Below, one piece after another: positions 1 to 64,000 of a stretch of DNA of 64,000 nt. Where the stretch lies: the NCBI RefSeq assembly GCF_003334405.1, contig NZ_QOWM01000012.1; one strand, written 5' to 3'. This stretch comes from Escherichia coli (lineage in GTDB: Bacteria > Pseudomonadota > Gammaproteobacteria > Enterobacterales > Enterobacteriaceae). How positions within the stretch are numbered: the stretch's first letter is position 1; every line of letters begins with the position of its first letter. The translations under genes were made by a program, and so were the position numbers. A model generated the notes under the pieces. The model was not told the DNA's origin. It worked only from the letters and a program-made list of their open reading frames with translations, and made no database searches.

Positions 1-36
1 CAACATGTCCCAGGTGACGATGTATTTTTCGCTCAT
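1..36 (-). CDS. gpt: xanthine-guanine phosphoribosyltransferase, first 12 codons only (gene runs off the window start)
   Basis: Reverse complement of 1-36 reads ATG AGC GAA AAA TAC ATC GTC ACC TGG GAC ATG TTG = MSEKYIVTWDML, the Gpt N-terminus; divergent from pepD as in E. coli. Confidence 0.6.
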   Translation of the reverse strand, partial: MSEKYIVTWDML

Positions 37-296
37 GTGAAGTGTCCCAGCCTGTTTATCTACGGCTTAAAAAGTGTTCGAGGGGAAAATAGGTTGCGCG
101 AGATTATAGAGATCTGGCGCACTAAAAACCAGTATTTCACATGAGTCCGCGTCTTTTTACGCACTGCCTCTCCCTGACGCGGGATAAAGTGGTATTCTCA
201 AACATATCTCGCAAGCCTGTCTTGTGTTGACAACATTTTCTGCTAACCCTGTGACCTGCAATACTGTTTTGCGGGTGATCGACAAGGAGACTTAAC

Positions 297-1754
297 GTGT
301 CTGAACTGTCTCAATTATCTCCACAGCCGCTGTGGGATATTTTTGCCAAAATCTGTTCTATTCCTCACCCGTCCTATCATGAAGAGCAACTCGCTGAATA
401 CATTGTTGGTTGGGCAAAAGAGAAAGGTTTCCATGTCGAACGCGATCAGGTAGGTAATATCCTGATTCGTAAACCTGCTACCGCAGGTATGGAAAATCGT
501 AAACCGGTCGTCTTACAGGCCCACCTCGATATGGTGCCGCAGAAAAATAACGACACCGTGCATGACTTCACGAAAGATCCTATCCAGCCTTATATTGATG
601 GCGAATGGGTTAAAGCGCGCGGCACCACGCTGGGTGCGGATAACGGCATTGGTATGGCCTCTGCGCTGGCGGTTCTGGCTGACGAAAACGTGGTTCACGG
701 CCCGCTGGAAGTGCTGCTGACCATGACCGAAGAAGCCGGTATGGACGGTGCGTTCGGCTTACAGGGCAACTGGTTGCAGGCTGATATTCTGATTAACACC
801 GACTCCGAAGAAGAAGGTGAAATCTACATGGGTTGTGCGGGGGGTATCGACTTCACCTCCAACCTGCATTTAGATCGTGAAGCGGTTCCAGCTGGTTTTG
901 AAACCTTCAAGTTAACCTTAAAAGGTCTGAAAGGCGGTCACTCCGGCGGGGAAATCCACGTTGGGCTGGGTAATGCCAACAAACTGCTGGTGCGCTTCCT
1001 GGCGGGTCATGCGGAAGAACTGGATCTGCGCCTTATCGATTTCAACGGCGGCACACTGCGTAACGCCATCCCGCGTGAAGCCTTTGCGACCATTGCTGTC
1101 GCAGCTGATAAAGTCGACGTCCTGAAATCTCTGGTGAATACCTATCAGGAGATCCTGAAAAACGAGCTGGCAGAAAAAGAGAAAAATCTGGCCTTATTGC
1201 TGGACTCTGTAGCGAACGATAAAGCTGCCCTGATTGCGAAATCTCGCGATACCTTTATTCGTCTGCTGAACGCCACCCCGAACGGTGTGATTCGTAACTC
1301 CGATGTAGCCAAAGGTGTGGTTGAAACCTCCCTGAACGTCGGTGTGGTGACCATGACTGACAATAACGTAGAAATTCACTGCCTGATCCGTTCACTGATC
1401 GACAGCGGTAAAGACTACGTGGTGAGCATGCTGGATTCGCTGGGTAAACTGGCTGGCGCGAAAACCGAAGCGAAAGGCGCATATCCTGGCTGGCAGCCGG
1501 ACGCTAATTCTCCGGTGATGCATCTGGTACGTGAAACCTATCAGCGCCTGTTCAACAAGACGCCGAACATCCAGATTATCCACGCGGGCCTGGAATGTGG
1601 TCTGTTCAAAAAACCGTATCCGGAAATGGACATGGTTTCTATCGGGCCAACTATCACCGGTCCACACTCTCCGGATGAGCAAGTTCACATCGAAAGCGTA
1701 GGTCATTACTGGACACTGCTGACTGAACTGCTGAAAGAAATTCCGGCGAAGTAA
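297..1754 (+). CDS. pepD: aminoacyl-histidine dipeptidase (cytosol non-specific dipeptidase)
   Basis: 485-aa ORF, GTG start, M20-family metallopeptidase hallmarks (HLDMVP, GADNGIG, EEEGE); synteny with gpt. Confidence 0.95.
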   Translation: MSELSQLSPQPLWDIFAKICSIPHPSYHEEQLAEYIVGWAKEKGFHVERDQVGNILIRKPATAGMENRKPVVLQAHLDMVPQKNNDTVHDFTKDPIQPYIDGEWVKARGTTLGADNGIGMASALAVLADENVVHGPLEVLLTMTEEAGMDGAFGLQGNWLQADILINTDSEEEGEIYMGCAGGIDFTSNLHLDREAVPAGFETFKLTLKGLKGGHSGGEIHVGLGNANKLLVRFLAGHAEELDLRLIDFNGGTLRNAIPREAFATIAVAADKVDVLKSLVNTYQEILKNELAEKEKNLALLLDSVANDKAALIAKSRDTFIRLLNATPNGVIRNSDVAKGVVETSLNVGVVTMTDNNVEIHCLIRSLIDSGKDYVVSMLDSLGKLAGAKTEAKGAYPGWQPDANSPVMHLVRETYQRLFNKTPNIQIIHAGLECGLFKKPYPEMDMVSIGPTITGPHSPDEQVHIESVGHYWTLLTELLKEIPAK

Positions 1755-1766
1755 TTATTTGATTTG

Positions 1767-1804
1767 CTGCCGGATGGCGTTTAATCGCCTTCCGGCAGTT
1801 TCAT
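1767..1804. terminator. bidirectional intrinsic terminator between pepD and prfH
   Basis: Inverted repeat ctgccgga...tccggcag followed by T-rich run immediately after pepD stop. Confidence 0.5.
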
Positions 1805-1810
1805 CCTTCA

Positions 1811-2368
1811 TTATCCTTCGATAAAAGCCATCCCTGTAAATGTCCGTCGCGGGTTGCCACGTTCAATCTGGTGATGGAACATTCGCCGCTGCGATTTCAG
1901 CGCCGCGCTATTTTCCTGTTGCTGTTGCTCCAGCTTCCAGGCAATCAGCAATCGTGCCAGCCGCTTGTTAGCATGCTGACTACGCTCTGACTGAACCTTC
2001 ACGCTAATACCGGATGCCAAATGCGTGGCGCGTACCGCCGAGTCGGTTTTATTGACATGTTGACCGCCCGGCCCCGACGAACGCAGCGTCTCATAACGGA
2101 TTGCATCCGATTGTTCCTGCTCATCAGCGGTAAAACGCCCAATGCCCAGAAACCAGTTTTTGCGCCCATGATGAGGCCGATACGGACTCGGACAAATCCA
2201 CTGAATAGTGCCACACCAGCTTTCGCTTAATGCCCATGCGTTATCGCCATCGAGAGAAACCAGCGCCGAACGCAGTGTGTCAGAGTAGCGGCCCGTTTCT
2301 GTTTCCAGCACCGTTACCGCGACGTCTTGCCGGGTAAAAACGACCAACAGAGAAGAACGCTGCGCCAA
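1811..2368 (-). pseudogene. prfH: peptide chain release factor homolog PrfH, 5-prime disrupted
   Basis: C-terminal part carries GGQ release-factor motif ([16 protein letters not shown]); N-terminal part of the ORF is out-of-frame read-through from an rtcB-like fragment. Confidence 0.6.
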
Positions 2369-2546
2369 TCGGGTAGCCGCGTCCGGGGTGTAAATCTGGC
2401 ATCCCCACTACGCGCTGCATGTTGGGTAAATTTGCCGTGGTGTGTAATTGTTGGATCGCTAAACTCTCGATCCACAGGTCATCAGATGCGATGGTAAATA
2501 CCGCATCGGATAAGGGACGAATATATTTGCCCATGTACCATTCCAT
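2280..2546 (-). pseudogene. ykfJ: RtcB-family RNA ligase, N-terminal fragment only
   Basis: First ~55 aa match RtcB N-terminus including [16 protein letters not shown] metal-binding motif, then frame is lost and overlaps prfH frame: deletion scar. Confidence 0.5.
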
Positions 2547-2680
2547 TTATACTCGTCATACTTCAAGTTGCATGTACTGCGACTGCGTTCGTTCACCCCA
2601 GTCACTTACTTATGTAAGCTCCTGGCGATTCACTCGCTTGTCGCCTTCCTGCAACTCGAATTATTTAGAGTATATAAATA
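2538..2680 (-). repeat. ERIC/IRU intergenic repeat
   Basis: Reverse complement contains GTGAATCGCCAGGAGCTTACATAAGTAAGTGACTGGGGTGAACG and ACATGCAACTTGAAGTATGACGAGTATAAATGG, matching the enterobacterial ERIC consensus. Confidence 0.7.
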
Positions 2681-2851
2681 TAAAAATCAGGAAATGGCAG
2701 ACGAATCCAGGGCAAGAAAAAAAGAATTAATCCTGGAAAGGTCTGCAAAGAGTCATTGATAAAGGATTTGTCATGATTTACCTCCTTGCAGTTTGTGGAA
2801 TCAGAAAACGCGCACATACCAGGCGGGCGTTATTTTCATTGCAAGCTGGAT

Positions 2852-3304
2852 TTAATGTTGCGGTTTATATCGCATATAAAAATTAGTAAACCACGCTCCC
2901 CGGCATTCAACGCGCTGCTGCTTAACTGTCTGAAAACCATAACGTTCAAAAAAGGGTTTTGCGGTTATGCTTGCGTCCACCGTAAGTTCGGATTCAGACT
3001 TAATCAAAGGTTTTAACAAAGCGCTGGCAACCCCACGGCGGGTGTATTCAGGGTCAACAAATAACATATCGATATAATGTTCAATGCGGGAAATAAAACC
3101 AACCGGTTGTGCATTAATGATCGCAACCCACACTTGTGATTTCGCGAGTTTCTCCTTCCAGCGAGATTCGTCAATCTGCGCCCAGGCGGAAATTTGTTGT
3201 GGTGAATAATGCTGACTGGCGGTCATCGTAACCGCTCTAATGAAAATAGCGCATAGTTGCTGAAAATCGCCAGGCTGATAGTTTCTTATTTGTATGTTAT
3301 TCAT
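2852..3304 (-). CDS. yafP: GNAT-family N-acetyltransferase YafP
   Basis: 150-aa ORF, last gene of dinB-yafN-yafO-yafP arrangement. Confidence 0.85.
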   Translation of the reverse strand: MNNIQIRNYQPGDFQQLCAIFIRAVTMTASQHYSPQQISAWAQIDESRWKEKLAKSQVWVAIINAQPVGFISRIEHYIDMLFVDPEYTRRGVASALLKPLIKSESELTVDASITAKPFFERYGFQTVKQQRVECRGAWFTNFYMRYKPQH

Positions 3305-3313
3305 AATATAAAT

Positions 3314-3712
3314 TCAAAAACGCATGCGAAACGCTTCTGCCATTTTCCCAATTTTATGCATTTGGTTGTTATCTCGAGCCAGTTTATGAGGTTCAGGTTT
3401 CAGAATGGCAATGAGCAACCATGCTTGCTCATCAAACGCCCCCTGACAATATACCAAATGCGCTTCGTCATTCGTTCTGCTGAATTGGCGCAACTGTGGC
3501 GGAAATGGATTATTCTCATTTGCCAGATGAATATGAGCAACTCGCTCAAATTTGATTAATGGCCAGGTAAAGGAGTCGTCGTAGAGTGCATCGCGACCAA
3601 ATATATCTGGCAAAACACCGTCACGCTTATAGGAAATAAAATCCGCCGTTAACGCATCAAGTTCCTCTGCTGTAAGTTGCAGGCGAATAAGTTTTGTTTT
3701 GAATACCCGCAT
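3314..3712 (-). CDS. yafO: ribosome-dependent mRNA interferase toxin YafO
   Basis: 132-aa ORF directly downstream of yafN, conserved operon position. Confidence 0.85.
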   Translation of the reverse strand: MRVFKTKLIRLQLTAEELDALTADFISYKRDGVLPDIFGRDALYDDSFTWPLIKFERVAHIHLANENNPFPPQLRQFSRTNDEAHLVYCQGAFDEQAWLLIAILKPEPHKLARDNNQMHKIGKMAEAFRMRF

Positions 3713-3714
3713 CC

Positions 3715-4008
3715 TTATTCCTTAAAGTCATTGAAATCATCATCCGTCATATCATTAAGATATTGTTCAGCGCGGCGTGTAATTTCCTCTAATCTTGCAG
3801 CACTTGGACGGAAGCGCGCCTTTATGGGCTTTTTCTCCTCTTGTTCAGCAAGCATGTCCATTAACGCTTCGAATGCGCTGGCACTTAAGAGATATCCTGC
3901 GGGGCGATTATTAGAAAGAACCGCAACCGGTTGATCAATAAAGTATTTAGCTGGGTTTTTACGTAACTCAGTGATATTGACCGATTTTTCAGCGAGAATT
4001 CGATGCAT
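3715..4008 (-). CDS. yafN: antitoxin YafN (Phd/YefM-like)
   Basis: 97-aa ORF between dinB and yafO; acidic C-terminus typical of antitoxins. Confidence 0.85.
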   Translation of the reverse strand: MHRILAEKSVNITELRKNPAKYFIDQPVAVLSNNRPAGYLLSASAFEALMDMLAEQEEKKPIKARFRPSAARLEEITRRAEQYLNDMTDDDFNDFKE

Positions 4009-4059
4009 ACAGTGATACCCTCATAATAATGCACACCAGAATATACATAATAGTATACA

Positions 4060-5115
4060 TCATAATCCCAGCACCAGTTGTCTTTCCATTTGCGGGTCAA
4101 GCAACGTCACATGCAGCCCCACCAGACGCACACCGCGCCCGCCGCGGCGTTCATCCCAGGTTTTACGCGCGGTGGCGATTAGATCAGCTTTATTCAGCCG
4201 CGGCCAGACGTGCTCCTGGGTGGTTTGCTGAAAATCGTCGAACTTTAATTTCACCCCCTGGCGAGCAATCAGTAAATCAGGTTTTACCTTTGCCAGACGG
4301 CGTTCAAGTTCCGGATACAGCCGCTCGATAATCGCTTCACATTCAGACCAGTGATGAATATCTTCCGCCATCGTGCGTTCCACGCCGACGGATTTTCGCA
4401 ACCGTTCGCTGTTAACATCGCGTTCGTCAATCCCCTGACTACGCTCCCACAAAATGCGGCCAAATTTGCCAAAGCGTTTAAGCAGCATCACCAGATCACA
4501 CTTTTGTACATCACCGCAGGTCCGCAGCCCCATCGCTTCCAGTTTTGCCGCTGAGACTTTGCCGACGCCGGGGATTTTTGCCAGCGGTAAGGTTTGTAAA
4601 AATGCCGGAACTTCTGCCGGCGTAATCACAAACTGGCCGTTGGGTTTATTCATGTCGGAGGCGATTTTGGCGAGAAACTTTACTGGTGCCACGCCCGCAG
4701 ACGCCGTCAGTTGCAGCTCGTTGAAGATTGTCTGGCGGATTTCCTGGGCGATGAGGGTCGCAGAACCGTGGCAATGGACGCTATCGGTGACATCGAGATA
4801 AGCCTCATCCAGTGACAACGGTTCAATGCGCGAGGTGTAGCGCGAGAAGATTTCACGGATATGATTTGAGGCTTCTTTGTAGGCGTCAAAGCGCCCCGGA
4901 AGCAAGGTGAGATGTGGGCATAATTTGAGCGCCATCCCTGTCGGCATAGCGCTACGTACGCCAAATTTACGCGCGGGATAATTGGCGGTGCTGATCACCC
5001 CCCGACGTTCGCGGCTGCCGCCAATAGCAATAGGGATATCGCGCAGGGCGGGATTGTCGCGCATCTCCACTGCGGCGAAAAAGCAGTCCATATCCACATG
5101 AATGATTTTACGCAT
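4060..5115 (-). CDS. dinB: DNA polymerase IV (Y-family translesion polymerase)
   Basis: 351-aa ORF starting [22 protein letters not shown], canonical DinB N-terminus. Confidence 0.95.
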
Positions 5116-5129
5116 TGCTCACCTCTCAA

Positions 5130-5149
5130 CACTGGTAAAGTATACAGTG
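5130..5149 (-). promoter_or_regulatory. LexA operator (SOS box) of dinB
   Basis: cactggtaaagtatacagtg = CACTGTATACTTTACCAGTG on the coding strand, CTG-N10-CAG palindrome 15 nt upstream of dinB ATG. Confidence 0.8.
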
Positions 5150-5185
5150 ATTTCAGGGTTTGAGAAATGCGTAAAGATTCAGCAT

Positions 5186-6109
5186 TTAACGCGTTCGCTG
5201 CGAAAGCACCTGCTGCTTATCCAGCTTTTGCACCAGCGGCTGCACCACTTTATCCCCATGCTGACCAAAGTATTGATACAGCGTATCGGACGCACTTTTG
5301 GTCAGCACCATAATCTCAATGCGCCGGTTGCCCGCGCTTTGCGGATTTTTGGAATCCAGCAGCATCTGGTCCGCCATTGCGCTTACCTGCATCACTTTAT
5401 CTTCCGGCATTCCGGCCTCTTCCAGCACCCGACGAGCCGAAAGCGCGCGGTCACCCGAAAGGTTCCAGTTGTTGTAGATATTGTTTTTGTAGGCCATCGC
5501 ATCGGTATGCCCGGTAATAATAATTTTATTATCGAGCGAGTCGAACACTGGCGCGAGCTCCACCAGCAGCGTTTTAAAGAACGGCATAATCTTCGCGCTG
5601 CCGCGTTCAAACATATTGCGGTTCTGGTCGTCTTTAATCAGCACGCGTAATCCCTGGGGAACAATCTCCATCTCCAGATTCGCTTCCATATGCGCATCAC
5701 GGGCAATGGTGTTGATACTGGTTGCCAGCTCACCAAGCTCGGTGGCGGATTTCTTCTTCAGCAGCGCCGTTTTCTCATTCACATCACGCGCTTTTTTCTC
5801 CGTCTCTTCCGGCACCGCCACGGTGGCAGGTTTTGGCGGATGAGACGGGCTGATTTTATTTAACGGCGACAGCCCACCACCGTTAAAAATCGACTGCCCG
5901 TGCAGCGCGGCGATAATGCTTTCACGCTCGGATTTACTGACGCTGTTGACAATCCACAGCGTCATAAACAGCGCCATCATTGCCAAAGTAAAGTCGGCGA
6001 ACGCCACCTTCCACGCCCCGCCGTGGTGCCCGGCATGATTCTTTTTGATCTGCCGCCGGACGATGGTGGTTTTTGCCCCACGATCGCGGCGGTTACCCGT
6101 CTTTCTCAT
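5186..6109 (-). CDS. lafU: lateral flagellar stator protein LafU (MotB-like)
   Basis: N-terminus ...HGGAWKVAFADFTLAMMALFMTLWIV matches the MotB TM/plug region; C-terminal OmpA-like domain; ATG placed at MRKTGNRR 2 nt after lafT stop. Confidence 0.85.
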   Translation of the reverse strand: MRKTGNRRDRGAKTTIVRRQIKKNHAGHHGGAWKVAFADFTLAMMALFMTLWIVNSVSKSERESIIAALHGQSIFNGGGLSPLNKISPSHPPKPATVAVPEETEKKARDVNEKTALLKKKSATELGELATSINTIARDAHMEANLEMEIVPQGLRVLIKDDQNRNMFERGSAKIMPFFKTLLVELAPVFDSLDNKIIITGHTDAMAYKNNIYNNWNLSGDRALSARRVLEEAGMPEDKVMQVSAMADQMLLDSKNPQSAGNRRIEIMVLTKSASDTLYQYFGQHGDKVVQPLVQKLDKQQVLSQRTR

Positions 6110-6111
6110 GC

Positions 6112-6975
6112 TTATTCTTGCTCCAGCATCGCATTCACCCACGCGTCGAGGTTGGCGAAGGTCGGTTTGGACGCCAGATGCAGTAGCTTACGCCCGGCGT
6201 CCACCGCCAGCAGCGTCGGTTTGCCGCCTGCCTGCGCCACCAGCACGGTACGCACGCATTCCAGCAAAGAATGTTCTGCCCGCGCCTGTTGTTCCATGGC
6301 GTTGGCGAGTGGGTCCATCAGGCAGTAGCAGATAAAGACGCCTAAAAATGTCCCCACCAGCGCTGCCGCCACTTTCAGGCCAATCAGGGCGATAGAGCCG
6401 TCAATCGACTGCATGGTGATGATGATGCCCAACACCGCCGCACAAATGCCAAACCCCGGCATCGCTTCGGCGGTACGTTGCAGCGAGCGCGACGGCGTTA
6501 GCAGCGACTCTTCCGCGGTGTCCAGTTCCTGATCGAGAATGCCTTCCAGTTCATGGGCGTCGATTTTACCCATCGCCATCAGGCGAAAGTTATCGGCAAT
6601 AAAGGTCACCAGCCGCTTCTGGGTTAACACCAGCGGGTATTTCTGGAAAATGGTGCTCTCTTCCGGTTGCTCAATATGTTGATCCAGCATGCGCAGACCA
6701 CCGTTTTGCACCATTTCGAGTAACTCATACAGGCACATTAATAGCTGGCGCTGAAACTCCGGCCCGAGCTGTTTTTTACTGATTACGCCTTTAATTTGAT
6801 GGGCAATCTCTTTCAGCACATGTTTCGGGTTACCAATAATCATCGCCCCGAAACCGGCACCCAAAATAATGATCATTTCCGCCGGTTGCCAGATAGCCAC
6901 TAATTGCCCGCCCGCTTCAAAATAACCGCCAAATACGCAGCCGAGCACCACCAGTAAACCTAATATTTTTTGCAT
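6112..6975 (-). CDS. lafT: lateral flagellar stator protein LafT (MotA-like)
   Basis: 287-aa multi-TM protein upstream of and coupled to MotB-like gene. Confidence 0.85.
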   Translation of the reverse strand: MQKILGLLVVLGCVFGGYFEAGGQLVAIWQPAEMIIILGAGFGAMIIGNPKHVLKEIAHQIKGVISKKQLGPEFQRQLLMCLYELLEMVQNGGLRMLDQHIEQPEESTIFQKYPLVLTQKRLVTFIADNFRLMAMGKIDAHELEGILDQELDTAEESLLTPSRSLQRTAEAMPGFGICAAVLGIIITMQSIDGSIALIGLKVAAALVGTFLGVFICYCLMDPLANAMEQQARAEHSLLECVRTVLVAQAGGKPTLLAVDAGRKLLHLASKPTFANLDAWVNAMLEQE

Positions 6976-6987
6976 GATTTCTTCACT

Positions 6988-7704
6988 TTAATTCGGATAG
7001 ACAAAATCACGAATTTTCTGCGCGATCTGTTTATTCAGTTGACAAATTCGGGCCTCGGTTAGCCCTAATACCAGCGCAATCTCTTTGAGATTCATCTCAT
7101 GCTGGTAATACATGGAGAGGATCAGTTGCTCTTTTTCGCTTAATTGTGAAAGCGCCTGTTGCAGCATTTGCTGGGTGACAAACTGATCTTCCAGCTCCCT
7201 GCCAGCAAGCAGAATGCCAGGCCCTTCGCCGTTCAGCAGTTCGTCCAGGCTGGCGAGCGTTTCCGCCCCTTCCAGTTGCTGATATTCGAGATAATCTTCA
7301 TGCGAGATCCCTTCCACGGCCAGTTCTGACCACTCCGGTTCGTGCCCCAGTTTTTTGCGCGTTTCGCGAATCAGATCTTTCATCTGATGATATTTCTGTC
7401 GCAGCTGGCGCGGTCGCCAGTCGAGAGCGCGCAGCTCATCCAGGATCGCGCCGCGAATACGGTGCACGGCATAGCCCGCAAAACCTTCGTCCGGCAGCCC
7501 GTAGCGACGGATGGCATTAAGCAGCCCCATTAACGCCGTTTGTTCCATATCCTGACGATCAATAATGCAATTACACTGCGGGGCAAGTTGCCGCACCACT
7601 TTACGCACCAACGGTAAATAGGCCTGCAAGTAGTGGCTCTCCTGCTGCGGGGTTAATACCGGCGCGGCAGCAAATTCTTCCGACTCGAATACATCCTGTA
7701 GCAT
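6988..7704 (-). CDS. lafS: lateral flagellar sigma factor LafS (FliA/sigma-28 family)
   Basis: 238 aa; sigma-70 region 2/4 like segments and C-terminal HTH (LKEIALVLGLTEARICQL). Confidence 0.85.
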   Translation of the reverse strand: MLQDVFESEEFAAAPVLTPQQESHYLQAYLPLVRKVVRQLAPQCNCIIDRQDMEQTALMGLLNAIRRYGLPDEGFAGYAVHRIRGAILDELRALDWRPRQLRQKYHQMKDLIRETRKKLGHEPEWSELAVEGISHEDYLEYQQLEGAETLASLDELLNGEGPGILLAGRELEDQFVTQQMLQQALSQLSEKEQLILSMYYQHEMNLKEIALVLGLTEARICQLNKQIAQKIRDFVYPN

Positions 7705-7723
7705 ATTTATATCCGCCTGGTGA

Positions 7724-8191
7724 TTACTGGAAGACCACTTTTTTCACCAGCAAATCCTTATACGGTGCGCTCATTTTGCGACGCTGAAGATCTTTCTTTA
7801 ACGCGTCAGAAATGAGTTTGCGGATGGCGGATATTTTCATGCCACGCAAATCTTCAAATTTCATTTCCGTCAGGCATTCAACCGCAATACTTTGATACAG
7901 CGGCTCCTGATGTTTTATTTTTTCCGCTTCTTTGTCACTGGCGACCACCATCACTAATTCCGCCGACAAATAATGGTCCGCGCCGTTGTTGTCATGCAGC
8001 GTGACAATGGTTTCCGGCAACGTCACAAACACGCTTTTGCTTTCATCCAGGGTTTCCACCGTTTCCGTCTGCGCGGCGGCAGTCGGTTTTCCTTTTCCGG
8101 CATAATGATGCCAGACACCCCATCCAGCTCCGGCCCCCACCACCAACGCCAGAACGGCGCTGACCACGCCCGCCACCACGATTTTCTTCAT
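7724..8191 (-). CDS. lafF: FliL-like basal-body-associated protein LafF
   Basis: 155 aa, single N-terminal TM helix, position between fliK-like and fliA-like genes. Confidence 0.7.
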   Translation of the reverse strand: MKKIVVAGVVSAVLALVVGAGAGWGVWHHYAGKGKPTAAAQTETVETLDESKSVFVTLPETIVTLHDNNGADHYLSAELVMVVASDKEAEKIKHQEPLYQSIAVECLTEMKFEDLRGMKISAIRKLISDALKKDLQRRKMSAPYKDLLVKKVVFQ

Positions 8192-8198
8192 ATTGCCT

Positions 8199-9260
8199 TT
8201 ACACTTTGATCAAAACGGATTCGTTCTGTTGAAATTGAGGCGCATCATCAAGCTGTAAGGCGGCACTCACCTCTTCCTGCTGATGGCCCGACTGTTGTTG
8301 TTGCTGCGACTGCCCTTCGGAGGAGACCTGTACGTTCACCTCCATAAAATTTTGCGCCGTCAGATGCTGGCGGAGATCGTCGCTAAACTGCTGTAACGCG
8401 CGGCAAACTTCACTTTGGTTCGCGCCGATGTGCACCATCAGTTTGCCGTTGTCGAGTTGTACGGCGATCTCGAGCTTGCCAAGCGACGGTGGATCGAGAC
8501 GGATGGTGGAGATCTGCTGTTGTTTGTTGAGCTGAAAGTGGATCTGATCTTTCAAAAGCGTCGTCAGTTTTTCGCCCAGTTCGTCCATCGAAAGCGTGGC
8601 TGGTTTGGCGACAATCTCCTGATGCTCGCTGAGCAGCTCCGGCGTCTTAACCTGCAACACCGCACGCGCAATAACCGGTTCGCTGTCCGGCACTTTTTCC
8701 GTTTTACGCTCGACCTGCGGGCGCGCGGTCACACGGGTTAGTTCAGGTTTTGGGCGAGCTGGCTGTGTTGAAACGCGCGGCTGCGTCGGCGCAATGGCAT
8801 GTAAATCTTCACTGGCGTAAGTCGCCAGTCTGGCCTGCTGTTCGGGCTTCGCCTGTGGCAACTGACTGATCAGTTCCTGCAACTGCGGCGGCAACGGCGT
8901 GAGTTCCTGCTGTTGCGTCTGGCGTTGCGGCGCGTTTTGCACCACCGCTTTCGTCAATTGCTGGATAACCGGCGATGTTGCGACGTTTCGCGGCTGCGGC
9001 GTGTGCTGATGCGGCGCGGCAGGTTGTGGAAGTAACAGCGCCATTAGCGCCTGCATCGCCACCGGATCGTTCTCCTGCGGGCGCGTCGCCTGTTGCTGAC
9101 TGGTTTTAGCGCTATGAACGCGCTCCGCCACCGCCGCGACCGCCATTTTCGGCAGGGTAAACGCGGGCGCGTTTTCACCGCTCACCGGCGGTAAAATATC
9201 CGCCTTCAACGAAGCGGTTTCCGCAAGCGTTCCGAGCGTGGCAAGCAATGCCGGATTCAT
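8199..9260 (-). CDS. lafE: hook-length control protein LafE (FliK-like)
   Basis: 353 aa, Q/P-rich central region and conserved FliK C-terminal domain (IRLDPPSLGKLEIAVQLDNGKLMVHIGANQSEV). Confidence 0.7.
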   Translation of the reverse strand: MNPALLATLGTLAETASLKADILPPVSGENAPAFTLPKMAVAAVAERVHSAKTSQQQATRPQENDPVAMQALMALLLPQPAAPHQHTPQPRNVATSPVIQQLTKAVVQNAPQRQTQQQELTPLPPQLQELISQLPQAKPEQQARLATYASEDLHAIAPTQPRVSTQPARPKPELTRVTARPQVERKTEKVPDSEPVIARAVLQVKTPELLSEHQEIVAKPATLSMDELGEKLTTLLKDQIHFQLNKQQQISTIRLDPPSLGKLEIAVQLDNGKLMVHIGANQSEVCRALQQFSDDLRQHLTAQNFMEVNVQVSSEGQSQQQQQSGHQQEEVSAALQLDDAPQFQQNESVLIKV

Positions 9261-9568
9261 GACTTCTCCGAAAGTAAATTAACAATTGAGTAGGCGAGCA
9301 CACCTTCCTGATGCCGCTGATGCTGTTCCATACGCGCCTTCAACACTTCTGCGCGCTGCTCGCGCCGTTTAATCAGGGCATTAAACGCGCCGTACAAATG
9401 CGCCTTTACCGCACAGAACTGCGCCGCGTCGGTTTCCGCCGCCGCGTAATCGTGAAACTGGCGCATCAACTGCTGATGCAGTGCCGGAAGGCGTCGCCAG
9501 CGTTGCTTGTCGAGGGCTTCATTCATCGCCTCGACCAGTGCGAAAAGTTGCCTGCGTTGTTTTTCCAT
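9257..9568 (-). CDS. lafD: FliT-like export chaperone LafD
   Basis: 103-aa helical protein between fliS-like and fliK-like genes. Confidence 0.55.
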   Translation of the reverse strand: MEKQRRQLFALVEAMNEALDKQRWRRLPALHQQLMRQFHDYAAAETDAAQFCAVKAHLYGAFNALIKRREQRAEVLKARMEQHQRHQEGVLAYSIVNLLSEKS

Positions 9569-9572
9569 CGTC

Positions 9573-9965
9573 TTAACCCAGCTTGCCCGAAAGCCCTTCC
9601 CAGCCTTCGCGCAGGTTGCTTAAGATCAGCATCACTTCATCGATTTTCTCTGCCGATAATTCGCCGCTGGCCTCATACAATCGGTAAACGCAGTGGTCAT
9701 AGAGTCGCGAAAGGTTGACCACCAGCTCACCGCCGGTTTCAAACTCCAGCGAACTGGTAAGCGCATTGAGAATGTCGATGCATTTATTGATGCTCTGGGC
9801 TTTCTTCTCGAAACGCCGCCCTTCAATATGGCTTTTGGCGCGTTCCAGCTCGTCCATCAGGCCAGAAAACAGCACCAGCACCAGTTCCAGAGGCGATGCC
9901 GCCGCAGTACGCGCCGCGAGATCGATCTCTTTATATTGTGAATAGCCGTCCTGTACTTGGTACAT
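9573..9965 (-). CDS. lafC: flagellin-specific chaperone LafC (FliS-like)
   Basis: 130 aa; FliS-like N-terminus MYQVQDGYSQYKEIDL. Confidence 0.8.
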   Translation of the reverse strand: MYQVQDGYSQYKEIDLAARTAAASPLELVLVLFSGLMDELERAKSHIEGRRFEKKAQSINKCIDILNALTSSLEFETGGELVVNLSRLYDHCVYRLYEASGELSAEKIDEVMLILSNLREGWEGLSGKLG

Positions 9966-9987
9966 CTTTAGGGATATTCCTTCTGAG

Positions 9988-11304
9988 TTACGCGAATGCC
10001 GCCATGCTGGCTTTCATGGTGTACACCTCGACCAGCGTGTTGGTGTACTCCTCGAGATAACGGTCGTAGTTGGCGTTATAGGTATCGGTAAGCTGATCGC
10101 CTTCGTCCTGAATTTTGCTCATCTGATCGTCAATGTTCTGCTGGCGCAGGGTGATGATGCCGTTGCTGGAGTCCGTGTAGGTGTTAATCAGGTCGTCCAT
10201 CTGCGCCACCATGCTGTTGTCGCCAACGAAAATAGAGGTCAGACCGTCAGGATTTTTCGCCATTTCGTCGTTGAACTGGTCGGAGTCAATCTGTAAGTGG
10301 CCGTGAGAATCAAGCGTGATGCCATAGTCAACAATCGACACGCCGTTGTAGTTGGCATGGGCGATGTCATCGAGCTGGTTCGCCAGTGAATTGAGTCCGG
10401 CGTCGCCTGCAAATACCCCGGCGCTGGTACTGTCATCACCATGAGTAGTCAGTGAATCAACCGTATCAATCAAGGTGTTATAGGCATCGACAAAGGTCTG
10501 TACTTTCTCCTGACTGGCGCTGGAATCTTCGCTGATGTTAAAGGTAGTGAGATCGCTGTCAGAATCGCTGACTTCGGTGAAAGTCATGGTGACGCCGGGG
10601 ATCACATCATCAAATGTATTGCTGCTGTTGGTGATCTCAGGCCCTGTGGCGCTACCGAGATGAATAATCGCGTCCTGAGCGGAGGAAACATCCGTGGCAA
10701 CGGGCGCGCTGGCGCTATCGTTGCTGGCATCATGCCCCGTTACGCTCACCGAAAACGCGCTCTGCGCCCCGGTGCTATCCGAGGTGAGCATAATCGTGGT
10801 GGTGCCGTCGGTTTTTACCAGCGCAGCCGACACGCCCGGATTGTCATCGGAGTCGTTAATCGCATTCACCAGTTCACTGGCGTCGATAAAACCGTCGCCG
10901 TCACCGTTCTGATCCGCCGCCGCCAGATCAATATCCATGGTGCTGTCGCCCATGGTCATTTCGAACGTCCCCGTCGCAGAAAAGGTGTCATCACCCATAC
11001 TGAACGTGGTCTGCTGCCCCTGCGCCAGTTGTTCAACGAAAAACGAGTAGCTTCCCGCCTGCGCCTGCGAGTTAGCGGAAACGGTCGCCGAGTCATTATT
11101 GCTGGTGGCAGCGAAGGTCACCGGGCCGTCGGTATCGCTGTTTAGCGCATCCACGGCGCTCTGGAAATCGCTCAACGCCGAGCTGAGCGAGTCCAGGCCG
11201 CTGCTTTCGGCATCCAGCTCCGTTTGCTTCTCCTGCAAGTTTGCCGCCTGAGTGGCGACATCTGCATAAGCGATTTCTTGCGCAATGGTTCTTGGGTTGA
11301 TCAT
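9988..11304 (-). CDS. lafB: filament cap protein LafB (FliD-like)
   Basis: 438 aa, S/T/D-rich, conserved FliD termini. Confidence 0.8.
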   Translation of the reverse strand: MINPRTIAQEIAYADVATQAANLQEKQTELDAESSGLDSLSSALSDFQSAVDALNSDTDGPVTFAATSNNDSATVSANSQAQAGSYSFFVEQLAQGQQTTFSMGDDTFSATGTFEMTMGDSTMDIDLAAADQNGDGDGFIDASELVNAINDSDDNPGVSAALVKTDGTTTIMLTSDSTGAQSAFSVSVTGHDASNDSASAPVATDVSSAQDAIIHLGSATGPEITNSSNTFDDVIPGVTMTFTEVSDSDSDLTTFNISEDSSASQEKVQTFVDAYNTLIDTVDSLTTHGDDSTSAGVFAGDAGLNSLANQLDDIAHANYNGVSIVDYGITLDSHGHLQIDSDQFNDEMAKNPDGLTSIFVGDNSMVAQMDDLINTYTDSSNGIITLRQQNIDDQMSKIQDEGDQLTDTYNANYDRYLEEYTNTLVEVYTMKASMAAFA

Positions 11305-11486
11305 TGATGACTCCGGATAACGATGTCAGGTTATTGGCAAAAGGCGTGCCAATAATTTTTATGTGAATAATCAATAGATTGAAAAATGGGCGGAAAGGCC
11401 ATTTCCGGTCTGGTGGAAATACGCCTGCCGCAGAAAGAACAACACCGCCCGCAGGCGGTGTTGAGACTGATGACAAACGCAACACT

Positions 11487-11585
11487 GCCTGATGCGCTGC
11501 GCTTATCAGGCCTACAAGGTTTCTGCAATATATTGAATTTGCAATATTTTGTAGGCCGGATAAGGCGTTCACGCCGCATCCGGCA
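11487..11585. repeat. REP pair (BIME) between lafA and lafB
   Basis: gcctgatgcgctgcgcttatcaggcctac and gtaggccggataaggcgttcacgccgcatccggca. Confidence 0.7.
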
Positions 11586-11594
11586 AGTCCGCCA

Positions 11595-12509
11595 TTACTG
11601 CAGCAGGCTGGAAACCATGCTGGACATGCTGTTGGACTGTTTCAGCATGGTGATGCCGGTCTGCATCAGCACCTGCTGTTTGGTCATATTGGACGCTTCC
11701 GTAGCGTAGTCGGTATCCATGATGTTACCGATAGCAACTTCGGTGTTGTCCTGCATACTGGTCAGGTTATTAGCCGTGTCGTTCAGACGGTTGATAGACG
11801 CACCCAGCTTGGACTGGATCTGCGAAACATCATCCATCGCGGTAGAAATGCTGGTGATCATCTGGTTAGCCGAGCCAGACGCAGTCAGTTCAGTACCGCC
11901 AGAAACGCCTGCGGTGCCTGTGGTGTCTGCCTGATCCGCACTGAAGGAGTTGCTGATAGCAGAAAGGTCAGTCACCAGCGTGTTCAGTTGGCTAGAGATG
12001 TTCACGGTCATGGTGTCGGAAGATTCCGCGCCCACCTGGAAAGTTACCGCGCTCTGGAACAGGCCGTCAGTACCGGTGTTGCTGGTGCCGGAAACACCGA
12101 ACAGGTTGGTGCCGCCGTAGGTGGTGTTTTGCAGCATGTCAGACATCTGCTGGCCCAGTTCGTCGTATTCGTCCTGCATCGCCTGCAGATCGTCGTCGCT
12201 GTAGGTGCCGTTCGCTGCCTGAGTTGACAGGTCTTTCATACGACCCAGCACGTCAGACATTTCGTCGAACATGCTGTCGGCGGTTTGCAGCATCGCGGTG
12301 GCATCATTGATGTTGCTCAGCGCAACATCCATACCGCTGGACTGTGCTGTCAGACGGTTAGCAATTTGTTTGCCTGCGGCGTCATCGGCAGAAGAGTTAA
12401 TCCGGTTACCTGTCGCCAGGCGTTCCATAGATGTAGACAGAGAAGAGCTGCTTTTGCTGATTGCATTAACGGCGGCCATTGAGGCGTTATTGGTGTTAAT
12501 AGATAACAT
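11595..12509 (-). CDS. lafA: lateral flagellin LafA
   Basis: Start set at MLSINTNNASMAAVNA...; conserved flagellin D0 termini (N-term ...RLATGNRINSSADDAAGKQIANRL, C-term ...MLKQSNSMSSMVSSLLQ). Confidence 0.9.
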   Translation of the reverse strand: MLSINTNNASMAAVNAISKSSSSLSTSMERLATGNRINSSADDAAGKQIANRLTAQSSGMDVALSNINDATAMLQTADSMFDEMSDVLGRMKDLSTQAANGTYSDDDLQAMQDEYDELGQQMSDMLQNTTYGGTNLFGVSGTSNTGTDGLFQSAVTFQVGAESSDTMTVNISSQLNTLVTDLSAISNSFSADQADTTGTAGVSGGTELTASGSANQMITSISTAMDDVSQIQSKLGASINRLNDTANNLTSMQDNTEVAIGNIMDTDYATEASNMTKQQVLMQTGITMLKQSNSMSSMVSSLLQ

Positions 12510-12554
12510 GATACTGCTCCTTGGGATTAATCGTTTTCGTTTCGATACCCTGTA

Positions 12555-12580
12555 AAAACGACACCTCGGGAGCAAACTTA
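12555..12580 (-). promoter_or_regulatory. possible sigma-28 (LafS)-type promoter of lafA
   Basis: Coding-strand TTAAGTTT-N11-GTCGTTTT about 45 nt upstream of lafA ATG; weak -10 match to GCCGATAA. Confidence 0.25.
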
Positions 12581-12994
12581 AAACCGCCGTTAAAAAAATT
12601 TCACTGCGGTTTATCTGATGCCACTTTTAGCTAAAAAAAGCAGAGTTTAAATTCAGATAAAAAGATTATTAGCAATATCTGCCACATGGCCAGGTATCAA
12701 AATATGTCTTTATCAAACGCTTGATATAGTTAAGATTACCATCAATTAACGCGTTTTCTTCTCAATGTACTGATGCCAAAATTTACATTGCGTTGCAAAT
12801 AGTACACATTTGGCTATTGTACCTGTCCTGTCATTTCGTTACATTTCCACGCCATATAGTGATTAAGAATAATCCTATTACCATAAAATATTAATTATCA
12901 CGCAGAAAAATCATCTTCTCAGGGACGTATAAGACTGTGCTTTATGCAAAGCACTATCAGGAAACATTTATCCCTTGCTAAGGTAAACTCAACT

Positions 12995-13837
12995 ATGAGT
13001 ATTATTATCAACAACTGGCGGATGGACCCGTCGCTTAATGCCTTAATACATTGCGAAACGGGTGAAACACGTCGTCTCGGCGAATACCATTTTATTTTGC
13101 TGGAAACATTAGCAAAAAATGCCGATGTGGTTTTATCGCGATCTTATTTATGTGCCGAAGTATGGAAGAACCGCATTGTCGGCGGTAACAGCCTGCCGAC
13201 GGCGATACATGCATTACGCGTTGCTATCGACGATGATGGCAAACAACAGAACATTATTAAAACCATCCCGAAAAAAGGTTACCTGTGCAATAAAGAGTAT
13301 GTGTCTTTGCCGGAGTCATCGCCTGCGGAAGCGCTGATTATTACCAACCAGGTACAGGAAACTGTGCCAGGAGAGATATCTTCGACAACCCTGCCTGTGC
13401 CTGTTAGAAAAAAACATAAAGGACTGATGGGGTTAGCGTTGACCGCGGCTGTTATATTTATTGGCTCGACCGTGGGGTATTCACACTTGAAAAGTACACC
13501 TGACGCCCCGCAACTGGTAAAAGAGTCAATTAACAGCCCAAGAATAAAAATATTTCACCTTAGTTCTGGAAAAGAAAATAATTCCGCACCGTTACTGTCA
13601 CAAACCCTCGCACCAGGAAAAGACAAACTCGATAATTTATTGTCAGCGCATAATATGACAATGACAACCTATTATAAATATGTTCGTAACCGACTGGAGA
13701 GTGATATTGTTCTGCGCAACCAGTGCAACGGTAGCTGGCAATTAACCTTTAATGTGGATGAGTGGCAGAATAGCGATATTAATAGCGCGATGTATCAGAA
13801 TTTAGAGAAGTTGTTAAATACTGTGCAGAAGTGCTGA
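12995..13837 (+). CDS. lafZ: ToxR/CadC-like membrane-bound transcriptional regulator LafZ
   Basis: N-terminal OmpR-type winged helix (…LPTAIHALRVAIDDDGKQQNIIKTIPKKGYLC), single TM helix (GLMGLALTAAVIFIGSTVGY), periplasmic C-terminal domain. Confidence 0.65.
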   Translation: MSIIINNWRMDPSLNALIHCETGETRRLGEYHFILLETLAKNADVVLSRSYLCAEVWKNRIVGGNSLPTAIHALRVAIDDDGKQQNIIKTIPKKGYLCNKEYVSLPESSPAEALIITNQVQETVPGEISSTTLPVPVRKKHKGLMGLALTAAVIFIGSTVGYSHLKSTPDAPQLVKESINSPRIKIFHLSSGKENNSAPLLSQTLAPGKDKLDNLLSAHNMTMTTYYKYVRNRLESDIVLRNQCNGSWQLTFNVDEWQNSDINSAMYQNLEKLLNTVQKC

Positions 13838-13852
13838 TGAGTGCCAATATAT

Positions 13853-13889
13853 GCCGGATGCGACGCTAAACGCGTCTTATCCGGCCTAC
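13853..13889. repeat. REP element
   Basis: gccggatgcgacgctaaacgcgtcttatccggcctac. Confidence 0.6.
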
Positions 13890-13895
13890 CGATAA

Positions 13896-14873
13896 TTATC
13901 CCAATAAACTCCTCACCGTCTGGCTGGAAATTCGCGCCTGACCATTCACCGCCTGCAATAACACCTGATAGTTATGATTCGCGCTATCCAACACGCCGCC
14001 GAGATTTTCCGACGCCTGCACGGCGTTTTCCGTTTGCGGGAAGCGGGACATGCCGTCGATCAACTGGCGGGCTTTTTCCTGCTGCACCGCCATTTGCGCG
14101 CGCTGCTGATTAATGTTTTCTAACATCTGGGAAATCCCTGCCCCGCCCTGTTGCAGGCTTTGCGCTAAACGCTCGGCCTGCGACGGTTCGGCAAAGGTTT
14201 TTAGCGGCATAAACGCCGACTTATCACCATCGGTGCGCACGCTTAAGGTGCTTTCAATGTTGGGCCACTGCTTTTCGGTGGTGGAGAAGCTGATGCCGTC
14301 CGCTTGCTGATGCAGTTGCACACCCACGCGGCGCAGGGCGTTGGTCAGCCGCGTCTGATACTGCGCGGCGCTGTCATCCTCAGACAGCATCACCGCCGAA
14401 AGCTGAGTCTGCCGCCCGTCAGAGACGCTGAACATGCGCGTTCCCGGCGTGGGGTTGTGTACGAGATTCGCCAGATCCGGCGAGTGAAAAGTCACCCGCG
14501 CCTCGCCCTGCAACACTGGCTGCAACTGGCGGTCTACCGCACCGCCGGAAAGCGCGGTGCGTTTGTCCAGCATCTGCATCAGCGCCGTACTCTGCGCCTG
14601 CCCGCCCTTACGCTGGCTGTGACGATAATCGAGCAACTGCTGCTCCAGTTGCCCGAGGTAGTGATCCGCCTGCTGCAACGTGGTGAGCTGGTCGTTAAGC
14701 TGCACGCTGTAACGCTGCGGGCGAGTGGTAATCAGCGGCGAGGCCGGATATTCACTCGCCGTCGCCGGGAGTTTTTGCCGCACCGCCTGAGTGGGCGCAA
14801 CGGTTGACGACGATACCGCAGCGCTATGCGCGCTGCCGGTGGCGAGTGACGAAGAAGTAAGTCCGACCTGCAT
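13896..14873 (-). CDS. lafW: lateral flagellar protein LafW (function unknown)
   Basis: 325-aa ORF 16 nt downstream of lfgL in same orientation; Q-rich, no recognisable catalytic motif. Confidence 0.5.
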   Translation of the reverse strand: MQVGLTSSSLATGSAHSAAVSSSTVAPTQAVRQKLPATASEYPASPLITTRPQRYSVQLNDQLTTLQQADHYLGQLEQQLLDYRHSQRKGGQAQSTALMQMLDKRTALSGGAVDRQLQPVLQGEARVTFHSPDLANLVHNPTPGTRMFSVSDGRQTQLSAVMLSEDDSAAQYQTRLTNALRRVGVQLHQQADGISFSTTEKQWPNIESTLSVRTDGDKSAFMPLKTFAEPSQAERLAQSLQQGGAGISQMLENINQQRAQMAVQQEKARQLIDGMSRFPQTENAVQASENLGGVLDSANHNYQVLLQAVNGQARISSQTVRSLLG

Positions 14874-14889
14874 ACGGTTCCTGAAAGAG

Positions 14890-15843
14890 TTAGAGAACGC
14901 TGAACAAATTCAACTCACTCACTTTCGAGTAAGTCTTGAGAGTAGCTTCCATTGCCACTTCCAGTCCGGTAAAGGTGATCGACGCCGGGCCGTAATCGAG
15001 ATCCTGTAAAGAACCAATCAACTCATCATTAGAGGTAGAAATATCGGTCTGCGCATCGCTCAGCATCGACATGGTGTTCTGCGTCTCGCCAAGCGACGCA
15101 ATTGAGGCGTTGAGATCGTCCGAAGCGGTATCCACCACATCAACGGCGTTCTGAATATCGCTCTGCACCTGCGGATCTGCCGGGTCAACGTTGGGGGCTT
15201 GCAACTCCTGAGAGAGCGAATTGAGCGTGTTGAGCACATCTAAATTGCTACCGAAGAAATCGCTCGCCGCCACGTTGGTATCCACTTCCACGCCGTTCGA
15301 AACGGTGGTCTGGCGGTGGTCGCTGTTGCCCTGATAGCTGTAGCTATCGGTCACGCCGTCGCCGTCATCGTCCACCGCCACAATCGGCGGCTGATCGTTG
15401 ATAGTGCCGCCAAACACGTAGTGCCCGTCTTCGTCCTGATAGTTCAGCGCCGCGACCATTGATTCGGTGAGCGACTCAATATCCTGCCCGAGACTTGCGA
15501 GCGAATCGGCGGTATTGGTGCCGTTCGCTGCTTCCAGCAGGTCGTCACGCACCGCCAGCAGGCTGTTGTTGACGCCATCGAGAATTGATTCCTGCTGGCT
15601 TAACCCCGCCGACGCGGAGTCGATATTGCTCTGATACTGCTCAATCGCCGACTGCTGGCGGTTTAACTGGGTAATGCGCGTGGCGGCGATCGGGTCATCG
15701 GACGGCTGCAAAATCTGCTTGCCGGTTGCCATCTGCTCGACCACATGCGCCAGATCGCCGGAGAGATCATTAAAACTTTGCGTCATCGAGACGTAGGTTT
15801 GTTGGGTGGTTACTCGCATTTTCGCGCTCCCGCTTAGCTGCAC
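14890..15843 (-). CDS. lfgL: hook-filament junction protein LfgL (FlgL-like)
   Basis: 317 aa; flagellin-like N-terminus (…SDDPIAATRITQLNRQQSAIEQYQSNI). Confidence 0.8.
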   Translation of the reverse strand: MQLSGSAKMRVTTQQTYVSMTQSFNDLSGDLAHVVEQMATGKQILQPSDDPIAATRITQLNRQQSAIEQYQSNIDSASAGLSQQESILDGVNNSLLAVRDDLLEAANGTNTADSLASLGQDIESLTESMVAALNYQDEDGHYVFGGTINDQPPIVAVDDDGDGVTDSYSYQGNSDHRQTTVSNGVEVDTNVAASDFFGSNLDVLNTLNSLSQELQAPNVDPADPQVQSDIQNAVDVVDTASDDLNASIASLGETQNTMSMLSDAQTDISTSNDELIGSLQDLDYGPASITFTGLEVAMEATLKTYSKVSELNLFSVL

Positions 15844-17210
15844 ATTTCCAGCACCGAATCGAAAATCTCGGCCCCGGCGGAAATGACTTTCAGATTGGCT
15901 TCATAAATTTGTTGATAGGTGATCAGGTTAACCGCCTCTTCGTCCATGCTGACGCCGCTGACGCTGCTCTGCTGGTTTTGCGCTGCGGAATAGACATTGG
16001 ACGCGGCATCGACTTCCGTCTGGTTTTGCTGGCTGTAAATGCCGATATTGCTGATGATTGACGAGCACGCCTGCCCGACCGTCACACTGCCAAGATTGGC
16101 AATTTCCAGCGGTTCGGTGGAGATGTTGATCAGCGCCTGCAGGTTGTCGCTGTTACCGCTTTCGTCCGGCGAACTGGAAAACGCCAGCTCATCGGCGGTG
16201 ATATCCGGGTTAACGGTCAGTGGGCCATCGGCATTGCTGGCGTCATAAATAAACAGCGGCTCGCCGGGGTTACCGTTGAGATCGTAGCCCTGCGCCAGCT
16301 GGTTGTTGACCGCATCGGCAAACTGCGAGGCCATGCTGTTGATGGTGTCGGTCAACGGCGTCAGCACATCGTTTTGATAATCAAACAGTGCGCCTAATGA
16401 ACCTCCAGTGTCGGTGGTCATCGTCGAGGTGGTGCCAGCGAAGGTCAGCGACATGGTCGGCGTGCCGTCGGCGTTGGTTTCCAGCGCGATGGTCGAGCTT
16501 TGTTGCCCGCTCACCAGCGGCTGACCGTTTTTCAGGGTGACGTTGTAGTTGCCCTGGTCGTCGATATTGACCTGCACTTCCATCATCCCGCTCAGTTCTT
16601 CCACCATCTGATCGCGGGCGTCGTACAGCGCAGAGGCGTTATCACCGTTGGCTTCGGCCTGAGCAATTTGCTGGTTATAGCTGGCGATACCGCTGGTGAG
16701 CGTGTTGATTTGCGACACCATCGCCTGCTGCTGGCTGATGATTTCCGTGCTTTGCGAGTCGACGTAATCGAGCGTGTTATCAATACGCAACGACAGCGCC
16801 CCGGCTTCGCTGATCACCTGCTCGCGCAGGGCGGAATCATCGGGGCTGGTGGTCGCTTCGTTAAGGGCGGCGAAGAAGTTATCGAAGCCGCCGCTCAGGC
16901 TGCTGTTATCGTCGCTTAGTACCGCTTCCAGTTGGCTGAGATACCCCTGCTGGGTGCTGTAATAGCCGTAATCGCTGGCGGCATACCACACCTGATTCAC
17001 CTGATACTGGTTGGAGACGCGGCGAATGCTGTCCACCTGTACGCCGTTACCGGCGCTGTTCGGCGAACCGCCGCTGGCACCGATGGTGCTGATCTCCGCC
17101 ACCTGGCGAGTGTAGCCAGTGATCATGGCGTTAGCGGTGTTTTGCGCCGTGACGTTCAGCTCCACCTGCGCGGTTGATGCGCCGCTGTAGCCGATGTTAA
17201 TCATGTCCAT
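15834..17210 (-). CDS. lfgK: hook-associated protein LfgK (FlgK-like)
   Basis: 458 aa; N-terminus MDMINIGYSGASTAQVELNVTAQNTANAMITGYTRQ matches FlgK. Confidence 0.85.
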   Translation of the reverse strand: MDMINIGYSGASTAQVELNVTAQNTANAMITGYTRQVAEISTIGASGGSPNSAGNGVQVDSIRRVSNQYQVNQVWYAASDYGYYSTQQGYLSQLEAVLSDDNSSLSGGFDNFFAALNEATTSPDDSALREQVISEAGALSLRIDNTLDYVDSQSTEIISQQQAMVSQINTLTSGIASYNQQIAQAEANGDNASALYDARDQMVEELSGMMEVQVNIDDQGNYNVTLKNGQPLVSGQQSSTIALETNADGTPTMSLTFAGTTSTMTTDTGGSLGALFDYQNDVLTPLTDTINSMASQFADAVNNQLAQGYDLNGNPGEPLFIYDASNADGPLTVNPDITADELAFSSSPDESGNSDNLQALINISTEPLEIANLGSVTVGQACSSIISNIGIYSQQNQTEVDAASNVYSAAQNQQSSVSGVSMDEEAVNLITYQQIYEANLKVISAGAEIFDSVLEMCS

Positions 17211-17289
17211 GTTGGATCCTTACCGGTAAATCGTGCCGGTTAAAAGCGGCGTGAAGATGGGGATTCTTAAATTCCGTAAACCGGGTGCC

Positions 17290-17505
<216 letters not shown>

Positions 17506-17513
17506 TCGGAGCC

Positions 17514-17813
17514 TCACCTATGCTTCGGCGACAACTGCTTCACAATCATCGCCGCAATCCCAATCCCGTGCTGCTGCGCCAGGGTGTTACACAACTCATC
17601 GTCATAAAATCCCTGCATCATGCGCACCGAATCGCTGTTAAATGGGTTATCTTTCGAATCAAACAACTCGTTGGTTTTACGCATCTCTTTCAGCATGTTG
17701 CGTAAAAAAATCGCCTCAAACTGTTCGGCGGCCTGCCTGATATCATTGGCCTGAACCTTCGGCCCCATTAACGCATCGCTGCCGTCAATCCCGCCGCTGC
17801 CGTTAACTTTCAT
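17514..17813 (-). CDS. lfgJ: rod-binding protein LfgJ (FlgJ N-domain-like, no muramidase domain)
   Basis: 99 aa; FlgJ rod-binding-like segment; directly downstream of flgI-like gene. Confidence 0.7.
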   Translation of the reverse strand: MKVNGSGGIDGSDALMGPKVQANDIRQAAEQFEAIFLRNMLKEMRKTNELFDSKDNPFNSDSVRMMQGFYDDELCNTLAQQHGIGIAAMIVKQLSPKHR

Positions 17814-18928
17814 CAGATCACCTCCAGGTCGGCATCCAGCGCGCCCGCTTCATGCAGCGCCTGCAAAATTGACATAATGTCATCCGGCGTCGCACCTAAA
17901 CTGTTCAACGCATTGACCAGCGTTTTCAGGCTGCTCGACTCCGGCAAACTCACCACGCCCGGACGGGCATGATTCACCGCGATATTGCTCTGCGGCGTTA
18001 CCGCTGTGCGCCCGCCCGCAAAGGCATTCGGCTGGCTGACGTTGCTGGTTTCGTTAATCGAAACGGTCAAACTGCCGTGCGACACCGCCGCCGCGTGCAG
18101 CGCAACGCCATCGCCCATCACCACCGTGCCGGTACGCGAGTTAAACACCACGCGAGCGCGGATTTTCTCTGCCTGCACCTGCACATCGTCCAGTTGCGAC
18201 ATAAACGCCACCCGCGCACCGGGGCTGGTAGGCGCACGCACGGTAACGTTGGTGGAACTCTGTGCGGTGGCAATGCCACCAAACGAGGCGTTAATCGCCG
18301 CCGCAATGTTGTTAGCGTCTTTAAACGACGGACGTTTCAGGTTGAGGGTGATAGTGTCGCCCATCTGAAAATCGCTGGGGATCTCGCGCTCCACCGTTGC
18401 GCCGTTAGGAATTAACCCGGCGGTTGGAGTATTAACCGTTACGCTGGAGCCACTAGCCCCGGTGGCGTTCATCCCGCCGACCACCACGCTGCCCTGCGCC
18501 AGGGCATACACTTCACCATCTGCGCCGTGCAACTGCGTCAACAGCAAGGTGCCGCCGCGAATACTTTTCGCATCGCCAATCGACGAGACGGTGACATCAA
18601 TGGTCTGCCCGCGCGAGTACATCGGCGGCAACGTGGCGCTCACCGCCACTGCGGCGACGTTTTTCACCTTCGGGTCGATTTTATTCGGCAACTGCACGCC
18701 AAACTGGCGCAGCATATTGGTGATGGTCTGGTTGGTGAATTTGACCTGGTTTTTATCACCGGTACCGTCGAGGCCGACCACCAGGCTGTAGCCGACCAGT
18801 TGGTTTTCACGCACGCCCTGTACGTTAACCAGTGACTCCAGCGATTGCGCCAGCACCACGCCGGGTAGCGCCAGGCTTACGGCTACGACCACTGTTTTTA
18901 TCCAGTTTTGCATTGCACTCTCCGGCAT
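17813..18928 (-). CDS. lfgI: P-ring protein LfgI (FlgI-like)
   Basis: 371 aa with signal peptide; FlgI family. Confidence 0.9.
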
Positions 18929-19593
18929 TAAATCGGGAACAGAGGATGGTTAAACAACCGCGTCAGCCAGCCTGCGGCATTGGCGTCGCTTAACGCGCCA
19001 CGTCCGGCATAGGAGATACGGGCGTCGGCGATCCGCTGGGAGGAAACCGAGTTGTCGTTCTGGATGTCGTCGGCGCGCACCAGGCCGCTTAAGCGGATGT
19101 ACTCATCGCCCTGGTTGAGGGTGAGCCATTTCTCGCCGCGAATTTCCAGGATGCCGTTGGGCTGCACCGCATGGACGGAAACGGTGATCTCCCCGCGCAG
19201 GCTGTTCTGCTGCTGGGAAGTGGCGCTGCCGTCAAAGTCGCGGTTGGCGTCGATAGAGCCGGAAAGCTTATCTTTAGTGTGACCAAAAATGGTCGGTGCG
19301 CCGATATCGACGGTGTTGCTTTTGCCGAAGTTGGTTTTCGCCTGTTTGCTCGACTGGGTGGATTCTTCGAGGATCACCGTCAGGATATCGCCCACGCGAT
19401 AAGCCCGCCGATCGGCGGTCAGCGACCAGTTGTAGCCAGTTTCAAATACACCGCCAGCACGCCCGTCTGCCGGAGGCGGTGCTTCGGTTTTCGGTGGCGC
19501 AAAGTATGCGTCGTCTTTTTTGACCAGAATGGCCTGCGATTCACACCCGCTAAGCAGGGGAAGCAGTGCCACCAGCCAGAGATAATTTTTCAC
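18928..19593 (-). CDS. lfgH: L-ring lipoprotein LfgH (FlgH-like)
   Basis: 221 aa; lipobox LLSGC; FlgH family. Confidence 0.85.
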
Positions 19594-19631
19594 GTTCTGC
19601 CTGTTTTAAATACAGTGAGTTATGTGCTCTT

Positions 19632-19790
19632 GTAGGTCGGATAAGACGCGTCAGCGTCGCATCCGACAACAAGCGTGTGCACATTGCCCGATGCGCGTGT
19701 GGACGGTTTATAAACGGTTAATCAACCAAACTATGTGCACCGTCCACTCGCTTATCGTGCCTACAAGGGCGTCAGCGTCGCATCCGACAT
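19632..19790. repeat. REP-like palindromic units
   Basis: gtaggtcggataagacgcgtcagcgtcgcatccgac at both ends of the interval. Confidence 0.5.
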
Positions 19791-19796
19791 TTCGCC

Positions 19797-20582
19797 TTAC
19801 AGCGTCTGGCTGATGTACTGCAACATATCGTCCGCCGCCGACACCATTTTGGCGTTCATCTCGTACGCGCGTTGCACCGTAATCATCGCCACCATTTCGT
19901 TGACGATATCCACGTTCGAGCCTTCCAGTGCGTTGTCCTGCAAAGTGCCAAGCCCATCTTCGCCCGGCACACCTTCTGTCGGCTGACCGCTGGCGGCGGT
20001 TTCCAGATACAGGTTGTCGCCCTCGGCGGAAAGCCCCGCCGGGTTGGCGAAGTTAACCAGCGTCAGTTGCCCTAACTCGGTCGCGTCGCTGTCGCCGGGT
20101 AAGATCGCCGTCACTGTGCCATCCTCACCAAACGCGACGTTGGTGGCCCCTGCCGGAACGTCGATTTCCGGCTGCAACGGCAAGCCCTGCGAGTTGGTCA
20201 GCACGCCGTCGGCGTTCACCTGCAAGTTGCCATCGCGGATATAGGCGATATCGCCGTTAGCCTTTTGCACCTGCAAAAATCCCTGCCCCATAATGGCGAC
20301 ATTCATCGCGTTGTCGGTGGTTTCGACGTTGCCTTCGGTGAAGGTTTTCTGGGTACCGACAATGCGCACGCCGCTACCGAATTGCAGCCCGGTCGGCATG
20401 ATGTTGTTCTGGTCGAGCATCGCGCCCGGCGCTTCCTGGGTCTGGTAGAACAGATCCTGAAACATCACCCGGTCGCGCTTGAAGCCGGTGGTATTAACGT
20501 TGGCGATGTTGTTGGCAATCGCGCTCATTTCAGCATCCTGCGCCGAGAGGCCGGTTTTGCTGATCCATAATGCTGCGTTCAT
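19797..20582 (-). CDS. lfgG: distal rod protein LfgG (FlgG-like)
   Basis: 261 aa; N-term MNAALWISKTGLSAQDAEMSAIANNIANVNTTGFK. Confidence 0.9.
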   Translation of the reverse strand: MNAALWISKTGLSAQDAEMSAIANNIANVNTTGFKRDRVMFQDLFYQTQEAPGAMLDQNNIMPTGLQFGSGVRIVGTQKTFTEGNVETTDNAMNVAIMGQGFLQVQKANGDIAYIRDGNLQVNADGVLTNSQGLPLQPEIDVPAGATNVAFGEDGTVTAILPGDSDATELGQLTLVNFANPAGLSAEGDNLYLETAASGQPTEGVPGEDGLGTLQDNALEGSNVDIVNEMVAMITVQRAYEMNAKMVSAADDMLQYISQTL

Positions 20583-20607
20583 GGTGGTAAATTCCGTGTT
20601 ATTTTTG

Positions 20608-20650
20608 GGCCGCGGTTGCCGGATGCGGCGTGAACGCCTTATCCGGCCTA
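20608..20650. repeat. REP element
   Basis: gccggatgcggcgtgaacgccttatccggcctac. Confidence 0.65.
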
Positions 20651-20660
20651 CGATGTGCGG

Positions 20661-21398
20661 TTACGAGCCGCGCAATAAGCGGTTGCCCGCGTCGCTGATA
20701 TCTTCGGCGGTTTTCATCATCTTGATCTGCGCTTCGAACTGGCGGTTCATGGCGATGGACGACATCATTTCGCTCACCGCCGAGACGTTGCTGCCCTCGA
20801 GAAAACCGCCGCTGACTTTGATATTTTCATCGCGCTGGGCCGGAACGCCGTCCGCCGTTATCAACATCCCTTCAGGATTTTTCGCCAGGTTAGCGACCGG
20901 GATATCCACCAGCTTCAGGCGGTCGATATCCATCGTCGCGGTCACGTCGCCGTCATCGGGCGTCACCGACAGCGTGCCGTCGCTGCCAAACGAAGCAATG
21001 GCATTCGGCGGCAGAATGATCGGGCCGTTATCCCCCAGCACCAGATTGCCGTCGATGGCCAGTTGCCCCTGGTCGTCCTGCTGAATGTTGCCGTTGCGGG
21101 TATACACTTCGTTGCCGTTTTTATCCTGCACCGCAATGTAACCCGCGCCCTGAATCGCCACGTCCAGCGGGCGTTCGGTTTTCTCCGCTACACCCGTGCT
21201 GTCGTTCACGCCGCTGGCCCCTTCCTGCGCCATATAGCGCGTGTCGAAGCCGCCGCCTTTCACCTTGTCGTTGGTTGCCATTGCCATATCGGCGCGAAAA
21301 CCGTTGGTGTTGACGTTCGCCAGGTTGTTGGCGCTAATCTGCTGCTCGTACAGGGTCTGAGAAGCACCGCTCAGGGCGGTATAAATCAGGCGGTCCAT
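20661..21398 (-). CDS. lfgF: proximal rod protein LfgF (FlgF-like)
   Basis: 245 aa; N-term MDRLIYTALSGASQTLYEQQISANNLANVNTNGFRAD. Confidence 0.9.
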   Translation of the reverse strand: MDRLIYTALSGASQTLYEQQISANNLANVNTNGFRADMAMATNDKVKGGGFDTRYMAQEGASGVNDSTGVAEKTERPLDVAIQGAGYIAVQDKNGNEVYTRNGNIQQDDQGQLAIDGNLVLGDNGPIILPPNAIASFGSDGTLSVTPDDGDVTATMDIDRLKLVDIPVANLAKNPEGMLITADGVPAQRDENIKVSGGFLEGSNVSAVSEMMSSIAMNRQFEAQIKMMKTAEDISDAGNRLLRGS

Positions 21399-22600
21399 TA
21401 CATTGCCTGGAACAGCGCGTCATCGAGCTGCGTGCTGGTAGCGATAACTTTGGTGTTGGCCTGATAGTTACGCTGGGCGGTCATCAGGTTGACCAGTTCG
21501 CTGGTGATATCGACGTTAGAGCTTTCGAGCACGCCGGACGACAGCGTACCGCAGGTACCGGAGCCGGGAACGCCAATCAGCGGGGTACCGGATTCCCCGG
21601 TTTGTACCCACGCGGTGCCGCTTACCGCTTCGAGTCCGTTTTCATTCGGGAAAGTCGCCAGCACCACCTGGCCCTGCAACATGCGCTCGCCGTTGCTGTA
21701 GGTAGCGTAAACTTTGCCATCGTCATCGACCTGCACACCGTTCTGAGTCGCGGAAGCGTAGCCGTTGGCGGCGTTGGTGGTGACCGAGAAGTCCGAGCCG
21801 TATTGCGTACAGGTCGAGTAATCGACGGTTAAGTCGATGGGTGCGGCGGCGTCGGTTTGAAATTCAATGGTCTGCGGCGTGGTTGGCGAGGTCAGCTTCC
21901 CGGTGTTCGGGTCGAAGGTTAACGTCGTCGCCGGAACACCAGTCTGCTGCTGACCGTCGAAGGTGTACTGCACTTCCCAGGTGTTATCGCTGGTTTTGGT
22001 GAAGTACTGGCATACCGAATGTTCGTTGCCTAATGAGTCATATACCGTGGTGGTGTAGCTGTCGGTGTACGAGCTGCTGTTGGTCGCATCAAACGGTACG
22101 GTTGTACGGTCGATAGCATCGTCGCTGGCATCGAAGTTGGCGGTAAAAGTCAGGCTGCTGCTGGCCTGCGCCGGGATATTGCCGGTTTTGATCTGGATAT
22201 CGGTGACCGTACCGGTTTGCAGAGTGCCAGTGTCATCGACCGGATAGCCCTGCAAATAAGCGCCCGAGGCGTTGACGATATAGCCGTTTTTGTCGGTTTC
22301 AAACGATCCGGCGCGGGTGTAGGAAATGTTGCCCGCGCTGTCGCAGGTAACAAAAAAGCCGTCGTCGTTAATCGCCAGATCCAGCGCGTTACCGGTGGAG
22401 ACCAGCGAACCGCCGCGCGAAATGCTCTGCGCCGTACCCGCCACGCTGACGCCCATCGCCTGACTTCCGGCATACATAGCTGAAAACTGAGTGGTCATCG
22501 ACTTATAGCCCACCGTTCCGGCGTTGGCGATGTTGTTACTGATCCCGTCCAGTTGTTCGTTAACGGCATTCAGCCCCGTCGCGGCAATTTCATAACTCAT
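21398..22600 (-). CDS. lfgE: hook protein LfgE (FlgE-like)
   Basis: 400 aa; N-term MSYEIAATGLNAVNEQLDGISNNIANAGTVGYK. Confidence 0.9.
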   Translation of the reverse strand: MSYEIAATGLNAVNEQLDGISNNIANAGTVGYKSMTTQFSAMYAGSQAMGVSVAGTAQSISRGGSLVSTGNALDLAINDDGFFVTCDSAGNISYTRAGSFETDKNGYIVNASGAYLQGYPVDDTGTLQTGTVTDIQIKTGNIPAQASSSLTFTANFDASDDAIDRTTVPFDATNSSSYTDSYTTTVYDSLGNEHSVCQYFTKTSDNTWEVQYTFDGQQQTGVPATTLTFDPNTGKLTSPTTPQTIEFQTDAAAPIDLTVDYSTCTQYGSDFSVTTNAANGYASATQNGVQVDDDGKVYATYSNGERMLQGQVVLATFPNENGLEAVSGTAWVQTGESGTPLIGVPGSGTCGTLSSGVLESSNVDITSELVNLMTAQRNYQANTKVIATSTQLDDALFQAM

Positions 22601-22646
22601 TGTGTCTTCCTGTTAATTCAAATTTTGACAGCGTGCCCGTTGTTTT

Positions 22647-22732
22647 GCCGGATGCGGCGTGAACACCTTATCCGGCCTACAAAACAATGCAGTTTCATGT
22701 AGGCCTGATAAGCGAAGCGCATCAGGCAATTT
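22647..22732. repeat. REP pair
   Basis: gccggatgcggcgtgaacaccttatccggcctac ... gtaggcctgataagcgaagcgcatcaggc. Confidence 0.65.
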
Positions 22733-22743
22733 GGCACCGGACA

Positions 22744-23457
22744 TCACGCCACATCACTGTCGGCATCGGGTACGCCAAACTGGCTAATCATGGTGAACGG
22801 CACTTCGCCCACGCCTGCAACGTTGAGCACCGGAGAGCTGCCGTCGAGCGGGATGCGCACATCTTCTACTTCGCCGGAGACTTCAATCGGCACCTCTTCT
22901 TCGCCGGTGTTGGTCACCACCGAAACGTCGTAATCGCCCGGCGGGATGCCGTAATCGGCGGGATCCACCGAGAAATCCACCTGGCCTGGCCCGACGGACG
23001 AACTACCTTGCGGGATCAGCGAGACGGTGTAGTCATCGCCTGCGGCATCGGTAAAGTGGAGATCGGCGGTGGTACAGGCGTCGTCCAGCGTGGCGCGACC
23101 GTTAATGGTCTGGTCGCTGACCTGCAAGGCGGTGGTCTGCACCATAATGTCGTCGCCCACCAGGTTGCCGAGCGCCATCACCTGAATGTTGCTCATCAGC
23201 ACCGCGTTGGTGTTGGCCTGCACGCTCATCTCTTCCATCATCGCCACCTGCGCCATCGACGAAAGCTGGTCGATATATTCGGTGGCGTCGGTTGGGTCGG
23301 TCGGGTCCTGGTTTTGGATCTCGGCGACAAACAGCGTCAGGAAGGTATCGACGGGCGAGCTATCGCTGCTGCTTGTCGTGTCGCTGGCCGCCACATTATT
23401 GCTTTCCGCCGTGGCGGTCGGCTGCGGCGATTGCGCATTCAGCGCCAGGGTATTCAT
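22744..23457 (-). CDS. lfgD: hook capping/scaffold protein LfgD (FlgD-like)
   Basis: 237 aa; conserved FlgD N-terminal segment (DTFLTLFVAEIQNQDPTDPTD). Confidence 0.8.
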   Translation of the reverse strand: MNTLALNAQSPQPTATAESNNVAASDTTSSSDSSPVDTFLTLFVAEIQNQDPTDPTDATEYIDQLSSMAQVAMMEEMSVQANTNAVLMSNIQVMALGNLVGDDIMVQTTALQVSDQTINGRATLDDACTTADLHFTDAAGDDYTVSLIPQGSSSVGPGQVDFSVDPADYGIPPGDYDVSVVTNTGEEEVPIEVSGEVEDVRIPLDGSSPVLNVAGVGEVPFTMISQFGVPDADSDVA

Positions 23458-23888
23458 CAGGCTTCTCCCAGTTTCAGCAAACTTTGCTGCATACTTTTCA
23501 CGTTGTTGAGCACATCGACATTGGTTTCGAAATCGCGCGAAGCCGACATCATGTCCGCCATCTGTTCCACCACGTTGACGTCGGGATACCAGACATCCCC
23601 GTTAGCATCCGCCAGAGGTGAATGCGGTTCATAGCGTTTCACCGCCCCGCCGGTTTGCAGCACGTCCTGCACCTGCACGCTGGCAGCGTCAATGGCATGA
23701 CGATGTGTACCCGCCAGCAAGCTGTGGTGATACACCGCCGCAAACACCGGGCTGCGCGCTTTATACGCCTGCGCCTCGCTACCGGCAGGCGCCTCGGCGT
23801 TCGCCAGGTTACTGGCGACGGTATTCAGGCGAATGGTCTGTGCCGTCATCGCCGAGCCGGAAATCTGATAGATATCAGTAAATGACAT
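23457..23888 (-). CDS. lfgC: rod protein LfgC (FlgC-like), apparently intact
   Basis: 143 aa; N-term MSFTDIYQISGSAMTAQTIRLNTVASNLANAEA. Confidence 0.9.
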   Translation of the reverse strand: MSFTDIYQISGSAMTAQTIRLNTVASNLANAEAPAGSEAQAYKARSPVFAAVYHHSLLAGTHRHAIDAASVQVQDVLQTGGAVKRYEPHSPLADANGDVWYPDVNVVEQMADMMSASRDFETNVDVLNNVKSMQQSLLKLGEA

Positions 23889-23890
23889 GC

Positions 23891-24226
23891 TTATTTCCCT
23901 TCAATGGCCTCTCTGATGCCGCTGATTTGCAGATTCAGAAAGGTCAGACTGCTTTGATAATCCATACTATTTTGTGAAAACCGCGCCTGTTCGCTGTTCA
24001 GCTCCACGGTGTTGCCATCTTCCGACGGCTGCATCGGCACGCGGTACTGGACATCCACCGCCGCGTTATTTGCCCGTTGCATCTCCCTGGCAAAATCAAT
24101 ATCTTTAGCCTTGAAATTTGGCGTATCGACGTTCGCCAGATTCGCAGTCAGTAGCTCGGTCCTCTCAAGACGTAACTTCACTGCCTGCGGATGTACTCCC
24201 AATGCCTGTTGAAAACTGATCCCCAT
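23891..24226 (-). CDS. lfgB: rod protein LfgB (FlgB-like)
   Basis: Start set at MGISFQQALGV (RBS AGGAG upstream); ...LTANLANVDTPNFKAKDIDFAREM aligns to FlgB. Confidence 0.85.
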   Translation of the reverse strand: MGISFQQALGVHPQAVKLRLERTELLTANLANVDTPNFKAKDIDFAREMQRANNAAVDVQYRVPMQPSEDGNTVELNSEQARFSQNSMDYQSSLTFLNLQISGIREAIEGK

Positions 24227-24262
24227 TTCCTGCGTCACTCCTGCTTCAATCCGCATACGCTA

Positions 24263-24278
24263 AGCAATCGCCGTGCCA
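24263..24278 (-). promoter_or_regulatory. sigma-54 (-24/-12) promoter of lfgB operon
   Basis: Coding strand TGGCACGGCGATTGCT: GG-N10-GC with TGGCAC and TTGC elements, ~35 nt upstream of lfgB ATG. Confidence 0.55.
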
Positions 24279-24307
24279 TTTTTTAAGTGACTGATGAGAA
24301 AGGGTTT

Positions 24308-25045
24308 ATGAGTTTTCAATTTTGCAGGCGGAAGTTTTATTTCCTCCTGGCGCTGGCCTTACCGGGCTACGCCGCCGTCCACCCCGTGCAGCACAGCGCG
24401 CGGGAACAAGTCAACGCCCAGGTGCTGAATGCCGCGAGCCAAAAAATTGAATCGCTGGCGCAACAGCGGCAGTGGCATGACTATCACTACACCTTTAAGG
24501 TCTACATTCCCTCGCAGATTGCGACCGCCGCGCCCTGTGCGACTACACCCGGCGTTACGCTCACTTCGCCTGCGGAAATCGCCCTCAACCGGATGAACTT
24601 CACCGTCAGTTGCCCGCAAAGCTGGCAGATGAACGTGGCGGTGCGCCCGGATGTGCTGGTGCCGGTGGTGATGACAAAGTCACTGGTTGCCCGCGATACG
24701 CCGCTCACGGCAAATGATGTGGAGTTGAAGCCCTACAACGTCAGCGCCCAGCGCAGGGAGGTGTTGATGGAACTCGATGACGCGATTGGTTTCAGCAGTA
24801 AACACGCGCTGCAACCAGGCAGGCCAATCACCAAAGAAGAGCTGGTGTCTCCGGTGCTGGTCGGGCGCGATCAGCCGGTGATGATTGTTTACCAGAGCGC
24901 GGGGATCACCGCCTCGATGCCCGGCGTGGCGCTGAAAAATGGTCGCAAAGGCGAGATGGTGAAAGTGCGTAACGCCAGCAGCCAGCGGGTCATCAGCGCG
25001 ATGGTGGCGGAAAGCGGCGTGGTGACAACGGTAAGCGCGGAGTAA
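24308..25045 (+). CDS. lfgA: P-ring assembly chaperone LfgA (FlgA-like)
   Basis: Divergent from lfgB; signal peptide, SAF/FlgA-type C-terminal domain; start set at MSFQFCRR. Confidence 0.75.
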   Translation: MSFQFCRRKFYFLLALALPGYAAVHPVQHSAREQVNAQVLNAASQKIESLAQQRQWHDYHYTFKVYIPSQIATAAPCATTPGVTLTSPAEIALNRMNFTVSCPQSWQMNVAVRPDVLVPVVMTKSLVARDTPLTANDVELKPYNVSAQRREVLMELDDAIGFSSKHALQPGRPITKEELVSPVLVGRDQPVMIVYQSAGITASMPGVALKNGRKGEMVKVRNASSQRVISAMVAESGVVTTVSAE

Positions 25046-25069
25046 TTTGCGCTGGCGATTAAAGTTTTG

Positions 25070-25096
25070 CCGCCTGTTAACCGCTTTACCGGAGTA
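25070..25096 (+). promoter_or_regulatory. possible sigma-28 promoter of lfgMN
   Basis: TAAAGTTT (exact -35 consensus) -N11- AACCGCTT, ~30 nt upstream of lfgM ATG. Confidence 0.35.
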
Positions 25097-25125
25097 ACCC
25101 ACCCAAATACCGAGACGAGGTTGCG

Positions 25126-25404
25126 ATGAAAATCACCCCGACTATGCCAGGCAATCGCCCAACAACCACAACGGCAGGCTCCAGCCAGCCGCGCAAAACC
25201 ACGGCGACCACCACCACGACGCTGAGCGCCGACGACATTACTCAGGCGGGATTGCAGTCTGCCCAGCAAACGCTGAACGACCAGCAAGAGAGCGATATCG
25301 ACAGCAACAAAGTGGCGCAAGTGCAGGCGATGCTGGCGTCCGGCAGCCCGCAAGTGGACACTGAACAGTTAGCCAGCGACATGCTGAGTTTTTTCCAGAA
25401 CTAA
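25126..25404 (+). CDS. lfgM: anti-sigma-28 factor LfgM (FlgM-like)
   Basis: 92 aa, unstructured N-terminus, small acidic protein preceding flgN-like gene. Confidence 0.65.
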   Translation: MKITPTMPGNRPTTTTAGSSQPRKTTATTTTTLSADDITQAGLQSAQQTLNDQQESDIDSNKVAQVQAMLASGSPQVDTEQLASDMLSFFQN

Positions 25405-25416
25405 GAGGCCGATGAA

Positions 25417-25845
25417 GTGAGTATCCGGTTACAACAGGTGAAGGCGTTGTTGCAGGGAATTCGTGACGACGACGCGCTGTATGATTCCCTGCGCGAACGT
25501 CTCCAGCGCCAGCGGATCTGCATGATTCGCCGCGCCAGCGAGGAGTTGCTGGCGGTAAACGATGAGATTACGCATCACTATGAGCAGTTACACAGCCATA
25601 GCCATCAGCGGCATAGCCTGCTGAAAATGCTCGGTGTTAGCGTAAATCGTGACGGTCTGGCGCAGGTGTTTGCCTGGCTTCCGGCGGTACAAAAAGCGGC
25701 AGCACAACAATTGTGGCAACACCTTGAGCAAAAAGCGGAACGCTGCAAAGCCTACAACGATAAAAACGGCGAGTTGTTGATTCGCCAGTATGAATTTATT
25801 CAGTCGTTTTTAGGCAGCGAAGCAGATTTTCTGTATCAGGAATAA
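25417..25845 (+). CDS. lfgN: export chaperone LfgN (FlgN-like)
   Basis: 142-aa helical protein downstream of flgM-like gene. Confidence 0.65.
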   Translation: MSIRLQQVKALLQGIRDDDALYDSLRERLQRQRICMIRRASEELLAVNDEITHHYEQLHSHSHQRHSLLKMLGVSVNRDGLAQVFAWLPAVQKAAAQQLWQHLEQKAERCKAYNDKNGELLIRQYEFIQSFLGSEADFLYQE

Positions 25846-25922
25846 CGACAATACCTTCCCCCATCGCGGAAACGGATTTTCCGCCTGATTGCCAATCCCT
25901 TGTTTTTGACTACAAAAAATCC

Positions 25923-25938
25923 CGGCACGCTTATTGCA
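25923..25938 (+). promoter_or_regulatory. sigma-54 (-24/-12) promoter upstream of unknown gene
   Basis: CGGCACGCTTATTGCA: GG-N10-GC, one mismatch to TGGCACG-N4-TTGCA; ~35 nt upstream of ATG 25973. Confidence 0.5.
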
Positions 25939-25972
25939 CATCCTGCACAGCATTAAAGACTGGAAGCCACCT

Positions 25973-26902
25973 ATGAGTTTTATTGAATGTTACGAACCGG
26001 AATACGTGCGCAATTTTATGACGCAATACCCCGGTTCGCCTTTATACGTCCGCAAGGTGTGGAAAAACGAGATTCGCCTGAGCCTGATGCTGACAGAGCC
26101 AGAAAGCTGCGAAGCGATGCTCAACGATGTCAGGGCCTTTGATTTACAGCTCACCTACCGTCCTGTGGAAGAAAATGCCGCAGAGCTTTCCGCGCGCGAT
26201 GCGATAGTAAACCAGGTGATTTTGAGTACCCTCACGCTCCGTGATTTAACACCAGAACTGTCATTGTATGCCGTCGGTATCCTGCTCTCCCGCGCCAGTA
26301 AAATGCCGGGCAGAGACGGAGATATTCTTGCCCGTTTGACGACGCTGCCGCAGGCGCTGGCCGATCATGCGAAAAAAGGCATCCTACAGGCACAGTTCGC
26401 CCAGCTGCCGCCCGTGCCACAGCTGGTGCGTCACCTGGCCACGTTACTCGGGAGTTTTACGTTTGACTGGTCGATTTTGCCGGAAAGCCCGCGCAAAACT
26501 TCGCTGCCGTTGCAGATGCCTTTGCTGACGCTGCATGACGCTAACAGCGAAGCCCTGTTACAACAGCAGCTTCAGACGCAGTGGCAAACCACCTGGCAAC
26601 AGCATTTTGCCACCGCGCCCTGGATGATGCGTAACTGGCTGATTTACCGCGTTTACCACGATGTGATTGGGCAGACTGACGGGGCGGATTATTTCCCGCT
26701 GGTGTGCGATTTTTATCTCCTCCGCACGTTAATCAGTTTATGGACGCTGGATGGTTCTTCGCTGCGGCAGGAGGATATTTTCGCCCTCTTTGCCATGTTT
26801 GAACGCTGGCGAGCCAGTGAAAATGCGCTGTTGGTTCGCCAGCAAATTCAGTCGTTATGTGCCGCCGACCCGCTGCTTTCAGCGTTTTCGCTGCTAACGT
26901 GA
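25973..26902 (+). CDS. hypothetical protein (309 aa) of the Flag-2 embedded modification module
   Basis: ORF with RBS GGAAG, start MSFIECYEPEY; no motif I can recognise; preceded by sigma-54 promoter. Confidence 0.6.
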   Translation: MSFIECYEPEYVRNFMTQYPGSPLYVRKVWKNEIRLSLMLTEPESCEAMLNDVRAFDLQLTYRPVEENAAELSARDAIVNQVILSTLTLRDLTPELSLYAVGILLSRASKMPGRDGDILARLTTLPQALADHAKKGILQAQFAQLPPVPQLVRHLATLLGSFTFDWSILPESPRKTSLPLQMPLLTLHDANSEALLQQQLQTQWQTTWQQHFATAPWMMRNWLIYRVYHDVIGQTDGADYFPLVCDFYLLRTLISLWTLDGSSLRQEDIFALFAMFERWRASENALLVRQQIQSLCAADPLLSAFSLLT

Positions 26903-26904
26903 GT

Positions 26905-27047
26905 CGCTCTGTGCGCGCTTTGCCCCTCACCCTAACCCTCTCCCCAAAGGGGCGAGGGGACCGATCGAGCACAGTGTTAAAATCGGCGCTGATTTTCTCC
27001 CTCTCCCTGTGGGAGAGGGTTGGGGTGAGGGCATCAGCGCGCACATT
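26905..27047. repeat. ~140-bp GC-rich composite palindromic element (MITE-like)
   Basis: Arm cctcaccctaaccctctcccc (26925-26945) vs gggagagggttggggtgagg (27012-27031) are reverse complements with one mismatch; outer tgtgcgcgc / gcgcgcaca also inverted. Confidence 0.5.
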
Positions 27048-27080
27048 CATCACATTCACCCATTAACTCACCCAAACACC

Positions 27081-29525
27081 ATGCCAACACCAACCATCAT
27101 CAAAACACTCAACACCCACCGCGAAAAACCGTTTGTCAGCGTCGTCACGCCAACCTGGAACCGCGGCGCATTCCTGCCGTACCTGCTCTATATGTACCGC
27201 TATCAGGATTACCCGGCAGACCGCCGCGAACTCATCATCCTCGACGATTCCCCACAAAGCCATCAACACATCATCGACCGCCTGACCAATGGCACGCCGG
27301 AAGCCTTTAACATCCGCTACATCCATCACCCGGAAAAACTGCCGCTGGGCAAAAAACGCAACATGCTCAACGAACTGGCGCGCGGCGAATACATCCTCTG
27401 CATGGACGATGACGACTACTACCCGGCAGATAAAATCTCTTACACCATCGCCATGATGCAAAAACACCGGGCGCTCATCTCCGGCTCCGATCAGATCCCC
27501 ATCTGGTACAGCCACATCAACCGCATCTTTCAAAGCCGCAGCTTTGGCCCGCATAACATCCTCAACGGCACCTTTTGCTATCACCGTAACTACCTGAAAA
27601 AGCACCGTTACGACGATGATTGCAATTTAGGCGAAGAGAAACGTTTCACCGACAATTTCAGCGTAAACCCGCTGCAACTGCCCGGCGAGCGCACGATTCT
27701 GTGTATCTCGCATAGTCAAAACACCTTTGATAAAGATTTTATTCTCGGGGCCAGCACGCCAGTAAACGCGGCGCTTACGGATATCGTCCGCGATCCGCTG
27801 CTGCGCAATGCTTATCTGAGTCTGCATAACGCCACTCATCACCAGGCGATCAACCATCAGGCGATCGATCAGATCGTTCTGCTGAATCTGGATAAACGCC
27901 CGGATCGCTTACAACAGATCCGTGAAGAACTGGCATTGCTGCATATTCCACCTGAGAAGATCACCCGCCTTGCCGCCAGTGAAGATGAAAACGGTCAACG
28001 GGGCCGCCGTCAGTCGCACTTACAGGCGCTGCGCCTGGCGCAACAGCACGGCTGGCAAAACTACCTGCTGCTGGAAGATGACGCGGTTATTCTCAAGCAG
28101 GAGAAACATATTCAGGTACTGAACACGCTGCTGGCGAGCCTGGCGAAAATTCCCTGGCAGGTGATGATCCTCGGTGGCGAAATTTCGCAGGGAACGATGC
28201 TAAAAAGTTTGCCGGGGCTGGTGCACGCGCGGGACTGCCGCAAAGTGTGCGCGTATCTGGTGAACAGCCGCTACTACCCGCAACTGGCGCAGCAGATGAG
28301 CAACGATGAGCACTCGCTGGAAGCCTGCTGGCAGCCGCTGCTACGCGCCGACAAATGGCTGGCCTGTTACCCGAGCCTTTGCTACCAGCGACCGGGTTTT
28401 AGTGATATCGAGAAAAAAACGACTGATAATATTGCTCACTATTTCAATAAGTTACCCGTAGCCACCAAGCCATCTACATTACCCATCGCCGATACCATCG
28501 GCTTTTTTATGGAAACCTCATTCCACTACACGCTGTACCGCCCAATCATCACCGCTCTACAGGCGCAGGGGCAGAGCTGCACACTAGTGATCAATGACCG
28601 CGTGTTTAAACCGTTTCTTGATGAGATGCTGGAAACACTGAAAAACATCGACGATCCGCAGCTTAAAGGTATGCGTCTGTCAGAAATGCAGACACATGGT
28701 CAGCGGGTGAAATGCCTGGTCAGCCCCTACCACACGCCTGCGCTCAATGGCCTGGCGGCGGTGAACATCCGCGCTATGTACGGCTTAGCCAAAGAGACGT
28801 GGAACCACGCCGACTGGAATCGTTTTTACCAAAGCATTTTGTGTTATAGCCACTACAGTCAGCAGGCGCTGGCGCATTTCGGCAGCGCAAAAGTGGTCGG
28901 CAACCCGCGCTTCGACGCCTGGCATAACGGCACGTTCGATCGCGCGTTGCCGGAAAACATCCAATCAGATTACCGTAAACCTACGGTGCTCTATGCCCCA
29001 ACGTTTAGCGCATTAAGCTCCCTGCCCCACTGGGCTGAAAAATTGGGCCGCTTGAGCGGTGATGTGAACCTGATTTGCAAACTGCACCATGGCACCTGCT
29101 CACGCCCGGAAGAAGCAGCATCGCTGGCCCTGGTGCGCAGGCATTTAAAACAGCGCACCGACTCCGCCCGCCACACGCTGGCGCTGCTGGCAAAAGCCGA
29201 TTACGTGCTGACCGATAACAGCGGGTTTATTTTCGATGCTATCCACGTTGATAAGCGGGTGATCCTGCTCGACTTTCCGGGCATGAATGATTTGCTCGAC
29301 GGTGAGAAAAGTTATTCCACGGCAGAGAGCGCCGACCAGCGAATCCGCGAAATATTGCCGGTTGCTCATGATGTTGCAGAACTGCGTTATTTGTTGTCAG
29401 AGGCGTTTGACTGGGGGTCGGTGCAGGCGCGGCTTACGGAGATTCGCCATCACTATTGCGATGCGTTTATGGATGGCAAGGCGGGAGAACGGGCGGCGAT
29501 TGTGATTGTGGAGGCGCTGGGGTAA
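27081..29525 (+). CDS. three-domain glycosyltransferase / glycerophosphotransferase (GT2-like + GT25-like + TagB/TagF-like)
   Basis: N-term GT-A signature VSVVTPTWNR...ILDDSP...CMDDDDYY (DxD); central domain IVLLNLDKRPDRLQQIREEL... resembles family-25 transferases; C-terminal ...VLYAPTFS...KLHHG...VLTDNSGFIFDAIHVDKRVILLD resembles CDP-glycerol glycerophosphotransferases. Confidence 0.8.
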   Translation: MPTPTIIKTLNTHREKPFVSVVTPTWNRGAFLPYLLYMYRYQDYPADRRELIILDDSPQSHQHIIDRLTNGTPEAFNIRYIHHPEKLPLGKKRNMLNELARGEYILCMDDDDYYPADKISYTIAMMQKHRALISGSDQIPIWYSHINRIFQSRSFGPHNILNGTFCYHRNYLKKHRYDDDCNLGEEKRFTDNFSVNPLQLPGERTILCISHSQNTFDKDFILGASTPVNAALTDIVRDPLLRNAYLSLHNATHHQAINHQAIDQIVLLNLDKRPDRLQQIREELALLHIPPEKITRLAASEDENGQRGRRQSHLQALRLAQQHGWQNYLLLEDDAVILKQEKHIQVLNTLLASLAKIPWQVMILGGEISQGTMLKSLPGLVHARDCRKVCAYLVNSRYYPQLAQQMSNDEHSLEACWQPLLRADKWLACYPSLCYQRPGFSDIEKKTTDNIAHYFNKLPVATKPSTLPIADTIGFFMETSFHYTLYRPIITALQAQGQSCTLVINDRVFKPFLDEMLETLKNIDDPQLKGMRLSEMQTHGQRVKCLVSPYHTPALNGLAAVNIRAMYGLAKETWNHADWNRFYQSILCYSHYSQQALAHFGSAKVVGNPRFDAWHNGTFDRALPENIQSDYRKPTVLYAPTFSALSSLPHWAEKLGRLSGDVNLICKLHHGTCSRPEEAASLALVRRHLKQRTDSARHTLALLAKADYVLTDNSGFIFDAIHVDKRVILLDFPGMNDLLDGEKSYSTAESADQRIREILPVAHDVAELRYLLSEAFDWGSVQARLTEIRHHYCDAFMDGKAGERAAIVIVEALG

Positions 29526-29532
29526 ACCGCGC

Positions 29533-29620
<88 letters not shown>

Positions 29621-29642
29621 AATACATCTCTGTTTTAGTACT

Positions 29643-30038
29643 TTATAAAAGCCCTCTAATCACCTCAATAATCCCCGTCGTCGACACCGACGGCGTGCGG
29701 GGGAAATAGACCACCTCACAAATATACGCAAAGCTGTCAAACTTCCCTGCCCAGTCATCCCCCATCACTAAAATATCCGCACTGTACCCGCGCAAATACT
29801 CCGCTTTTTGCTCCAGCGACTCTTCCAGAAATACGCCATCCACGCACGCCAGCCCGGCGATGATCGCCATGCGGTCATCCTGATGGTAAACCGGTGCCCT
29901 GCCCTTTTTGGCGATGTTCAGGGCGTCGGACGATACGCCGACCAGCAGCCGCTCGCCCAATGCGCGGGCGCGTTGTAAAAGGCGCAGATGACCGACATGA
30001 AACACATCGAAGGTGCCGAAGGTGATGACCGTTTTCAT
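29643..30038 (-). CDS. TagD-like cytidylyltransferase (glycerol-3-phosphate cytidylyltransferase family)
   Basis: 131 aa from MKTVITFGTFDVFHVGHLRLL (HxGH) with RTPSVSTTGI motif; ATG lies 2 nt after lfiJ stop (TAG-CC-ATG), RBS GGAG. Confidence 0.8.
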   Translation of the reverse strand: MKTVITFGTFDVFHVGHLRLLQRARALGERLLVGVSSDALNIAKKGRAPVYHQDDRMAIIAGLACVDGVFLEESLEQKAEYLRGYSADILVMGDDWAGKFDSFAYICEVVYFPRTPSVSTTGIIEVIRGLL

Positions 30039-30040
30039 GG

Positions 30041-30475
30041 CTACTCCGCTAATTTGTGCCGCAGCCAGCACTGCACGGCGATGTCGTCCACCGCTTTTTG
30101 CGCTTTCGCCGTGGCGCTTTCTTGTTGCTCGCGGCGTTTGTCGTCCAGCGTCAGGGCGACTACTTTCTCTTCGCACGCCGCCGCCGTGAGGTTTTTCTGC
30201 ATTCGCGTGGCTTTGATATTGGCCAGCGTTTTTTCCTGCTCCTGCCAGGCGATTACCTTGCGCAGGGTGCCTTTGTAGCCGCTGACGTTTTTCAGCGATT
30301 CCACCGACACCGCCGCACCCGCAGATGTTTTCTCGACAAGGTAGCCTAACGCCTTGATATTGTTGTCATAACCCGCGCAAATCTGTTTTTGCTTTGCCAG
30401 CTCGACGGTTTTGTCTTTGACCGATTTATCCCGCAGGCGCTGCAACTGCGCCAGGGTGTCGATGATTTGTCGCAT
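30041..30475 (-). CDS. lfiJ: export apparatus protein LfiJ (FliJ-like)
   Basis: 144-aa coiled-coil protein immediately downstream of fliI-like gene. Confidence 0.7.
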   Translation of the reverse strand: MRQIIDTLAQLQRLRDKSVKDKTVELAKQKQICAGYDNNIKALGYLVEKTSAGAAVSVESLKNVSGYKGTLRKVIAWQEQEKTLANIKATRMQKNLTAAACEEKVVALTLDDKRREQQESATAKAQKAVDDIAVQCWLRHKLAE

Positions 30476-30477
30476 AG

Positions 30478-31815
30478 TTACTGTTCTGCCTTTTTGGCAC
30501 AAGGAAAGAGGATTTGCAGGCGGCTTTGCACCAGTTCGAGGGAGGCGGGTTCGCGCATCTCCTGGCGCAAAAATCGCTCAATGGCCGGAAACATTTTCAC
30601 CGCTTTGTCGACGCTGGCGTCGGCACCTGCCACATAGCCGCCGAGCGGGATCAGAGGTTTGATCTCCATATAGGCGGCATAGTTTTGCTTTAACGCGCGG
30701 GCGGATTGCTGATGTTCCAGGCTGGTGACCTGGTTCATGCAGCGGCTGATCGACTGGCCGATATCAATGGCCGGATAGTGCCCCGCTTCCGCCAGTTTGC
30801 GGGTTAATACGATATGCCCGTCCAGCACCGCGCGCGCGCAGTCGACAATCGGATCTTGCTGGTCGTCACCTTCCGCCAGCACGGTGTAGATGGCGGTCAT
30901 CGATCCCGCGCTTTCGCTGTTGCCTGCGCTTTCGACCAGTTTGGGGATCATGCCGAATGCCGATGGCGGATAACCTTTGGTGGCGGGCGGTTCGCCGAGC
31001 GAGAGGGCGATTTCCCGCTGCGCCATCGCGTAGCGGGTCAGGGAATCCACCAGCAGTAAGACGTGATGCCCGCGGTCGCGAAACCAGGCGGCGATGGAGT
31101 GGCACAGTTCGGTGGCTTTCAGACGCATCAGCGGCGATTCATCGGCAGGCGCGACGACGACGATAGACTTTGCCAGCCCGTCCGCGCCCAGCGAGTGGTC
31201 GATAAACTCTTTCACTTCGCGCCCGCGTTCCCCAATCAGCCCAACCACCACGATATCGGCTTTGGTCTGGCGGGTGATCATCCCCAGCAGCACGCTTTTC
31301 CCGACGCCGCTGCCTGCCATTAGTCCGACGCGCTGGCCTTTGCCGATGGTCAGCAGGCCGTTGATCGCTTTCACGCCCACGTCCAGCGGTTCGTCTACCG
31401 AACGACGAGTTAAGGGATTAACCGAGGGCGGCAACGGCGGCAGAAGGTCGTTGCCGTTCAGGCGGCCTTTGCCATCCAGCGGTTCGCCGAGGCCATTCAC
31501 CACGCGGCCTAACCAGCTTTCGCCTATCAGGATGTCGTGGGCTTTTTCTTCCGGGAAGACGCGTGCGCCTGCCATCAGGCCGACCGGCTGTTTAAACGGC
31601 ATTAAATAGGTGATGTCGCGATTAAAGCCCACGGCCTGCGCGTCGATCAGCGTGTGATTGGCACTTTCGATGCGGCACAGCTGCCCGGTCATTAGCGGGC
31701 AGCCGACACTCTCCAGCAGGATGCCGTTAAGGCGCACCAGCCGCCCGGCGACGCGGGCCAGCGGGATCGACTCCAGCGAGCGCAGGGCGTTATCGAACGC
31801 AGAAAAATCACTCAC
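30478..31815 (-). CDS. lfiI: flagellum-specific ATPase LfiI (FliI-like)
   Basis: 445 aa; Walker A GSGVGKS, Walker B region; F1/T3SS ATPase family. Confidence 0.95.
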   Translation of the reverse strand: MSDFSAFDNALRSLESIPLARVAGRLVRLNGILLESVGCPLMTGQLCRIESANHTLIDAQAVGFNRDITYLMPFKQPVGLMAGARVFPEEKAHDILIGESWLGRVVNGLGEPLDGKGRLNGNDLLPPLPPSVNPLTRRSVDEPLDVGVKAINGLLTIGKGQRVGLMAGSGVGKSVLLGMITRQTKADIVVVGLIGERGREVKEFIDHSLGADGLAKSIVVVAPADESPLMRLKATELCHSIAAWFRDRGHHVLLLVDSLTRYAMAQREIALSLGEPPATKGYPPSAFGMIPKLVESAGNSESAGSMTAIYTVLAEGDDQQDPIVDCARAVLDGHIVLTRKLAEAGHYPAIDIGQSISRCMNQVTSLEHQQSARALKQNYAAYMEIKPLIPLGGYVAGADASVDKAVKMFPAIERFLRQEMREPASLELVQSRLQILFPCAKKAEQ

Positions 31816-32518
31816 CCTGCGACTCCGGCGTGAGTGTTTCTTTCAGCGCGGTCATGCATTGTTCAAGGCGATGCTCGCAGCCGATATCCAGTTCGGATTT
31901 GTCGGTGATCACCCGGCATTCGCCCGGTGGCAGATCCGGCGAAGGCGTCAGCCCCCATTCGCTGACCTTTTCCGGCACCGCGTCGCGCAGGCGGTTAAAC
32001 TCTTCCGTACTCAGCATCACTTGCAGGGTTTCCGGCATCGCCGGGAAGGCCGCCAGCGCCTCTTCCACCAGCGCCAGCAACTGCGTCGGTTGCAGCGCCA
32101 GTTCGCAGCGGATCACCTGCCGCGTCACCTTTTCCACCAGTTGCAGCAAATCTTCCCGCTGTTTACGTTCGATATGGGCGAGAAAGTCGTTCACTTTACC
32201 GGTGATGGCTTCCAGCGGCTGCGCCGCCTCAACAAACTGTTTGCGCCCTTCCTGCTGCCCGGCGAGACTGCCTTCGGTGTAGCCCTGGCGTCGCCCCTCG
32301 GCAAAACCTTGCTGATGACCTTCGCTAAAGCCCTGCTCCTGACCTTCGGTCATTCCCTGAGCAAAACCTTTTTGCAGCCCTTCCTGAAAACCGTCCATCA
32401 ACTGGCGCTGGTAATCGGCGGCGCTAATGCTGGCGGTGAGCGGTTCTCCGGTCACCGCACGCTGGCGCGGCGGGAAGCGGTGCAGGCGATAGCGCCCGCG
32501 CAGTGTTTCAATGGTCAT
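31808..32518 (-). CDS. lfiH: export ATPase regulator LfiH (FliH-like)
   Basis: 236 aa; repeated GxxxG-rich stretch (EGLQKGFAQGMTEGQEQGFSEG...) typical of FliH. Confidence 0.75.
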   Translation of the reverse strand: MTIETLRGRYRLHRFPPRQRAVTGEPLTASISAADYQRQLMDGFQEGLQKGFAQGMTEGQEQGFSEGHQQGFAEGRRQGYTEGSLAGQQEGRKQFVEAAQPLEAITGKVNDFLAHIERKQREDLLQLVEKVTRQVIRCELALQPTQLLALVEEALAAFPAMPETLQVMLSTEEFNRLRDAVPEKVSEWGLTPSPDLPPGECRVITDKSELDIGCEHRLEQCMTALKETLTPESQGE

Positions 32519-32521
32519 GGG

Positions 32522-33532
32522 TTACTCCGCCGTCTGTTCCGCAAAGAGCTGTAGCTGAATTTCGCCCGCCTCTTCCAGTTCACGGGCGATGCCCATGATT
32601 TCGCGGCGGATCTGTTCGATACGGCTGACCGGCACCGGCCCCAGGCGCGCGGTGATCGCTTCCAGTTGTTGCACCTGACGTTTTGGCATTACCGCGTAAA
32701 TCGAGCGCCGCAACAGGGCTTCGGTGCCTTTCAGCGCCACCGCCCAGTCTTCCATCGGCACTTCGTCGAGCAGACGTCGACGTACCTCTTCGTTCTGGCG
32801 GCTGAGGATAAAGAAGTCGTACATCTCATCCTGGAGCTGCTCCAGCACCTCTTCGTCGCGCTCGCGCATCTGGTCGAGGATCACCTGCTGGTTACCCTGG
32901 AAGCGGTTGACGATATCCGCCGCCTGTTTGATGCCTTTCACCTTCGAGCCATGTTCAGAGAGCACCGACAGGCCGCGTTCGATCAGCCTGTCCAGTTCAT
33001 CCACCACGTCGCGGTTAACGTCGTTGAGTTTCGCCACCCGATAGAGAATTTCGTTTTGCACCGATTCATTGAGATACGAGAGCACCGCCGCCGAGATTTC
33101 CGGCGTCAGAAACGCGAGGAACACCGCCTGTAATTGCAAATGCTCTTCGGAGATCAGCATCGCCAGCTGGCGTGGTTCCACCCATTGCAGGCGCGCCATC
33201 CGCGAGCGGATCTCATCGCCGTAGATGCCGTTGATCACGCTGCTGGCGATCTCGGTGCCGAGGGCTTTGTTGAGAATACCCTGCAACATGGATCGCGATG
33301 CGCCGTTGATCCCGCTCTGTTCGCGGAACTCATCAAAGAAGTTATTGATCACTTTGCGCGCCATGCTGGTTTTGACGCCGGAAAGCCGCGCCATGTTTTC
33401 GCTCAGGCGCACTACTTCTTCGCGGCTGAGTTTTTGCATCACCGTCGCCGCCGCCTCTTCGCCCAGACACAGCAGCAGGATCGCCGCCTGTTCCAGGTAG
33501 CTGTTGCTCTTATTTGTTGTCAATTCGCTCAT
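32522..33532 (-). CDS. lfiG: rotor/switch protein LfiG (FliG-like)
   Basis: 336 aa; FliG family, follows fliF-like gene. Confidence 0.9.
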   Translation of the reverse strand: MSELTTNKSNSYLEQAAILLLCLGEEAAATVMQKLSREEVVRLSENMARLSGVKTSMARKVINNFFDEFREQSGINGASRSMLQGILNKALGTEIASSVINGIYGDEIRSRMARLQWVEPRQLAMLISEEHLQLQAVFLAFLTPEISAAVLSYLNESVQNEILYRVAKLNDVNRDVVDELDRLIERGLSVLSEHGSKVKGIKQAADIVNRFQGNQQVILDQMRERDEEVLEQLQDEMYDFFILSRQNEEVRRRLLDEVPMEDWAVALKGTEALLRRSIYAVMPKRQVQQLEAITARLGPVPVSRIEQIRREIMGIARELEEAGEIQLQLFAEQTAE

Positions 33533-35156
33533 TGCTGGTGATCCATTGTCTGAGAACTTCGGCTACGCGATCGGTGTCGCTCATGGCCAGTTTTTGCAGG
33601 AACTCGAGTTTCACTTCGAGGCCGGAACTCTGCGAAGGCAGGCTGTCATCGCCGGGCAGCGACGGCAGATCGACGTTTTTGCGCTCCTCTTCCGGCATAG
33701 CGATCCACGGTTCGCTGACAGCTTCCGGTTCTGGTGTGATAACCGGCGCACGCACCGCCGTCAGGCGTTTCATTACCGGGCGCACCACAAAGAACAGCAA
33801 CAACAGCGCCAGCAGGCCGCAGCCAATCAGCCGCACCCAGGCCAGCACGCTGTCATCTTTCCACAGCGGGATCACCGGTTCGACCGGGACCACCTGCGGG
33901 ACAAAGTTAAGCAGTGAAAGCGTCAGGTTATCTCCACGTTGCGCGTCGATCCCGGCGGCATTGTTCAGCAACGCGGTAAGCTGCGTGGTCTGTTCCGGCT
34001 TCCAGTTTTTCAGCGCCGGGGCGTTTTGATTGAGCACCACCGCCACGTTGAGGCGTTTCACCGCAAAGCCGGGATGCTGAATATGCTGGACGCTGCGGTC
34101 GTAAGAGTAATCGCGCTTGCTTTCGCTGTGTTTGGATAACGCTTCCGGCGAGCGATTTTCTTCCGTGCCGTTGGTCATCTGATTCGCCGCAACCGGCGGA
34201 CGGTTGCTGAGAGAGCCGGGCACACCCATCGCCACCTGATTGGTGTCGCTGTCCAGCACGCTCTCTTCGCGGTTTATTTTCGGCGCGTCTCCGTAGTGTT
34301 CCTGAGTTTCGTCGATGGTGCTGAGGTCGAGATCCGGCATCACGCTGACACGGTAATTCCCGCTGCCGACCAGCGAATCCAGCACGTTCGCCACGCTGGC
34401 GCGGGTTTTGTCCTGAATGTCTTTGAGGATCTGATCGCGTTTACGGGTAGCGGCAGAGACCGCCTCGCCCGCGCCAATGCCGTCGGTTAGCAGATTTCCC
34501 GCCTGATCGACGACGCTGACTTTGCTGGCCTGCAGCCCCGGAATACTGCCGGAAACCAGATGCACGATGGCGTTCACCTGGTCCATATTCAGCTTCGCGC
34601 CGTAGTGCAGACGCACCACCACCGAGGCGCTGTTTTGCGGCTCATCGCTGACCACAAACGAGCTTTCTTCGTTGAGCGCCAGATGCACCCGCGCGCTCTC
34701 CACCGCGTCCAGCGACATAATGCTCTGCGCCAGCTCCCCTTCGAGGCTGCGTTTATAGCGCACGTTCTGCACGAACTGGCTGCTGCCGAGCACTTCGTCT
34801 TTGTCCATCAGCTCGTAGCCGCTGGGCAATATCGCCTGCACGCCTTTCGCGGCAAGGGTCATACGCGTTTTCGACAGTTCATCTTCCGGCACCAGAATCT
34901 GCCCGCTCTGCGGGTCGATGCGGTAGCTGAGCTTTTCGCCGTCCAGCACCGTGACAATCTGCGACACGGGCAGATTTTCCTGGCGTCCGTAGAGCGAAAC
35001 GTAGCCGCGATTACCGGTCCACAGCACGCTGACGATAATCGCCGTCGCCGCCACGGCAAGCCCCACTCCCGCCATCAACGCCCAGCGTTTGTTATCTACG
35101 AGACGCAGTCGAAACGCCGGAAACGCCTGGGTTAACTTCTTTATTTGTGCATTCAT
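33510..35156 (-). CDS. lfiF: MS-ring protein LfiF (FliF-like)
   Basis: 548 aa with N- and C-proximal TM helices. Confidence 0.9.
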   Translation of the reverse strand: MNAQIKKLTQAFPAFRLRLVDNKRWALMAGVGLAVAATAIIVSVLWTGNRGYVSLYGRQENLPVSQIVTVLDGEKLSYRIDPQSGQILVPEDELSKTRMTLAAKGVQAILPSGYELMDKDEVLGSSQFVQNVRYKRSLEGELAQSIMSLDAVESARVHLALNEESSFVVSDEPQNSASVVVRLHYGAKLNMDQVNAIVHLVSGSIPGLQASKVSVVDQAGNLLTDGIGAGEAVSAATRKRDQILKDIQDKTRASVANVLDSLVGSGNYRVSVMPDLDLSTIDETQEHYGDAPKINREESVLDSDTNQVAMGVPGSLSNRPPVAANQMTNGTEENRSPEALSKHSESKRDYSYDRSVQHIQHPGFAVKRLNVAVVLNQNAPALKNWKPEQTTQLTALLNNAAGIDAQRGDNLTLSLLNFVPQVVPVEPVIPLWKDDSVLAWVRLIGCGLLALLLLFFVVRPVMKRLTAVRAPVITPEPEAVSEPWIAMPEEERKNVDLPSLPGDDSLPSQSSGLEVKLEFLQKLAMSDTDRVAEVLRQWITSNERIDNK

Positions 35157-35160
35157 AGGG

Positions 35161-35502
35161 TTAGATCGACATACTCATCAGGTCGTTAAACCCGGTGGCG
35201 ATTTTATTGCGCACCTGCACCAGCGCGGAGAAAGAGAGCGACGCCTGCTGGCTGGCGATCATCGCACCTGCCAGGTCATCACTTTTGCCCGTGTCGACAG
35301 CCGTTTGCTGCTGCTCCGCCACCTGCTGGAACTGATCAACATGACCAAGCGCGCCGTACATAATGCGGTTAAACGACACGTCCGGGTCTGTGGAACTGAA
35401 GGTCATGGCGGGTAGCACCGGCGCCTGGGCGTTGGCCTGCATCCGCTGCACGTCCTGCATGATTTGCGCCTGCATGGTGCTGTTGATTGTGGTAATGCTC
35501 AT
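35161..35502 (-). CDS. lfiE: basal body protein LfiE (FliE-like)
   Basis: 113 aa, 14 nt downstream of lafK. Confidence 0.8.
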   Translation of the reverse strand: MSITTINSTMQAQIMQDVQRMQANAQAPVLPAMTFSSTDPDVSFNRIMYGALGHVDQFQQVAEQQQTAVDTGKSDDLAGAMIASQQASLSFSALVQVRNKIATGFNDLMSMSI

Positions 35503-35516
35503 TTTTAACTTCCGGG

Positions 35517-36503
35517 TCAGGAGAAAACTTCGATACCTTGCTTGCGCATGGAGGCCAGTCGATAGCGCAGTGCGCGCGGGGTAATGCCTAACAGGTCGGC
35601 GATTTTGCTGCGGTTGCCCTGATATTTACGCATCAGGTCAGCGATATATTGATACTGGGCGCTTCGTCCGTGCTGGCCCAAATCGCTGGTTTCGGCAATG
35701 TGGACGGCGGGCTGAACAGGCCATTGCAGTTCGCTGCGGTCGGCAACGTCCGTTTCCGGCAGGCCTAAGGCATCCGGGTAAATCACGCCGTCGCGATTTA
35801 AAATCATTCCCCGCTGAATGGCGTTCTCCAGCTGGCGCACGTTGCCGGGCCAGCGGTAATTGAGCAGCGCCCGGCGGGTAGATTCTGAAAGGGTGATATT
35901 TTTCACCAGCACCGTGGAGTACTTTTTTATAAATGACTCTGCCAGCGGAATAATATCGTTCAGACGTTCACGCAGTGGCGGCATGGTAATAGGAATAACC
36001 GCCAGACGATAATAGAGATCTTCACGAAAACGCCCGGCAGCCACTTCCTGTTCAAGGTTTTTATTGGTGCAGGCAATCAGGCGAAAATTGAGTTTAATTT
36101 GTCGGTTGCTGCCTAATCGCTCAACCTGTTGCTCCTGCAATACGCGTAATATTTTGGCCTGTAGCGCCAGCGGCATATCGCCAATTTCATCGAGTAATAA
36201 GGTGCCGTTATTCGCTAGTTCCATTTTTCCTGGCACACTGGCAATTGCGCCGGTAAATGCGCCTTTGTCGTAGCCAAATAATGTAGCTTCCAGCATGTTT
36301 TCCGGGATCGCTGCACAGTTCACGCCGATATAGGGCGCGTTATCATTTTCACCAAAGGCTACGGTGTGAATATATTTCGCCACGCATTCTTTGCCCGCGC
36401 CGGTTTCGCCCTGAATGAGCACCGGCACGTTAAATGCGGCGACACGCTTTGCCAGAGTAAAAGCGTTAATGCTGGAAGCGGCAGTTGCAATAAGTTCAGA
36501 CAT
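35517..36503 (-). CDS. lafK: sigma-54-dependent transcriptional activator LafK (no receiver domain)
   Basis: 328 aa: AAA+ domain with GETGAGKE Walker A, GAFTGA sigma-54 contact motif, C-terminal HTH. Confidence 0.85.
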   Translation of the reverse strand: MSELIATAASSINAFTLAKRVAAFNVPVLIQGETGAGKECVAKYIHTVAFGENDNAPYIGVNCAAIPENMLEATLFGYDKGAFTGAIASVPGKMELANNGTLLLDEIGDMPLALQAKILRVLQEQQVERLGSNRQIKLNFRLIACTNKNLEQEVAAGRFREDLYYRLAVIPITMPPLRERLNDIIPLAESFIKKYSTVLVKNITLSESTRRALLNYRWPGNVRQLENAIQRGMILNRDGVIYPDALGLPETDVADRSELQWPVQPAVHIAETSDLGQHGRSAQYQYIADLMRKYQGNRSKIADLLGITPRALRYRLASMRKQGIEVFS

Positions 36504-36626
36504 AGGGTGAACGATATCAGTAGCGACAGAAAACAGGATATTGTGAAGCGTATCACCGGCGGGATTAACAAGTTCGAATTAAACGATAATAAAAATATTA
36601 TTTTATGGTAAACAATGAGTTATCCA

Positions 36627-36710
<84 letters not shown>

Positions 36711-36889
36711 GGTTCGTGCAATGTGTTATGACGATGCCTGATATCTAGCCCTTTAATAATTTAATTATTTTTTCATCCTATTAATAATTTGCCCCTTTCA
36801 CTCCCCCTCTATTTAATACCTCACCTTGTGTCACTGCCGGATTTGCGTGCACAAAATCGCCCATACCATTACAGCAGAGAAAGTAAGCC

Positions 36890-37741
36890 ATGCTGAAGTA
36901 CAGTAAAACGCCAGGCATCTTTAAATTAGAAGGTAATCGGCTCGGACGCCCCTACCATCACCTGCCGACCCTGTTTACGGGGAATTTTGACGTGATTGAT
37001 TCGCATCTGGGCAGCTACTTTCTCAAAAAGCATCGCAGCAATATCACCTTAAAAAAGATTGGCTGCGAAATGGATATTATTAATAAAAACGCTGAACTAA
37101 TGATTTCCCAGGTCGGGCATCTGGCGTTTGATATTGATCGCTCCTTGCTGTTAATGCTGCTGGGCAATTTTTATGGTCTGGAGTCGTCTCTTGAAGAGGC
37201 GAAAGCGCATAACGGCCTGCCGACCAAAACCGAAACACGATTAAAGAACCGACTCGCGCTGGATATCTGCACGCTGATATTTAATCTGCAAACCTCCGGT
37301 ATTGCGCTGAAATTAAAGCTGGACAGCAGCACGGTGATTACCCACTGGGCGTATCAATTAACCTTTACCCTTGCGGGCGATGAAGAGAGCTGTTTTCGTA
37401 TTTTGCTCGACGACGCCCACACCGATTTTATTTTAAATCTGATCCGCCACAGCGAGCACAGTAAACCGCAGCAGGTGGCGAAATCCGTCAATAAACCGGC
37501 CCTGATTAAAGAGATCATCCGCTCCCTGCCGCTGACCCTGAACGTCAAAATCGCCGAGCTATCGATGAATGTCGCGGATCTCACGCAGATAAAAGCCGGG
37601 GATATTTTACCCATCTCGCTGGGAGAAACGTTCCCGGTGGCGATTGGGCAATCTGAATTATTTAGCGCCCTGATTGTGGAAGACAAAGACAAACTGTTTT
37701 TGTCGGAGCTGGCGGGCAAAAATGAGAATAGCCATGAGTAA
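36890..37741 (+). CDS. lfiM: switch protein LfiM (FliM-like)
   Basis: 283 aa, position upstream of fliN-like gene, C-terminal SpoA-like region. Confidence 0.7.
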   Translation: MLKYSKTPGIFKLEGNRLGRPYHHLPTLFTGNFDVIDSHLGSYFLKKHRSNITLKKIGCEMDIINKNAELMISQVGHLAFDIDRSLLLMLLGNFYGLESSLEEAKAHNGLPTKTETRLKNRLALDICTLIFNLQTSGIALKLKLDSSTVITHWAYQLTFTLAGDEESCFRILLDDAHTDFILNLIRHSEHSKPQQVAKSVNKPALIKEIIRSLPLTLNVKIAELSMNVADLTQIKAGDILPISLGETFPVAIGQSELFSALIVEDKDKLFLSELAGKNENSHE

Positions 37742-38105
37742 GCAAGAAGATATTTTAGCCGGGGATTTTGGCCTCACCGATGAAGTTGCGCCTGTCGCAA
37801 AATCCGCCGACGCTGAAACGCTGGTCACCCGCCTGGAAGACCGTTTTTCCGACTCGATGACGCTGCTAAAACGCATTCCGGTGACCTTAACGCTGGAAGT
37901 GTCGTCGGTGGAGATCATGTTAGCCGACCTCCTTAACATCGACGACGACACGGTGATTGAGCTGGATAAACTCGCCGGGGAGCCGCTGGATATTAAAGTG
38001 AACAATATCCTGCTGGGCAAAGCGGAAGTGGTGGTGGTCAACGAGAAGTACGGCCTGCGCGTGCTGGAATTTAACACCCGCGATATCAACGACCTGGCAC
38101 CATGA
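37734..38105 (+). CDS. lfiN: switch protein LfiN (FliN-like)
   Basis: SpoA domain (…LEVSSVEIMLADLLNIDDDTVIELDKLAGEPLDIKVNNILLGKAEVVVVNEKYGLRVLEF); start ambiguous (37722 or 37734). Confidence 0.8.
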   Translation: MSKQEDILAGDFGLTDEVAPVAKSADAETLVTRLEDRFSDSMTLLKRIPVTLTLEVSSVEIMLADLLNIDDDTVIELDKLAGEPLDIKVNNILLGKAEVVVVNEKYGLRVLEFNTRDINDLAP

Positions 38106-38854
38106 AACGCCGCACTCAACTGACGCTGGGCCTTGGGCTGCTGGCGCTTGCGCCGCTGGCAATCGCCCAGGGCGGCGATATTGCGCTGCTTAACGTGGTC
38201 ACCCACGGCAACACTCAGGAGTACAGCGTCAAAATTCAGGTACTGATTCTGATGACCCTCGTCGGTTTGCTGCCGACGATGGCGCTGATGATGACCTGCT
38301 TTGCGCGCTTTATTATCGTGCTGTCGCTGCTGCGCCAGGCGCTAGGGCTGCAACAAACGCCGCCAAACCGCATTCTGATTGGCATTGCGCTCTCCCTCAC
38401 CATGCTGGTGATGCGCCCCATCTGGCTCAATATTTACGACCACGCAGTAGTGCCGTTCGAAAACGATCAGATTACCCTGACCGATGCGTTAAGCACCGCC
38501 GCGACGCCACTCAAACGCTTTATGCTGGCGCAGACCGACAAAAAAGCGATGGCGCAAATCATGACCATCGGAGGCGCGAAGGGCAATGCCGCCGACCAGG
38601 ATCTCTCTATCGTGGTGCCCGCCTATGTGTTGAGCGAGCTGAAAACCGCTTTCCAGATTGGCTTTATGATTTACATCCCGTTTCTGGTTATCGACCTGAT
38701 TGTCGCAAGCGTACTGATGGCGATGGGGATGATGATGCTGTCGCCGCTGATTGTTTCGCTGCCCTTTAAGCTGATGCTGTTTGTGCTGATCGACGGCTGG
38801 TCGCTGACCATCGGCACGCTCACCACCAGCATTCGCGGGCTGGGGCTGGGCTGA
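38102..38854 (+). CDS. lfiP: export gate protein LfiP (FliP-like)
   Basis: 250 aa, signal peptide plus TM helices, FliP family. Confidence 0.9.
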   Translation: MKRRTQLTLGLGLLALAPLAIAQGGDIALLNVVTHGNTQEYSVKIQVLILMTLVGLLPTMALMMTCFARFIIVLSLLRQALGLQQTPPNRILIGIALSLTMLVMRPIWLNIYDHAVVPFENDQITLTDALSTAATPLKRFMLAQTDKKAMAQIMTIGGAKGNAADQDLSIVVPAYVLSELKTAFQIGFMIYIPFLVIDLIVASVLMAMGMMMLSPLIVSLPFKLMLFVLIDGWSLTIGTLTTSIRGLGLG

Positions 38855-38856
38855 TT

Positions 38857-39129
38857 ATGTTGACCGTAGACGTTGCCGCCGACATTGTCGCCAGCGGCAT
38901 AAAAGTAGTGATTTTGCTGGTTTCGGTACTGGTGGTGCCGAGTTTGCTGGTCGGCCTGCTGGTGAGCGTGTTCCAGGCGGTAACGCAGATTAACGAACAG
39001 ACCCTGAGCTTTTTGCCGAGGCTGATTGTCACGCTGGTGGTGCTGGGCGTGTGCGGCAAATGGATGATTATCCAGTTGCATGATCTCTGCATTCACCTGT
39101 TTACCCAGGCCGCCCTGCTGGTGCATTAA
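38857..39129 (+). CDS. lfiQ: export gate protein LfiQ (FliQ-like)
   Basis: 90 aa, two TM helices. Confidence 0.9.
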   Translation: MLTVDVAADIVASGIKVVILLVSVLVVPSLLVGLLVSVFQAVTQINEQTLSFLPRLIVTLVVLGVCGKWMIIQLHDLCIHLFTQAALLVH

Positions 39130-39130
39130 G

Positions 39131-39913
39131 ATGCGCACAAGCGACGTTACGCAACTGATGGATCTGGCGCTGGGGCTGTGGTTTCCCTTTGTGCGCATTA
39201 TGGCGTTTCTGCGCTATGTGCCAGTGCTGGATAACAGCGCCCTGACCGTGCGCGTGCGGATTATTTTGTCGCTGGCGCTGGCAATCATCATCACGCCGTT
39301 AATTCCGCATCCCATTCCCCACGACCTGCTTTCACTCAACAGCCTGATCCTGACGGTGGAGCAAATTTTATGGGGCATGTTATTCGGGCTGATGTTTCAG
39401 TTTTTGTTTCTGGCGCTACAGCTGGCCGGGCAAATTCTCTCGTTCAATATGGGGATGAGCATGGCGGTGATGAACGACCCGAGCAGTGGCGCATCGACCA
39501 CCGTGCTGGCGGAGCTCATCAACGTCTACGCGATCCTGCTGTTTTTTGCCATGGACGGGCATCTGCTGCTGGTGAGTGTGCTGTATAAGGGCTTTACCTA
39601 CTGGCCGATTGGCAACGCGCTGCATCCGCAAACCCTGCGCACCATCGCGCTGGCCTTTAGCTGGGTGCTGGCGTCCGCATCGCTGCTGGCGCTGCCAACC
39701 ACTTTTATCATGCTGATTGTGCAGGGCTGCTTTGGCCTGCTCAACCGCATTGCGCCGCCGCTGAACCTTTTTTCACTCGGTTTTCCCATCAACATGCTGG
39801 CGGGGCTGGTCTGCTTTGCCACCCTGCTCTACAACCTGCCGGATCACTATCTGCATCTGGCGAATTTTGTGTTGCAGCAACTCGACGCGCTGAAAGGTCA
39901 CTATGGCGGATAG
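39131..39913 (+). CDS. lfiR: export gate protein LfiR (FliR-like)
   Basis: 260 aa polytopic membrane protein; ATG 1 nt after lfiQ stop. Confidence 0.85.
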   Translation: MRTSDVTQLMDLALGLWFPFVRIMAFLRYVPVLDNSALTVRVRIILSLALAIIITPLIPHPIPHDLLSLNSLILTVEQILWGMLFGLMFQFLFLALQLAGQILSFNMGMSMAVMNDPSSGASTTVLAELINVYAILLFFAMDGHLLLVSVLYKGFTYWPIGNALHPQTLRTIALAFSWVLASASLLALPTTFIMLIVQGCFGLLNRIAPPLNLFSLGFPINMLAGLVCFATLLYNLPDHYLHLANFVLQQLDALKGHYGG

Positions 39914-41042
39914 CAGCAGCGAAGAAAAAACAGAAAAACCCTCGGCGCAAAAGCTGCGTAAAGCGCGTGAAGAGGGGCAACTGCCGCGCTCGAAGGATAT
40001 GGGGCTGGCGGCGAGCCTGTTTGCGGCGTTTGTGGTGATCTCCAGCAGCTTCCCGTGGTATGCCGATTTTGTGCGCGAGAGTTTTATCAGCGTGCATCAG
40101 TACGCGCAGGAGATTAATAACCCGGAGGTGATCGGCCAGTTTCTGCGCCATCACCTGTTAATACTCGGCAAGTTTATTCTCACCTTGCTGCCGATGCCCG
40201 CTGCCGCGCTACTCTCTTCGCTGGTGCCCGGCGGCTGGCTGTTTCTGCCGAAAAAAATCCTCCCGGATTTCAGCAAAATCAGCCCGTTAAAAGGCATTGG
40301 GCGGCTGTTTTCCAGTGAACATCTGGCGGAAACGGGAAAGATGACGGTGAAGTCGGTGGTGGTGCTGGTGATGCTGTGGGTAAGCCTGCGCAATAACTTT
40401 GCCGCCTTTCTCGGCCTGCAGGCGCTACCGTTCAAACTGGCGATGAATGAGGGTTTATCGCTCTACGCCTGCGTGATGCGCAACTTTGTCATCCTGTTTA
40501 TCTTCTTTGCGTTAATCGACGTGCCGCTGGCGAAAGCCCTGTTTACCAAAGGGCTGAAGATGACCAAACAGGAGCTGAAAGAAGAGTATAAAAACCAGGA
40601 AGGCAAGCCGGAAGTGAAGGCGCGCGTGCGGCGTCTGCAACGGCAGTTGGCGATGGGGCAAATTCGCAAAGTGGTGCCGAAAGCCAACGTGGTGATCACC
40701 AACCCGACCCACTACGCCGTGGCGTTGCAGTATGACTCGTCGCGCGCCGCCGCGCCGTTTGTGGTGGCGAAAGGCACCGATGAAATCGCCCTCTATATTC
40801 GCCAGGTCGCCGCTGAGAATCAGGTGGAAGTGGTCGAGTTCCCGCGACTGGCGCGCTCGGTTTACTACACCACCCAGGTGAACCAGCAAATTCCGTTTCA
40901 GCTTTACCGGGCCATCGCCCACGTTCTGACCTACGTCCTGCAAATGAAACACTGGCGCGAGGGTGCACAGCCGCGCCCGGCCCTGAACAGACATATTTCC
41001 ATTCCCAAAGAGGTGCTTAAACTGGATGGCGAAAACAACTAA
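39903..41042 (+). CDS. lfhB: export switch protein LfhB (FlhB-like)
   Basis: 379 aa; NPTH autocleavage motif (VITNPTHYAVAL). Confidence 0.9.
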   Translation: MADSSSEEKTEKPSAQKLRKAREEGQLPRSKDMGLAASLFAAFVVISSSFPWYADFVRESFISVHQYAQEINNPEVIGQFLRHHLLILGKFILTLLPMPAAALLSSLVPGGWLFLPKKILPDFSKISPLKGIGRLFSSEHLAETGKMTVKSVVVLVMLWVSLRNNFAAFLGLQALPFKLAMNEGLSLYACVMRNFVILFIFFALIDVPLAKALFTKGLKMTKQELKEEYKNQEGKPEVKARVRRLQRQLAMGQIRKVVPKANVVITNPTHYAVALQYDSSRAAAPFVVAKGTDEIALYIRQVAAENQVEVVEFPRLARSVYYTTQVNQQIPFQLYRAIAHVLTYVLQMKHWREGAQPRPALNRHISIPKEVLKLDGENN

Positions 41043-43119
41043 ATCGTTCCTCGCGCTGCTGCGCGGCGGCAATCTCGGCGTGCCGCTGGTGATCCTGTGT
41101 ATTCTGGCGATGGTTATTTTGCCGCTGCCGCCTGCGCTGCTGGATATTCTGTTCACCTTCAACATTGTGCTGGCGGTGATGGTGCTGCTGGTGGCGGTGT
41201 CGGCGAAACGACCGCTGGAATTCAGCCTGTTCCCGACCATTTTGCTGATCACCACCTTAATGCGCCTGACGCTTAACGTTGCTTCTACGCGCGTGGTGCT
41301 GCTGCACGGGCATCTCGGCGCGGGCGCGGCGGGTAAGGTGATTGAGTCGTTTGGTCAGGTGGTGATCGGCGGCAACTTTGTCGTCGGCTTCGTGGTGTTT
41401 ATCATCCTGATGATCATCAACTTTATTGTCGTCACCAAAGGGGCCGAGCGTATTTCCGAGGTTTCTGCCCGCTTTACCTTAGACGCGATGCCCGGCAAAC
41501 AGATGGCGATTGACGCCGATCTTAACGCCGGATTGATCAACCAGGCGCAGGCGCAAACCCGGCGTAAAGATGTTGCCAGCGAGGCCGATTTCTACGGCGC
41601 GATGGACGGGGCATCGAAGTTTGTGCGCGGGGACGCCATCGCCGGGATGATGATTCTGGCGATCAACCTGATCGGCGGCGTCTGTATCGGGATCTTCAAA
41701 TACAACCTGAGCGCCGATGCTGCCTTCCAGCAGTATGTGCTGATGACCATCGGCGACGGCCTGGTGGCGCAGATCCCTTCCCTGCTGCTCTCCACCGCGG
41801 CGGCGATTATCGTCACCCGCGTCAGCGACAACGGCGATATCGCCCATGACGTGCGTAACCAGCTGCTGGCAAGCCCGTCGGTGCTCTACACCGCCACCGG
41901 GATTATGTTCGTGCTGGCGGTGGTACCGGGAATGCCGCACCTGCCGTTTTTGCTGTTCAGCGCCCTGCTTGGTTTTACCGGCTGGCGGATGAGCAAACAG
42001 CCGCTGGCGGCGGAGGCGGAAGAGAAAAGCCTCGAAACGCTGACCCGCACCATCACCGAAACCAGCGAGCAGCAGGTCAGTTGGGAAACCATTCCGCTGA
42101 TCGAGCCTATCAGTTTAAGCCTCGGTTACAAACTGGTGGCGCTGGTGGACAAAGCACAGGGTAACCCGCTCACCCAGCGGATTCGCGGCGTGCGGCAGGT
42201 GATTTCTGACGGCAACGGCGTGCTGCTGCCGGAGATCCGCATTCGGGAAAACTTCCGCCTTAAGCCCAGTCAGTACGCCATTTTCATCAACGGCATAAAG
42301 GCTGATGAAGCGGATATTCCGGCGGATAAACTGATGGCCCTGCCCTCCAGCGAAACCTACGGCGAGATTGACGGCGTGCAGGGGAACGACCCGGCGTACG
42401 GGATGCCGGTCACCTGGATCCAGGCGGCGCAGAAAGCGAAGGCGCTGAATATGGGGTATCAGGTGATCGACAGCGCCAGCGTGATCGCTACCCATGTAAA
42501 TAAGATTGTGCGCAGCTATATTCCTGATTTGTTTAACTATGATGATATTACGCAGTTGCATAACCGTTTATCGTCGACGGCACCGCGTCTGGCGGAAGAT
42601 TTGAGCGCGGCGCTCAATTACAGCCAGTTGCTGAAAGTGTACCGGGCGCTGCTGACCGAAGGCGTTTCCCTGCGCGATATCGTCACCATCGCCACCGTGC
42701 TGGTCGCCAGTAGCACGGTGACGAAAGATCATATTCTGCTGGCGGCCGATGTGCGCCTGGCATTGCGGCGCAGCATTACCCATCCGTTCGTTCGCAAGCA
42801 GGAGCTGACGGTGTATACGCTGAATAATGAGCTGGAAAATCTGCTGACCAACGTGGTGAATCAGGCGCAACAGGGCGGGAAAGTGATGCTCGACAGCGTG
42901 CCGGTCGATCCGAATATGCTCAACCAGTTCCAGAGTACGATGCCACAGGTGAAAGAGCAGATGAAAGCGGCGGGGAAAGACCCGGTGCTGCTGGTGCCAC
43001 CGCAGCTGCGCCCTTTGCTGGCGCGTTATGCAAGGTTGTTTGCGCCGGGGCTGCATGTGCTGTCGTATAACGAAGTGCCGGATGAGCTGGAGTTGAAGAT
43101 TATGGGGGCGTTGATGTAA
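41026..43119 (+). CDS. lfhA: export apparatus protein LfhA (FlhA-like)
   Basis: 697 aa; N-terminal 8-TM domain and cytoplasmic domain, FlhA family. Confidence 0.95.
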   Translation: MAKTTKSFLALLRGGNLGVPLVILCILAMVILPLPPALLDILFTFNIVLAVMVLLVAVSAKRPLEFSLFPTILLITTLMRLTLNVASTRVVLLHGHLGAGAAGKVIESFGQVVIGGNFVVGFVVFIILMIINFIVVTKGAERISEVSARFTLDAMPGKQMAIDADLNAGLINQAQAQTRRKDVASEADFYGAMDGASKFVRGDAIAGMMILAINLIGGVCIGIFKYNLSADAAFQQYVLMTIGDGLVAQIPSLLLSTAAAIIVTRVSDNGDIAHDVRNQLLASPSVLYTATGIMFVLAVVPGMPHLPFLLFSALLGFTGWRMSKQPLAAEAEEKSLETLTRTITETSEQQVSWETIPLIEPISLSLGYKLVALVDKAQGNPLTQRIRGVRQVISDGNGVLLPEIRIRENFRLKPSQYAIFINGIKADEADIPADKLMALPSSETYGEIDGVQGNDPAYGMPVTWIQAAQKAKALNMGYQVIDSASVIATHVNKIVRSYIPDLFNYDDITQLHNRLSSTAPRLAEDLSAALNYSQLLKVYRALLTEGVSLRDIVTIATVLVASSTVTKDHILLAADVRLALRRSITHPFVRKQELTVYTLNNELENLLTNVVNQAQQGGKVMLDSVPVDPNMLNQFQSTMPQVKEQMKAAGKDPVLLVPPQLRPLLARYARLFAPGLHVLSYNEVPDELELKIMGALM

Positions 43120-43134
43120 GTATCCAGCATTGGT

Positions 43135-43338
43135 GCACAACTGCCGGATGCGGCGTGAACGCCTTATCCGTCCTACCGTTCAGGCACAAGTTTGTAGGCA
43201 TGATAAGACGCGCCAGCGTCGCATCAGGCATCTGCGCATAACTGCCGGATGCGGCATAAACGCCTTATCCGGCCTACCGATCCGGCACAAGTTTGTAGGC
43301 ATGATAAGACGCGCTAGCGTCGCATCAGGCATCTGCGC
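43135..43338. repeat. BIME: two tandem ~100-bp REP-pair units
   Basis: Unit ctgccggatgcggcrtraacgccttatccgkcctacc...gtaggcatgataagacgcgcyagcgtcgcatcaggcatctgcgca repeated twice. Confidence 0.75.
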
Positions 43339-43342
43339 ACAA

Positions 43343-43840
43343 TTATGAAATGATACGCTCCCCGGCACTAAAATCCGTTACGTCCCCCGCCCAATCGATG
43401 GGATATAACCCTCGCGCGACATCGCGATGGAACGTTGAGAATGGCCAATCACTCACTTGCTTTACCCAACCATGCTTTACTGGATTTATATAAATATAAT
43501 CAACATGATGCCTATAATCTTTGGTATTGCGGATGGCGTGCTCCCAAAAACGTGGTTGCCAGATATTTTTCAATCCACAAGCATGGGTAAATTGCTTTTT
43601 AATTTCCCGCCAGCGCGAGGAAAAATCATCATCGCCTTCAGGTAATGTCCAGATACAGTGCATATGCTCTGGCAAAACGACCCAGGCGTTGATTTCAAAA
43701 GGCCTGTCTCGCTTAACTTTAATAATGGCGTGACGGAGCATCTGGTACTGGGTGGTCAAAAGTTGGCTTCGACGATTTCGTAAATTCACCGTGAAAAACC
43801 ATGTTCCCCCCTTGATGTAATAACGACGATATTCAGACAT
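43343..43840 (-). CDS. rayT: REP-associated tyrosine transposase RayT (TnpA-REP)
   Basis: 165 aa starting MSEYRRYYIKGGTWFFTV; HUH-family motif (LPEHMHCIW); flanked on both sides by BIMEs. Confidence 0.85.
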   Translation of the reverse strand: MSEYRRYYIKGGTWFFTVNLRNRRSQLLTTQYQMLRHAIIKVKRDRPFEINAWVVLPEHMHCIWTLPEGDDDFSSRWREIKKQFTHACGLKNIWQPRFWEHAIRNTKDYRHHVDYIYINPVKHGWVKQVSDWPFSTFHRDVARGLYPIDWAGDVTDFSAGERIIS

Positions 43841-43919
43841 GGCGACTCCTTTTTCTCAACGGTAAGAAGAAAAGGAAAGGTTGGCAATGAGGTTGTTTTA
43901 TATCGGGAAAGCGGCTCGC

Positions 43920-44025
43920 AAATATTCGCGGGCTCGTAGGCATGATAAGACGCGCCAGCGTCGCATCAGGCACCTGCGTACAACTGCCGGATGCGGCGTA
44001 AACGCCTTATCCGTCCTACAAAATC
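43920..44025. repeat. REP pair (BIME)
   Basis: gtaggcatgataagacgcgccagcgtcgcatcaggcacc ... ctgccggatgcggcgtaaacgccttatccgtcctac. Confidence 0.7.
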
Positions 44026-44765
44026 GTCTCTTCCGTCAAAATCCTGCGCGCGCCCAAAAAATGGTCCTGCCAGAAAGGTTCGGCTAATCGGCTTATCCGA
44101 ATGGTTTCGCCGGTACGTGGCGACTCGATAAATTGCCCATCGCCCAAATACACGCCCATATGATCGGCTATCTCGCGGCTGTGGATATGGAAAAACAGCA
44201 AATCTCCCCGGCGCAGGTCGTTGTTCGCCACAATCGTTGCCCGGCGATAGTGGTACATCTCATTGGCCGTGCGCGGGAGCTTAGCCTCAAGGATCTTGTT
44301 GTAGGCATAAAAAACCAACCCGCTACAGTCAAAGCCTTTATCAGGCCGCGTACCGCCCCAGACGTAAGGCTTGCCAAGCTGCTGCTCCAGGCGGTGAATC
44401 GCCACTTCGGTAATGTTATGCAGATGGTCGCTGCTTAAAAAGTGGTTGTTTTCCGCCAGCGCCTGCCAGCGTCTGTCACTCGCCTTGAGCGGAGCAGGAA
44501 ACCATTCTGGATGCTGTTTTATCTGCTCCCGGTTGTGCTGGCGTAGCGCCCTTTTGCTTTCGGCATTGCCTTCCACAATATAGCTGGCCTGCTTTTTCAG
44601 ATGAGTTTGGTACTGTTTTAATAAACGCGCACGGTTTTGCATCCGCTGGCGGGCGGCGTAGCTGAAAGAGATATGTGATGTGGTGGCGCTGGCAAATGAA
44701 GAAAACGGCAAACAAATCAACAGTAATCCCGACAATACAAAGGATGGAATCGACGGCAAGGACAT
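44016..44765 (-). CDS. yafL: NlpC/P60-family peptidoglycan endopeptidase lipoprotein YafL
   Basis: Start set at MSLPSIPSFVLSGLLLICLPFSSFA; C-terminal NlpC/P60 domain with Cys (...GFDCSGLVFYAY) and His. Confidence 0.8.
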   Translation of the reverse strand: MSLPSIPSFVLSGLLLICLPFSSFASATTSHISFSYAARQRMQNRARLLKQYQTHLKKQASYIVEGNAESKRALRQHNREQIKQHPEWFPAPLKASDRRWQALAENNHFLSSDHLHNITEVAIHRLEQQLGKPYVWGGTRPDKGFDCSGLVFYAYNKILEAKLPRTANEMYHYRRATIVANNDLRRGDLLFFHIHSREIADHMGVYLGDGQFIESPRTGETIRISRLAEPFWQDHFLGARRILTEETIL

Positions 44766-44942
44766 ACTCAATAATGGCTGGTCATGCTTTAATGTTGCAG
44801 TGTATCCCGGATCGTTTCTGAACAAACTTAATAAACCATTATTATAAAATTAACATATATATTTCAGTTAATTATGTAAAAACATCCGTTTATTAAATTA
44901 CTCATGGATTGTCGCTGTTGCTCATTTGAGCTACAATTCAAG

Positions 44943-44958
44943 CTGAATAAATATACAG
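44943..44958 (+). promoter_or_regulatory. LexA-box-like operator upstream of dinJ
   Basis: CTGAATAAATATACAG (CTG-N10-CAG) 17 nt upstream of dinJ ATG. Confidence 0.55.
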
Positions 44959-44974
44959 CACAGGAGATACCCCA

Positions 44975-45235
44975 ATGGCTGCTAACGCGTTTGTTCGCGC
45001 CCGAATCGATGAAGATCTGAAGAATCAGGCAGCGGACGTACTGGCCGGGATGGGGCTGACCATCTCTGACCTGGTTCGCATAACCCTCACAAAGGTCGCG
45101 CGTGAAAAGGCATTGCCGTTTGATTTACGCGAGCCTAATCAATTAACCATTCAATCAATCAAAAACAGCGAAGCTGGCATTGATGTTCATAAGGCCAAAG
45201 ACGCCGATGATTTATTTGATAAATTAGGAATTTAA
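44975..45235 (+). CDS. dinJ: antitoxin DinJ
   Basis: 86-aa RHH-type protein immediately upstream of yafQ. Confidence 0.85.
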   Translation: MAANAFVRARIDEDLKNQAADVLAGMGLTISDLVRITLTKVAREKALPFDLREPNQLTIQSIKNSEAGIDVHKAKDADDLFDKLGI

Positions 45236-45237
45236 AT

Positions 45238-45516
45238 ATGATTCAAAGGGATATTGAATACTCGGGACAATATTCAAAGGATGTAAAACTTGCACAAAAG
45301 CGTCATAAGGATATGAATAAATTGAAATATCTTATGACGCTTCTTATCAATAATACTTTACCGCTTCCAGCTGTTTATAAAGACCACCCGCTGCAAGGTT
45401 CATGGAAAGGTTATCGCGATGCTCATGTCGAACCGGACTGGATCCTGATTTACAAACTTACCGATAAACTTTTACGATTTGAGAGAACTGGAACTCACGC
45501 GGCGCTCTTTGGGTAA
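45238..45516 (+). CDS. yafQ: RelE-family mRNA interferase toxin YafQ
   Basis: 92 aa, start 3 nt after dinJ stop. Confidence 0.85.
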   Translation: MIQRDIEYSGQYSKDVKLAQKRHKDMNKLKYLMTLLINNTLPLPAVYKDHPLQGSWKGYRDAHVEPDWILIYKLTDKLLRFERTGTHAALFG

Positions 45517-45671
45517 AGCCCGCTTCCGATGAAATTTGTAAACCCTGCGCCGACAGGCTTGCGTAAAACTCTTTTGGTGATAATGTGAGCCTTCCAAATC
45601 CAGACTATTCCGATTTGGGATCCATTTTGCCGTCCTGGCGTGTGTAACCGTTTTATCAAGGAATAAGCAGT

Positions 45672-46412
45672 ATGCGTAAAATCGCATTAATTCTTGCGAT
45701 GTTGTTGATCCCGTGCGTTTCATTTGCCGGTTTGCTGGGCAGCAGTAGCTCTACCACGCCTGTGAGCAAAGAGTATAAGCAGCAGTTGATGGGATCCCCT
45801 GTCTACATCCAGATCTTCAAGGAAGAACGTACGCTCGATCTCTACGTCAAAATGGGCGAGCAATATCAACTGCTCGACAGCTATAAAATCTGTAAATATT
45901 CCGGCGGCTTAGGGCCAAAACAGCGTCAGGGCGATTTCAAAAGCCCGGAAGGGTTTTATAGCGTCCAGCGTAATCAGTTAAAACCAGACAGCCGTTACTA
46001 CAAAGCGATTAATATTGGTTTCCCCAATGCCTATGACCGTGCGCATGGTTATGAAGGGAAATACCTGATGATCCACGGCGATTGTGTTTCCATCGGCTGC
46101 TACGCAATGACCAATCAGGGTATTGATGAGATATTCCAGTTCGTTACTGGTGCGCTGGTGTTTGGTCAGCCGAGCGTGCAAGTGAGTATTTACCCGTTCC
46201 GCATGACCGACGCCAATATGAAGCGCCATAAATATTCCAACTTTAAGGACTTCTGGGAGCAACTGAAGCCGGGTTACGACTACTTTGAGCAAACCCGTAA
46301 GCCACCAACCGTTTCTGTGGTCAATGGTCGTTACGTGGTCAGCAAGCCGTTAAGCCACGAAGTTGTGCAGCCACAACTGGCATCAAACTACACGCTCCCC
46401 GAGGCAAAATAA
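45672..46412 (+). CDS. yafK: L,D-transpeptidase-fold periplasmic protein YafK
   Basis: 246 aa with signal peptide; YkuD-type motif [17 protein letters not shown]. Confidence 0.85.
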
Positions 46413-47150
46413 GCGCCATTCGCCTGGCATAATCTTTTGCCAGGTTTCATTGCCCGTCAGCGGCTGTGTTGCAATCACCGTGACCACATCATTCGGTGTG
46501 GTCTGCGAGCTGAAGTCGATTTCCACATCCTGATCCAGCAACGTTGCCACGCCAAACGGCGCGCGGCGGGTGATCCAGTGTAAATTAGTCGAGCAATACG
46601 CCATTACATAGCGCCCGTCCGAAAGCAGCATGTTGAAAACGCCCTTCTGCCGCAGTTCATCCGCCAGTGAGGCGATATATTTAAATACCGCCGCCATGTT
46701 GCCCGGTGTGCGCGGGTAACGCTGCGTTAATTTATGCAGGAGCCAGCAGAAGGCTTTTTCGCTGTCGGTTTCGCCTACCGGGCGGAAGTTGCCGGTTTCC
46801 AGTGATTTGTAGCCCGTCAGTTGTCCGTTATGGGCATAAGTCCAGTTACGCCCCCATAACTCGCGGGTAAATGGGTGAGTATTTTCCAGCGCCACCTCGC
46901 CCCGATTAGCCTGGCGAATATGAGCCACCACCGAACAGGATTTTATCGGGTAGTCCTGGACAAGTTTGGCGATGGGGGAATTAAAGCTGGGTTGTGGATC
47001 TTTAAATGTGCGACAGCCTTTACCTTCGTAAAAGGTAATGCCCCAGCCATCTTTATGTGGCCCGGTTCCACCACCACGCTGTACAAGCCCGGTGAAACTA
47101 AAGCAGATATCGGTAGGGACGTTGGCGCTCATCCCGAGCAATTCGCACAT
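46383..47150 (-). CDS. yafJ: class II (Ntn) glutamine amidotransferase-like protein YafJ
   Basis: Start [10 protein letters not shown] with Cys2 nucleophile typical of Ntn amidotransferases; RBS GGAGG. Confidence 0.85.
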
Positions 47151-47214
47151 GGGTAACCTCCACAACAGCGGGAGCGCATGGCCCCCGGCGAAGATTGATT
47201 TAAGAATTTTCAGG

Positions 47215-47345
47215 TCGGATGCGGCGTGAACGCATTATTCGGCCTACGGTTCGCGTACAGATTTGTAGGCATGATAAGACGCGTCAGCGTCGCATCAGGC
47301 ATCAGCGCACAAATGCCGGATGCGGCGTAAACGTCTTATCCGGCC
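47215..47345. repeat. BIME (REP cluster)
   Basis: tcggatgcggcgtgaacgcattattcggcctac ... gtaggcatgataagacgcgtcagcgtcgcatcaggcatc ... gccggatgcggcgtaaacgtcttatccggcctac. Confidence 0.7.
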
Positions 47346-47355
47346 TACGCCAGAC

Positions 47356-47934
47356 TTACTTAACCATCTCTTTTTCAATCAACTGGATCAGGATATGGAT
47401 CACTTTAATGTGAATCTCCTGAATGCGGTCGGCATAACCAAAGTGCGGTACGCGAATTTCGATATCCGCCGTGCCAGCCATTTTGCCGCCGTCTTTACCG
47501 GTCAGGGTGATCACTTTCATTCCCTTCTCACGCGCCGCTGCGATCGCTTTGATCACGTTTGCAGAGTTACCGGAGGTGGAGATCCCCAGCAGTACATCGC
47601 CTTCGCGACCTACCGCTTCAACGTAGCGGGAGAAAATATCATTGAAACCGAAATCATTACCGACGCAGGAAATATGACTAACGTCAGAAATAGCAATCGC
47701 CGGGTAGCCCGGACGGTTTTCACGGTAGCGACCGGTCAACTCTTCGGCAAAGTGCATAGCGTCGCAATGGGAACCGCCGTTGCCGCAGGAAAGCACTTTG
47801 CCACCGGCTTTAAAGCTGTCTGCTAACAGGACCGCCGCGCGCTGAATGGCGTGAATATTGGCGTCATCTTTTAAAAAGTTAGCCAGCGTTTCCGCCGCTT
47901 CGTTCAGTTCGTTACGAATAAGATCCTGGTACAT
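47356..47934 (-). CDS. gmhA: phosphoheptose isomerase
   Basis: 192 aa from [17 protein letters not shown]; SIS domain. Confidence 0.95.
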
Positions 47935-48173
47935 GAGGATATCCTTCAGCATAAATGTAATAGACAAAATGCAGTGTACCGGATACCGCCAAAAGCGAGA
48001 AGTACGGGCAGGTGCTATGACCAGGACTTTTTGACCTGAAGTGCGGATAAAAACAGCAACAATGTGAGCTTTGTTGTAATTATATTGTAAACATATTGCT
48101 AAATGTTTTTACATCCACTACAACCATATCATCACAAGTGGTCAGACCTCCTACAAGTAAGGGGCTTTTCGTT

Positions 48174-50618
48174 ATGATGATTTTGAGTATTCTCGCTACG
48201 GTTGTCCTGCTCGGCGCGTTGTTCTATCACCGCGTGAGCTTATTTATCAGCAGTCTGATTTTGCTCGCCTGGACAGCCGCCCTCGGCGTTGCTGGTCTGT
48301 GGTCGGCGTGGGTACTGGTGCCTCTGGCCATTATCCTCGTGCCATTTAACTTTGCGCCTATGCGTAAGTCGATGATTTCCGCGCCGGTATTTCGCGGTTT
48401 CCGTAAGGTGATGCCGCCGATGTCGCGCACTGAGAAAGAAGCGATTGATGCGGGCACCACCTGGTGGGAGGGCGACTTGTTCCAGGGCAAGCCGGACTGG
48501 AAAAAGCTGCATAACTATCCGCAGCCGCGTCTGACCGCCGAAGAGCAAGCGTTTCTCGACGGCCCGGTAGAAGAAGCCTGCCGGATGGCGAATGATTTCC
48601 AGATCACCCATGAGCTGGCGGATCTGCCGCCGGAGTTGTGGGCGTACCTTAAAGAGCATCGTTTCTTCGCGATGATCATCAAAAAAGAGTACGGCGGGCT
48701 GGAGTTCTCGGCTTATGCCCAGTCTCGCGTGCTGCAAAAACTCTCCGGCGTGAGCGGGATCCTGGCGATTACCGTCGGCGTGCCAAACTCATTAGGCCCG
48801 GGCGAACTGTTGCAACATTACGGCACTGACGAGCAGAAAGATCACTATCTGCCGCGTCTGGCGCGTGGTCAGGAGATCCCCTGCTTTGCACTGACCAGCC
48901 CGGAAGCGGGTTCCGATGCGGGCGCGATTCCGGACACCGGGATTGTCTGCATGGGCGAATGGCAGGGCCAGCAGGTGCTGGGGATGCGTCTGACCTGGAA
49001 CAAACGCTACATTACGCTGGCACCGATTGCGACCGTGCTTGGGCTGGCGTTTAAACTCTCCGACCCGGAAAAATTACTCGGCGGTGCAGAAGATTTAGGC
49101 ATTACCTGTGCGCTGATCCCAACCACCACGCCGGGCGTGGAAATTGGTCGTCGCCACTTCCCGCTGAACGTACCGTTCCAGAACGGACCGACGCGCGGTA
49201 AAGATGTCTTCGTGCCGATCGATTACATCATCGGCGGGCCGAAAATGGCCGGGCAAGGCTGGCGGATGCTGGTGGAGTGCCTCTCGGTAGGCCGCGGCAT
49301 CACCCTGCCTTCCAACTCAACCGGCGGCGTGAAATCGGTAGCGCTGGCAACCGGCGCGTATGCTCACATTCGCCGTCAGTTCAAAATCTCTATTGGTAAG
49401 ATGGAAGGGATTGAAGAGCCGCTGGCGCGTATTGCCGGTAATGCCTACGTGATGGATGCTGCGGCATCGCTGATTACCTACGGCATTATGCTCGGCGAAA
49501 AACCTGCCGTGCTGTCGGCTATCGTTAAGTATCACTGTACCCACCGCGGGCAGCAGTCGATTATTGATGCGATGGATATTACCGGCGGTAAAGGCATTAT
49601 GCTCGGGCAAAGCAACTTCCTGGCGCGTGCTTACCAGGGCGCACCGATTGCCATCACCGTTGAAGGGGCTAACATTCTGACCCGCAGCATGATGATCTTC
49701 GGACAAGGAGCGATTCGTTGCCATCCGTACGTGCTGGAAGAGATGGAAGCGGCGAAGAACAATGACGTCAACGCGTTCGATAAACTGTTGTTCAAACATA
49801 TCGGTCACGTCGGTAGCAACAAAGTTCGCAGCTTCTGGCTGGGCCTGACGCGCGGTTTAACCAGCAGCACGCCAACCGGCGATGCCACTAAACGCTACTA
49901 TCAGCACCTGAACCGCCTGAGCGCCAACCTCGCCCTGCTTTCTGATGTCTCGATGGCAGTGCTGGGCGGCAGCCTGAAACGTCGCGAGCGCATCTCGGCC
50001 CGTCTGGGGGATATTTTAAGCCAGCTCTACCTCGCCTCTGCCGTGCTGAAGCGTTATGACGACGAAGGCCGTAATGAAGCCGACCTGCCGCTGGTGCACT
50101 GGGGCGTACAAGATGCGCTGTATCAGGCTGAACAGGCGATGGATGATTTACTGCAAAACTTCCCGAACCGCGTGGTTGCCGGGCTGCTGAATGTGGTGAT
50201 CTTCCCGACCGGACGTCATTATCTGGCACCTTCTGACAAGCTGGATCATAAAGTGGCGAAGATTTTACAAGTGCCGAACGCCACCCGTTCCCGCATTGGT
50301 CGCGGTCAGTACCTGACGCCGAGCGAGCATAATCCGGTTGGCTTGCTGGAAGAGGCGCTGGTGGATGTGATTGCCGCCGACCCAATTCATCAGCGGATCT
50401 GTAAAGAGCTGGGTAAAAACCTGCCGTTTACCCGTCTGGATGAACTGGCGCACAACGCGCTGGTGAAGGGGCTGATTGATAAAGATGAAGCCGCTATTCT
50501 GGTGAAAGCTGAAGAAAGCCGTCTGCGCAGTATTAACGTTGATGACTTTGATCCGGAAGAGCTGGCGACGAAGCCGGTAAAGTTGCCGGAGAAAGTGCGG
50601 AAAGTTGAAGCCGCGTAA
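48174..50618 (+). CDS. fadE: acyl-CoA dehydrogenase FadE
   Basis: 814 aa from [14 protein letters not shown]; N-terminal TM helices plus acyl-CoA dehydrogenase domains. Confidence 0.95.
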
Positions 50619-50626
50619 ATGAATAA

Positions 50627-50652
50627 CGGAGCCGAAAGGCTCCGTTTCTTTA
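50627..50652. terminator. bidirectional intrinsic terminator between fadE and ivy
   Basis: cggagccgaaaggctccg hairpin followed by TTTCTTT. Confidence 0.6.
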
Positions 50653-50660
50653 TCCGCTAA

Positions 50661-51134
50661 TTATTTAAAATTAAAGCCATCCGGATGGTTTTCCAGGCTG
50701 CCGGTCAACGCCGCGAACAACACCGTTTTACCATCAATCGAAAGCGCATCGTTCACATTCAGCCAGGTGAGTTTCTCTTGCGACGTTTTCTCATCAATAG
50801 TCGAGAACAGCCCCGTCATCTGATTAGATTTCTCGGACCACATCACAGCGATACGTTGCGAGCCACAGTCATGCGGTTTGCACGCGCTCATCACCTGATA
50901 CGTCTCATCTCCCAACGTTACGGTTTGTGCGGGAGTATAAGTACCGCCTTTCATCACCCAGGCAGGCAGCTTATGCCCTTGTACCATCTGATTAAATGCA
51001 GCTTTGGTGGTTTCGCCCTTTGCAAGGCTGCTAATGGTTAAATCATCCTGCGCCATTGCACTGGTGGCGATGACCAGAGCGGCGACTGTCGTTATTGCCT
51101 TAAACATCATTCCTCCCGAGCTTATCCTGCCCAT
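50661..51134 (-). CDS. ivy: inhibitor of vertebrate lysozyme
   Basis: 157 aa with signal peptide and CKPHDCG loop motif. Confidence 0.9.
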   Translation of the reverse strand: MGRISSGGMMFKAITTVAALVIATSAMAQDDLTISSLAKGETTKAAFNQMVQGHKLPAWVMKGGTYTPAQTVTLGDETYQVMSACKPHDCGSQRIAVMWSEKSNQMTGLFSTIDEKTSQEKLTWLNVNDALSIDGKTVLFAALTGSLENHPDGFNFK

Positions 51135-51287
51135 GTTATTAACCTCCTAAAGCCTGGCGATAACACGATAATTTGCAAATCAGATATTTCCAATATCAGC
51201 ATTTGTTATCAATTTATTCTGCGCTAAGGCAACTGCCTGATAAGGTGTTAAAGTTATAAAACCCTTCGCATAAAGGAGTTGTACACC

Positions 51288-52058
51288 GTGCCTGGTTTGA
51301 AGATTACGCTTTTGCAGCAACCACTGGTGTGGATGGATGGTCCTGCCAACCTGCGTCATTTTGATCGTCAACTGGAAGGTATTACCGGGCGCGATGTGAT
51401 CGTTCTACCGGAGATGTTTACCAGCGGCTTTGCCATGGAAGCGGCAGCTTCGTCGCTAGCACAAGATGACGTAGTGAACTGGATGACAGCTAAGGCGCAG
51501 CAGTGCAATGCGCTGATTGCAGGCAGTGTTGCATTACAAACGGAGTCTGGTTCGGTTAACCGCTTTTTGCTGGTTGAGCCGGGCGGCACGGTACATTTTT
51601 ATGATAAGCGTCATCTGTTCCGCATGGCAGATGAGCATCTACATTATAAAGCGGGCAATGCGCGAGTGATTGTGGAATGGCGCGGCTGGCGTATTTTGCC
51701 GCTGGTGTGCTACGACTTACGTTTTCCTGTGTGGTCGCGCAATCTCAACGATTATGACCTCGCCCTGTACGTCGCCAACTGGCCTGCTCCGCGCTCTCTG
51801 CACTGGCAGGCATTGCTGACGGCCCGCGCGATTGAGAATCAGGCGTATGTGGCGGGATGCAATCGCGTCGGCAGCGATGGCAACGGCTGCCATTATCGCG
51901 GTGACAGCCGGGTGATTAATCCGCAAGGAGAGATTATCGCTACTGCCGACGCGCATCAGGCAACGCGCATTGATGCGGAGCTGTCGATGGCAGCATTGCG
52001 GGAATATAGAGAAAAGTTTCCGGCATGGCAGGATGCGGATGAGTTTAGGTTGTGGTGA
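51288..52058 (+). CDS. yafV: nitrilase-superfamily omega-amidase YafV
   Basis: 256 aa from GTG (MPGLKITLLQQPLVW), RBS AAGGAG; carbon-nitrogen hydrolase fold (E...K...C triad context, CYDLRFP). Confidence 0.85.
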   Translation: MPGLKITLLQQPLVWMDGPANLRHFDRQLEGITGRDVIVLPEMFTSGFAMEAAASSLAQDDVVNWMTAKAQQCNALIAGSVALQTESGSVNRFLLVEPGGTVHFYDKRHLFRMADEHLHYKAGNARVIVEWRGWRILPLVCYDLRFPVWSRNLNDYDLALYVANWPAPRSLHWQALLTARAIENQAYVAGCNRVGSDGNGCHYRGDSRVINPQGEIIATADAHQATRIDAELSMAALREYREKFPAWQDADEFRLW

Positions 52059-52098
52059 GTGGGGGTTGTGTTTAAGGACGGGGAGAGTCGGGGTATTA

Positions 52099-53235
52099 CT
52101 ACGAAAGCCCGCTCCCCGCAAGGACTGACGCCAGGTAGTTTCTGTCCATGGCTGCTTTTCGCATCTTACGTCTTAACCCTGCCTTGAATACCTTCTCATT
52201 CGTCAAAATATTAATAGCAATGTGCCGTATCCCTGAAAATAATTCTGCTGCGTTTCCTCTTCTTATTTTGTAGTCGTCTTCATTCATTACCACGTCCAGA
52301 CGCCTGTGCAGCTTATTCTCCACGTGCCAGTGGTTTCGGATTGCTGTGGCGAACTTCTCTGCGGTTAAATCAGCAGAACTGATATAATATCTGACCGTCA
52401 TTTCTGGCTCTTTCTTTTGTTCTGCTATTATTGACCGAAAGGAGACTGCCACGCATAATTTCTTCAGCCCTTTCCATTCAAACGTGAAATCAATAAGTTC
52501 ATCAGGGACATCGCAAACAATATGAAGACGGATTTCTTCTCTGCCGTGACTCTTTTCACTCATTGCGTAACTGTCATGCGCTGGATTATTTAATTCTTTC
52601 AGCGGAAATTTTTCCTCAAAGGCTTTATTTAGCCGCCCCTGGTTTCCTTTTACCGCGAATAAATAATCACCTCCCTGTTTTTGTATCTTCTCTGCAATAT
52701 CTTTCTGGCAACCCATCGCATCAGTTGTGATGATTTTTCCTTTAATATCCAGCATGTTAAGAAGTTCTGGGATAGCTGTAATCTCATTAGATTTCTCATC
52801 CGTCCTGATCTGTCCGATGACCAGACTGTGCATTGTTGAGAACGCACTAATGACATGAATCGCTCCCTTGCGGCGACTCTTGTCATAAGAATGCCGGAGT
52901 GTTTTTCCATCAATTGCGATGACGTCTTTATCATCTGAAGTATGGCAATCTCGCATCCAGTTAATAAAGCACTCGTGAAATTTTGAAGGACTGATACAGG
53001 ATACAACTCTGGCGATGGTATCGTGAACAGGAATACCATTTTCAAAATCACCATATTGTTTTAAAAAATCGAGATGTGTTTCCCCAAAATCCTCTATATC
53101 TTCCCAGCCTTCTGCACCAGAAATAACGGCACAAATAGTCAACAGTAGAATATCCGATAATTTATGTTCCACTTTCCAGGCTTGTCTGTAATCGGGGATA
53201 ATAGAAATATGTTCCATCAATTTTTTAAGTTCCAT
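52099..53235 (-). mobile_element. ISAs1-family (H-repeat) transposase, full-length ORF
   Basis: 378-aa [21 protein letters not shown]...; H-repeat-associated protein family typical next to Rhs elements; corresponds positionally to K-12 pseudogene yafF. Confidence 0.8.
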
Positions 53236-53333
53236 TTTGTTCTCCTTAATTATGTAAGGAGTATTTGATCATGTATAAGCAATAAAAAACAGCTTCAGGT
53301 AATGAGGAATATCTCAATTTTTAAACATAAAAT

Positions 53334-53632
53334 GCGAATTATTTAGTACAAAAAATCAGCGTTACGTGATCTTTCCCTGCCCCTGCGCTCACTACCATGG
53401 CTCTTTACCACAGCAGCCGGGGTTGTTTGGGACCGACTTCCGACAGCAGATCCCGGTGGGCCTGCCACCATCTCTTCACAAGCTTATGCTTATTACATGC
53501 AAAACGTCCCGTTTTGCATCTTTGTGCCTACGGCACACCGGTGATCTTTCCCTGATGAGGGATATATTAACTATTGAACATTAGCGCGAATTATTTAGTG
53601 CAAAAAATCAGCATCACGTGATGCTTTTCCTG
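53334..53632. repeat. pair of ~45-bp direct repeats flanking a ~200-bp GC-rich segment
   Basis: gcgaattatttagtRcaaaaaatcagcRtYacgtgatSttttcctgc at 53334-53379 and 53586-53632; core gtgatctttccctg also at 53541-53554. Confidence 0.4.
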
Positions 53633-53665
53633 CTATTAATAACCTCCTCTATTTAACTATATTTT

Positions 53666-54058
53666 TCATTGATGCAATTCGTAGATTTGAAGAAGTTCAA
53701 CTGCCACATTTTTATTTTTACTATCGCAATTTTTATACCATACCCATGCTTCCGTATTTTTTACTTTTTTTAAATCATCCATAATAAAATCCCCACCAAA
53801 AACAGTAAAATACAATGTTTCCTCATTAAAAATAAAACTCACTGCCCCCCCCTCTTTTATTTTAATTTCCGCTTCATTTGTGTTCAAATCAACTTTTTTA
53901 ATTACTCCATGTAAGTTGGGTTTTGATAGTTTTTCTACGCCACCATCAGGAGCGGGTAATATACATCGTTTAAGAACTTTAGCATTTGCACATCCAATAA
54001 CCCAAATTAGAATGCACACTCCCATGTTAATCGCATTAACGTGTCTTAAAACGTTCAT
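53666..54058 (-). CDS. candidate immunity lipoprotein for the Rhs C-terminal toxin
   Basis: 130-aa AT-rich ORF immediately downstream of rhs tip; N-terminal signal sequence with lipobox-like VIGC; start codon uncertain. Confidence 0.45.
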
Positions 54059-55478
54059 ATCTAATTCTCTCTCCAGGATGCGAATACATCCAACTTGTCA
54101 CTTTCTTACACAACTCATCTACATCTTCATTCTGTGCACGGGTACATCCCATAGTTGGTTTCCAGCCTTGTCGAGGAGCATAAGGATCGCGCAACGATGA
54201 TCCCCCACCATGTAGCCATCTTGCTCTAGTATCTGTAGTATAGATCTTCGTTGTGCCATATGCTGCCGATATTCCTGATTCATTTGTCTCACAACCAACG
54301 ACTTCACCTGTATATGGATCACCAGCACCACGTTGAGAACGACGATCAATTCTATTGCTACTATCAAAAGTCATTGAATCACCTGTTTCAGGATCATAAT
54401 AAATAGTCACTCCTCCAGTCATATCAGTAAGAACAAGAGGAGTTTCAGCACCTGCCCGGTCTGGAGCGGGAGGCCCATATACACTTATAACTCGTTCTAA
54501 CCCCAGTGGATCAGTGTAACGTATTGGTACCAGTGGATACGTGTATAGATTTATTCCCCCCTTCAACCCTATCGGATCCTGGGTGATATACCGCCCCTGC
54601 AACGGATCGTAGTACCGGTGACGGTTGTAATACAGTCCCGACTCCTCATCATACTGCTGCCCCGGCAGACGGAGTGACTGTTGAAGGTGCTGCGCACTGG
54701 TTTCGCCCAGCAGGTTTCCCCATTCGTCATACTCCCCGCACCACGCCGTTTCCCCTTCCGGGCTGATAAGCGCCTGCGGCAGTCCCCGGTGGTCACAGTG
54801 GTAAAGATGAAGTTTCCTCTCCGGGATGTATTCCGCCTCCATCTGCGCGGCCATCTGTTCCGCCGTCAGCCCGCACTGCGCAAGCCATGCCTCACTCTCC
54901 GCACTCACCGCTCCCGCGCGCAGTTCCCGCTCCAGCCTCCCCAGCATCACCGCCAGCTCCGCCGGGAGCGTCACACCCGTGTCCTCCTGCAACACCTCCG
55001 CCAGGCTCCGGTGCCGCGCCTTCGCCTGTTCGCCATTCTCTGTTTCGATTCTGATGAGCGGCGTGAAGCTCCCCGGCTGGTATACCGTCTGGATACGCGT
55101 GGTGCCGGTCTGTACCGTCGTCAGCCTGTCACCGTCCCACCCGTACCATGTCACCTCCGGTTTACGCGACAGCGACATCCACCCCGTCAGGTCACGCTCC
55201 CGCCGCCATACCCGTTTTCCCGTCCGGCGGCCCAGCGGGTCATAGAGGTACCGGCTCTCCACCTGTGGTTCGCCGTGCTGTATCCGCGTGTAGAACACCA
55301 GGCGGTGCTGGCTGTCGTAGTGGTAGTGGTGGGTCCGCTCGTCGTGCATCCGTATCACCCCTTCCGGGATGCGGTCCGTCTTCTCCGCCAGCCTGCCGTA
55401 TTCATCGTGGCGGTAGACATAGTGCGCATCTTCCGCGATGCGGTTACCCGGCGTTTTCCCCGATGCTGGTTGAGTGGC
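54036..55478 (-). CDS. rhs: Rhs protein C-terminal fragment (core repeats + DPLGL boundary + L,D-transpeptidase-like toxin domain)
   Basis: YD/Rhs repeats ([20 protein letters not shown]), conserved ...[26 protein letters not shown]...DPLGL core end, then 153-aa tip with LHGG...[15 protein letters not shown]; frame opens only at 55478, so N-terminal ~1000 aa absent. Confidence 0.7.
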
Positions 55479-57958
55479 TTAAAGAGGGCTGGCTGCTGGC
55501 GTCGGCTGAGATGCAGCACAGCGAACTGCGCGGCGGCGTGTTGCTGCTGGCCCTGCTGCATTCGCCGCTGCGTTATATACCGCCTGCTGCCGCCCGGCTG
55601 TTGACCGGCATTAACCGTGACCGTCTGCAACAGGACTTTGTGCAGTGGACACAGGAGTCGGCGGAATCAGTCGTGCCGGATGCAGACGGTAAAGGCGCAG
55701 GCACAATGACGGACGCCTCTGACACCCTGCTTGCCCGCTATGCCAAAAACATGACCGCAGACGCCCGTAACGGCAGGCTTGACCCGGTACTGTGCCGCGA
55801 CCACGAAATCGACCTGATGATCGACATTCTCTGCCGCCGCCGTAAAAACAACCCGGTGGTGGTGGGCGAAGCGGGCGTGGGCAAAAGCGCACTGATTGAA
55901 GGGCTGGCGCTGCGCATCGTGGCAGGCCAGGTGCCGGACAAGCTGAAAAACACCGATATCATGACCCTTGACTTGGGCGCATTGCAGGCCGGGGCGTCGG
56001 TGAAGGGTGAATTCGAAAAACGTTTCAAAGGGCTGATGGCGGAGGTCATTTCCTCCCCGGTGCCGGTCATTCTGTTTATCGACGAAGCACATACCCTGAT
56101 TGGCGCGGGCAACCAGCAGGGCGGGCTGGATATCTCCAACCTGCTCAAACCGGCGCTGGCGCGCGGCGAGCTGAAAACCATCGCCGCCACCACCTGGAGC
56201 GAGTACAAAAAATACTTCGAAAAAGATGCCGCCCTGTCGCGCCGCTTCCAGTTGGTGAAGGTCAGCGAACCCAACGCTGCCGAAGCCACCATTATTCTGC
56301 GCGGTCTGTCGGCGGTCTATGAACAGTCTCACGGCGTGCTGATTGATGATGACGCCTTGCAGGCCGCTGCGACATTAAGCGAGCGTTATCTCTCCGGGCG
56401 TCAGTTACCGGACAAAGCGATTGATGTGCTGGATACCGCCTGCGCCCGTGTGGCCATCAACCTGTCGTCGCCGCCGAAGCAAATCTCGGCGCTGACCACT
56501 CTGAGCCACCAGCAGGAGGCGGAAATTCGCCAGCTTGAGCGCGAGCTTCGCATCGGACTGCGTACCGACACATCACGGATGACAGAGGTGCTGGTGCAGT
56601 ATGATGAAACGCTGACGGCGCTGGATGAACTGGAAGCGGCCTGGCACCAGCAGCAGACGCTGGTCCGGGAGATTATCGCGCTGCGCCAGCAGTTACTGGG
56701 CGTGGCAGAGGACGATGCGGCGCCGTTGCCGGACGCAGATACCGTGGAGGATACGCAGCCAGAGTCAGAGTCAGAACAGGATAATACCGGTGCCGTACCG
56801 GCTGATGAGGCCGACAGAGAACAACCGGAAGAGACCGCTGAAACAGTTTCCCCGGTACAGCGGCTGGCCCAGCTCACTGCCGAACTGGACGCCCTGCATA
56901 ACGACCGGTTGCTGGTCTCCCCGCACGTCGATAAAAAACAGATTGCGGCGGTGATTGCCGAATGGACCGGCGTGCCGCTCAACCGCCTGTCGCAGAATGA
57001 AATGTCGGTCATCACCGACCTGACGAAATGGCTGGGTGACACCATCAAAGGCCAGGACCTGGCGATTGCCAGCCTGCATAAGCATCTACTGACCGCACGC
57101 GCCGACCTGCGTCGTCCGGGACGCCCGCTCGGTGCGTTCCTGCTGGCTGGCCCCAGCGGTGTGGGTAAAACCGAAACCGTCCTGCAACTGGCAGAGCTGC
57201 TCTACGGCGGTCGCCAGTACCTGACCACCATCAATATGTCCGAATTCCAGGAGAAACACACCGTCTCGCGGCTGATTGGTTCGCCTCCGGGCTACGTTGG
57301 CTACGGTGAAGGCGGCGTACTGACCGAAGCGATTCGTCAGAAACCCTACTCGGTAGTACTGCTCGATGAAGTGGAAAAAGCGCACCCGGATGTGCTCAAC
57401 CTGTTCTACCAGGCGTTCGATAAGGGCGAAATGGCAGACGGTGAAGGCCGCCTGATTGACTGCAAAAATATCGTCTTCTTCCTGACGTCCAACCTCGGCT
57501 ACCAGGTAATAGTCGAGCATGCCGATGACCCGGAAACCATGCAGGAAGTACTGTATCCGGTGCTGGCCGACTTCTTCAAACCTGCCCTGCTGGCGCGTAT
57601 GGAAGTGGTGCCGTATCTGCCGCTGTCGAAAGAGACGCTCGCCACCATTATCGCCGGAAAACTGGCCCGTCTGGATAACGTGCTGCGCAGTCGCTTTGGT
57701 GCAGAAGTGGTCATTGAACCGGAAGTGACGGACGAAATCATGAGCCGCGTCACCCGCGCGGAAAACGGCGCGAGGATGCTGGAATCGGTCATCGATGGCG
57801 ACATGCTACCGCCGCTCTCGCTGCTGCTGTTGCAGAAAATGGCGGCTAACACGGCGATTGCCCGGATTCGGTTGTCGGCAGTGGACGGCGCATTTACGGC
57901 AGACGTGGAAGATGCTCAGAACGACGAGTCCGTCACAAAGGATGAAACGGTTTTATGA
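55463..57958 (+). CDS. clpV: ClpV-like AAA+ ATPase (TssH), 5-prime end abutting rhs fragment; N-domain short or truncated
   Basis: Two AAA+ modules (GEAGVGKSA; GPSGVGKTE); N-terminal segment [10 protein letters not shown]...; only ~85 aa precede the linker ([19 protein letters not shown]) versus ~150 expected; no RBS or intergenic space. Confidence 0.7.
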
Positions 57959-58698
57959 GCAGGTTGCGCGTTTTCCGGCAGACAGGATGGTTTATCGCGG
58001 GCCTGATGACGGGCTTACCCGCCACTGCCGCGCCCGCAGAAGCATCGTCAATGGCCGGTGTGGCGGTCGCCGTCGCCACCACGACCCCGCCGGATGCGAC
58101 AGCCACGTTACAGGCCATACAGTCCTGTCGGCGGGAGTCCGCGGCGCTGGAGCGGCTTGACTGCTATGACCGCCTGCTGGCACCGCTGTCCCCGTCAGGG
58201 TTTGACGGGGCGCTGGTCAAAGCCGGTTTTGTGGGCGAGGCCTGGACCCGCGCCACAGAGCAGGAAAAACGCCGCGAGGGCAACACCACAGAACTGCTGG
58301 TGACGCAGGTGCCGGGGGAGCGCCCGACGGTGGTGATAACCACCCCGGCTATCGGTCATGTTCCGCCACGCCCGGTGCTGATGTTCAGTTGCGTGGACAA
58401 TATCACCCGGATGCAGGTGGCGCTGATGCACCCTCTGGATGTCCATGATATCGCCGTCACTCTGAATGCCGACAACCGGGCATTGCGCAGCCACTGGTTT
58501 GTGCGCGAGAACGGCACCCTGCTGGAGTCCAGCCGGGGGTTATCCGGGATTGATGAAATTAAGCAACTGTTCGGCGCAAAAACGCTGACGGTGGATACCA
58601 GGGACGACGTATCGGGCCTTATGTGGAACAGACCTATCTGCAACTGCTGGAGCAACGTTACCTGCCCTCGCTGTTTAACGGGCTGGTCAAAGCGATGA
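57955..58698 (+). CDS. secreted protein, possibly T6SS-associated (VasI-like); 3-prime end runs into tssM fragment
   Basis: Signal peptide [30 protein letters not shown]; ATGA overlap with clpV stop; assignment by position and composition only. Confidence 0.35.
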   Translation: MSRLRVFRQTGWFIAGLMTGLPATAAPAEASSMAGVAVAVATTTPPDATATLQAIQSCRRESAALERLDCYDRLLAPLSPSGFDGALVKAGFVGEAWTRATEQEKRREGNTTELLVTQVPGERPTVVITTPAIGHVPPRPVLMFSCVDNITRMQVALMHPLDVHDIAVTLNADNRALRSHWFVRENGTLLESSRGLSGIDEIKQLFGAKTLTVDTRDDVSGLMWNRPICNCWSNVTCPRCLTGWSKR

Positions 58699-60521
58699 AC
58701 GCCGCGCCGCCGGAGAGTGAAGAAAAACTCGCGGTGCTGCGCGTAATGCGAATGCTGGAGGACAAAAGCGGACGTAACAATGAGGTGGTGAAGCAGTATA
58801 TGGCAAAACGCTGGAGCGAAAAATTCCACGGCCAGCGCGATATCCAGGCACAACTGATGTCCCATCTTGACTACGCGCTGGCTCATACTGACTGGCATGC
58901 AGAGCGTCAGGCGGGCGACGGTGACGCCATCAGCCGCTGGACGCCATATGACAAGCCCGTGGTATCAGCACAGAAAGAACTGAGCAAACTGCCTGTCTAC
59001 CAGCGGGTTTACCAGAGCCTGAAAACGCGGGCGCTGGGCGTTCTTCCTGCCGACCTCAATCTGCGTGACCAGGTAGGGCCAACCTTTGACCAGGTGTTTA
59101 CATCTGCCGATGACAACAAACTGGTTGTTCCACAGTTTCTTACCCGTTACGGCCTGCAAAGCTATTTTGTAAAACAGCGCGATGAACTGGTTGAACTGAC
59201 GGCGATGGATTCCTGGGTACTTAACCTTACCCGCAGCGTGAAATACAGTGACGCCGACCGCGCGGAAATCCAGCGCCAGTTGACCGAGCAGTATATCAGC
59301 GACTACACCGCCACCTGGCGGGCCGGGATGGACAATCTGAATATCCGCAATTTTGAGTCCATCGGACAACTGACCGGGGCGCTGGAGCAGGTTATCAGCG
59401 GCGACCAGCCTTTGCAGCGGGCGCTGACCGTCCTGCGTGACAACACACAGCCAGGCGTCTTTTCTGAAAAACTCTCTGCCAAAGAACGGGAGGAAGCCCT
59501 GGCAGAGCCGGATTACCAGTTACTCACCCGCCTCGGGCATGAATTCGCCCCGGAAAACAGTACCCTGGCAGTACAGAAAGACAAAGAAAGCACGATGCAG
59601 GCCGTGTATCAGCAACTCACCGAGTTGCACCGCTACCTGCTGGCAATCCAGAACGCGCCTGTACCAGGGAAATCGGCGCTGAAAGCCGTGCAGTTACGGC
59701 TTGATCAGAACAGCAGCGATCCGATATTCGCCACCCGCCAGATGGCAAAAACGCTGCCTGCTCCGCTCAACCGCTGGGTTGGCAGACTGACTGACCAGGC
59801 CTGGCATGTGGTGATGGTGGAGGCTGTTCATTATATGGAAGTGGACTGGCGCGACAGCGTGGTGAAACCGTTTAACGAGCAACTGGCAAATAACTATCCG
59901 TTTAATCCGCGTTCTGCACAGGATGCCTCACTGGATGCCTTCGAACGCTTCTTTAAACCGGATGGCATACTGGATACCTTCTACCAGCAGAACCTGAAGC
60001 TGTTTATCGATAATGACCTGAGTCTGGAGGATGGCGATAACAACGTCATTATTCGCGAAGATATTATTGCGCAACTGGAAACTGCGCAGAAAATCCGTGA
60101 CATCTTCTTCAGCAAACAGAACGGTCTGGGAACATCCTTTGCCGTGGAAACGGTATCGCTTTCAGGCAATAAACGCCGCAGTGTACTGAACCTTGACGGT
60201 CAGTTAGTCGATTACAGCCAGGGCCGTAACTATACCGCCCATCTGGTCTGGCCTAACAACATGCGCGAAGGCAACGAAAGTAAGCTGACGCTCATCGGCA
60301 CCAGCGGCAACGCGCCGCGCAGTATCAGCTTCAGCGGGCCGTGGGCGCAGTTCCGCCTGTTCGGGGCCGGACAACTGACCGGAGTACAGGATGGCAACTT
60401 TACCGTGCGCTTTAGCGTGGACGGTGGCGCGATGACCTACCGTGTGCATACCGACACGGAAGATAACCCGTTCAGCGGTGGGTTGTTCAGCCAGTTTGGT
60501 CTGTCAGACACACTGTACTGA
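58623..60521 (+). pseudogene. tssM: TssM (IcmF) C-terminal fragment, lacks N-terminal TM/NTPase region
   Basis: 632-aa ORF resembling the periplasmic IcmF-related and C-terminal domains (…FERFFKPDGILDTFYQQNL…, …FRLFGAGQLTG…); frame opens at ~58563 with GTG start only. Confidence 0.5.
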
Positions 60522-60531
60522 GGAGGCAGGG

Positions 60532-61884
60532 ATGAATAGTAACGTACTGACACAAACTATCGTTACCGGCAGTGACCCGCGCGGGCTGCCGGAATTCAGC
60601 GCCATCCGCGAGGAAATAAACAAAGCCAGCCACCCGTCACAGCCTGAGCTGAACTGGAAACTGGTGGAGTCGCTGGCGCTGGCGATTTTTAAAGCCAACG
60701 GTGTGGATTTACACACCGCCACCTACTATACGCTTGCCCGGACACGGACACAGGGACTGGCGGGATTCTGCGAAGGTGCGGAACTGCTGGCGGCAATGGT
60801 AAGCCACGACTGGGATAAGTTCTGGCCGCAGGGCGGCCCGGCGCGTACTGAAATGCTGGACTGGTTTAACTCCCGAACCGGCAATATTCTGCGTCAGCAA
60901 ATCTCCTTTGCGGAATCCGACCTACCACTGATCTACCGCACAGAGCGGGCATTGCAGCTTATCTGCGATAAGCTCCAGCAGGTGGAACTGAAGCGCGTTC
61001 CGCGCGTGGAGAATCTGCTCTATTTTATGCAGAACACGCGTAAACGGCTTGAACCCCAGCTGAAGAGTAACACTGAGAACGCCGCACAGACCACGGTCAG
61101 AACGCTGATTTATGCCCCGGAAACACAGGCATCTTCCACACCAGAAGCGGTAGTGCCTCCCCTGCCCGGCCTGCCTGAGATGAAAGTGGAAGTGCGCAGT
61201 CTGACAGAGAATCCCCCACAGGCCAGTGTGATAAAGCAAGGCAGTACGGTAAGAGGGTTTATCGCAGGGATCGCCTGTTCAGTGGCTGTCGCCTCAGCAT
61301 TGTGGTGGTGGCAGGTCTATCCGGTGCAGCAGCAACTGTTACAGGTTAACGACACCGCTCAGGGCGCAGCAACGGTGTGGATGGCCTCACCTGAACTCGA
61401 AAACTATGAGCGCAGGCTGCAACAACTTCTTGATACCTCCCCGGTACAGCCGCTGGAAACCGGGATGCAGATGATGCGTGTTGCCGACAGTCGCTGGCCG
61501 GAAAGCCTGCAACAGCAACAGGCCTCGACACAATGGAATGAGGCACTCAAAACCCGCGCACAGAGTAGCCCGCAGTTGCGTGGCTGGTTGCAGACCCGCC
61601 AGGACTTACATGCTTTTGCAGATCTAGTGATGCAGCGCGAGAAAGAGGGACTAACCCTTTCCTATATCAAAAATGTCATCTGGCAGGCGGAGCGGGGACT
61701 GGGGCAGGAAACACCCGTTGAGTCTCTGTTGACGCAGTACCATGATGCCCGTGCGCAGAAGCAGAATACAGATGCGCTGGAAAAACAAATTAATGAGCGA
61801 CTCGAAGGTGTGTTAAGCCGCTGGCTGCTGCTGAAGAATAACGTCATGCCAGAGGCGGCAACCGGTACCACGGCCGAAAAATAA
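60532..61884 (+). CDS. TssA-like (ImpA N-domain) protein with C-proximal TM helix (VasL/TagA-like)
   Basis: RBS GAGGAGG then ATG; N-terminal ...LPEFSAIREEINK...NWKLVESLALAIFKANGVDLHTATYYTLARTRTQGLAGFCEGAELLAAM resembles ImpA_N; TM segment GFIAGIACSVAVASALWWW. Confidence 0.55.
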   Translation: MNSNVLTQTIVTGSDPRGLPEFSAIREEINKASHPSQPELNWKLVESLALAIFKANGVDLHTATYYTLARTRTQGLAGFCEGAELLAAMVSHDWDKFWPQGGPARTEMLDWFNSRTGNILRQQISFAESDLPLIYRTERALQLICDKLQQVELKRVPRVENLLYFMQNTRKRLEPQLKSNTENAAQTTVRTLIYAPETQASSTPEAVVPPLPGLPEMKVEVRSLTENPPQASVIKQGSTVRGFIAGIACSVAVASALWWWQVYPVQQQLLQVNDTAQGAATVWMASPELENYERRLQQLLDTSPVQPLETGMQMMRVADSRWPESLQQQQASTQWNEALKTRAQSSPQLRGWLQTRQDLHAFADLVMQREKEGLTLSYIKNVIWQAERGLGQETPVESLLTQYHDARAQKQNTDALEKQINERLEGVLSRWLLLKNNVMPEAATGTTAEK

Positions 61885-61907
61885 TTATTTAATTAAAGGA
61901 GATTATC

Positions 61908-62390
61908 ATGGCAAATATAAGTTATTTATCTTTGAGTGGAGAGACACAAGGGCTAATTTCAGCAGGTTGCTCAACGCTTGATTCTGTCGGAAACAAAGCG
62001 CAGCCAGAACATAAAGATCAGATCATGGTTTATGCGTTAATGCATTCCATCTCAAGAAGTCAAAATGTCAATCATCATGAATTAATTATCACCAAACCGG
62101 TTGATAAATCCTCACCATTGCTGGCAAAAGCACTTAGTGACAATGAAAAAATGGCAATATGTGAATTTATACTCTACCGAACCAGTAAAGCGGGTATTTA
62201 CCAGCCTTATTATAAAATAAATCTGTCAAAAGCCCGAATATCAAGTATTGATTTTGTCACACCGCATGCTGTCCTGGAAAAAGAACTGGAACCACAGGAG
62301 AGAATTGCCTTTATTTATGAAGATATTTCCTGGGAGCATACGTTAGCCGGTACGAATGCAATGAGTAAATGGCAGGATCGTGTACAGTAA
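61908..62390 (+). CDS. hcp: Hcp (TssD) type VI secretion tube protein
   Basis: 160 aa; alignable to Hcp blocks: ITKPVDKSSPLLAKALSDNEKMAICEF, YYKINLSKARISSIDF, ERIAFIYEDISWEH; RBS AAGGAG. Confidence 0.85.
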   Translation: MANISYLSLSGETQGLISAGCSTLDSVGNKAQPEHKDQIMVYALMHSISRSQNVNHHELIITKPVDKSSPLLAKALSDNEKMAICEFILYRTSKAGIYQPYYKINLSKARISSIDFVTPHAVLEKELEPQERIAFIYEDISWEHTLAGTNAMSKWQDRVQ

Positions 62391-62433
62391 CTTACTGTAA
62401 TAACATAATAAATTACTATTGCGGAGAGATAAA

Positions 62434-63348
62434 ATGGCTGGTTTAAGGAATAACAACAACACACAGAATGCACAGTGGGCTGATTATGTGGGTGACATTC
62501 TTCGGGGGGCTCAGCCGATAAACCAGCTAGTACCTCAGCACCCTTATCTTAACGACGTCCCACTCATTGATGAGTTAAGGCATCAGAACACTCATCATGT
62601 TATTCCCTTGACACTTGATGTTGCAAAAAAAATACTCAGCCCAATAACATCATTTGATTACATTCATTTTATCACTACACATCCTTCAGGTATAAAAGAT
62701 ACACTCGCCTGGTTAGTTAACGCGGGTAAATTAATGACTGAGTTTGATGACAATGGGAAAATTATATTTAACCTTAATGCCTTAAAGTATACAAAAGCAA
62801 GTTACTTTGAAATACTTGGAGAGAAATATATAAAAATCACAACATCCAGCCCCTGGCTTTTAGAAAAGCTCGGTAAATATATTTTCTCTTCACGAGCGCC
62901 TCAAGTTCTGGAACTCGCTATTGGCTGGCGAGGAGCTTTATCTGAATCAATAAAAGGAGTTAAGTTCTGTATCTGGTTTTCAGTAGCCTGGAGAACCATA
63001 GAATTTATTATGAGTTCAGAGCGAGATCTGGTTAATTTTCTTGGCGATTTTTCAATGGATGTGGCCAAAGCAGTTATAGCCGGTGGTGTTGCAACCGCTA
63101 TTGGAAGTCTGGCTTCTTTTGCCTGTGTTAGCTTTGGCTTTCCAGTAATTCTTGTCGGAGGAGCAATTTTACTGACAGGGATAGTGTGTACAGTTGTTTT
63201 AAATGAAATCGATGCTCAATGCCATTTATCAGAAAAATTAAAATATGCAATTAGAGATGGACTAAAACGGCAACAGGAACTTGATAAATGGAAAAGGGAA
63301 AACATGACTCCATTTATGTATGTTCTTAACACTCCACCCGTGATATGA
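62434..63348 (+). CDS. candidate Hcp-linked membrane-targeting effector (glycine-zipper C-terminal region), function unknown
   Basis: 304-aa ORF 44 nt after hcp, RBS GGAGAG; C-terminal hydrophobic segments AVIAGGVATAIGSLASFACVSFGFPVILVGGAILLTGIV with small-xxx-small spacing; AT-rich. Confidence 0.4.
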   Translation: MAGLRNNNNTQNAQWADYVGDILRGAQPINQLVPQHPYLNDVPLIDELRHQNTHHVIPLTLDVAKKILSPITSFDYIHFITTHPSGIKDTLAWLVNAGKLMTEFDDNGKIIFNLNALKYTKASYFEILGEKYIKITTSSPWLLEKLGKYIFSSRAPQVLELAIGWRGALSESIKGVKFCIWFSVAWRTIEFIMSSERDLVNFLGDFSMDVAKAVIAGGVATAIGSLASFACVSFGFPVILVGGAILLTGIVCTVVLNEIDAQCHLSEKLKYAIRDGLKRQQELDKWKRENMTPFMYVLNTPPVI

Positions 63349-63357
63349 GGATTAACC

Positions 63358-63837
63358 ATGCGTTTACATGTTAAATTAAAAGAGTTTCTTTCGATGTTTT
63401 TTATGGCCATATTATTTTTCCCTGCATTCAATGCTTCTTTGTTTTTTACCGGAGTTAAACCTCTATATTCAATAATAAAATGCTCCACGGAAATATTTTA
63501 TGATTGGAGAATGTTGATTCTGTGCTTCGGTTTCATGTCGTTTTCCTTTTTAAATATTCATGTAATTTTACTTACGATAATAAAATCATTCTTAATCAAA
63601 AAAACGAAGGTAGTCAATTTCGCCACAGACATAACAATACAGCTAACTCTTATATTTTTACTAATAGCTATCGTAATAGCACCTTTAATAGCTCCTTTTG
63701 TCACAGGATATGTCAATACTAATTATCACCCCTGCGGTAATAATACGGGAATTTTCCCAGGAGCAATCTATATTAAAAATGGCATGAAATGTAATAATGG
63801 ATATATTTCTCGCAAGGAAGATTCAGCAGTTAAATAA
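63358..63837 (+). CDS. candidate cognate immunity protein (polytopic membrane protein)
   Basis: 159-aa ORF 10 nt after previous stop, 3-4 predicted TM helices, very AT-rich. Confidence 0.4.
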   Translation: MRLHVKLKEFLSMFFMAILFFPAFNASLFFTGVKPLYSIIKCSTEIFYDWRMLILCFGFMSFSFLNIHVILLTIIKSFLIKKTKVVNFATDITIQLTLIFLLIAIVIAPLIAPFVTGYVNTNYHPCGNNTGIFPGAIYIKNGMKCNNGYISRKEDSAVK

Positions 63838-64000
63838 TTAAATATTCTAAAACAAACAGTTTTTAACTCCGGATTCCATGTCCTTTCTTGCACTGTCTTT
63901 GTCAAGAAAAATTTCTTATGCAAAGAATTTTGTATTATTGCCGCCAGAAATTCCTGGCGGCAGATATAATTTATTATTGATAGCGGTTAACCAAATCTTT

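Follow-up and report, generated by a model that had tools for sequence, protein, structure and literature searches.

A conserved sigma-54-type promoter in front of the Flag-2 rod/hook operon of Escherichia coli and a candidate upstream operator for LafK

The rod/hook operon of the E. coli Flag-2 locus begins with lfgB and is preceded by what sequence, position, orientation and conservation together indicate is a bona fide sigma-54-type promoter. Overall, the data are best explained by a class-2 promoter that would be served by LafK and sigma-54 and would carry a candidate enhancer repeat further upstream, a reading that we consider likely. Such a promoter is to be expected in a lateral-type flagellar locus, and its kind is already known. 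What is added here is comparative proof of the promoter, a resolved start codon for lfgB and a candidate LafK box tying together three operons.

The DNA analysed (the window, 64 kb in length) is a segment of the E. coli chromosome in which the Flag-2 locus, a lateral-type, secondary flagellar system, is present from lafU to lfhA. A RefSeq-annotated locus with an identical region (L001) displays the gene order: lafS...lafB, lafA, lafZ, lafW and lfgL...lfgB, then the divergent lfgA-lfgM-lfgN, a variable region, lfiJ...lfiE-lafK and the divergent lfiM...lfhA. The window is collinear with L001 and has retained lafT and lafU on the left side of lafS, where L001 has an IS5 element. Among the reading frames examined, those of lafK, lfgA, lfgB, lfgC, lafB, lafS, lafT and lafU are open. 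LfgB scores 105 bits against the NCBIfam model of FlgB (TIGR01396, cutoff 59). A 3-kb query around the promoter finds matches in 1280 of 5426 complete E. coli genomes, 1250 of which cover at least 80% of the query. The coordinates of all features discussed below are collected in Table 1.

Table 1. Promoters, repeats and genes of the Flag-2 locus discussed in the text (positions in the window; C(-12) and T(-26) denote bases of the sigma-54 site).
Feature	Position	Strand	Remarks
lfgB sigma-54 core promoter TGGCAC-GGCGA-TTGCT	24263..24278	-	GG = -25/-24, GC = -13/-12
Predicted +1 of lfgB	24252 (about)	-	placed 12 nt downstream of C(-12) at 24264
Predicted 26-nt 5' leader	24227..24252	-	AGGAG at 24242..24238, 11 nt before ATG
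Upstream in-frame ATG, longest ORF (121 aa)	24254..24256	-	at -4..-2; judged not the start
lfgB, FlgB-family proximal rod protein, 111 aa	23891..24226	-	first gene of lfgBCDEFGHIJ
lfgA, FlgA P-ring chaperone	24308..25045	+	divergent from lfgB; 5' end holds enhancer candidate
Conserved spacer block CATCAGTCACTT + AAAAAA	24279..24296	-	A-tract 24284..24279, just upstream of -26
lfgB repeat GGAGGAA-ATAAAAC-TTCCGCC, candidate LafK enhancer (UAS)	24327..24347	-	centre ~-85
lafB repeat ACCGGAAA-TGGCC-TTTCCGCC	11389..11409	-	non-coding; centre ~-74 of lafB promoter
hyp1 repeat CGCGGAAA-CGGAT-TTTCCGCC, perfect 7+7	25865..25885	+	non-coding; centre ~-74
Sibling sigma-54 site TGGCACGCCTTTTGCC	11336..11351	-	33 nt from C(-12) to lafB (fliD) start; 14.9 bits
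Sibling sigma-54 site CGGCACGCTTATTGCA, one mismatch	25923..25938	+	36 nt from C(-12) to gene at 25973
lafK, receiver-less sigma-54 activator	35517..36503	-	presumed activator of lfgB, lafB and hyp1 promoters

The first-pass annotation of this DNA had reported a near-perfect -24/-12 site at 24263-24278 and had read it as a sigma-54 promoter directly upstream of lfgB. The site, TGGCACGGCGATTGCT, is confirmed at exactly these positions. It lies on the minus strand, which had been left unstated, and reads 5' to 3' from 24278 to 24263. All 11 specified positions of TGGCAC-N5-TTGCW are matched, the GG-N10-GC spacing is formed by GG at 24277/24276 and GC at 24265/24264, and the extended sigma-54 consensus (G at -20, T at -11) is fitted as well. 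This is the sole exact TGGCAC-N5-TTGCW match in the window. Scored with a weight matrix built from the orthologous sites, it reaches 31.3 bits, the top score in the window and far above all else.

Taken on its own, the bare consensus match is not significant window-wide. Under a dinucleotide-shuffle null, a window is expected to hold 0.18 exact matches, and one or more turned up in 17 of 100 shuffles. The match becomes meaningful because of its position: the site sits between lfgB (minus) and lfgA (plus), inside their 81-bp gap and in the correct orientation, with the conserved ATG at 24226 following C(-12) at a distance of 38 nt, and on the correct strand of this 81-nt gap the chance expectation is only about 1e-4. 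Loose matches are uninformative, since the window holds 27 sites with up to two mismatches versus 46.8 expected by chance (that is, fewer). A scan of 24100-24450 for sigma-70-like promoters returned none, including for lfgA, and an Rfam search of 23700-26100 found nothing relevant.

Given the modest window-wide statistics, conservation across orthologous loci is the decisive evidence for the promoter. Eighty such loci were fetched by LfgB alignment, with one genome per species, and 9754 stretches of 100 nt from the same loci served as controls. Within the 100 nt upstream of lfgB, the best site matches at least 9 of 11 positions in 79/80 loci, at least 10 in 71/80 and all 11 in 42/80 (the loci are phylogenetically related, so these counts overstate the number of independent events); the corresponding frequencies in control stretches are 2.6%, 0.28% and 0.02%. 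The site is found in Escherichia, Citrobacter, Yersinia, Pantoea, Erwinia, Enterobacter and Mangrovibacter, and also in Serpens, Pseudomonas flexibilis, Methylomonas and Neptuniibacter. Depending on the locus, C(-12) lies 31 to 85 nt ahead of the start codon. lfgA is the divergent neighbour of lfgB in 75 of them; in Methylomonas and Neptuniibacter lfgA is not adjacent, yet the motif stays with flgB. Together with its position and orientation, this pattern supports the promoter assignment of the first-pass annotation.

Two in-frame ATG codons, at 24256 and 24226, are available to lfgB. The downstream codon had been proposed as the real start on the argument that the upstream one would leave essentially no leader. 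This argument can be refined into a stronger one. By the established sigma-54 numbering convention, transcription would begin near 24252, so that the ATG at 24256 would lie upstream of the predicted +1 and outside the predicted transcript. The protein comparison points the same way: the N-terminus MGISFQ or M[GSA]I[ST]F is present in 13 of 17 aligned homologues from many genera, and the 10-residue extension from ATG 24256 aligns with nothing in these 17. At the DNA level, the upstream ATG is confined to the Escherichia/Pseudocitrobacter group and missing from Citrobacter and the others; loci of Escherichia, Pseudocitrobacter, Citrobacter and Phytobacter share the AGGAG box and the spacing of 38 nt between C(-12) and the downstream ATG. 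The 111-aa LfgB is also the RefSeq/PGAP call, which already uses ATG 24226, and the call in strain 042 (CBG33098.1), and it is found on at least 1000 contigs. On this comparative basis the translation start is ATG 24226 (MGISFQ...), and the 121-aa LfgB annotated on 461 contigs (e.g. that of E. coli H605) is a probable mis-start.

These data bear directly on the possibility that the motif is a chance match, with lfgB transcribed from a promoter further upstream and translated from ATG 24256. Chance alone would give 0.18 exact matches per window, and some records do carry the longer protein. Nevertheless, a site occurs in nearly every orthologous locus at a frequency far from that of the controls (79/80 versus 2.6%), the interval 24100-24450 holds no sigma-70-like promoter, the N-terminal extension is not conserved, and ATG 24256 is just 51 nt away from the start codon of lfgA. 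The comparative data effectively refute this explanation, to which we assign a negligible probability.

The ortholog matrix, together with a search of all Flag-2 operon fronts for GG-N10-GC, recovered two sibling sites. The first-pass annotation had cited one of them, a second sigma-54 motif at 25923-25938, which is indeed present, on the plus strand, with one mismatch. It precedes a gene at 25973 (hyp1, beyond lfgN) whose product is distantly similar to the flagellin lysine-N-methylase FliB and which is followed by a glycosyltransferase gene. The other, uncited earlier, lies in front of lafB, with which the run lafBCDEF-lafS(-lafTU) begins. The product of lafS scores 416 bits against the FliA/WhiG model PRK12427 (cutoff 339). 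As the lafB site heads lafBCDEF-lafS, lafS would itself come under sigma-54 control, and the earlier proposal of a cascade from LafK/RpoN to LafS/sigma-28 gains support.

The presumed activator of the three sites is intact. LafK (328 aa) opens directly with the sigma-54 interaction domain (Sigma54_activat, PF00158, E 8.6e-64, residues 6-172), carries the GAFTGA motif at residues 81-86 and ends in a Fis-type helix-turn-helix (HTH_8, residues 284-317). Its description as receiver-less is borne out: the AAA+ domain begins at residue 6, and no receiver domain is present. The nearest solved relatives are FlrC, NifA, NtrC1, FleQ, FlrA and PspF.

The scans revealed no convincing sigma-54 site or inverted repeat ahead of either lafK or lfiM. 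A candidate sigma-54 site for lfiM at 36423-36438 (plus strand, 8/11) was rejected, as it falls within lafK and some 450 nt away from lfiM, and a dyad-like match at 36633 proved to be a REP element. The intergenic region between the two genes (386 nt) is AT-rich, with 35-40% GC versus 54% for the window, and contains REP elements. With regard to the later step of the cascade, a sigma-28-like box pair, TWAAG-N15/16-(G)CCGnTTTA, can be seen by eye upstream of lafA, lfgK and lfgM; no sequence in the window matches the enteric sigma-28 consensus TAAA-N14-17-GCCGATA.

A second element accompanies the promoters. An inverted repeat, GSGGAA-N-TTCCSC, was spotted by eye in printed upstream regions of the orthologous loci, where it precedes the -24 element by about 50 nt, and it also came to light through the non-coding copies at the sibling promoters. 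Enrichment of 8-mers upstream of the promoter across loci did not rise above coding-region controls, and k-mers conserved at the protein level dominated. In the window, GGAA-N7-TTCCGCC occurs exactly three times versus 0.04 expected, a count reached by none of 100 shuffles; with up to one mismatch there are nine copies versus 1.67 expected. The three exact copies, at 24327-24344 (minus), 11389-11406 (minus) and 25868-25885 (plus), each lie upstream of one of the sigma-54 sites (those of lfgB, lafB and hyp1, respectively) and in the same orientation as the promoter. The hyp1 copy is a perfect palindrome, GCGGAAA-CGGAT-TTTCCGC, and the lfgB copy overlaps codons 7-14 of lfgA (RRKFYFLL, in the signal-peptide region). 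TTCC ends 51 nt from T(-26) at lfgB and 40 nt from it at both lafB and hyp1. The repeat centres, at -85, -74 and -74, are thus one helical turn apart. Combinations of dyad and sigma-54 site number four in the window versus 0.18 in shuffles; the fourth is weak and lies inside lfgG.

The repeat recurs across the orthologous loci. A strict GGAA-N5-8-TTCC ending 48-55 nt from T(-26) is present in 60 of the 80, and in 58 of these 60 the distance is 51-54 nt. Matches of at least 11/14 to GCGGAAA-N5-TTTCCGC occur in 65% of lfgB upstream regions versus 3.7% of control stretches. In addition, the loci contain 17 further dyad-promoter modules, with gaps of 40-41 or 49-52 nt. Most of these are located beyond lfgN, about 1.7 kb from lfgB and on the opposite strand; those of Citrobacter, Phytobacter and Pseudocitrobacter thereby occupy a position corresponding to that of the hyp1 module in the window. 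In the modules the half-sites are conserved and the spacer is free to vary. Methylomonas shows a half-site variant, GCGGAAA-N4-TTTGCCGC.

Metagenomes were also scanned, using the flgB2 motif of Vibrio parahaemolyticus. This returned five loci, one of them genuine (L086); the other four were dismissed as chance matches, and one of these (L085) looks eukaryotic. In the genuine, Vibrio-type locus the motif is followed by lfgB and lfgC, and LfgB of the window is 51% identical to the lfgB product there. Its inverted repeat, CCGGAAGtttggCTTCC, ends 41 nt upstream of T(-26), with further half-sites upstream. The two classes of offset, 40/41 and 51-53 nt, again differ by about one helical turn.

We read the upstream inverted repeat as probably the docking site (upstream activating sequence, UAS) of LafK, because it is symmetric over about 19 bp, keeps a phased distance, accompanies three promoters and coexists with a sole sigma-54 activator that has a dimer-type helix-turn-helix. 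A point against this reading is that centres at -74 to -85 are near the lower limit of the distances typical of such activators. The fuller proposal, which we hold with slightly more belief than doubt, is that GCGGAAA-N5-TTTCCGC (core GGAA-N7-TTCC) is an undescribed LafK operator, or 'LafK box', conserved from Vibrio to Enterobacterales and defining a regulon of three operons. Our literature search found no mention of a LafK binding site or box; older Flag-2, Vibrio and Aeromonas studies fell outside the search, so an earlier description is possible. Likewise, the E. coli Flag-2 sigma-54 sites may already be listed in the founding Flag-2 paper. If the proposal holds, the direct LafK regulon would comprise the lfgB operon, the lafB...lafS operon and the modification operon with the FliB-like and glycosyltransferase genes. 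In addition, the signal-peptide codons of lfgA would be dual-use, serving both as coding and as regulatory sequence.

A competing account would keep the sigma-54 promoter and deny the repeat its role as a LafK site. That is, the lfgB copy would simply reflect the signal-peptide codons of lfgA, and the non-coding copies would be weak terminators or sites of another regulator such as LafZ (CadC/ToxR-like). A protein constraint could account for part of the conservation at lfgB, as the dyad there always falls within lfgA codons and in the same frame (xGG AAG ... TTC Cxx). Yet the residues encoded there vary by clade (RRKFYFL, GKQFFP, RKPSFP) and GGAA and TTCC persist. The distance of the dyad to the promoter is fixed at 51-54 nt while the inferred lfgA start, judged by eye, shifts from about -33 in Escherichia and Citrobacter to about -17 in Yersinia. 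Given the varying residues, an offset that is steadier relative to the promoter than to lfgA, and two copies in the window (of three) that are non-coding, a pure coding constraint is unlikely.

The same account draws on the lafB copy, which was flagged as a weak terminator-like hairpin of 6 pairs with the tail CCCATTTTTC. However, lafA already has its own strong terminator (11463-11440) upstream of that dyad, the hyp1 copy has no T-tail, and the hairpins fold no better than shuffled sequences (z -0.8 to -1.7). The dyad also always follows the orientation of its promoter and is found in the Vibrio-type locus. With regard to LafZ, a symmetric 7-5-7 site fits a dimeric helix-turn-helix, whereas winged-helix proteins of the ToxR type usually read direct repeats. 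Weighing these points, we regard the alternative to a LafK site as unlikely.

The spacer between the repeat and the promoter is itself partly conserved. An anchored profile of 73 distinct Enterobacterales sequences shows a block, tcatg..gtTaaAAa, at -43 to -29. A relaxed WWTCA-N5-TTA is found in 46 of these 73 spacers. An IHF-assisted promoter was considered and set aside, the strict IHF consensus WATCAR-N4-TTR being present in only 4/73; the block in the window, CATCAGTCACTTA, misses the first position of that consensus. By eye, the lafB spacer contains TAATCAATAGATTG, and A-tracts also precede the lafB and hyp1 sigma-54 sites. The block might represent intrinsic curvature, a weak IHF-like site or signals of the lfgA 5'-UTR, and together with the A-tracts it may help bending.

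A mechanism can be proposed along these lines. RNA polymerase with RpoN would settle on the -24 GG and -12 GC elements as a closed complex, unable to open by itself. The C-terminal helix-turn-helix of LafK would bind GGAGGAA-N7-TTCCGCC about 85 bp upstream of +1, inside the first codons of lfgA, and LafK would reach the polymerase by looping of the spacer with its A-tract. ATP hydrolysis, coupled through the GAFTGA loop, would then open the promoter. As LafK has no receiver domain, its activity would presumably depend on how much of it is present or on a partner protein. The lfgB transcript would start near 24252, with a 26-nt leader carrying the AGGAG box, and would be translated from the ATG at 24226. 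The sibling modules, with the repeat one helical turn closer (about -74), would drive lafB...lafS and the flagellin-modification-type operon. In this way, LafK and sigma-54 would switch on LafS (sigma-28), which in turn would serve the sigma-28-like promoters of lafA, lfgK and lfgM. The analysis establishes the sequence, position and conservation of the site, the association of the repeat with the promoters and the integrity of LafK; the transcription start, dependence on RpoN and LafK in E. coli and recognition of the repeat by LafK are predictions.

How often this promoter is used in E. coli is a separate matter. In EC958 (ST131), LafA and Flag-2 motility were undetectable under the laboratory conditions tested (PMC4637896), and this silence, seen in one strain, suggests that the lfgB promoter may rarely fire. 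According to a passage in PMC6993521 that cites the finding, strain 042 and K-12 have an inactive Flag-2 because of a frameshift or deletion. Combined with the IS5 element beside lafS in the related strain of L001, such reports would suit a promoter that is an evolutionary relic, intact in sequence within a Flag-2 system permanently silent in E. coli, so that the motif would now serve no purpose in the strain analysed. Several features argue otherwise. The locus is complete from lafU to lfhA in the window, with the examined reading frames open, and about a quarter of complete E. coli genomes (1280/5426) keep the region. The promoter matches 11/11 positions and has been kept, together with the dyad, across genera, which indicates ongoing selection. 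Silence in the laboratory would also be expected if lafK itself were uninduced. We consider a relic improbable, more so than a repeat unrelated to LafK.

The preferred reading, a functional promoter under LafK and sigma-54, changes how the system might be approached. Since LafK has no sensory domain and the AT-rich region upstream of lafK has no sigma-54 site, the question 'when is Flag-2 on?' would become 'when is lafK made?'. The candidate LafK box would make the silent Flag-2 of E. coli experimentally approachable. The system concerned is present in roughly a quarter of complete E. coli genomes and in many other Enterobacterales.

A close comparison is with the lateral flagella of V. parahaemolyticus. 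The promoter of flgB2 (VPA0264), ATGGCACGTATCTTGTTTG, is bound by RpoN in electrophoretic mobility shift assays (PMC9817140). It stands at the front of the orthologous operon and belongs to class 2 of the LafK/sigma-54 hierarchy, and the E. coli motif, ATGGCACGGCGATTGCTTA, is nearly the same, with a -12 element (TTGCT) closer to consensus than that of V. parahaemolyticus (TTGTT). The Vibrio-type locus has the same GGAA-N7-TTCC dyad at 41 nt, whereas the E. coli dyad, at 51 nt, lies one helical turn further away. As summarized in a passage of PMC4481668 that refers to Stewart & McCarter 2003, LafK of V. parahaemolyticus is the sigma-54-associated master regulator of class-2 lateral genes, including the sigma-28 gene. 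In Aeromonas hydrophila, whose lateral hierarchy was followed with PflgB, PfliM and PlafA reporters, mutation of lafK lowers the activity of the lateral PflgB from 970 to 20 Miller units (PMC5013049). The lafK gene of this species is reported to be sigma-70 dependent (PMC4481668), and the front of E. coli lafK likewise shows no sigma-54 site. A difference concerns fliM: PfliM of A. hydrophila is LafK-dependent (PMC5013049), whereas neither a sigma-54 site nor a dyad was found at the front of E. coli lfiM.

Beyond flagella, LafK has been placed in one group with PspF and HrpRS, that of activators with no signal domain (PMC3162934). PspF of E. coli, like LafK, consists of an AAA+ domain and a helix-turn-helix, with no sensory domain. 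The pspA promoter combines a receiver-less activator, a close UAS and a bend in the spacer, and the architecture proposed for lfgB resembles it in placing a dyad UAS no more than about 100 bp from the -24/-12 elements. The two differ in the recognition sequence, in that Flag-2 has no evident PspA-like negative regulator, and in that a strict IHF site is not conserved.

Finally, flgB genes of other flagellar systems offer a useful contrast. The polar flgB of Vibrio, with the site TTGGCACGCTAATTGCTTT, is also of the sigma-54 type (PMC9817140). It is served by FlrC/FlaM with sigma-54. In both the Vibrio polar and the E. coli primary (flag-1) systems, flgB likewise heads the rod/hook operon. The flag-1 flgB operon of E. 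coli is a class 2 operon that depends on FlhD4C2 and sigma-70. Thus, one E. coli cell carries two flgB-type operons under unrelated promoter classes.

A third σ54 promoter module (that is, a σ54 site preceded by the inverted-repeat dyad with a GGAA-N7-TTCC core, the candidate LafK enhancer) lies immediately 5′ of lafB (fliD), which heads the gene run containing the σ28 gene lafS. Its σ54 site reads TGGCACGCCTTTTGCC, and its spacer holds TAATCAATAGATTG, a match by eye to the IHF consensus. The lafB site was absent from the first-pass annotation. A fourth, weak module is found in coding sequence inside lfgG, ~500 nt upstream of lfgH. Here, the dyad GCCGGAAATCGACGTTCCGGC is good and stands 33 nt before the σ54-like TGGCACAGTGACGGCG, which scores 8/11 with a poor -12 region. 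The phase of this module is out of step with the other three dyad/σ54 modules, and it may represent a chance occurrence or an internal promoter.

The gene behind the second σ54 site is distantly related to the flagellin lysine-N-methylase FliB and is followed by a glycosyltransferase gene. Loci of Citrobacter, Phytobacter and Pseudocitrobacter have a counterpart, in the corresponding position, of the dyad and σ54 module that precedes this FliB-like gene. It therefore appears that flagellin-modification genes in the variable region share class-2 regulation (i.e. at the LafK/σ54 level). The upstream regions of lafA, lfgK and lfgM share a σ28-like box pair, TWAAG-N15/16-(G)CCGnTTTA. Nothing in the window matches the standard enteric σ28 consensus (TAAA-N14-17-GCCGATA), and the three box pairs are possibly LafS-specific class-3 promoters.

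Features of the Flag-2 locus and related loci
Feature	Position	Strand	Remarks
σ54 site, lafB	11336-11351	-	
Dyad, lafB	11389-11409	-	
σ54-like site, lfgG	20106-20121	-	
Dyad, lfgG	20152-20172	-	
FliB-like gene	25973-26902	+	42.6 bits, under the cutoff of 85
Glycosyltransferase gene	27081-29525	+	814 aa
σ28-like box pair, lafA	12553-12581	-	
σ28-like box pair, lfgK	17241-17270	-	
σ28-like box pair, lfgM	25060-25088	+	
In-frame GTG, lfgB	24236-24238	-	Four codons 5′ of ATG 24226; overlaps the AGGAG box (GGAGTG)
REP/BIME-type repeats	11572-11584, 13853-13865, 17294-17497, 20618-20630, 22647-22659, 29603-15, 36649-36688		Gaps lafA-lafB, lafZ-lafW, lfgJ-lfgK, lfgF-lfgG, lfgD-lfgE, lafK-lfiM
REP pair	36627-36730		Middle of the lafK-lfiM intergenic region
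Variant repeat, Methylomonas (L075-L077)	~81 nt upstream of T(-26), the first base of the σ54 core		GCGGAAA-TTTT-TTGCCGC

Regarding the start of lfgB, the in-frame GTG is probably irrelevant because it leaves no room for ribosome-binding site spacing and is unused in homologues. Alignment gives LfgB a length of 111 aa in E. coli versus 115-116 aa in other genera, a difference due to an internal deletion of 4-5 residues after residue ~54 (ANN-----AAVD) rather than to the start position.

Among the orthologous loci, those of Pseudocitrobacter faecalis and P. vendiensis (L002, L005) encode an LfgB that shares 100% identity with the E. coli protein. Their regulatory region is also nearly identical, including the non-start ATG, which suggests that Escherichia and Pseudocitrobacter exchanged Flag-2 recently. 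An enterobacterial-type Flag-2 lfgA-lfgB-lfgC region, whose LfgB has 80% identity to the E. coli protein, occurs in an assembly labelled ‘Chryseobacterium sp. 18061’ (L018, CACSKA010000002.1) that is probably mislabelled or contaminated. In Methylomonas, where flgA is not adjacent, a variant repeat upstream of a σ54-type flgB promoter could be an equivalent activator site with one diverged half-site.

Many Flag-2 intergenic gaps hold REP/BIME-type repeats, and in the lfgJ-lfgK gap a 118-bp repeat-associated indel separates the window from strain ECCTRSRTH03. Between lafK and lfiM (36504-36889), no σ54 site or dyad was found before either gene, the flanks are AT-rich (35-40% GC versus 54% in the window) and a REP pair occupies the middle. 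Together, these features suggest that the top of the E. coli Flag-2 hierarchy is non-σ54 and possibly silenced. In this respect, the front of E. coli lfiM differs from that of A. hydrophila, in which PfliM is LafK-dependent.

Follow-up and report, generated by a model that had tools for sequence, protein, structure and literature searches.

What is the GC-rich palindrome of some 140 bp that separates two genes in the flag-2 (lateral flagella) locus of Escherichia coli, and do those genes have any need of it? The locus, between dinB and rayT, is spanned by the window—the whole stretch of 64,000 nucleotides that we analyzed—and several complete chromosomes of E. coli, that of strain ATCC 8739 among them, agree with its positions 24000-30000 at 100% identity. 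A sequence-only reading of the same DNA had presented the palindrome as a possibly unique composite and had put forward three suggestions for its nature: a MITE-like insertion, an element for mRNA processing or stability, or a protein-binding site. As judged from its sequence, the palindrome is an inverted pair of copies of the repeat BoxC, the minus-strand copy being of type A and the plus-strand copy of type B. It belongs, accordingly, to a repeat family already described, and is a real but ordinary member of that family.

The palindrome and its neighboring genes

The palindrome is present where it had been placed, and it had been correctly delimited. A repeat search of the window returned an imperfect inverted repeat at 26910-27045, with arms of 35 nt on either side (26910-26944 and 27011-27045) that are 86% complementary and have 66 nt between them, a likeness far beyond chance. 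The stretch CCTCACCCTAACCCTCTCCCC, at 26925-26945 on the plus strand, has its inverted counterpart at 27010-27030, and no inverted match to it appeared in any shuffle of the window; the inverted repetition of this arm was thus correctly seen, and the single mismatch attributed to it holds over 20 nt, without the last base, whereas over the full 21 nt there are two. There is no mismatch between the outer arms, TGTGCGCGC (26910-26918) and GCGCGCACA (27037-27045), whose inversion had been noticed, and a direct repeat flanking the arms is absent. Folding, which the sequence-only reading had proposed as a check on its long imperfect hairpin or cruciform, bore out that description: the overall predicted fold of 26910-27045 is one long stem, with energies of -93.4 kcal/mol for the RNA of the plus strand (z -8.42), -88.8 kcal/mol for that of the minus strand (z -8.66), and -48.1 kcal/mol for the DNA (z -8.45), and none of 200 shuffles was as stable in the RNA folding.

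Within the locus, the pair is located in variable region 1 (VR1) of flag-2—the flagellin-modification cargo between lfiJ and lfgN (De Maayer et al., PMC6993521)—with a LafV-like gene before it and a glycosyltransferase gene after it (Table 1). The upstream protein is called LafV-like because of a weak similarity to the flagellin lysine-N-methylase FliB (E 6e-11 against the NCBIfam model Lys_methyl_FliB, below the curated cut-off), and its gene ends in the TGA at 26900-26902, 7 nt before the palindrome. For the glycosyltransferase gene, the longest ORF begins at GTG 27009, inside the repeat, and that extension translates the repeat; the RefSeq start for the identical sequence is ATG 27081, 35 nt past the palindrome, and in the BoxC-free allele (see below) the homologous ATG is preceded, at a distance of 6 nt, by an in-frame TAA. 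The true start is ATG 27081 and the extension from GTG 27009 is spurious, so that the earlier objection to an ORF start falsely extended into the palindrome was justified. Two more mechanical ORFs run across the palindrome, 26857-27066 (+) and 26733-27059 (-), of 69 and 108 aa, respectively; their products (LTLTLSPKGRGD..., ...SLWERVGVRA) are translated repeat, and those ORFs should not be annotated as genes.

Table 1. Coordinates in the window of the palindrome and its parts, the two flanking genes, and elements matched elsewhere (strand ".", both or none)
Feature	Position	Strand	Remarks
Upstream hypothetical protein gene, LafV-like	25973..26902	+	RefSeq annotation of identical sequence
Whole composite palindrome	26910..27045	.	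Two inverted BoxC units; C-rich 5' ends inward, G-rich 3' ends and tails outward
BoxC unit type A	26910..26972	-	Flank and tail like K-12 type A copies at hrpB-mrcB, ygfF-gcvP, and alx-sstT
Unit A 3' tail, G + CAAAGCGCGCACA	26910-26923	-	
Triplex/G-quadruplex motif of unit A, CCCTCGCCCCTTTGGGGAGAGGGTTAGGGTGAGGG	26924..26958	-	Exact TM_ECO consensus match
Unit A 5' flank, GTGCTCGATCGGTC	26959-26972	-	
Central spacer, AGTGTTAAAATC	26973..26984	.	With neighboring bases, weak 7-bp hairpin 26972-26991, then ATTTTCT
BoxC unit type B	26985..27045	+	5' flank GGCGCTGA-TTTTCT, motif 26999-27031, 3' tail CATCAGCGCGCACA at 27032-27045
Triplex/G-quadruplex motif of unit B, CCCTCTCCCTGTGGGAGAGGGTTGGGGTGAGGG	26999..27031	+	Exact TM_ECO consensus match
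Downstream multidomain glycosyltransferase gene	27081..29525	+	GT2 domain N-terminal, weak TagB-like region
Rfam ES036 (CssrF) sRNA match	11508-11550	-	44.6 bits, gathering score 37.6; spacer between flag-2 fliD-like gene and lafA
Six Rfam naRNA4 (REP325-type REP) matches	17347-17424 (-), 36631-36707 (+/-), 43197-43274 (-), 43939-44016 (-), 47268-47345 (-)		None at palindrome
Rfam group II intron D1-D4-2 match	53349-53469	-	81.8 bits; beside 378-aa ORF 52099-53235 (-)

Identity and anatomy of the two units

BoxC, 56 bp long and present in 32 copies, has been catalogued together with PU-BIME and ERIC among the known repeats of E. coli (PMC2267715); the counts published for K-12 are 22-32 BoxC copies and 23 TM_ECO motifs (PMC2267715, PMC4666352). 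The same family has been published as the PIT (potential intrastrand triplex) elements of Hoyne and Maher in 2000—here as cited in PMC4666352—as the TM_ECO motifs of Holder et al. in 2015 (PMC4666352), and as HPG1/HPG2, the "G-quadruplex-hairpin-duplex switch" of Kaplan et al. in 2016 (PMC5100583); the genome paper on Enterobacter sp. 638, for its part, reported 100 copies of the family hairpin CCCTCTCCCXX(X)GGGAGAGGG. Isolated single strands of the triplex motif from other copies fold in vitro into triplexes and G4 structures (PMC4666352, PMC5100583).

When the consensus CCCTCNCCC-N3-6-GGGNGAGGG-N3-GGGNGAGGG—taken, with its trailing [G/T/C/-], from PMC4666352—was run over the window, exactly two matches were obtained, at 26924-26958 (-) and 26999-27031 (+), and 100 shuffles gave none. 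By blastn with the 146-bp element as query, BoxC-related sequence was found in all of the complete E. coli genomes (5426/5426), at a median of 20 places per genome, 93,148 of the 93,221 places being chromosomal. The genome-wide search for further copies advised by the sequence-only reading thus returned them in every genome, and the objection of "no additional copies" falls away along with the possible uniqueness, the composite being an inverted pair of a known BoxC/PIT/TM_ECO repeat. The palindrome shares the following features with BoxC: the repeat is multicopy and intergenic, both halves match the consensus exactly and stand as A and B in inverted orientation, the type A motif is identical to K-12 copies, and the likeness of the units continues past the 33-36-nt motif into common flanks and tails.

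No Rfam family was found at the palindrome, either in a gathering scan of the whole window or in an E-value scan of 26800-27150, the latter region being matched by only sub-threshold plant and animal miRNA-precursor models, on account of the long-hairpin shape. The earlier statement that the palindrome is not a REP sequence is right in a narrow sense, since the REP325/naRNA4 model has no match here; yet the palindrome belongs to another of the classical E. coli repeat families. BoxC is like the REP/BIME elements and the REPINs in consisting of short GC-rich intergenic palindromic units, often arranged as inverted doublets that form a larger hairpin, and the window itself carries a rayT with flanking REPs; the sequence of BoxC, however, is unrelated to theirs. 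Whereas REPINs are REP doublets mobilized by RAYT transposases, we know of no transposase dedicated to BoxC.

In each unit, a 9-bp hairpin (CCCTCNCCC / GGGNGAGGG) is joined by a third G-tract (GGGNGAGGG) and by a short tail rich in GC, and two such units of ~60 bp each placed head to head therefore form a composite hairpin of 140 bp automatically. The likeness to the K-12 copies, compared at their five paired sites, extends into flanks and tails, and the outer arms TGTGCGCGC/GCGCGCACA are consequently the 3' tails of the two units. Unit A, read on the minus strand, is GTGCTCGATCGGTC-motif-GCAAAGCGCGCACA; its loop 2 is TTA, which defines type A, a G.A mismatch in its hairpin is characteristic of the class published as "A mm", and its motif is identical to TM_ECO numbers 7, 11, and 15 of K-12 (Table 1 of PMC4666352). 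Unit B is, from TTTTCT on, nearly identical to the type B unit at hrpB-mrcB of K-12, TTTTCT-TM-CATCAGCGCGCACGTTCA, the unit here reading TTTTCT-motif-CATCAGCGCGCACATTCA; when folded singly, it can close on itself through pairing of GCGCTGAT in the 5' flank with ATCAGCGC in the tail. The motif of unit B equals the K-12 type B copies except in loop 2, which is TTG instead of CCG or TCG. That loop is a point variant, since position 27021, a T in the window, is a C in the three other BoxC-bearing flag-2 alleles examined, which thus have the loop TCG of the published type B. The sequence GGGAGAGGGTTGGGGTGAGGG in unit B is a canonical G4 motif, and two of the three such motifs in the window fall within the palindrome.

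Inverted A+B pairs are typical of the family, there being five such sites in K-12, always A with B (PMC4666352, PMC5100583). Besides the loop of its B copy, the flag-2 pair differs from most of these sites in orientation: it is minus/plus, with the C-rich ends inward, whereas four of the five K-12 pairs are plus/minus with abutting tails, and only the one at lldD-trmL is oriented as in flag-2. The motif-to-motif distance in the flag-2 pair is 40 bp; the cores of the two E. coli minus/plus pairs examined, of 40 bp and 59 bp, seem unrelated on inspection.

Variation at the site, and the family beyond E. coli

Some 1278 genomes have the flag-2 segment. The 178-bp spacer with BoxC stands at the site in 749 of them, and a 46-bp spacer without BoxC in about 500 (~40%), the latter figure having been estimated from an evenly spaced listing of genomes. 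The site is polymorphic, and the flanking genes therefore do without the BoxC pair. The BoxC-free haplotype, exemplified by strain Ecol_656, is ~7% diverged, with a different spacer and diverged gene ends, and since divergence is far greater in those adjacent gene ends than elsewhere, the difference between the two flag-2 haplotypes is a replacement of the whole junction. In Ecol_656, the 46-bp spacer (L002:706-753) has a small GGCCGG/CCGGCC hairpin, GGCCGGTTTTCCCGGCC. Neither a clean empty site nor a target-site duplication was found at the flag-2 site in the BoxC-free haplotype, whose divergence and different spacer make insertion boundaries unreadable there.

BoxC-bearing alleles with 2-7% difference keep the pair, and between flag-2 haplotypes the element is 93-94% identical compared to 88-96% in the flanks, a similar rate of divergence. 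Three substitutions lie within the two triplex motifs, all of them at degenerate (N) or loop positions (26929, 26935, and 27021), which confinement is suggestive of constraint, the numbers being small. A putative compensatory change of the outer arms in strain RM8385 was discarded, as 26912 T>C and 27045 A>G are not partners of each other.

At the other minus/plus pair, that of lldD-trmL, different strains have a 12-bp deletion in unit B, a replaced interior, a near-total deletion, or no pair at all, and among the alleles compared there was no precise excision or target duplication. Such ragged partial or total deletions fit the "instability" published for the sites of this family, local sequence variability being raised around the TM_ECO sites (Holder et al., PMC4666352). 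In the lldD-trmL spacer of E. coli strain H1 (L134:~205-245), another palindrome, GCTGTCTCTTGATCAGATCTCCTGATCAAGAGACAG, stands where the BoxC pair would have its interior. That sequence resembles a pair of inverted IS50 inside ends and could be the scar of a transposon.

A scan of species-representative genomes with the consensus, which shows breadth and gives no prevalence, listed matches from at least 14 assemblies; among those listed were Polaromonas, Xanthomonas, Neisseria, Pseudomonas, Alphaproteobacteria, Hyphomicrobiales, Desulfobacterales, and Verrucomicrobiales. Among the listed loci, adjacent motif copies were minus/plus in 18 instances versus plus/minus in 6. In Pseudomonas sp. dw_612, an A-type and a B-type end, oriented either way in the genome, enclose conserved cores that measure 90 or ~120-125 bp, and the Verrucomicrobiales MAG RYN_621 has similar composites with conserved cores, so that in these two genomes the minus/plus A...B arrangement around its core makes up MITE-like elements of ~160-200 bp. 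E. coli and Pseudomonas sp. dw_612 have both ends in common, the A end (...ACTCGGTCAGTC-CCCTCGCCCC..TTA..), down to the G.A mismatch in the type A hairpin, and the B end (...TTTYC-CCCTCTCCC..CTG/CCG..); the conservation reaches ~12 nt into the subterminal flank on the 5' side of the motif, as seen when positions 26910-27045 of the window and the K-12 loci L006-L010 were compared with Pseudomonas. The conservation of the two end types across genera suggests some enzyme that recognizes folded ends, and it points to some sequence-specific constraint, for which reason the word "neutral" may be too weak. The papers on the BoxC family that are cited here note the A+B pairing, but we found no description in them of a MITE-like composite architecture. 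In a Polaromonas MAG, at more than five loci, the triplex motif is inside a different repeat of ~85 nt, so that different repeat families seem to make use of the motif as a module; the 5' flank (..GACAGTgaattgg..) and the 3' tail (..ACTGTCatg) of that Polaromonas repeat could form a closing stem.

Of the three suggestions of the sequence-only reading, the MITE-like insertion came closest, and a part of it stands: the palindrome consists of two copies of a dispersed repeat, with terminal inverted repeats (the 35-nt arms) and a short non-coding core (the 66-nt interior), and the composites of MITE-like build in Pseudomonas sp. dw_612 lend the idea genuine, if indirect, support. The likeness to the bacterial MITEs ERIC/IRU and YPAL lies in the size of ~140 bp, the long terminal inverted repeats, and the single long stem-loop, to which may be added that BoxC is a dispersed family catalogued beside ERIC and PU-BIME (PMC2267715) and that the A and B ends of Pseudomonas sp. 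dw_612 flank conserved cores. The insertion itself is putative, no target-site duplication or clean pair of filled and empty sites having been found at either flag-2 or lldD-trmL. The E. coli minus/plus cores, moreover, seem unrelated, most K-12 pairs are oppositely oriented, and no parental IS or transposase with the same ends was found for BoxC in 120 sampled loci. In this small sample, from other bacteria, no transposase lay between adjacent motif copies 150-4000 bp apart; one long minus/plus interior that was examined encodes, by inspection, a nitrate/nitrite (NarK-like) transporter. The BoxC element is matched in 520 plasmid records, and the two inspected—NZ_CP093490.1 and NZ_CP126871.1, filed as Klebsiella and Enterobacter plasmids—carry amiA and cysP, and xerD, fldB, and ygfZ, so that at least some of the plasmid matches are chromosomal segments; only 3 phage records match, all partially. 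Since no target-site duplication, clean empty site, or partner transposase was found, we can only infer the mobility of BoxC.

Within those bounds, we propose tentatively, and with more doubt than conviction, that the BoxC A and B units might be the two non-identical ends of an ancient and very widespread MITE- or REPIN-like element, the folded single-stranded DNA of which would be recognized by a transposase or recombinase; the flag-2 palindrome would then be a short-core member. To our knowledge, no enzyme mobilizing BoxC has come to light in ~30 years of work and four independent rediscoveries, and BoxC is among the few classical E. coli repeat families without an assigned function or mobilizing enzyme; the two end types conserved across genera could give a handle on how the family spread.

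Possible roles of the palindrome at flag-2

We found no sigma-70-like site in 25800-27300 and no sigma-54-like site in or after the element, and for sigma-28 only 10-of-16 matches, which we took as chance. With no promoter-like site between them, a co-transcription of the LafV-like and glycosyltransferase genes is plausible. If these two genes and lfgAMN were in fact co-transcribed, the stem might act in the intercistronic RNA as a barrier to 3' exonucleases or as a processing site, in the manner of REP/BIME and of the Yersinia ERIC (precedents summarized in PMC2267715), and so uncouple the LafV-like from the glycosyltransferase gene. The very high stability predicted for the sense strand (-93 kcal/mol) and the placement of the palindrome, which starts 7 nt past one stop codon and ends 35 nt before the next start, would suit that role. 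We nonetheless consider it unlikely, for ~40% of the flag-2-positive E. coli have no BoxC pair at the site, and, in the account given in PMC4666352, neither a functional trend nor an influence on gene expression was found for the members of the family. The fold, furthermore, is equally stable on the antisense strand, as is to be expected of a DNA palindrome and not of a strand-specific RNA.

That the palindrome could be an intrinsic terminator or attenuator separating the two genes seems highly improbable, even though it contains GC-rich hairpins—the weak one at 26972-26991, followed by ATTTTCT, among them—and the Enterobacter sp. 638 genome paper presumed that palindromes of this kind act in termination. 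The large stem is followed by AUUCAUCACAUU / ATTCATCAC, with no U-tract such as a rho-independent terminator would have; the terminator-like consensus matches, that weak hairpin included, occur at the frequency of the shuffles (3 versus 1.9 expected); and no promoter-like site lies downstream from which transcription of the glycosyltransferase gene could restart. In their tests of PIT elements, as cited in PMC4666352, Maher's group found a block of DNA polymerase in vitro, but activity neither as promoter nor as terminator, and no effect in vivo.

A third proposal, that a triplex, G-quadruplex, or cruciform at this place is recognized by some host factor and so regulates local supercoiling, replication, or expression, we regard as very unlikely. 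In its favor are the in vitro triplex and G4 formation by isolated single strands of the motif, the concentration in the palindrome of two-thirds of the canonical G4 motifs of the window, and the strong conservation of the motif, even in its loop types, across distant bacteria. The triplex was, however, undetected by DMS footprinting in vivo and by CD and NMR of double-stranded DNA, and no association with a gene class was found, the TM_ECO members lying at all distances from genes and in all orientations with no functional trend (Holder et al., PMC4666352). The BoxC pair is, in addition, dispensable at the flag-2 locus. No protein that binds the motif is known to us, nor any function of BoxC. 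The role in mRNA processing or stability and that of a protein-binding site, both suggested in the sequence-only reading, receive no support.

Taking as observed the identity of the units, their copy number, their boundaries, and their position in the VR1 spacer of one flag-2 haplotype, we give a probability of roughly 80% to the reading of the palindrome as two inverted copies of the dispersed, non-coding, ~56-65-bp repeat BoxC that would be selfish or neutral and would have no function dedicated to the two flagellin-modification genes. Such a pair, MITE- or REPIN-like in kind, would have arrived in the VR1 spacer and then drifted with that spacer, and the long hairpin would be a geometric by-product of two units lying head to head. 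Further by-products could be a stem of very high stability in the RNA between the two genes, should these be co-transcribed, and, in the DNA, single strands prone to hairpins, triplexes, or G4 structures, which would render such sites liable to ragged deletions. An effect of the palindrome on the expression of the lafV-like or the glycosyltransferase gene is possible; most likely, the BoxC pair is a dispensable passenger in one flag-2 VR1 haplotype. For the locus itself, a striking palindrome has been explained, the start of the glycosyltransferase gene fixed at its ATG, and two spurious ORFs flagged.

Two observations concern other parts of the window. Two of the naRNA4 matches bracket the rayT gene (REP-associated tyrosine transposase; ~43335-43832), which adjoins the end of flag-2. 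At roughly the position of the group II intron match, an ISAs1 family transposase pseudogene is annotated in ATCC 8739, and the window differs from ATCC 8739 in that IS-rich stretch.

Follow-up and report, generated by a model that had tools for sequence, protein, structure and literature searches.

At the point where the Flag-2 lateral-flagellar cluster gives way to core genes, the Escherichia coli DNA analyzed here (a stretch of 64,000 nucleotides, referred to below as the window) carries a transposase-like gene bracketed by REP sequences. The locus raises the question of whether this is the REPtron of the species, and of how the REPs beside the gene relate to those scattered through the neighboring cluster. 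On the evidence given below, it is almost certainly the E. coli REPtron, composed of a single-copy, vertically inherited rayT (tnpA_REP) and flanking BIME-2 elements. As such it is already known, a thoroughly characterized and ordinary locus. Two small points may be new: a private stem-foot variant in the REPs beside rayT and the richness of Flag-2 in REPs.

Identity of the gene and its genomic setting

A preliminary description made from the sequence had assigned an HUH tyrosine transposase to this position, and profile and structure matches bear the assignment out. The product of the open reading frame scored 179 bits against the NCBIfam model NF047646, "REP-associated tyrosine transposase" (cutoff 80, E = 4.6e-53), and was identical at 165/165 residues to PDB entry 4ER8 ("TnpArep"), the structure of TnpA_REP bound to a REP. 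The IS200-like Pfam model PF01797 (Y1_Tnp) matched below threshold (E = 0.082), and because this is too weak to name the gene by itself, the name rests on the NCBIfam and PDB matches. H59-M60-H61, Y115, N119, H123 and E161 were all found in the translation. Messing et al. 2012 (PMC3479197) described the roles of such residues as the HUH motif, the catalytic tyrosine Y115 and further metal ligands, with E161, on the C-terminal tail, as the glutamate that blocks the active site. A promoter and terminator scan of positions 43000-44200 performed no better than on shuffles and gave no convincing rayT promoter.

The gene map of the window was taken from a near-identical 24-kb stretch of strain AH21 (L002). 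The Flag-2 lateral-flagellar cluster is complete, spanning approximately 38 kb from lafU (~5186) to lfhA, and the gene order beyond it is rayT, yafL, dinJ-yafQ, dpaA, yafJ, lpcA and fadE. Since Flag-2 ends at lfhA and the core genes follow rayT, the locus sits at the Flag-2/core junction, as had been proposed. This adjacency is a matter of synteny and is not evidence of a mechanistic link. Coordinates of the genes, the flanking REPs and the REP loci within Flag-2 are collected in Table 1.

Table 1. Features of the rayT locus and REP loci of the Flag-2 cluster (positions in the window)
Feature	Position	Strand	Basis or remark
lfhA (flhA paralogue), last Flag-2 gene	41026..43119	+	left neighbor, convergent with rayT
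Tandem array of two BIME-2 units, 3' of rayT	43135..43342	.	Tandem Repeats Finder
Y-class REP, outermost on 3' side	43143..43176	-	0 mismatches to degenerate Y pattern; hairpin
Z2-class REP, 3' side	43194..43229	+	REP scan; hairpin
Y-class REP, 3' side	43244..43277	-	REP scan; hairpin z = -3.16
Z2-class REP, 3' side, 12 nt from rayT stop codon	43295..43330	+	REP scan; hairpin
rayT (tnpA_REP, formerly yafM), 165-aa HUH Y1 nuclease	43343..43840	-	ATG-start ORF, profile, PDB match
Z2-class REP of single 5' BIME	43936..43971	+	REP scan; hairpin
Y-class REP of single 5' BIME	43986..44019	-	REP scan; hairpin
yafL (C40 peptidase)	44016..44765	-	right neighbor, upstream of and co-directional with rayT
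Flag-2 REP locus	11487/11551		Z1/Y BIME-1, long linker
Flag-2 REP locus	13853		
Flag-2 REP locus	17344/17394/17462		plus partial copy
Flag-2 REP locus	19632		
Flag-2 REP locus	20618		
Flag-2 REP locus	22647/22699		
Flag-2 REP locus	29537/29582		
Flag-2 REP locus	36628/36676		

Arrangement of REPs and BIMEs around rayT

In order to locate REPs, the window was scanned with three E. coli consensus sequences (Y, 34 nt; Z1, 29 nt; Z2, 36 nt), with overlapping matches. The whole window gave 11 Y and 6 Z2 matches, against 0.00 expected from dinucleotide-preserving shuffles. All six REPs flanking rayT lie within 0-2 mismatches of their class consensus, and each folds into a hairpin directly after its GTAG, with an internal 2x2 mismatch and z-scores of -2.2 to -3.2. 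When the REPs are written from GTAG onward, the Y copies lie on the minus strand, like the rayT coding sequence, and the Z2 copies on the plus strand. With respect to the gene, this makes the former "REPs" and the latter "iREPs". On the 3' (lfhA) side the order is Y/Z2/Y/Z2 with linkers of 17, 14 and 17 nt, and the 5' (yafL) side holds a single Z2 and Y separated by 14 nt.

The 3' side forms a tandem array with a period of 101 bp, 2.1 copies and 92% matches, the sole array scoring at least 80 by Tandem Repeats Finder in the whole window. On the yafL side, a repeat finder recovered an 84-nt copy of the array unit at 43936-44019, 94% identical. The layout that had been described, two REP-pair units of roughly 100 bp on one side of the gene and one pair on the other, is thus what the array and the Z2/Y pair show. 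The heading of that description had gone further in placing tandem BIMEs on both sides; this stands for the lfhA side, but not for the yafL side, where the BIME is single, as its own text says.

The BIMEs sit right at the 3' ends of genes: yafL has its TAG stop codon within the GTAG of the 5' Y REP (44016-44019, minus strand), and the 3' BIMEs begin 12 nt past the rayT stop codon and 23 nt past that of lfhA. The flanking elements show the features of the BIME-2 class, namely alternating inverted Y and Z2 units, short linkers and, on the 3' side, tandem amplification. The class is one of the Bachellier/Gilson classification. In published accounts, BIME-2 elements consist of alternating inverted Y and Z2 palindromic units with short linkers and are often tandemly amplified (PMC3333891, PMC8266576).

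Conservation of the locus in E. coli

Positions 43100-44050 of the window match numerous E. coli genomes at 100% identity (951/951 bp). K-12 MG1655 is among them, and the annotated features of its matching segment are flhA (partial), rayT and yafL. Ton-Hoang et al. 2012 (PMC3333891) placed tnpA_REP at a unique position between yafL and fhiA/lfhA in E. coli and Shigella, with a single BIME invariably 5' and a variable number 3'. The present layout is the same as theirs, which upholds the earlier view that the arrangement is canonical. The MG1655 REPtron shares with it the 165-aa protein, the neighbors yafL and lfhA/fhiA, and one 5' and two 3' Y/Z2 BIMEs. The difference lies outside the REPtron: MG1655 carries a 35.5-kb lafU-lfhA deletion, whereas here lfhA is intact and Flag-2 is complete (~38 kb).

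We compared five diverged E. coli REPtrons, in which rayT is 92-97% identical. Four of them have the gene between yafL and lfhA; in L004 an ISEc31 transposase occupies the lfhA side. Exactly one Z2/Y pair was present on the yafL side in all five, and the lfhA side held 2, 3 or 4 REPs, with the ISEc31 insertion in one. An O157-like strain among them carries rayT with an internal stop codon and hence as a pseudogene.

Among complete E. coli genomes, rayT was present in 3575 of 5426, at a median of one place and a maximum of two. Its absence from about a third of them agrees with the losses reported for B2 and B1 by Ton-Hoang et al. 2012 (PMC3333891), through precise excision in B2 and replacement by hicAB in B1. 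Full-length, 100% identical matches were also found in a plasmid collection, where all seven (7/7) lie on plasmids of 214-242 kb recorded as laboratory or cell-culture isolates, two of them labeled K-12. Our reading is that these are F-prime episomes with this part of the chromosome on board, rather than cases of natural mobility, and a naturally plasmid-borne rayT was rejected accordingly.

Taken by its features, the locus has what is expected of a REPtron: a RAYT profile match; the HUH motif, the tyrosine and the inhibitory glutamate; bulged inverted REPs preceded by GTAG on both sides; and one copy per genome, in a constant chromosomal position. In class, the flanking REPs agree with the dispersed ones, although a private single-base variant is present in the flanking copies.

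The E. coli REPtron can also be set against the group 3 REPIN-RAYT systems of Pseudomonas and Stenotrophomonas. These likewise pair a single-copy RAYT with flanking inverted REP doublets that also occur genome-wide, and mobilization in trans has been proposed for them. Group 3 differs in that its REPs are short and perfectly palindromic and that there are often several REPtrons per genome (PMC8266576). The E. coli REPtron was placed in group 2 by Corneloup et al. 2021 (PMC8266576); its palindromes are imperfect and bulged and fall into three classes (y, z1 and z2). The same authors describe tnpA_REP as a domesticated transposase behaving like a housekeeping gene.

REPs within Flag-2 and a stem-foot variant beside rayT

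A comparison proposed beforehand concerned the classes of REP inside Flag-2 and beside rayT. The scan identified 14 REPs at eight intergenic loci in the Flag-2 interior (Table 1), all of class Y, Z1 or Z2. As these are the same classes as those flanking rayT, the outcome that had been named as counting against the proposal, Flag-2 REPs of an unrelated class, did not arise. Three further REPs were found between yafJ and lpcA (47214-47348).

Seven 50-kb pieces of strain AH21, 350 kb in total, served as a genome sample; they contained 55 REPs of classes Y, Z1 and Z2 at 24 loci, with 0 to 21 REPs in each piece. REP density is 0.37 per kb in Flag-2 (8 loci in 38 kb) and 0.157 per kb in this sample. 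Flag-2 is accordingly some 2-3 times richer in REPs than the 350-kb sample, a difference that, with only seven samples, is suggestive at best. The Flag-2 BIME array between lfgK and lfgJ, at 17292-17501, contains exactly one more 118-bp unit in the window than in AH21, and owing to this unit AH21 is out of register with the window before ~17.3 kb. The extra unit is consistent with the kind of local amplification that the RayT model predicts.

The REPs beside rayT depart from their consensus in a recurrent manner. All three flanking Z2 copies read GTAGGCATGAT in place of the consensus GTAGGCCTGAT; in the alternative writing they have TTATCATGCCTAC, which is GTAGGCATGAT when read GTAG-first, and the consensus has G at this position (C GTAG-first). 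Of the three flanking Y copies, the one on the 5' side and the outermost on the 3' side have GTAGGACGG in place of GTAGGCCGG and carry CCGTCCTAC. By folding, the Z2 and the Y variant, both C-to-A changes, each unpair one base at the foot of the stem. All five diverged REPtrons retain the Z2 variant, which recurs in the BIME at yafJ-lpcA, 3.3 kb away. In the seven AH21 pieces the stem-foot variants were seen in 0/19 Z2 and 0/30 Y copies, and the Z2 variant was likewise found in none of the Flag-2 Z2 copies.

With private variants in the flanking REPs and none in the sampled dispersed ones, the flanking copies are not obviously the genome-wide source. It may be asked whether the rayT-adjacent REPs are a private, conserved and locally propagated sub-variant rather than typical genomic REPs or master copies of the dispersed ones, an interpretation that we put forward with considerable doubt. 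If it held, the REPtron BIMEs could serve RayT for docking or autoregulation, or could be copies that a weakened stem has immobilized. RayT-driven spread might also be mainly short-range; in the neighboring Flag-2 the density of REP loci is about three times that of the sample.

Activity of RayT and its proposed role in vivo

The preliminary description had suggested an in vitro test of RayT cleavage on these REPs. Such a test is already published, with BIMEs of identical sequence: the binding, cleavage and strand-transfer substrates of Ton-Hoang et al. 2012 (PMC3333891) were the MG1655 REPtron BIME-2 (y REP and z2 iREP). In that work binding needed GTAG and the stem mismatch, and strand transfer was able to add BIME units. 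Messing et al. 2012 (PMC3479197), who determined the structure in complex with a REP, described the enzyme as a monomer that depends on Mn and is inhibited by its own C-terminal tail.

From the published work on the identical protein and REPs, the in vitro reaction can be described as follows. RayT recognizes a REP folded as a hairpin by two features, the bulge in the stem and the GTAG located 5' of the foot. Cleavage, in the presence of Mn2+, falls at C|T either within the linker or in the partner inverted REP and proceeds through a 5'-phosphotyrosine intermediate on Y115; the enzyme can also rejoin strands, such that BIME units can be excised, inserted or added. The C-terminal tail, with E161, lies in the active site and holds activity at a very low level, and the C-terminally truncated form delta-152 is hyperactive.

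In the cell, RayT would act in trans on REPs and BIMEs across the chromosome, and its substrate would presumably be transiently single-stranded DNA at replication forks, in R-loops or in extruded cruciforms. According to the published model, its action would maintain, diversify and locally amplify REPs, with diversification followed by tandem amplification, and the rayT gene itself would stay in place. The two tandem 3' BIMEs represent the locally amplified side, variable in copy number, and the single 5' BIME the invariant side. The demonstrated activity of E. coli RayT is that in vitro, and its action in vivo is inferred. Two published observations count against a strong role in vivo: Ton-Hoang et al. 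2012 (PMC3333891) reported minor differences only in REP number between strains with and without rayT, and a mobilome study saw no circular REP intermediates. A later survey did find REPINs to be more numerous in rayT-positive E. coli genomes.

Alternative explanations of the locus

The alternative that survives best takes the flanking BIMEs as ordinary functional REPs whose proximity to rayT is now incidental, with RayT as a domesticated relic in a non-mobilizing role. Candidate roles for such REPs include mRNA 3'-end stabilizers or attenuators among yafL, rayT and the convergent lfhA, gyrase or HU sites, and naRNA-like transcripts. The placement of the BIMEs exactly at the 3' ends of these three genes agrees with it, as do their matches to the Rfam model naRNA4 (RF02564), for which every Y/Z2 unit exceeds the gathering score of 59.5 bits on the transcribed strand; beside rayT, the scores are 77 bits at 43197-43274 and 73.3 bits at 43939-44016, both on the minus strand. 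REP325/naRNA4 is a Y/Z2 BIME-2 array that gives rise to an HU-binding nucleoid-associated RNA, and the rayT-side units match its model end to end. However, they differ from REP325 in location and copy number, and this model appears to recognize any BIME-2 unit, as five loci matched it in the window.

The autoinhibition of RayT (PMC3479197), the near-equal REP numbers with or without the gene (PMC3333891), the pseudogene of the O157-like strain and the absence of rayT from about a third of complete genomes favor this explanation as well. Against it, these particular REPs are specific targets of RayT binding and cleavage in vitro (PMC3333891, PMC3479197), the association of REPs with RAYTs recurs in many bacterial genera with co-evolving specificity according to the literature, and more REPINs are reported in rayT-positive E. 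coli genomes. On balance we consider an incidental association possible but rather unlikely. It is compatible with the identification of the locus as the REPtron, and the two are not exclusive.

It is very improbable that the REPtron and its BIMEs serve as a boundary recombination module for the gain or loss of Flag-2. In its favor, the REPtron directly adjoins lfhA and Flag-2 is unusually rich in REPs. However, the K-12 deletion of 35,464 bp ends in lafU (~5954) and in lfhA (~41407), approximately 1.7 kb from the REPtron; only short microhomology marks its junction, and both ends are free of REPs. The REP scan likewise identified no REP at the other Flag-2 border, between lafU and dinB, and the REPtron is present whether Flag-2 is intact or not. 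REP-mediated loss of Flag-2 was rejected because the K-12 deletion ends inside these two genes without a REP.

Lastly, the layout resembles that of IS200/IS605-family elements such as IS608 and ISDra2. Their TnpA shares with RayT the HUH motif, a single catalytic tyrosine and single-stranded DNA substrates, and they likewise have imperfect subterminal hairpins with a 5' tetranucleotide at the hairpin foot. RayT differs in being a monomer with an autoinhibitory C-terminal extension, a preference for Mn2+ and cleavage at C|T on either side of the hairpin, and in having a single-copy, immobile gene. That the locus is an autonomous element of this family, moving as a unit of hairpin ends and tnpA, is hardly credible despite the Y1 HUH gene set between such hairpins and the weak Y1_Tnp match, and it was rejected because rayT is single-copy at the fixed yafL-lfhA site, with the RAYT-specific model scoring where the IS200-like one stays below threshold, with generic genomic REPs in the place of private IS ends, and with the seven plasmid matches read as F-prime episomes.

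Implications

As the E. coli REPtron, the locus is a textbook one: the protein structure, the rules of DNA recognition and the chemistry in vitro were all established with this very sequence. The question of the field, whether, when and how RayT moves REPs in vivo, is no more testable through it than before. What value the finding adds lies in its context: the window is confirmed as E. coli, and the Flag-2 island that adjoins the REPtron is intact. That island has been colonized by the species' own Y, Z1 and Z2 REPs, which fits a long residence of Flag-2 in the lineage.

REPs flanking rayT carry their own stem-foot variants

The Z2 REPs beside the transposase gene rayT carry the stem-foot variant GTAGGCATGAT and the adjacent Y REPs carry GTAGGACGG. 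The Z2 variant is kept in five diverged REPtrons and occurs also in the yafJ-lpcA BIME, 3.3 kb from the REPtron. It was not found in the Z2 copies of the lateral-flagellar cluster Flag-2, and neither variant was present in the 350-kb sample of strain AH21 (0 of 19 Z2 and 0 of 30 Y copies). On sequence comparison, these variants appear private to the rayT-adjacent REPs, together with the yafJ-lpcA BIME in the case of Z2. The TAG stop codon of yafL coincides with the final three bases of the GTAG (44016-44019) that belongs to the 5' Y REP, and the yafL coding sequence therefore extends into the REP recognition motif.

Positions of REPs with stem-foot variants, Rfam matches and the ISAs1-family ORF
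Feature	Coordinates	Strand	Evidence
Z2 REP with variant	43194-43229
Z2 REP with variant	43295-43330
Z2 REP with variant	43936-43971
Z2 REP with variant (yafJ-lpcA BIME)	47265-47300
Y REP with variant	43143-43176
Y REP with variant	43986-44019
RF02564 match	43197-43274
RF02564 match	43939-44016
RF02564 match	47268-47345
RF02564 match	17347-17424
RF02564 match	36631-36707
RF02751 match	11508-11550	-	44.6 bits
ISAs1-family transposase ORF	52099-53235	-	NF033564, 407 bits
RF01999 match	53349-53469	-	81.8 bits

REPs within Flag-2 and the K-12 deletion

Flag-2 (5186-43119) harbors 14 REPs at eight intergenic loci, or 0.37 per kb, compared to 0.157 per kb in seven 50-kb samples of the related genome AH21. 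REPs are about 2.3 times and loci about three times denser in Flag-2, a comparison based on a small sample. The BIME array at 17292-17501, between lfgK (flgK) and the gene for a rod-binding protein, contains one 118-bp unit more than in AH21 and represents a BIME copy-number polymorphism inside Flag-2. The 35,464-bp Flag-2 deletion of K-12 ends at about 5954 in lafU and about 41407 in lfhA; short imperfect microhomology is present at these ends (TGACAATC versus TGATCATC), and no REP lies at either of them.

Rfam matches

Every Y/Z2 BIME-2 unit of the window matched RF02564 (naRNA4/CssrE) with 73-86 bits, above the gathering score of 59.5, and on the sequence matches this family seems to behave as a generic BIME-2 model. 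Separately, a match to RF02751 (ES036/CssrF sRNA) just downstream of lafA spans the Z1 REP end and the long linker of a Z1/Y BIME-1. A match to RF01999 (group-II-D1D4-2) was also observed immediately upstream of the ISAs1-family transposase ORF. An RHS core fragment (54036-55358) and T6SS genes lie beside this match, which seems to belong to the ISAs1/H-repeat element rather than to be a complete group II intron.

REPtron variants and plasmid carriage

Among the diverged REPtrons, that of an O157-like cattle strain (locus L005, 1201-1698; NZ_CP028600.1) has a rayT interrupted by an internal stop and annotated as a pseudogene. In strain EC31 (locus L004, 1-1042; NZ_CP056036.1), the lfhA end and some of the 3' BIME array have been replaced by an ISEc31 element. 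The whole REPtron is also carried at 100% identity on plasmids of 214-242 kb (NZ_CP014273.1, NZ_CP014271.1 and others), whose records are laboratory or cell-culture isolates, two of them labelled K-12. These plasmids are presumably F-prime episomes with this chromosomal segment, and their carriage of the REPtron accounts for the nine plasmid matches of rayT. Such carriage does not conflict with the published statement that RAYTs do not occur naturally on plasmids.

Follow-up and report, generated by a model that had tools for sequence, protein, structure and literature searches.

The window (the whole analysed stretch of 64,000 nt of Escherichia coli DNA, from contig NZ_QOWM01000012.1) carries the C-terminal fragment of an Rhs protein on its minus strand (54036..55358 in the ORF list), which comprises the end of the core and the toxin tip. 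It is followed on the same strand by an ORF of 130 aa (53666..54058 in the ORF list) that overlaps the end of the Rhs ORF by 23 nt, matches no NCBIfam family and is named 'hypothetical protein' by PGAP; judged by its position, this is presumably the gene for immunity to the toxin tip. Next comes a segment, 53236-53665, that RefSeq/PGAP leaves unannotated among the 30 identical records listed, and then a transposase gene (52099..53235, minus strand). On the plus strand, an ORF for a ClpV-type AAA+ ATPase of a type VI secretion system (T6SS) occupies 55148-57958 and starts inside or against the Rhs fragment region. Its listed frame of 936 aa has an implausible N-terminal extension rich in Pro, Gly and Ala, and the real start probably lies further downstream than listed.

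The transposase frame runs through 378 aa without interruption and matches the NCBIfam model NF033564 ('ISAs1 family transposase') over the whole length of the profile (all 314 positions), scoring 407 bits where the cut-off is 70, which places it among the DDE transposases of the ISAs1 family. It aligns without gaps, at 98% identity, with the ISEc1 transposase of E. coli ATCC 8739, and a near-identical protein in REL606 and E. coli C (3 aa differences) is labelled 'ISAs1 family transposase' by PGAP. The resemblance to the H-repeat (H-rpt)/ISEc1, the ISAs1-family insertion sequence (IS) of the E. coli Rhs elements, extends to the left terminus and leader, which are the same in the window, and to the linkage with the downstream end of an Rhs module. 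By homology to canonical copies at other loci, the body of the resident element occupies 52100..53379 on the minus strand, corresponding to element nt 1 to about 1280. K-12 possesses only a remnant at the same locus, 100% identical to window positions 51990-52379; it combines the final ~280 nt of the IS with the yafV flank and is annotated as the pseudogene yafF. The preliminary description of this DNA had noted both the intact H-repeat (ISAs1-family) transposase of 378 aa and the yafF pseudogene in its place in K-12, and on both points it was right.

An intact transposase ORF should not be mistaken for an intact IS. In comparisons with six independent H-repeat copies, homology sets in at 53379/53380 and ends at 52100 every time, and the matching right terminal inverted repeat (...ATCTTGCCCTG) is absent from the resident element. 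The seven right ends inspected at six other loci finish in ...TCGTAATCTTGCCCTG or a close variant, whereas the window reads ...TCGTAGTAATACCCCGACTCTCCCCG. In canonical H-repeat/ISEc1 copies the finish ...GGGCTTTCGTAATCTTGCCCTG, or a close variant of it, mirrors the left terminus as its inverted complement, and this right repeat is overlapped by the TAA stop codon of the transposase; the window copy instead finishes in ...GGGCTTTCGTAGTAATACCCCGACTCTCCCCG and uses TAG, and the transposase ORF is intact because this TAG happens to sit at the same codon. The canonical terminal 11 nt (ATCTTGCCCTG) are thus missing or degenerate in the right-end alignment of the region 52079..52099 (minus strand), in which the residue at 52079-52089 bears only a weak resemblance (CGGGGAGAG versus CAGGGAAAG). 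No target-site duplication of the resident IS is present either, the flanks being GAGCGCAGGGG on the left and TCCTTAAACAC on the right. In contrast, a clean ISEc1 copy, the ydcC copy of ATCC 8739, has the 10-bp target duplication GCCCGACATG on both sides. The right-end junction is shared with K-12 at 100% identity and is therefore old. Judged by its sequence, the resident element is a member of the ISAs1 family by descent and not a complete IS. It is probably immobile as a unit despite its intact transposase ORF, because the canonical right terminal repeat is missing and there is no target duplication. H-repeats as a group have reportedly never been observed to transpose. The earlier picture of the IS hence stands as far as the ORF is concerned, while it overlooked the missing canonical right terminus and the fact that all of the features are to be read on the minus strand.

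Upstream of the transposase lie the direct repeats that had drawn attention to the region. A repeat finder gives 37 nt at 92% identity (53334-53370 and 53586-53622), and with gaps the similarity extends over ~80 nt at 81% (53302-53380 versus 53555-53633), far beyond chance. A 14-nt core of the repeats, GTGATCTTTCCCTG, occurs exactly at 53366-53379 and again at 53541-53554. All three copies are left-terminal H-repeat sequence (CAGGGAAAGATCA...) in the same orientation, which excludes an origin as the two inverted ends of a single element. The first, repeat A (53302..53379, minus strand), is the true left end of the resident element and comprises the terminal inverted repeat CAGGGAAAGATCAC... 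and the leader. Starting at nt 1, it can be aligned with the left ends of ISEc1 copies whose flanks are clean and show a target duplication of 10 bp. Such clean copies begin with CAGGGAAAGATCATCAGAAGTACACTTTTTGTACTAAATAATTCGC, and the left terminal inverted repeat (CAGGGAAAGAT...) is represented from 53379 downward by CAGGGAAAGATCAC, aligned with five independent left ends; left ends of the A type read GATCACGTAACGC, against GATCATCAGAAGT in the canonical variant. Repeat B (53555..53632, minus strand) is a stub of 78 nt that stems from the left end of a second, diverged H-repeat and breaks off after ...CCTCAT; its leader resembles the RhsB-type variant L007. The third copy of the core belongs to a left-end stub of only 16 nt (CAGGGAAAGATCACCG; 53539..53554, minus strand), recovered by the repeat search and by comparison with ATCC 8739, where the same IS end serves as the 5' exon of a group II intron.

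Direct repeats around a distinct segment superficially resemble a target duplication, and the repeats could in principle represent duplicated target sequence, or both ends of one IS, with the GC-rich DNA between them as cargo or a remnant of the target. We regard this reading as scarcely credible. The duplication made by ISEc1 measures 10 bp (GCCCGACATG, in the ydcC copy of ATCC 8739) and not 37-80 nt, the repeats are only 81-92% identical to each other, and the alignments of A and B to independent H-repeat copies both begin at nt 1 of the left terminus; moreover, the segment between them is intron sequence, as shown below. A target-site duplication is consequently ruled out. The ~45-bp direct repeats seen earlier (53334-53379 and 53586-53632), together with a third copy of their core, are therefore real, and among the origins then offered for them the IS ends are retained, on the alignments with independent copies at other loci, while the duplicated target is not. 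The preliminary description had itself proposed a comparison with known IS termini as the test that could overturn its reading, and a match was essentially found.

A palindrome with a T-run (AGCATCACGTGATGCT GATTTTTTGC) and an intrinsic-terminator-like score lies within repeat B (53610-53625, minus strand), and the resident copy A has a weaker equivalent at 53349-53372 (minus strand), in which the palindrome is degenerate. Sites of this kind at the H-repeat left end could insulate the transposase from read-through coming from the Rhs operon.

The segment between the stubs and the resident IS was identified by an Rfam scan, in which RF01999 ('group-II-D1D4-2') matches 53349-53469 on the minus strand (81.8 bits, gathering score 36, E = 2e-16). 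Read on this strand, the segment starts with GTGTG at 53538-53534, the canonical 5' end of group II introns, and the GUGYG end and the secondary structure of domain I are both present. From there to 53380 it shares 98.7% identity with nt 1-159 of the full-length ATCC 8739 intron (1887 nt), and it agrees without any difference (100% identity) with the fragment E.c.I9-tr2 at its published coordinates (REL606 242510-242668). The 5' exon is likewise the left end of an H-repeat. On these grounds we assign 53380..53538 (minus strand) to the group II intron E.c.I9 of bacterial class D, of which only nt 1-159 with the 5' sub-helices of domain I are left. The last hairpin of the RF01999 model is formed by IS sequence in the window, whereas it is a genuine hairpin in EDL933 (90.1 bits) and ATCC 8739 (92 bits). 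RF00029, the model for domains V and VI, has no match at the gathering threshold in the whole 64-kb window, and the ORF list contains no reverse transcriptase ORF near the fragment, the frames inside the 159 nt being spurious (42-72 aa). The intron of ATCC 8739, in contrast, carries ltrA and matches both models (RF01999 with 92 bits and RF00029 with 61.9 bits). Because domains V/VI and the reverse transcriptase are absent, the segment of 159 nt is a dead fragment of E.c.I9 and not an intron. The preliminary description had suggested an IS end or a small structured RNA in a GC-rich segment of ~200 bp; the high GC content holds (59% within the Rfam match), but the unit measures 159 nt, and the RF01999 match, the identity to ATCC 8739 and the correspondence with E.c.I9-tr2 replace both suggestions by the 5' end of E.c.I9.

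The full-length E.c.I9 lies at the RhsE locus of ATCC 8739 and shows how the intron is seated in the IS. Its exons are CAGGGGAAGATCACG and AGAAGTACACTTTTTGTAC, which join to an uninterrupted IS end (CAGGGAAAGATCATCAGAAGTACAC...); after the intron the sequence is AGAAGTACACTTTTTGTACTAAATAATTCGC, where the IS resumes. The homing site of E.c.I9, as read from these junctions, is accordingly situated 15-16 nt inside the H-repeat left end, and this is the reason that a short copy of the IS end precedes the intron piece. The splice junction can be placed only to within one nucleotide, with a 5' exon stub of 15 nt in ATCC 8739 and of 16 nt in the window and EDL933. The window shares this 5' exon with ATCC 8739, but is missing nt 160-1887 of the intron, which comprise domains II-VI and the remainder of domain I and include the ORF for the reverse transcriptase/maturase; where ATCC 8739 continues from the intron into the 3' exon, the window has a complete IS left end. 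Outside E. coli, many loci on rhizobial plasmids (Sinorhizobium/Rhizobium) show 77-80% DNA identity over ~95-100 nt of the window stub, and these matches may represent RmInt1-type introns of class D. RmInt1 homes to ISRm2011-2, and the RmInt1-type introns and E.c.I9 share their class but differ in host and homing site.

The fragment is already known from the catalogue of Leclercq & Cordaux 2012 (PMC3522654, Tables S2/S3), in which E.c.I9-tr2 is a class D fragment of 159 bp 'in another Rhs region', listed for E. coli BL21, BL21(DE3) and REL606. The same catalogue gives E.c.I9-1/tr1 as full length in ATCC 8739 and as a fragment of 193 bp in EDL933, Sakai, IAI1, SE11 and E24377A, and names the Rhs IS (ISEc1-5) as the specific target of E.c.I2 and E.c.I9 (PMC3522654). 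E.c.I9-tr2 of REL606 and the window agree in sequence, length, locus (from the Rhs remnant on the aspV side to yafV) and the neighbouring ISAs1 transposase. They differ beyond ~54023, where IS1 replaces the Rhs fragment and the T6SS genes in REL606 and E. coli C, whereas the window keeps the Rhs fragment and ClpV; in these two strains the IS1 lies immediately upstream of the 130-aa ORF. The terms H-rpt and group II intron occur together in no open-access paper.

The intron piece is ordinary in E. coli, being carried by about half of the complete genomes. A piece of 161 nt is present in 2850 of 5426, usually once, and any intron piece in ~2700-2850 of the same set, while at least 80% of the intron length is found in only 84. 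At every other locus inspected, the piece is part of an Rhs locus and is closely followed downstream by an ISAs1 transposase. The stubs differ in length, with 193 nt in EDL933, 159 nt in the window, 147 nt in OkiPb01701 and 80 nt in SMN197SH3, and each of these abuts an H-repeat left terminus; a stub of 97 nt in strain 3347558 abuts unrelated sequence. The junctions between stub and IS are placed at CAG(G) microhomologies with the IS tip. Four matches of lower identity (H63, H66, H67 and H69) were considered as full-length introns, and all turned out to be stubs upstream of ISAs1 transposases in Rhs loci. The plasmid record CP044307.1 (L003) was likewise rejected as a full-length or divergent intron, since it holds an indel-ridden copy of the Rhs/stub/H-repeat module at 82-86% identity without any Rfam match. 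This record describes a plasmid of 149 kb, pC27A-2, that carries the chromosomal module with many indels, and its divergence is probably an assembly error, stemming from an uncorrected long-read assembly or a misassigned chromosomal contig.

Taken together, the region is very probably a fossil in which pieces of mobile elements are stacked downstream of an Rhs toxin/immunity module, with no active ribozyme and no separate RNA gene. One competing reading is an independent small structured RNA encoded at 53380-53585, such as an sRNA, or a riboregulator exapted to control the transposase or the Rhs module. The 159 nt do fold more stably than shuffled sequences (-63.9 kcal/mol, z = -3.55), they lie directly upstream of the transposase in the same orientation, and they are kept in about half of the E. 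coli genomes. The stable fold is, however, fully explained by descent from ribozyme domain I, and wide retention is expected from vertical inheritance combined with recombination of Rhs modules. Rfam yields no sRNA family match, a permissive E-value adding only two chance-level snoRNA matches to the intron, and promoter-like sites are not in excess in 53150-53750 (3 found versus 2.0 expected from shuffles), and no such site immediately precedes the stub on the minus strand. The free variation of stub length (193, 159, 147, 97 and 80 nt) also argues against selection on a defined RNA, and we consider such a gene very unlikely.

The correct GUGUG 5' end and the intact 5' helices of domain I might further suggest one half of a split, trans-splicing intron, or a stub that otherwise functions as a group II intron. 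Such a function is hardly conceivable, for the 64-kb window contains no RF00029 match to domains V/VI and hence no 3' half, no reverse transcriptase ORF is adjacent, genomes with any intron piece have it at a median of one place, and the 3' boundary of the stub is an IS terminus rather than a structural boundary of the ribozyme. Little probability also attaches to co-option of the stack, in which its terminator-like hairpins and folded stub would act in cis as a leader or insulator that protects the H-repeat transposase against Rhs/T6SS read-through, or in which the H-repeat would be retained as the downstream homology arm for swaps of toxin/immunity cassettes.

Along the minus strand, the stack consists of an H-repeat stub (53632-53555), a second H-repeat stub (53554-53539), the intron piece (53538-53380) and the H-repeat with its transposase (53379-52099), one after the other. 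E.c.I9 would first have retrohomed into an H-repeat left end, and later a further H-repeat end would have been joined to intron position 159. Such a joint could arise if an H-repeat inserted into the intron and IS copies in direct orientation then recombined, or alternatively through an IS-mediated adjacent deletion; in both cases the other ~1.7 kb of the intron would be lost, and with it the reverse transcriptase gene and the catalytic domains V/VI. Judging from the end-states, the nested series of stubs beside an intact IS end fits an adjacent deletion, and equally an insertion with recombination; the predicted intermediate, in which intron sequence would flank an H-repeat on either side, was not found. 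Abortive target-primed reverse transcription yields 3' fragments, and 5' stubs such as these therefore cannot derive from it. The outermost 14-19 nt of the H-repeat left end are also duplicated in tandem in EDL933 (L004 3970-4002, CAGGGAAAGATCAC AGGGAAAGATCATCG) and at the RhsE locus of OkiPb01701 (L005 4157-4195, CAGGGAAAGATCATCAGGC AGGGAAAGATCATCAG); these mini-duplications may be traces of aberrant transposition or of repeated adjacent deletion.

The stack seems to travel with its Rhs neighbours. A module of 3.35 kb (55452-52100) contains the Rhs core end, the toxin tip, the 130-aa ORF, the stubs of IS ends and intron, and the H-repeat. It matches the RhsE locus of OkiPb01701 (L005 2090-5454) at 96% identity, and the homology ends exactly at 52100. 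PGAP names the corresponding proteins at the RhsE locus as RHS repeat-associated core and, for the toxin tip, L,D-transpeptidase family protein. The identity of 96% between the Rhs locus linked to aspV and the T6SS and the RhsE locus of OkiPb01701 therefore points to cassette exchange between Rhs loci, in which the Rhs core and the H-repeat likely served as the two homology arms.

The locus thus illustrates the erosion of a retroelement that targets an IS, as well as the movement of Rhs toxin/immunity cassettes between loci together with their H-repeat. The label 'E.c.I9 group II intron fragment plus H-repeat left-end stubs' would clear the apparent mystery of the unannotated segment, and the importance of the locus beyond annotation is small. 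Elsewhere in the window, the Rfam scan also found naRNA4 (REP/BIME-type) at five loci (17347-17424, 36631-36707 on both strands, 43197-43274, 43939-44016 and 47268-47345) and ES036 at 11508-11550, all of which are ordinary intergenic repeats of E. coli.

Follow-up and report, generated by a model that had tools for sequence, protein, structure and literature searches.

A small protein with a predicted export signal, encoded at the end of a truncated rhs gene in Escherichia coli, is a probable immunity partner of a YkuD-fold Rhs toxin tip

Introduction

Immunity proteins that protect the periplasm against cell-wall toxins of type VI secretion systems (T6SS) are small, carry a signal peptide and bind the effector that targets peptidoglycan. 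Rap1a is cited as an instance of such a periplasmic immunity protein in the preprint on the toxin Tlde1, where orphan immunity genes appear beside it (10.1101/2020.02.18.954545). In the SPI-6 T6SS of Salmonella Typhimurium, the delivered, L,D-transpeptidase-related toxin Tlde1a acts on peptidoglycan in the periplasm of the target cell, and it is counteracted by Tldi1a, a small protein encoded directly 3' of Tlde1a with a Sec signal of its own (PMC9638812; 10.1101/2020.02.18.954545). Rhs-fused relatives of Tlde1 were reported from Shigella sonnei, with their immunity proteins left undescribed (10.1101/2020.02.18.954545).

A Tox-LD-peptidase domain has been described at the C-terminus of RHS-repeat proteins linked to the T6SS, with Imm16 or Imm57 as the downstream immunity protein (Zhang et al. 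2012, PMC3482391). The classical Rhs-CT/CTI pairs of E. coli were presented by Ma et al. 2017, as covered in a review (PMC6730261). In a review of E. coli T6SS effectors, the Rhs tips are nucleases, an RNase and a metallopeptidase, and the tip described below is absent from it.

The present work concerns an open reading frame (ORF) of 130 codons at the end of an rhs gene. The window, that is, the whole stretch of DNA analysed, comprises 64,000 nucleotides of an E. coli contig (NZ_QOWM01000012.1, assembly GCF_003334405.1). In the original prediction, the ORF had been proposed to encode a lipoprotein conferring immunity to a periplasm-acting Rhs toxin. No paper on the ORF protein was found in a literature search.

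The locus resembles Tlde1/Tldi1 in that a putative cell-wall toxin is followed by a downstream immunity protein predicted to be exported, but the toxin is not a DUF2778 protein and the ORF protein is not Tldi1. It differs from the Tox-LD-peptidase pairs in that the ORF protein is neither Imm16 nor Imm57, since neither Pfam family matched any of 34 family members, although Imm57 genes are neighbours of one close relative, P0058. Imm57 is described as mostly α-helical, whereas the ORF protein is predicted to be a β-barrel. With the Rap1a class the ORF protein shares small size, a signal peptide and a predicted periplasmic location.

The features held in common with classical Rhs elements are a GC-rich core, the DPxGL motif, an AT-rich tip, a small AT-rich immunity ORF overlapping or abutting the stop codon, and an H-repeat (ISAs1). 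The tips characterized by Ma et al. 2017, according to the review (PMC6730261), are nucleases, an RNase and a metallopeptidase, cytoplasmic and with cytoplasmic immunity proteins, whereas a cell-wall tip with an exported immunity protein is predicted here.

Results

The ORF and its expression signals

The ORF is located on the minus strand, on which the original prediction had been silent. The following features were assigned to it and to its immediate surroundings:

53666–54058, minus strand: candidate immunity ORF, 130 aa, RefSeq WP_001101839.1 ("hypothetical protein"); predicted OB-like β-barrel with conserved Cys32 and Cys111
54067–54074, minus strand: Shine-Dalgarno-like stretch GGAGAGAG, 8 nt 5' of the ORF start codon (M1), within the end of the rhs frame
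53600–53625, minus strand: hairpin resembling a terminator (AGCATCACGTGATGCT), with a T-run after it, about 40 nt 3' of the ORF stop codon

The start codon of the ORF (ATG, 54056–54058) is situated 20 nt ahead of the rhs stop codon (TAA, 54036–54038), and the two frames overlap by 23 nt, so the coordinates and the overlap with the rhs stop given in the original prediction were exact. The rhs gene itself proved not to be intact, only its last 1.4 kb or so being present in the window. The GC content of the ORF was 32.8% (GC3 24.6%), compared with 53.5% for the whole window, 44.0% for the rhs toxin tip (54039–54497) and 61.9% for the rhs core part (54498–55358), which agrees with the earlier observation that the ORF falls far below the rhs core.

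No Shine-Dalgarno-like stretch comparable to GGAGAGAG was observed before the in-frame alternative start M12. The sole promoter-like site found, a weak one, lies within the toxin-coding region 5' of the ORF, and the upstream promoter region of rhs is absent from the window. Between the rhs stop codon and the ISAs1 element, no candidate immunity ORF besides the 130-aa ORF was present.

The Rhs tip

Upstream of the ORF, the remaining part of rhs was divided into two segments:

54039–54497, minus strand: Rhs C-terminal toxin domain, 153 aa after DPLGL, predicted YkuD / L,D-transpeptidase fold
54498–55452, minus strand: rhs core remnant with the last YD repeats, the RHS-associated core domain and the DPLGL cleavage motif; homology to full-length rhs ends at 55452

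In a 440-aa ORF (54036–55358), the final 290 positions of the RHS core model are recognized together with the RHS-associated core domain, after which the frame continues into the 153-residue tip. Scanned alone, the tip matched the Pfam family YkuD (E = 3.4e-5), as did 12 of 16 relatives of 44–54% identity that were scanned singly. The relatives have the motif RW(I/V)HGGGSGL in common; His96 is invariant and Cys118 nearly so. The codons of the catalytic motif are located at 54210–54212 (His) and 54144–54146 (Cys, in TMGCTR). The arrangement His...(S/T)xGC is the L,D-transpeptidase pattern, as described for Tlde1 (PMC9638812). The predicted fold was matched by Foldseek to Bd1075 (E = 3.8e-4).

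Assignment of the toxin to the Tlde1 family (DUF2778) was rejected, as there was neither a DUF2778 match nor a sequence match to Tlde1a, and Tlde1 was not its closest structure. When PDB sequences were searched with the ORF, with the tip and with its profile, nothing matched the toxin or immunity parts; matches were confined to the DPxGL region of Rhs. The profile match, the His...(S/T)xGC(h)R motif and the modelled fold together indicate that the tip is a YkuD-fold enzyme, related to Tlde1 but outside the Tlde1 family. A YkuD fold with this His and Cys motif implies a peptidoglycan target in the periplasm, and peptidoglycan would be the expected substrate of the toxin.

Some relatives of the toxin (P0052, encoded at 4001–4591 of L002, and P0040, P0046 and P0049) are stand-alone proteins of about 190 aa with a Sec-type signal peptide. 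In these proteins, the signal peptide is followed by a vestigial Rhs sequence (DPIGL...DPxGLD), and a transglutaminase-like gene adjoins. They appear to be Rhs tips converted to Sec-exported proteins.

The protein family of the ORF

The ORF protein was compared with 1.84 billion cluster representatives in an exhaustive phmmer search (E ≤ 1e-3). In total, 64 representatives were matched, about 40 of them full-length (117–150 aa), with 27–50% identity to the ORF. A word-indexed homologue search returned only near-identical E. coli copies together with broken or fragment versions.

In an alignment of 34 family sequences, P35, D38, G51, G88 and G89 were invariant, and C32, L34, W107 and C111 were nearly invariant. 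The motifs of the family are CxLPxPDGG, FGGD and VW(Y/F)xxC. One of the aligned members lacks both cysteines and one lacks the second only; a disulfide between Cys32 and Cys111 would probably be formed in the ORF protein. The AlphaFold2 (AF2) model of the protein, with a pLDDT of 90.4, is a β-barrel in which residues 4–23 form a separate helix.

In a Pfam scan of all 34 members, no match to Tldi1 (DUF2195), Imm57 or Imm16 (DUF2750) was obtained at E ≤ 0.1, and NCBIfam gave no match for the ORF protein. Membership in DUF4367 (PF14285) was considered and discarded, as this family matched the window protein alone (1 of 34), with E = 4.6e-4 and over half of the model. Judged by sequence, the ORF is a real gene in a conserved family without a Pfam or NCBIfam entry.

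One family member, P0070 (175 aa), contains two tandem copies of the immunity domain, which points either to a duplication of immunity genes or to gene calls that were fused.

Pairing with the toxin in other genomes

One genome per species was scanned for the two most conserved peptides of the toxin, which yielded 11 loci. In seven of them, a member of the ORF family was located directly 3' of the toxin, namely in an E. coli-like contig, three Acidovorax, Curvibacter, Variovorax and a Burkholderiales isolate. At these paired loci the HMM of the ORF family gave E values from 1e-6, for a gene cut by the contig end, to 1e-39. On a metagenome contig (L015), a family member of 34% identity begins 2 nt past the toxin stop codon. 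Over eight loci, the distance from the toxin stop codon to the immunity gene ranged from −23 to +25 nt, with both genes on the same strand.

In the other 4 of the 11 loci, the gene downstream of the toxin was outside the ORF family. The next gene after other toxin relatives encodes a protein of about 200 aa with a signal peptide and a conserved CxxxxC (L002 4597–5190, L006 3645–4253, L008 1299–1904 and L024 ~3327–3905). A remote relationship of this protein to the ORF family was rejected, the hhalign probability being 3.3%. This protein probably represents a second family of immunity proteins against the same toxin, so the toxin would have at least two alternative, unrelated and exported partners. 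The signal peptide of the unrelated second partner fits a periplasmic site of action and swappable immunity partners.

The gene for the ORF relative P0058 (50% identity) lies among small genes that form an array, to which Imm57 (twice), a Rap1a-like gene and MafI2 belong. By its gene content, this array is a signature of stockpiled orphan immunity genes. A scan of the locus with the toxin profile gave no match. The array (2376–8213 of L010, a Logan contig of SRR31736489) consists of about ten small genes on the same strand, DUF7668 among them; it is situated between msrB and pncA/ansA-like genes, apparently in an enterobacterial genome.

Several relatives of the ORF, some of them distant and some on short contigs, were found without an adjacent toxin (L013, L031). 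Their occurrence fits orphan immunity genes, yet it weakens a strict linkage of the two families.

A contig of 2.6 kb (L016, JAIJJM010000460.1) assigned to a "Collinsella sp." MAG encodes a protein 100% identical to the E. coli rhs tip, followed by a member of the immunity family. A binning error that placed E. coli DNA in an actinobacterial MAG is probable.

Predicted complex and proposed mechanism

The toxin tip was joined to the mature immunity protein by a Gly/Ser linker of 28 residues, and the fusion of 288 residues was modelled with AlphaFold2. The alignment was shallow in its paired part, consisting of 7 paired rows, 12 toxin-only rows and 19 immunity-only rows. The model reached a pLDDT of 85.4 and a pTM of 0.77. 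Values below 50 were confined to the linker and the first 15 residues, and each of the two domains exceeded 90. With about 250 of the 288 residues ordered, we reason that a pTM of 0.77 is near its ceiling; by our own estimate, a value of about 0.45 would be expected if the larger domain alone were confidently placed. We take the model, with this shallow pairing, as support for direct binding between the toxin and the immunity protein.

The ORF is thus found downstream of the toxin on the same strand, its family is paired with the toxin in distant taxa, its product is predicted to reach the compartment of the toxin, and relatives occur as orphans and in an array. The probability that the ORF protein is the cognate immunity protein of the adjacent Rhs tip toxin is, in our assessment, roughly 0.78. 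The central claim of the original prediction, an immunity partner of a periplasm-acting Rhs toxin, is strengthened by the YkuD-fold tip, the exported family, the conserved toxin-then-immunity order, the P0058 array and the AF2 fusion.

In the mechanism that we propose, the toxin would be a cysteine enzyme with the L,D-transpeptidase (YkuD) fold. It would be delivered by the T6SS into the periplasm of a neighbouring cell, where stem peptides of peptidoglycan would be cut or re-wired. An N-terminal Sec signal would take the immunity protein to the periplasm, where the protein would be either tethered to the membrane through lipidated Cys23 or soluble after cleavage at ANA↓K. As a small OB-like β-barrel, probably braced by the Cys32–Cys111 disulfide, it would bind the incoming toxin one-to-one and block it.

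Export signal: lipid anchor or soluble protein

The N-terminus of the ORF protein was assigned as follows:

53990–54058, minus strand: export signal, codons 1–23, comprising an n-region that contains Arg5, a hydrophobic core of 11 residues and the sequence VIGC (residues 20–23)

The hydrophobic signal sequence ending in VIGC, as originally described, was confirmed, with a lipobox at residues 20–23 and Cys23 as its cysteine. A hydrophobic N-terminal segment before the conserved Cys was present in 33 of 34 family members (best 10-residue Kyte–Doolittle mean ≥ 2.16, median 2.84), the exception being a truncated gene call. Export of the ORF protein to the periplasm is well supported by this conservation.

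The ORF passes our own coding of the PROSITE PS51257 lipobox rule (Cys at positions 15–35, K or R among the first 7 residues), as well as the stricter pattern [LVI][ASTVI][GAS]C, with Arg5 upstream. The PS51257 rule is also passed by 6 of 267 ORFs of at least 60 aa in the window, or about 2%. In the case of a true lipoprotein with immunity function, Cys23 would be lipidated by Lgt, LspA would cleave before Cys23, and the protein would be placed at the inner face of the outer membrane. Under the Lol sorting rule, Ala at position +2 directs a lipidated protein to the outer membrane, which would apply to the ORF protein if it is lipidated. A tether of 8 residues ahead of the first conserved residue, Cys32, is compatible with such an anchor, as is the rate of only about 2% at which window ORFs pass the rule by chance.

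Against a lipid anchor, a lipobox was found in only 2 of 41 family representatives, and the lipobox was therefore not conserved among the homologues. In addition, codons 24–26 of the E. coli ORF itself encode ANA, an alternative signal peptidase I site (ANA↓K) 3 residues past Cys23. The closest relative, P0058, has no lipobox and yet has the same AxA↓K site, its sequence ...MFIC-SASA↓K aligning with ...VIGC-ANA↓K of the E. coli protein. Given the rarity of the lipobox and the site in P0058, cleavage by signal peptidase I after Ala26, with a soluble product, is an equally good reading. Apparent variants of the ORF with intermediate identity (P0006, P0011, P0014, P0016 and others) were frameshifted or junction artefacts and are of no use for judging lipobox conservation at short distance.

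Lipid anchoring of the ORF protein consequently stands at about even odds, and the complete lipoprotein route combined with immunity function falls slightly short of that. Of the earlier designation as a lipoprotein, the lipobox in the E. coli ORF is retained, while the anchoring itself is weakened by the count of only 2 relatives in 41 and the competing ANA↓K site.

The locus in this strain and across E. coli

Two further features delimit the module:

52099–53235, minus strand: transposase of the ISAs1 family (H-repeat), located 3' of the module, the layout known from classical Rhs elements
55445–55452, no strand: junction of a deletion of about 16.3 kb, at which the rhs and tssH homology blocks overlap by 8 bp (relative to E. 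coli UMNK88)

The window is chromosomal, with the gene order yafJ, gmhA, fadE, ivy, yafV, ISAs1-family transposase, ORF, rhs and T6SS genes. The corresponding region of E. coli UMNK88 comprises yafV, ISAs1, a gene for a hypothetical protein of 130 aa, an rhs gene of full length but frameshifted, vgrG, hcp, tssB, tssC ... tssH, tssM (frameshifted as well) and tRNA-Asp. Homology to UMNK88 rhs ends at 55452, and homology to tssH runs from 55445, starting about 252 nt into the gene. The deletion of 16.3 kb removes the 5' 2.8 kb of rhs, vgrG, hcp, tssB, tssC, tssE, tssF, tssG, tagH, tssJ, tssK, dotU and the first ~252 nt of tssH. At the junction (context 54036–57958), the last 1.4 kb of rhs on the minus strand is fused to a 5'-truncated tssH/clpV on the plus strand. 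A second deletion relative to UMNK88, of about 3.1 kb at 58596–58599, joins vasI to tssM with loss of tssA. The T6SS island is doubly disabled in this strain.

Deprived of its T6SS and of most of rhs, this strain can neither make the toxin in full nor fire it, and the ORF is effectively an orphan immunity gene. With the weapon gone, it can only protect against other E. coli that still fire the toxin.

The same rhs–tssH junction was common to 31 of 5426 complete E. coli genomes, and the immunity gene was intact in all 31. Among complete E. coli genomes, the immunity gene was present in 1003–1021 and the toxin tip in 923–943, corresponding to about 19% and 17%, respectively, with about 80 more genomes carrying the immunity gene. 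The ORF was 99–100% identical over about 1000 E. coli genomes. In the B lineage (L028 3501–4571, E. coli NEBExpress_Iq), the immunity gene is interrupted by IS1 within its first ~12 codons, the T6SS island and rhs are wholly absent, and RefSeq calls a 123-aa hypothetical protein.

These data bear on the reading that the ORF is a leftover without a current role in this strain, the T6SS, most of rhs and the operon promoter having been lost and the ORF being intact only because the deletion is recent. The two deletions of 16.3 kb and 3.1 kb did wreck the T6SS, and IS1 has already taken the first 12 ORF codons in the B lineage. The near-identity of the ORF across about 1000 genomes also means that its intactness says little about selection. 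On the other hand, the ORF is intact in the 31 genomes with the same deletion, the immunity gene is retained in about 80 more complete genomes than the toxin tip, and the retention of orphan immunity genes is a known pattern (PMC6730261). As the toxin persists in about 17% of E. coli genomes, protection against it would be useful. On balance, a leftover appears unlikely, and a retained immunity gene remains our preferred reading.

Discussion

The predicted fold raises a different question, namely whether the ORF encodes an unrelated exported OB-fold protein travelling with the cassette, for instance one that binds peptidoglycan or metal in the periplasm, or else a helper of toxin activity. The fold matches of the ORF protein were OB-fold proteins of a generic kind, among them CusF and SilF, which are metal chaperones, and the B subunit of Shiga toxin. 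No curated immunity family was matched, and both results would be compatible with such a passenger. However, the position right after the toxin stop codon is kept across Gamma- and Betaproteobacteria, the close relative P0058 is located inside an array of known immunity genes, and no rival immunity ORF is found between the rhs stop codon and ISAs1. The mutual arrangement of the two domains in the fusion model, predicted with confidence, also speaks for a partner of the toxin. An unrelated passenger or helper is consequently very improbable. A chance open frame in AT-rich DNA, for which the small size and the bare label "hypothetical protein" might speak, has practically no probability left, as the existence of a family with homologues of 27–50% identity and conserved motifs already refutes it, a run of 130 open codons has a chance of about 4e-6 per start at the composition of this strand, and the AF2 model reached a pLDDT of 90.4.

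With the ORF taken as the cognate immunity gene, a broader interpretation can be offered, for which we see a little better than an even chance. The ORF would found an unannotated, exported OB-fold family with two conserved cysteines that inhibits YkuD-fold enzymes specifically. Two or more unrelated kinds of immunity to this Rhs toxin would exist, the ORF, present in about 19% of complete E. coli genomes, being one of them, and it would serve as a stand-alone shield where the weapon has been lost. If this is true, the ORF protein would be a natural inhibitor scaffold for enzymes with the L,D-transpeptidase fold, and the ORF would mark the E. coli lineages with immunity to the toxin.

Which strains can coexist in the gut is decided by cassettes of Rhs toxins and their immunity genes. 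The pair described here occurs in about one of five to six complete E. coli genomes, where it is labelled only "RHS core protein" and "hypothetical protein". What is gained is a testable effector–immunity pair whose tip is distinct from Tlde1, an immunity family missing from Pfam and NCBIfam, and an example of a strain in which the secretion system was lost and the antidote kept. The toxin is of a known kind, for which the ORF represents an immunity family that lacks annotation, and the understanding of such systems is unchanged by it; the pair is useful, testable and common in E. coli, and it is no surprise to a specialist.

A minor observation was made in the segment of about 250 bp (53334–53622) between the immunity gene and the ISAs1 transposase. 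Rfam RF01999 (group II intron D1-D4-2) is matched there over its full length at 53349–53469 on the minus strand, with 81.8 bits and E = 9e-17, and the segment is bracketed by direct repeats of 37 nt at 53334–53370 and 53586–53622. Some part of the region 53300–54600 is multi-copy in nearly all E. coli genomes.
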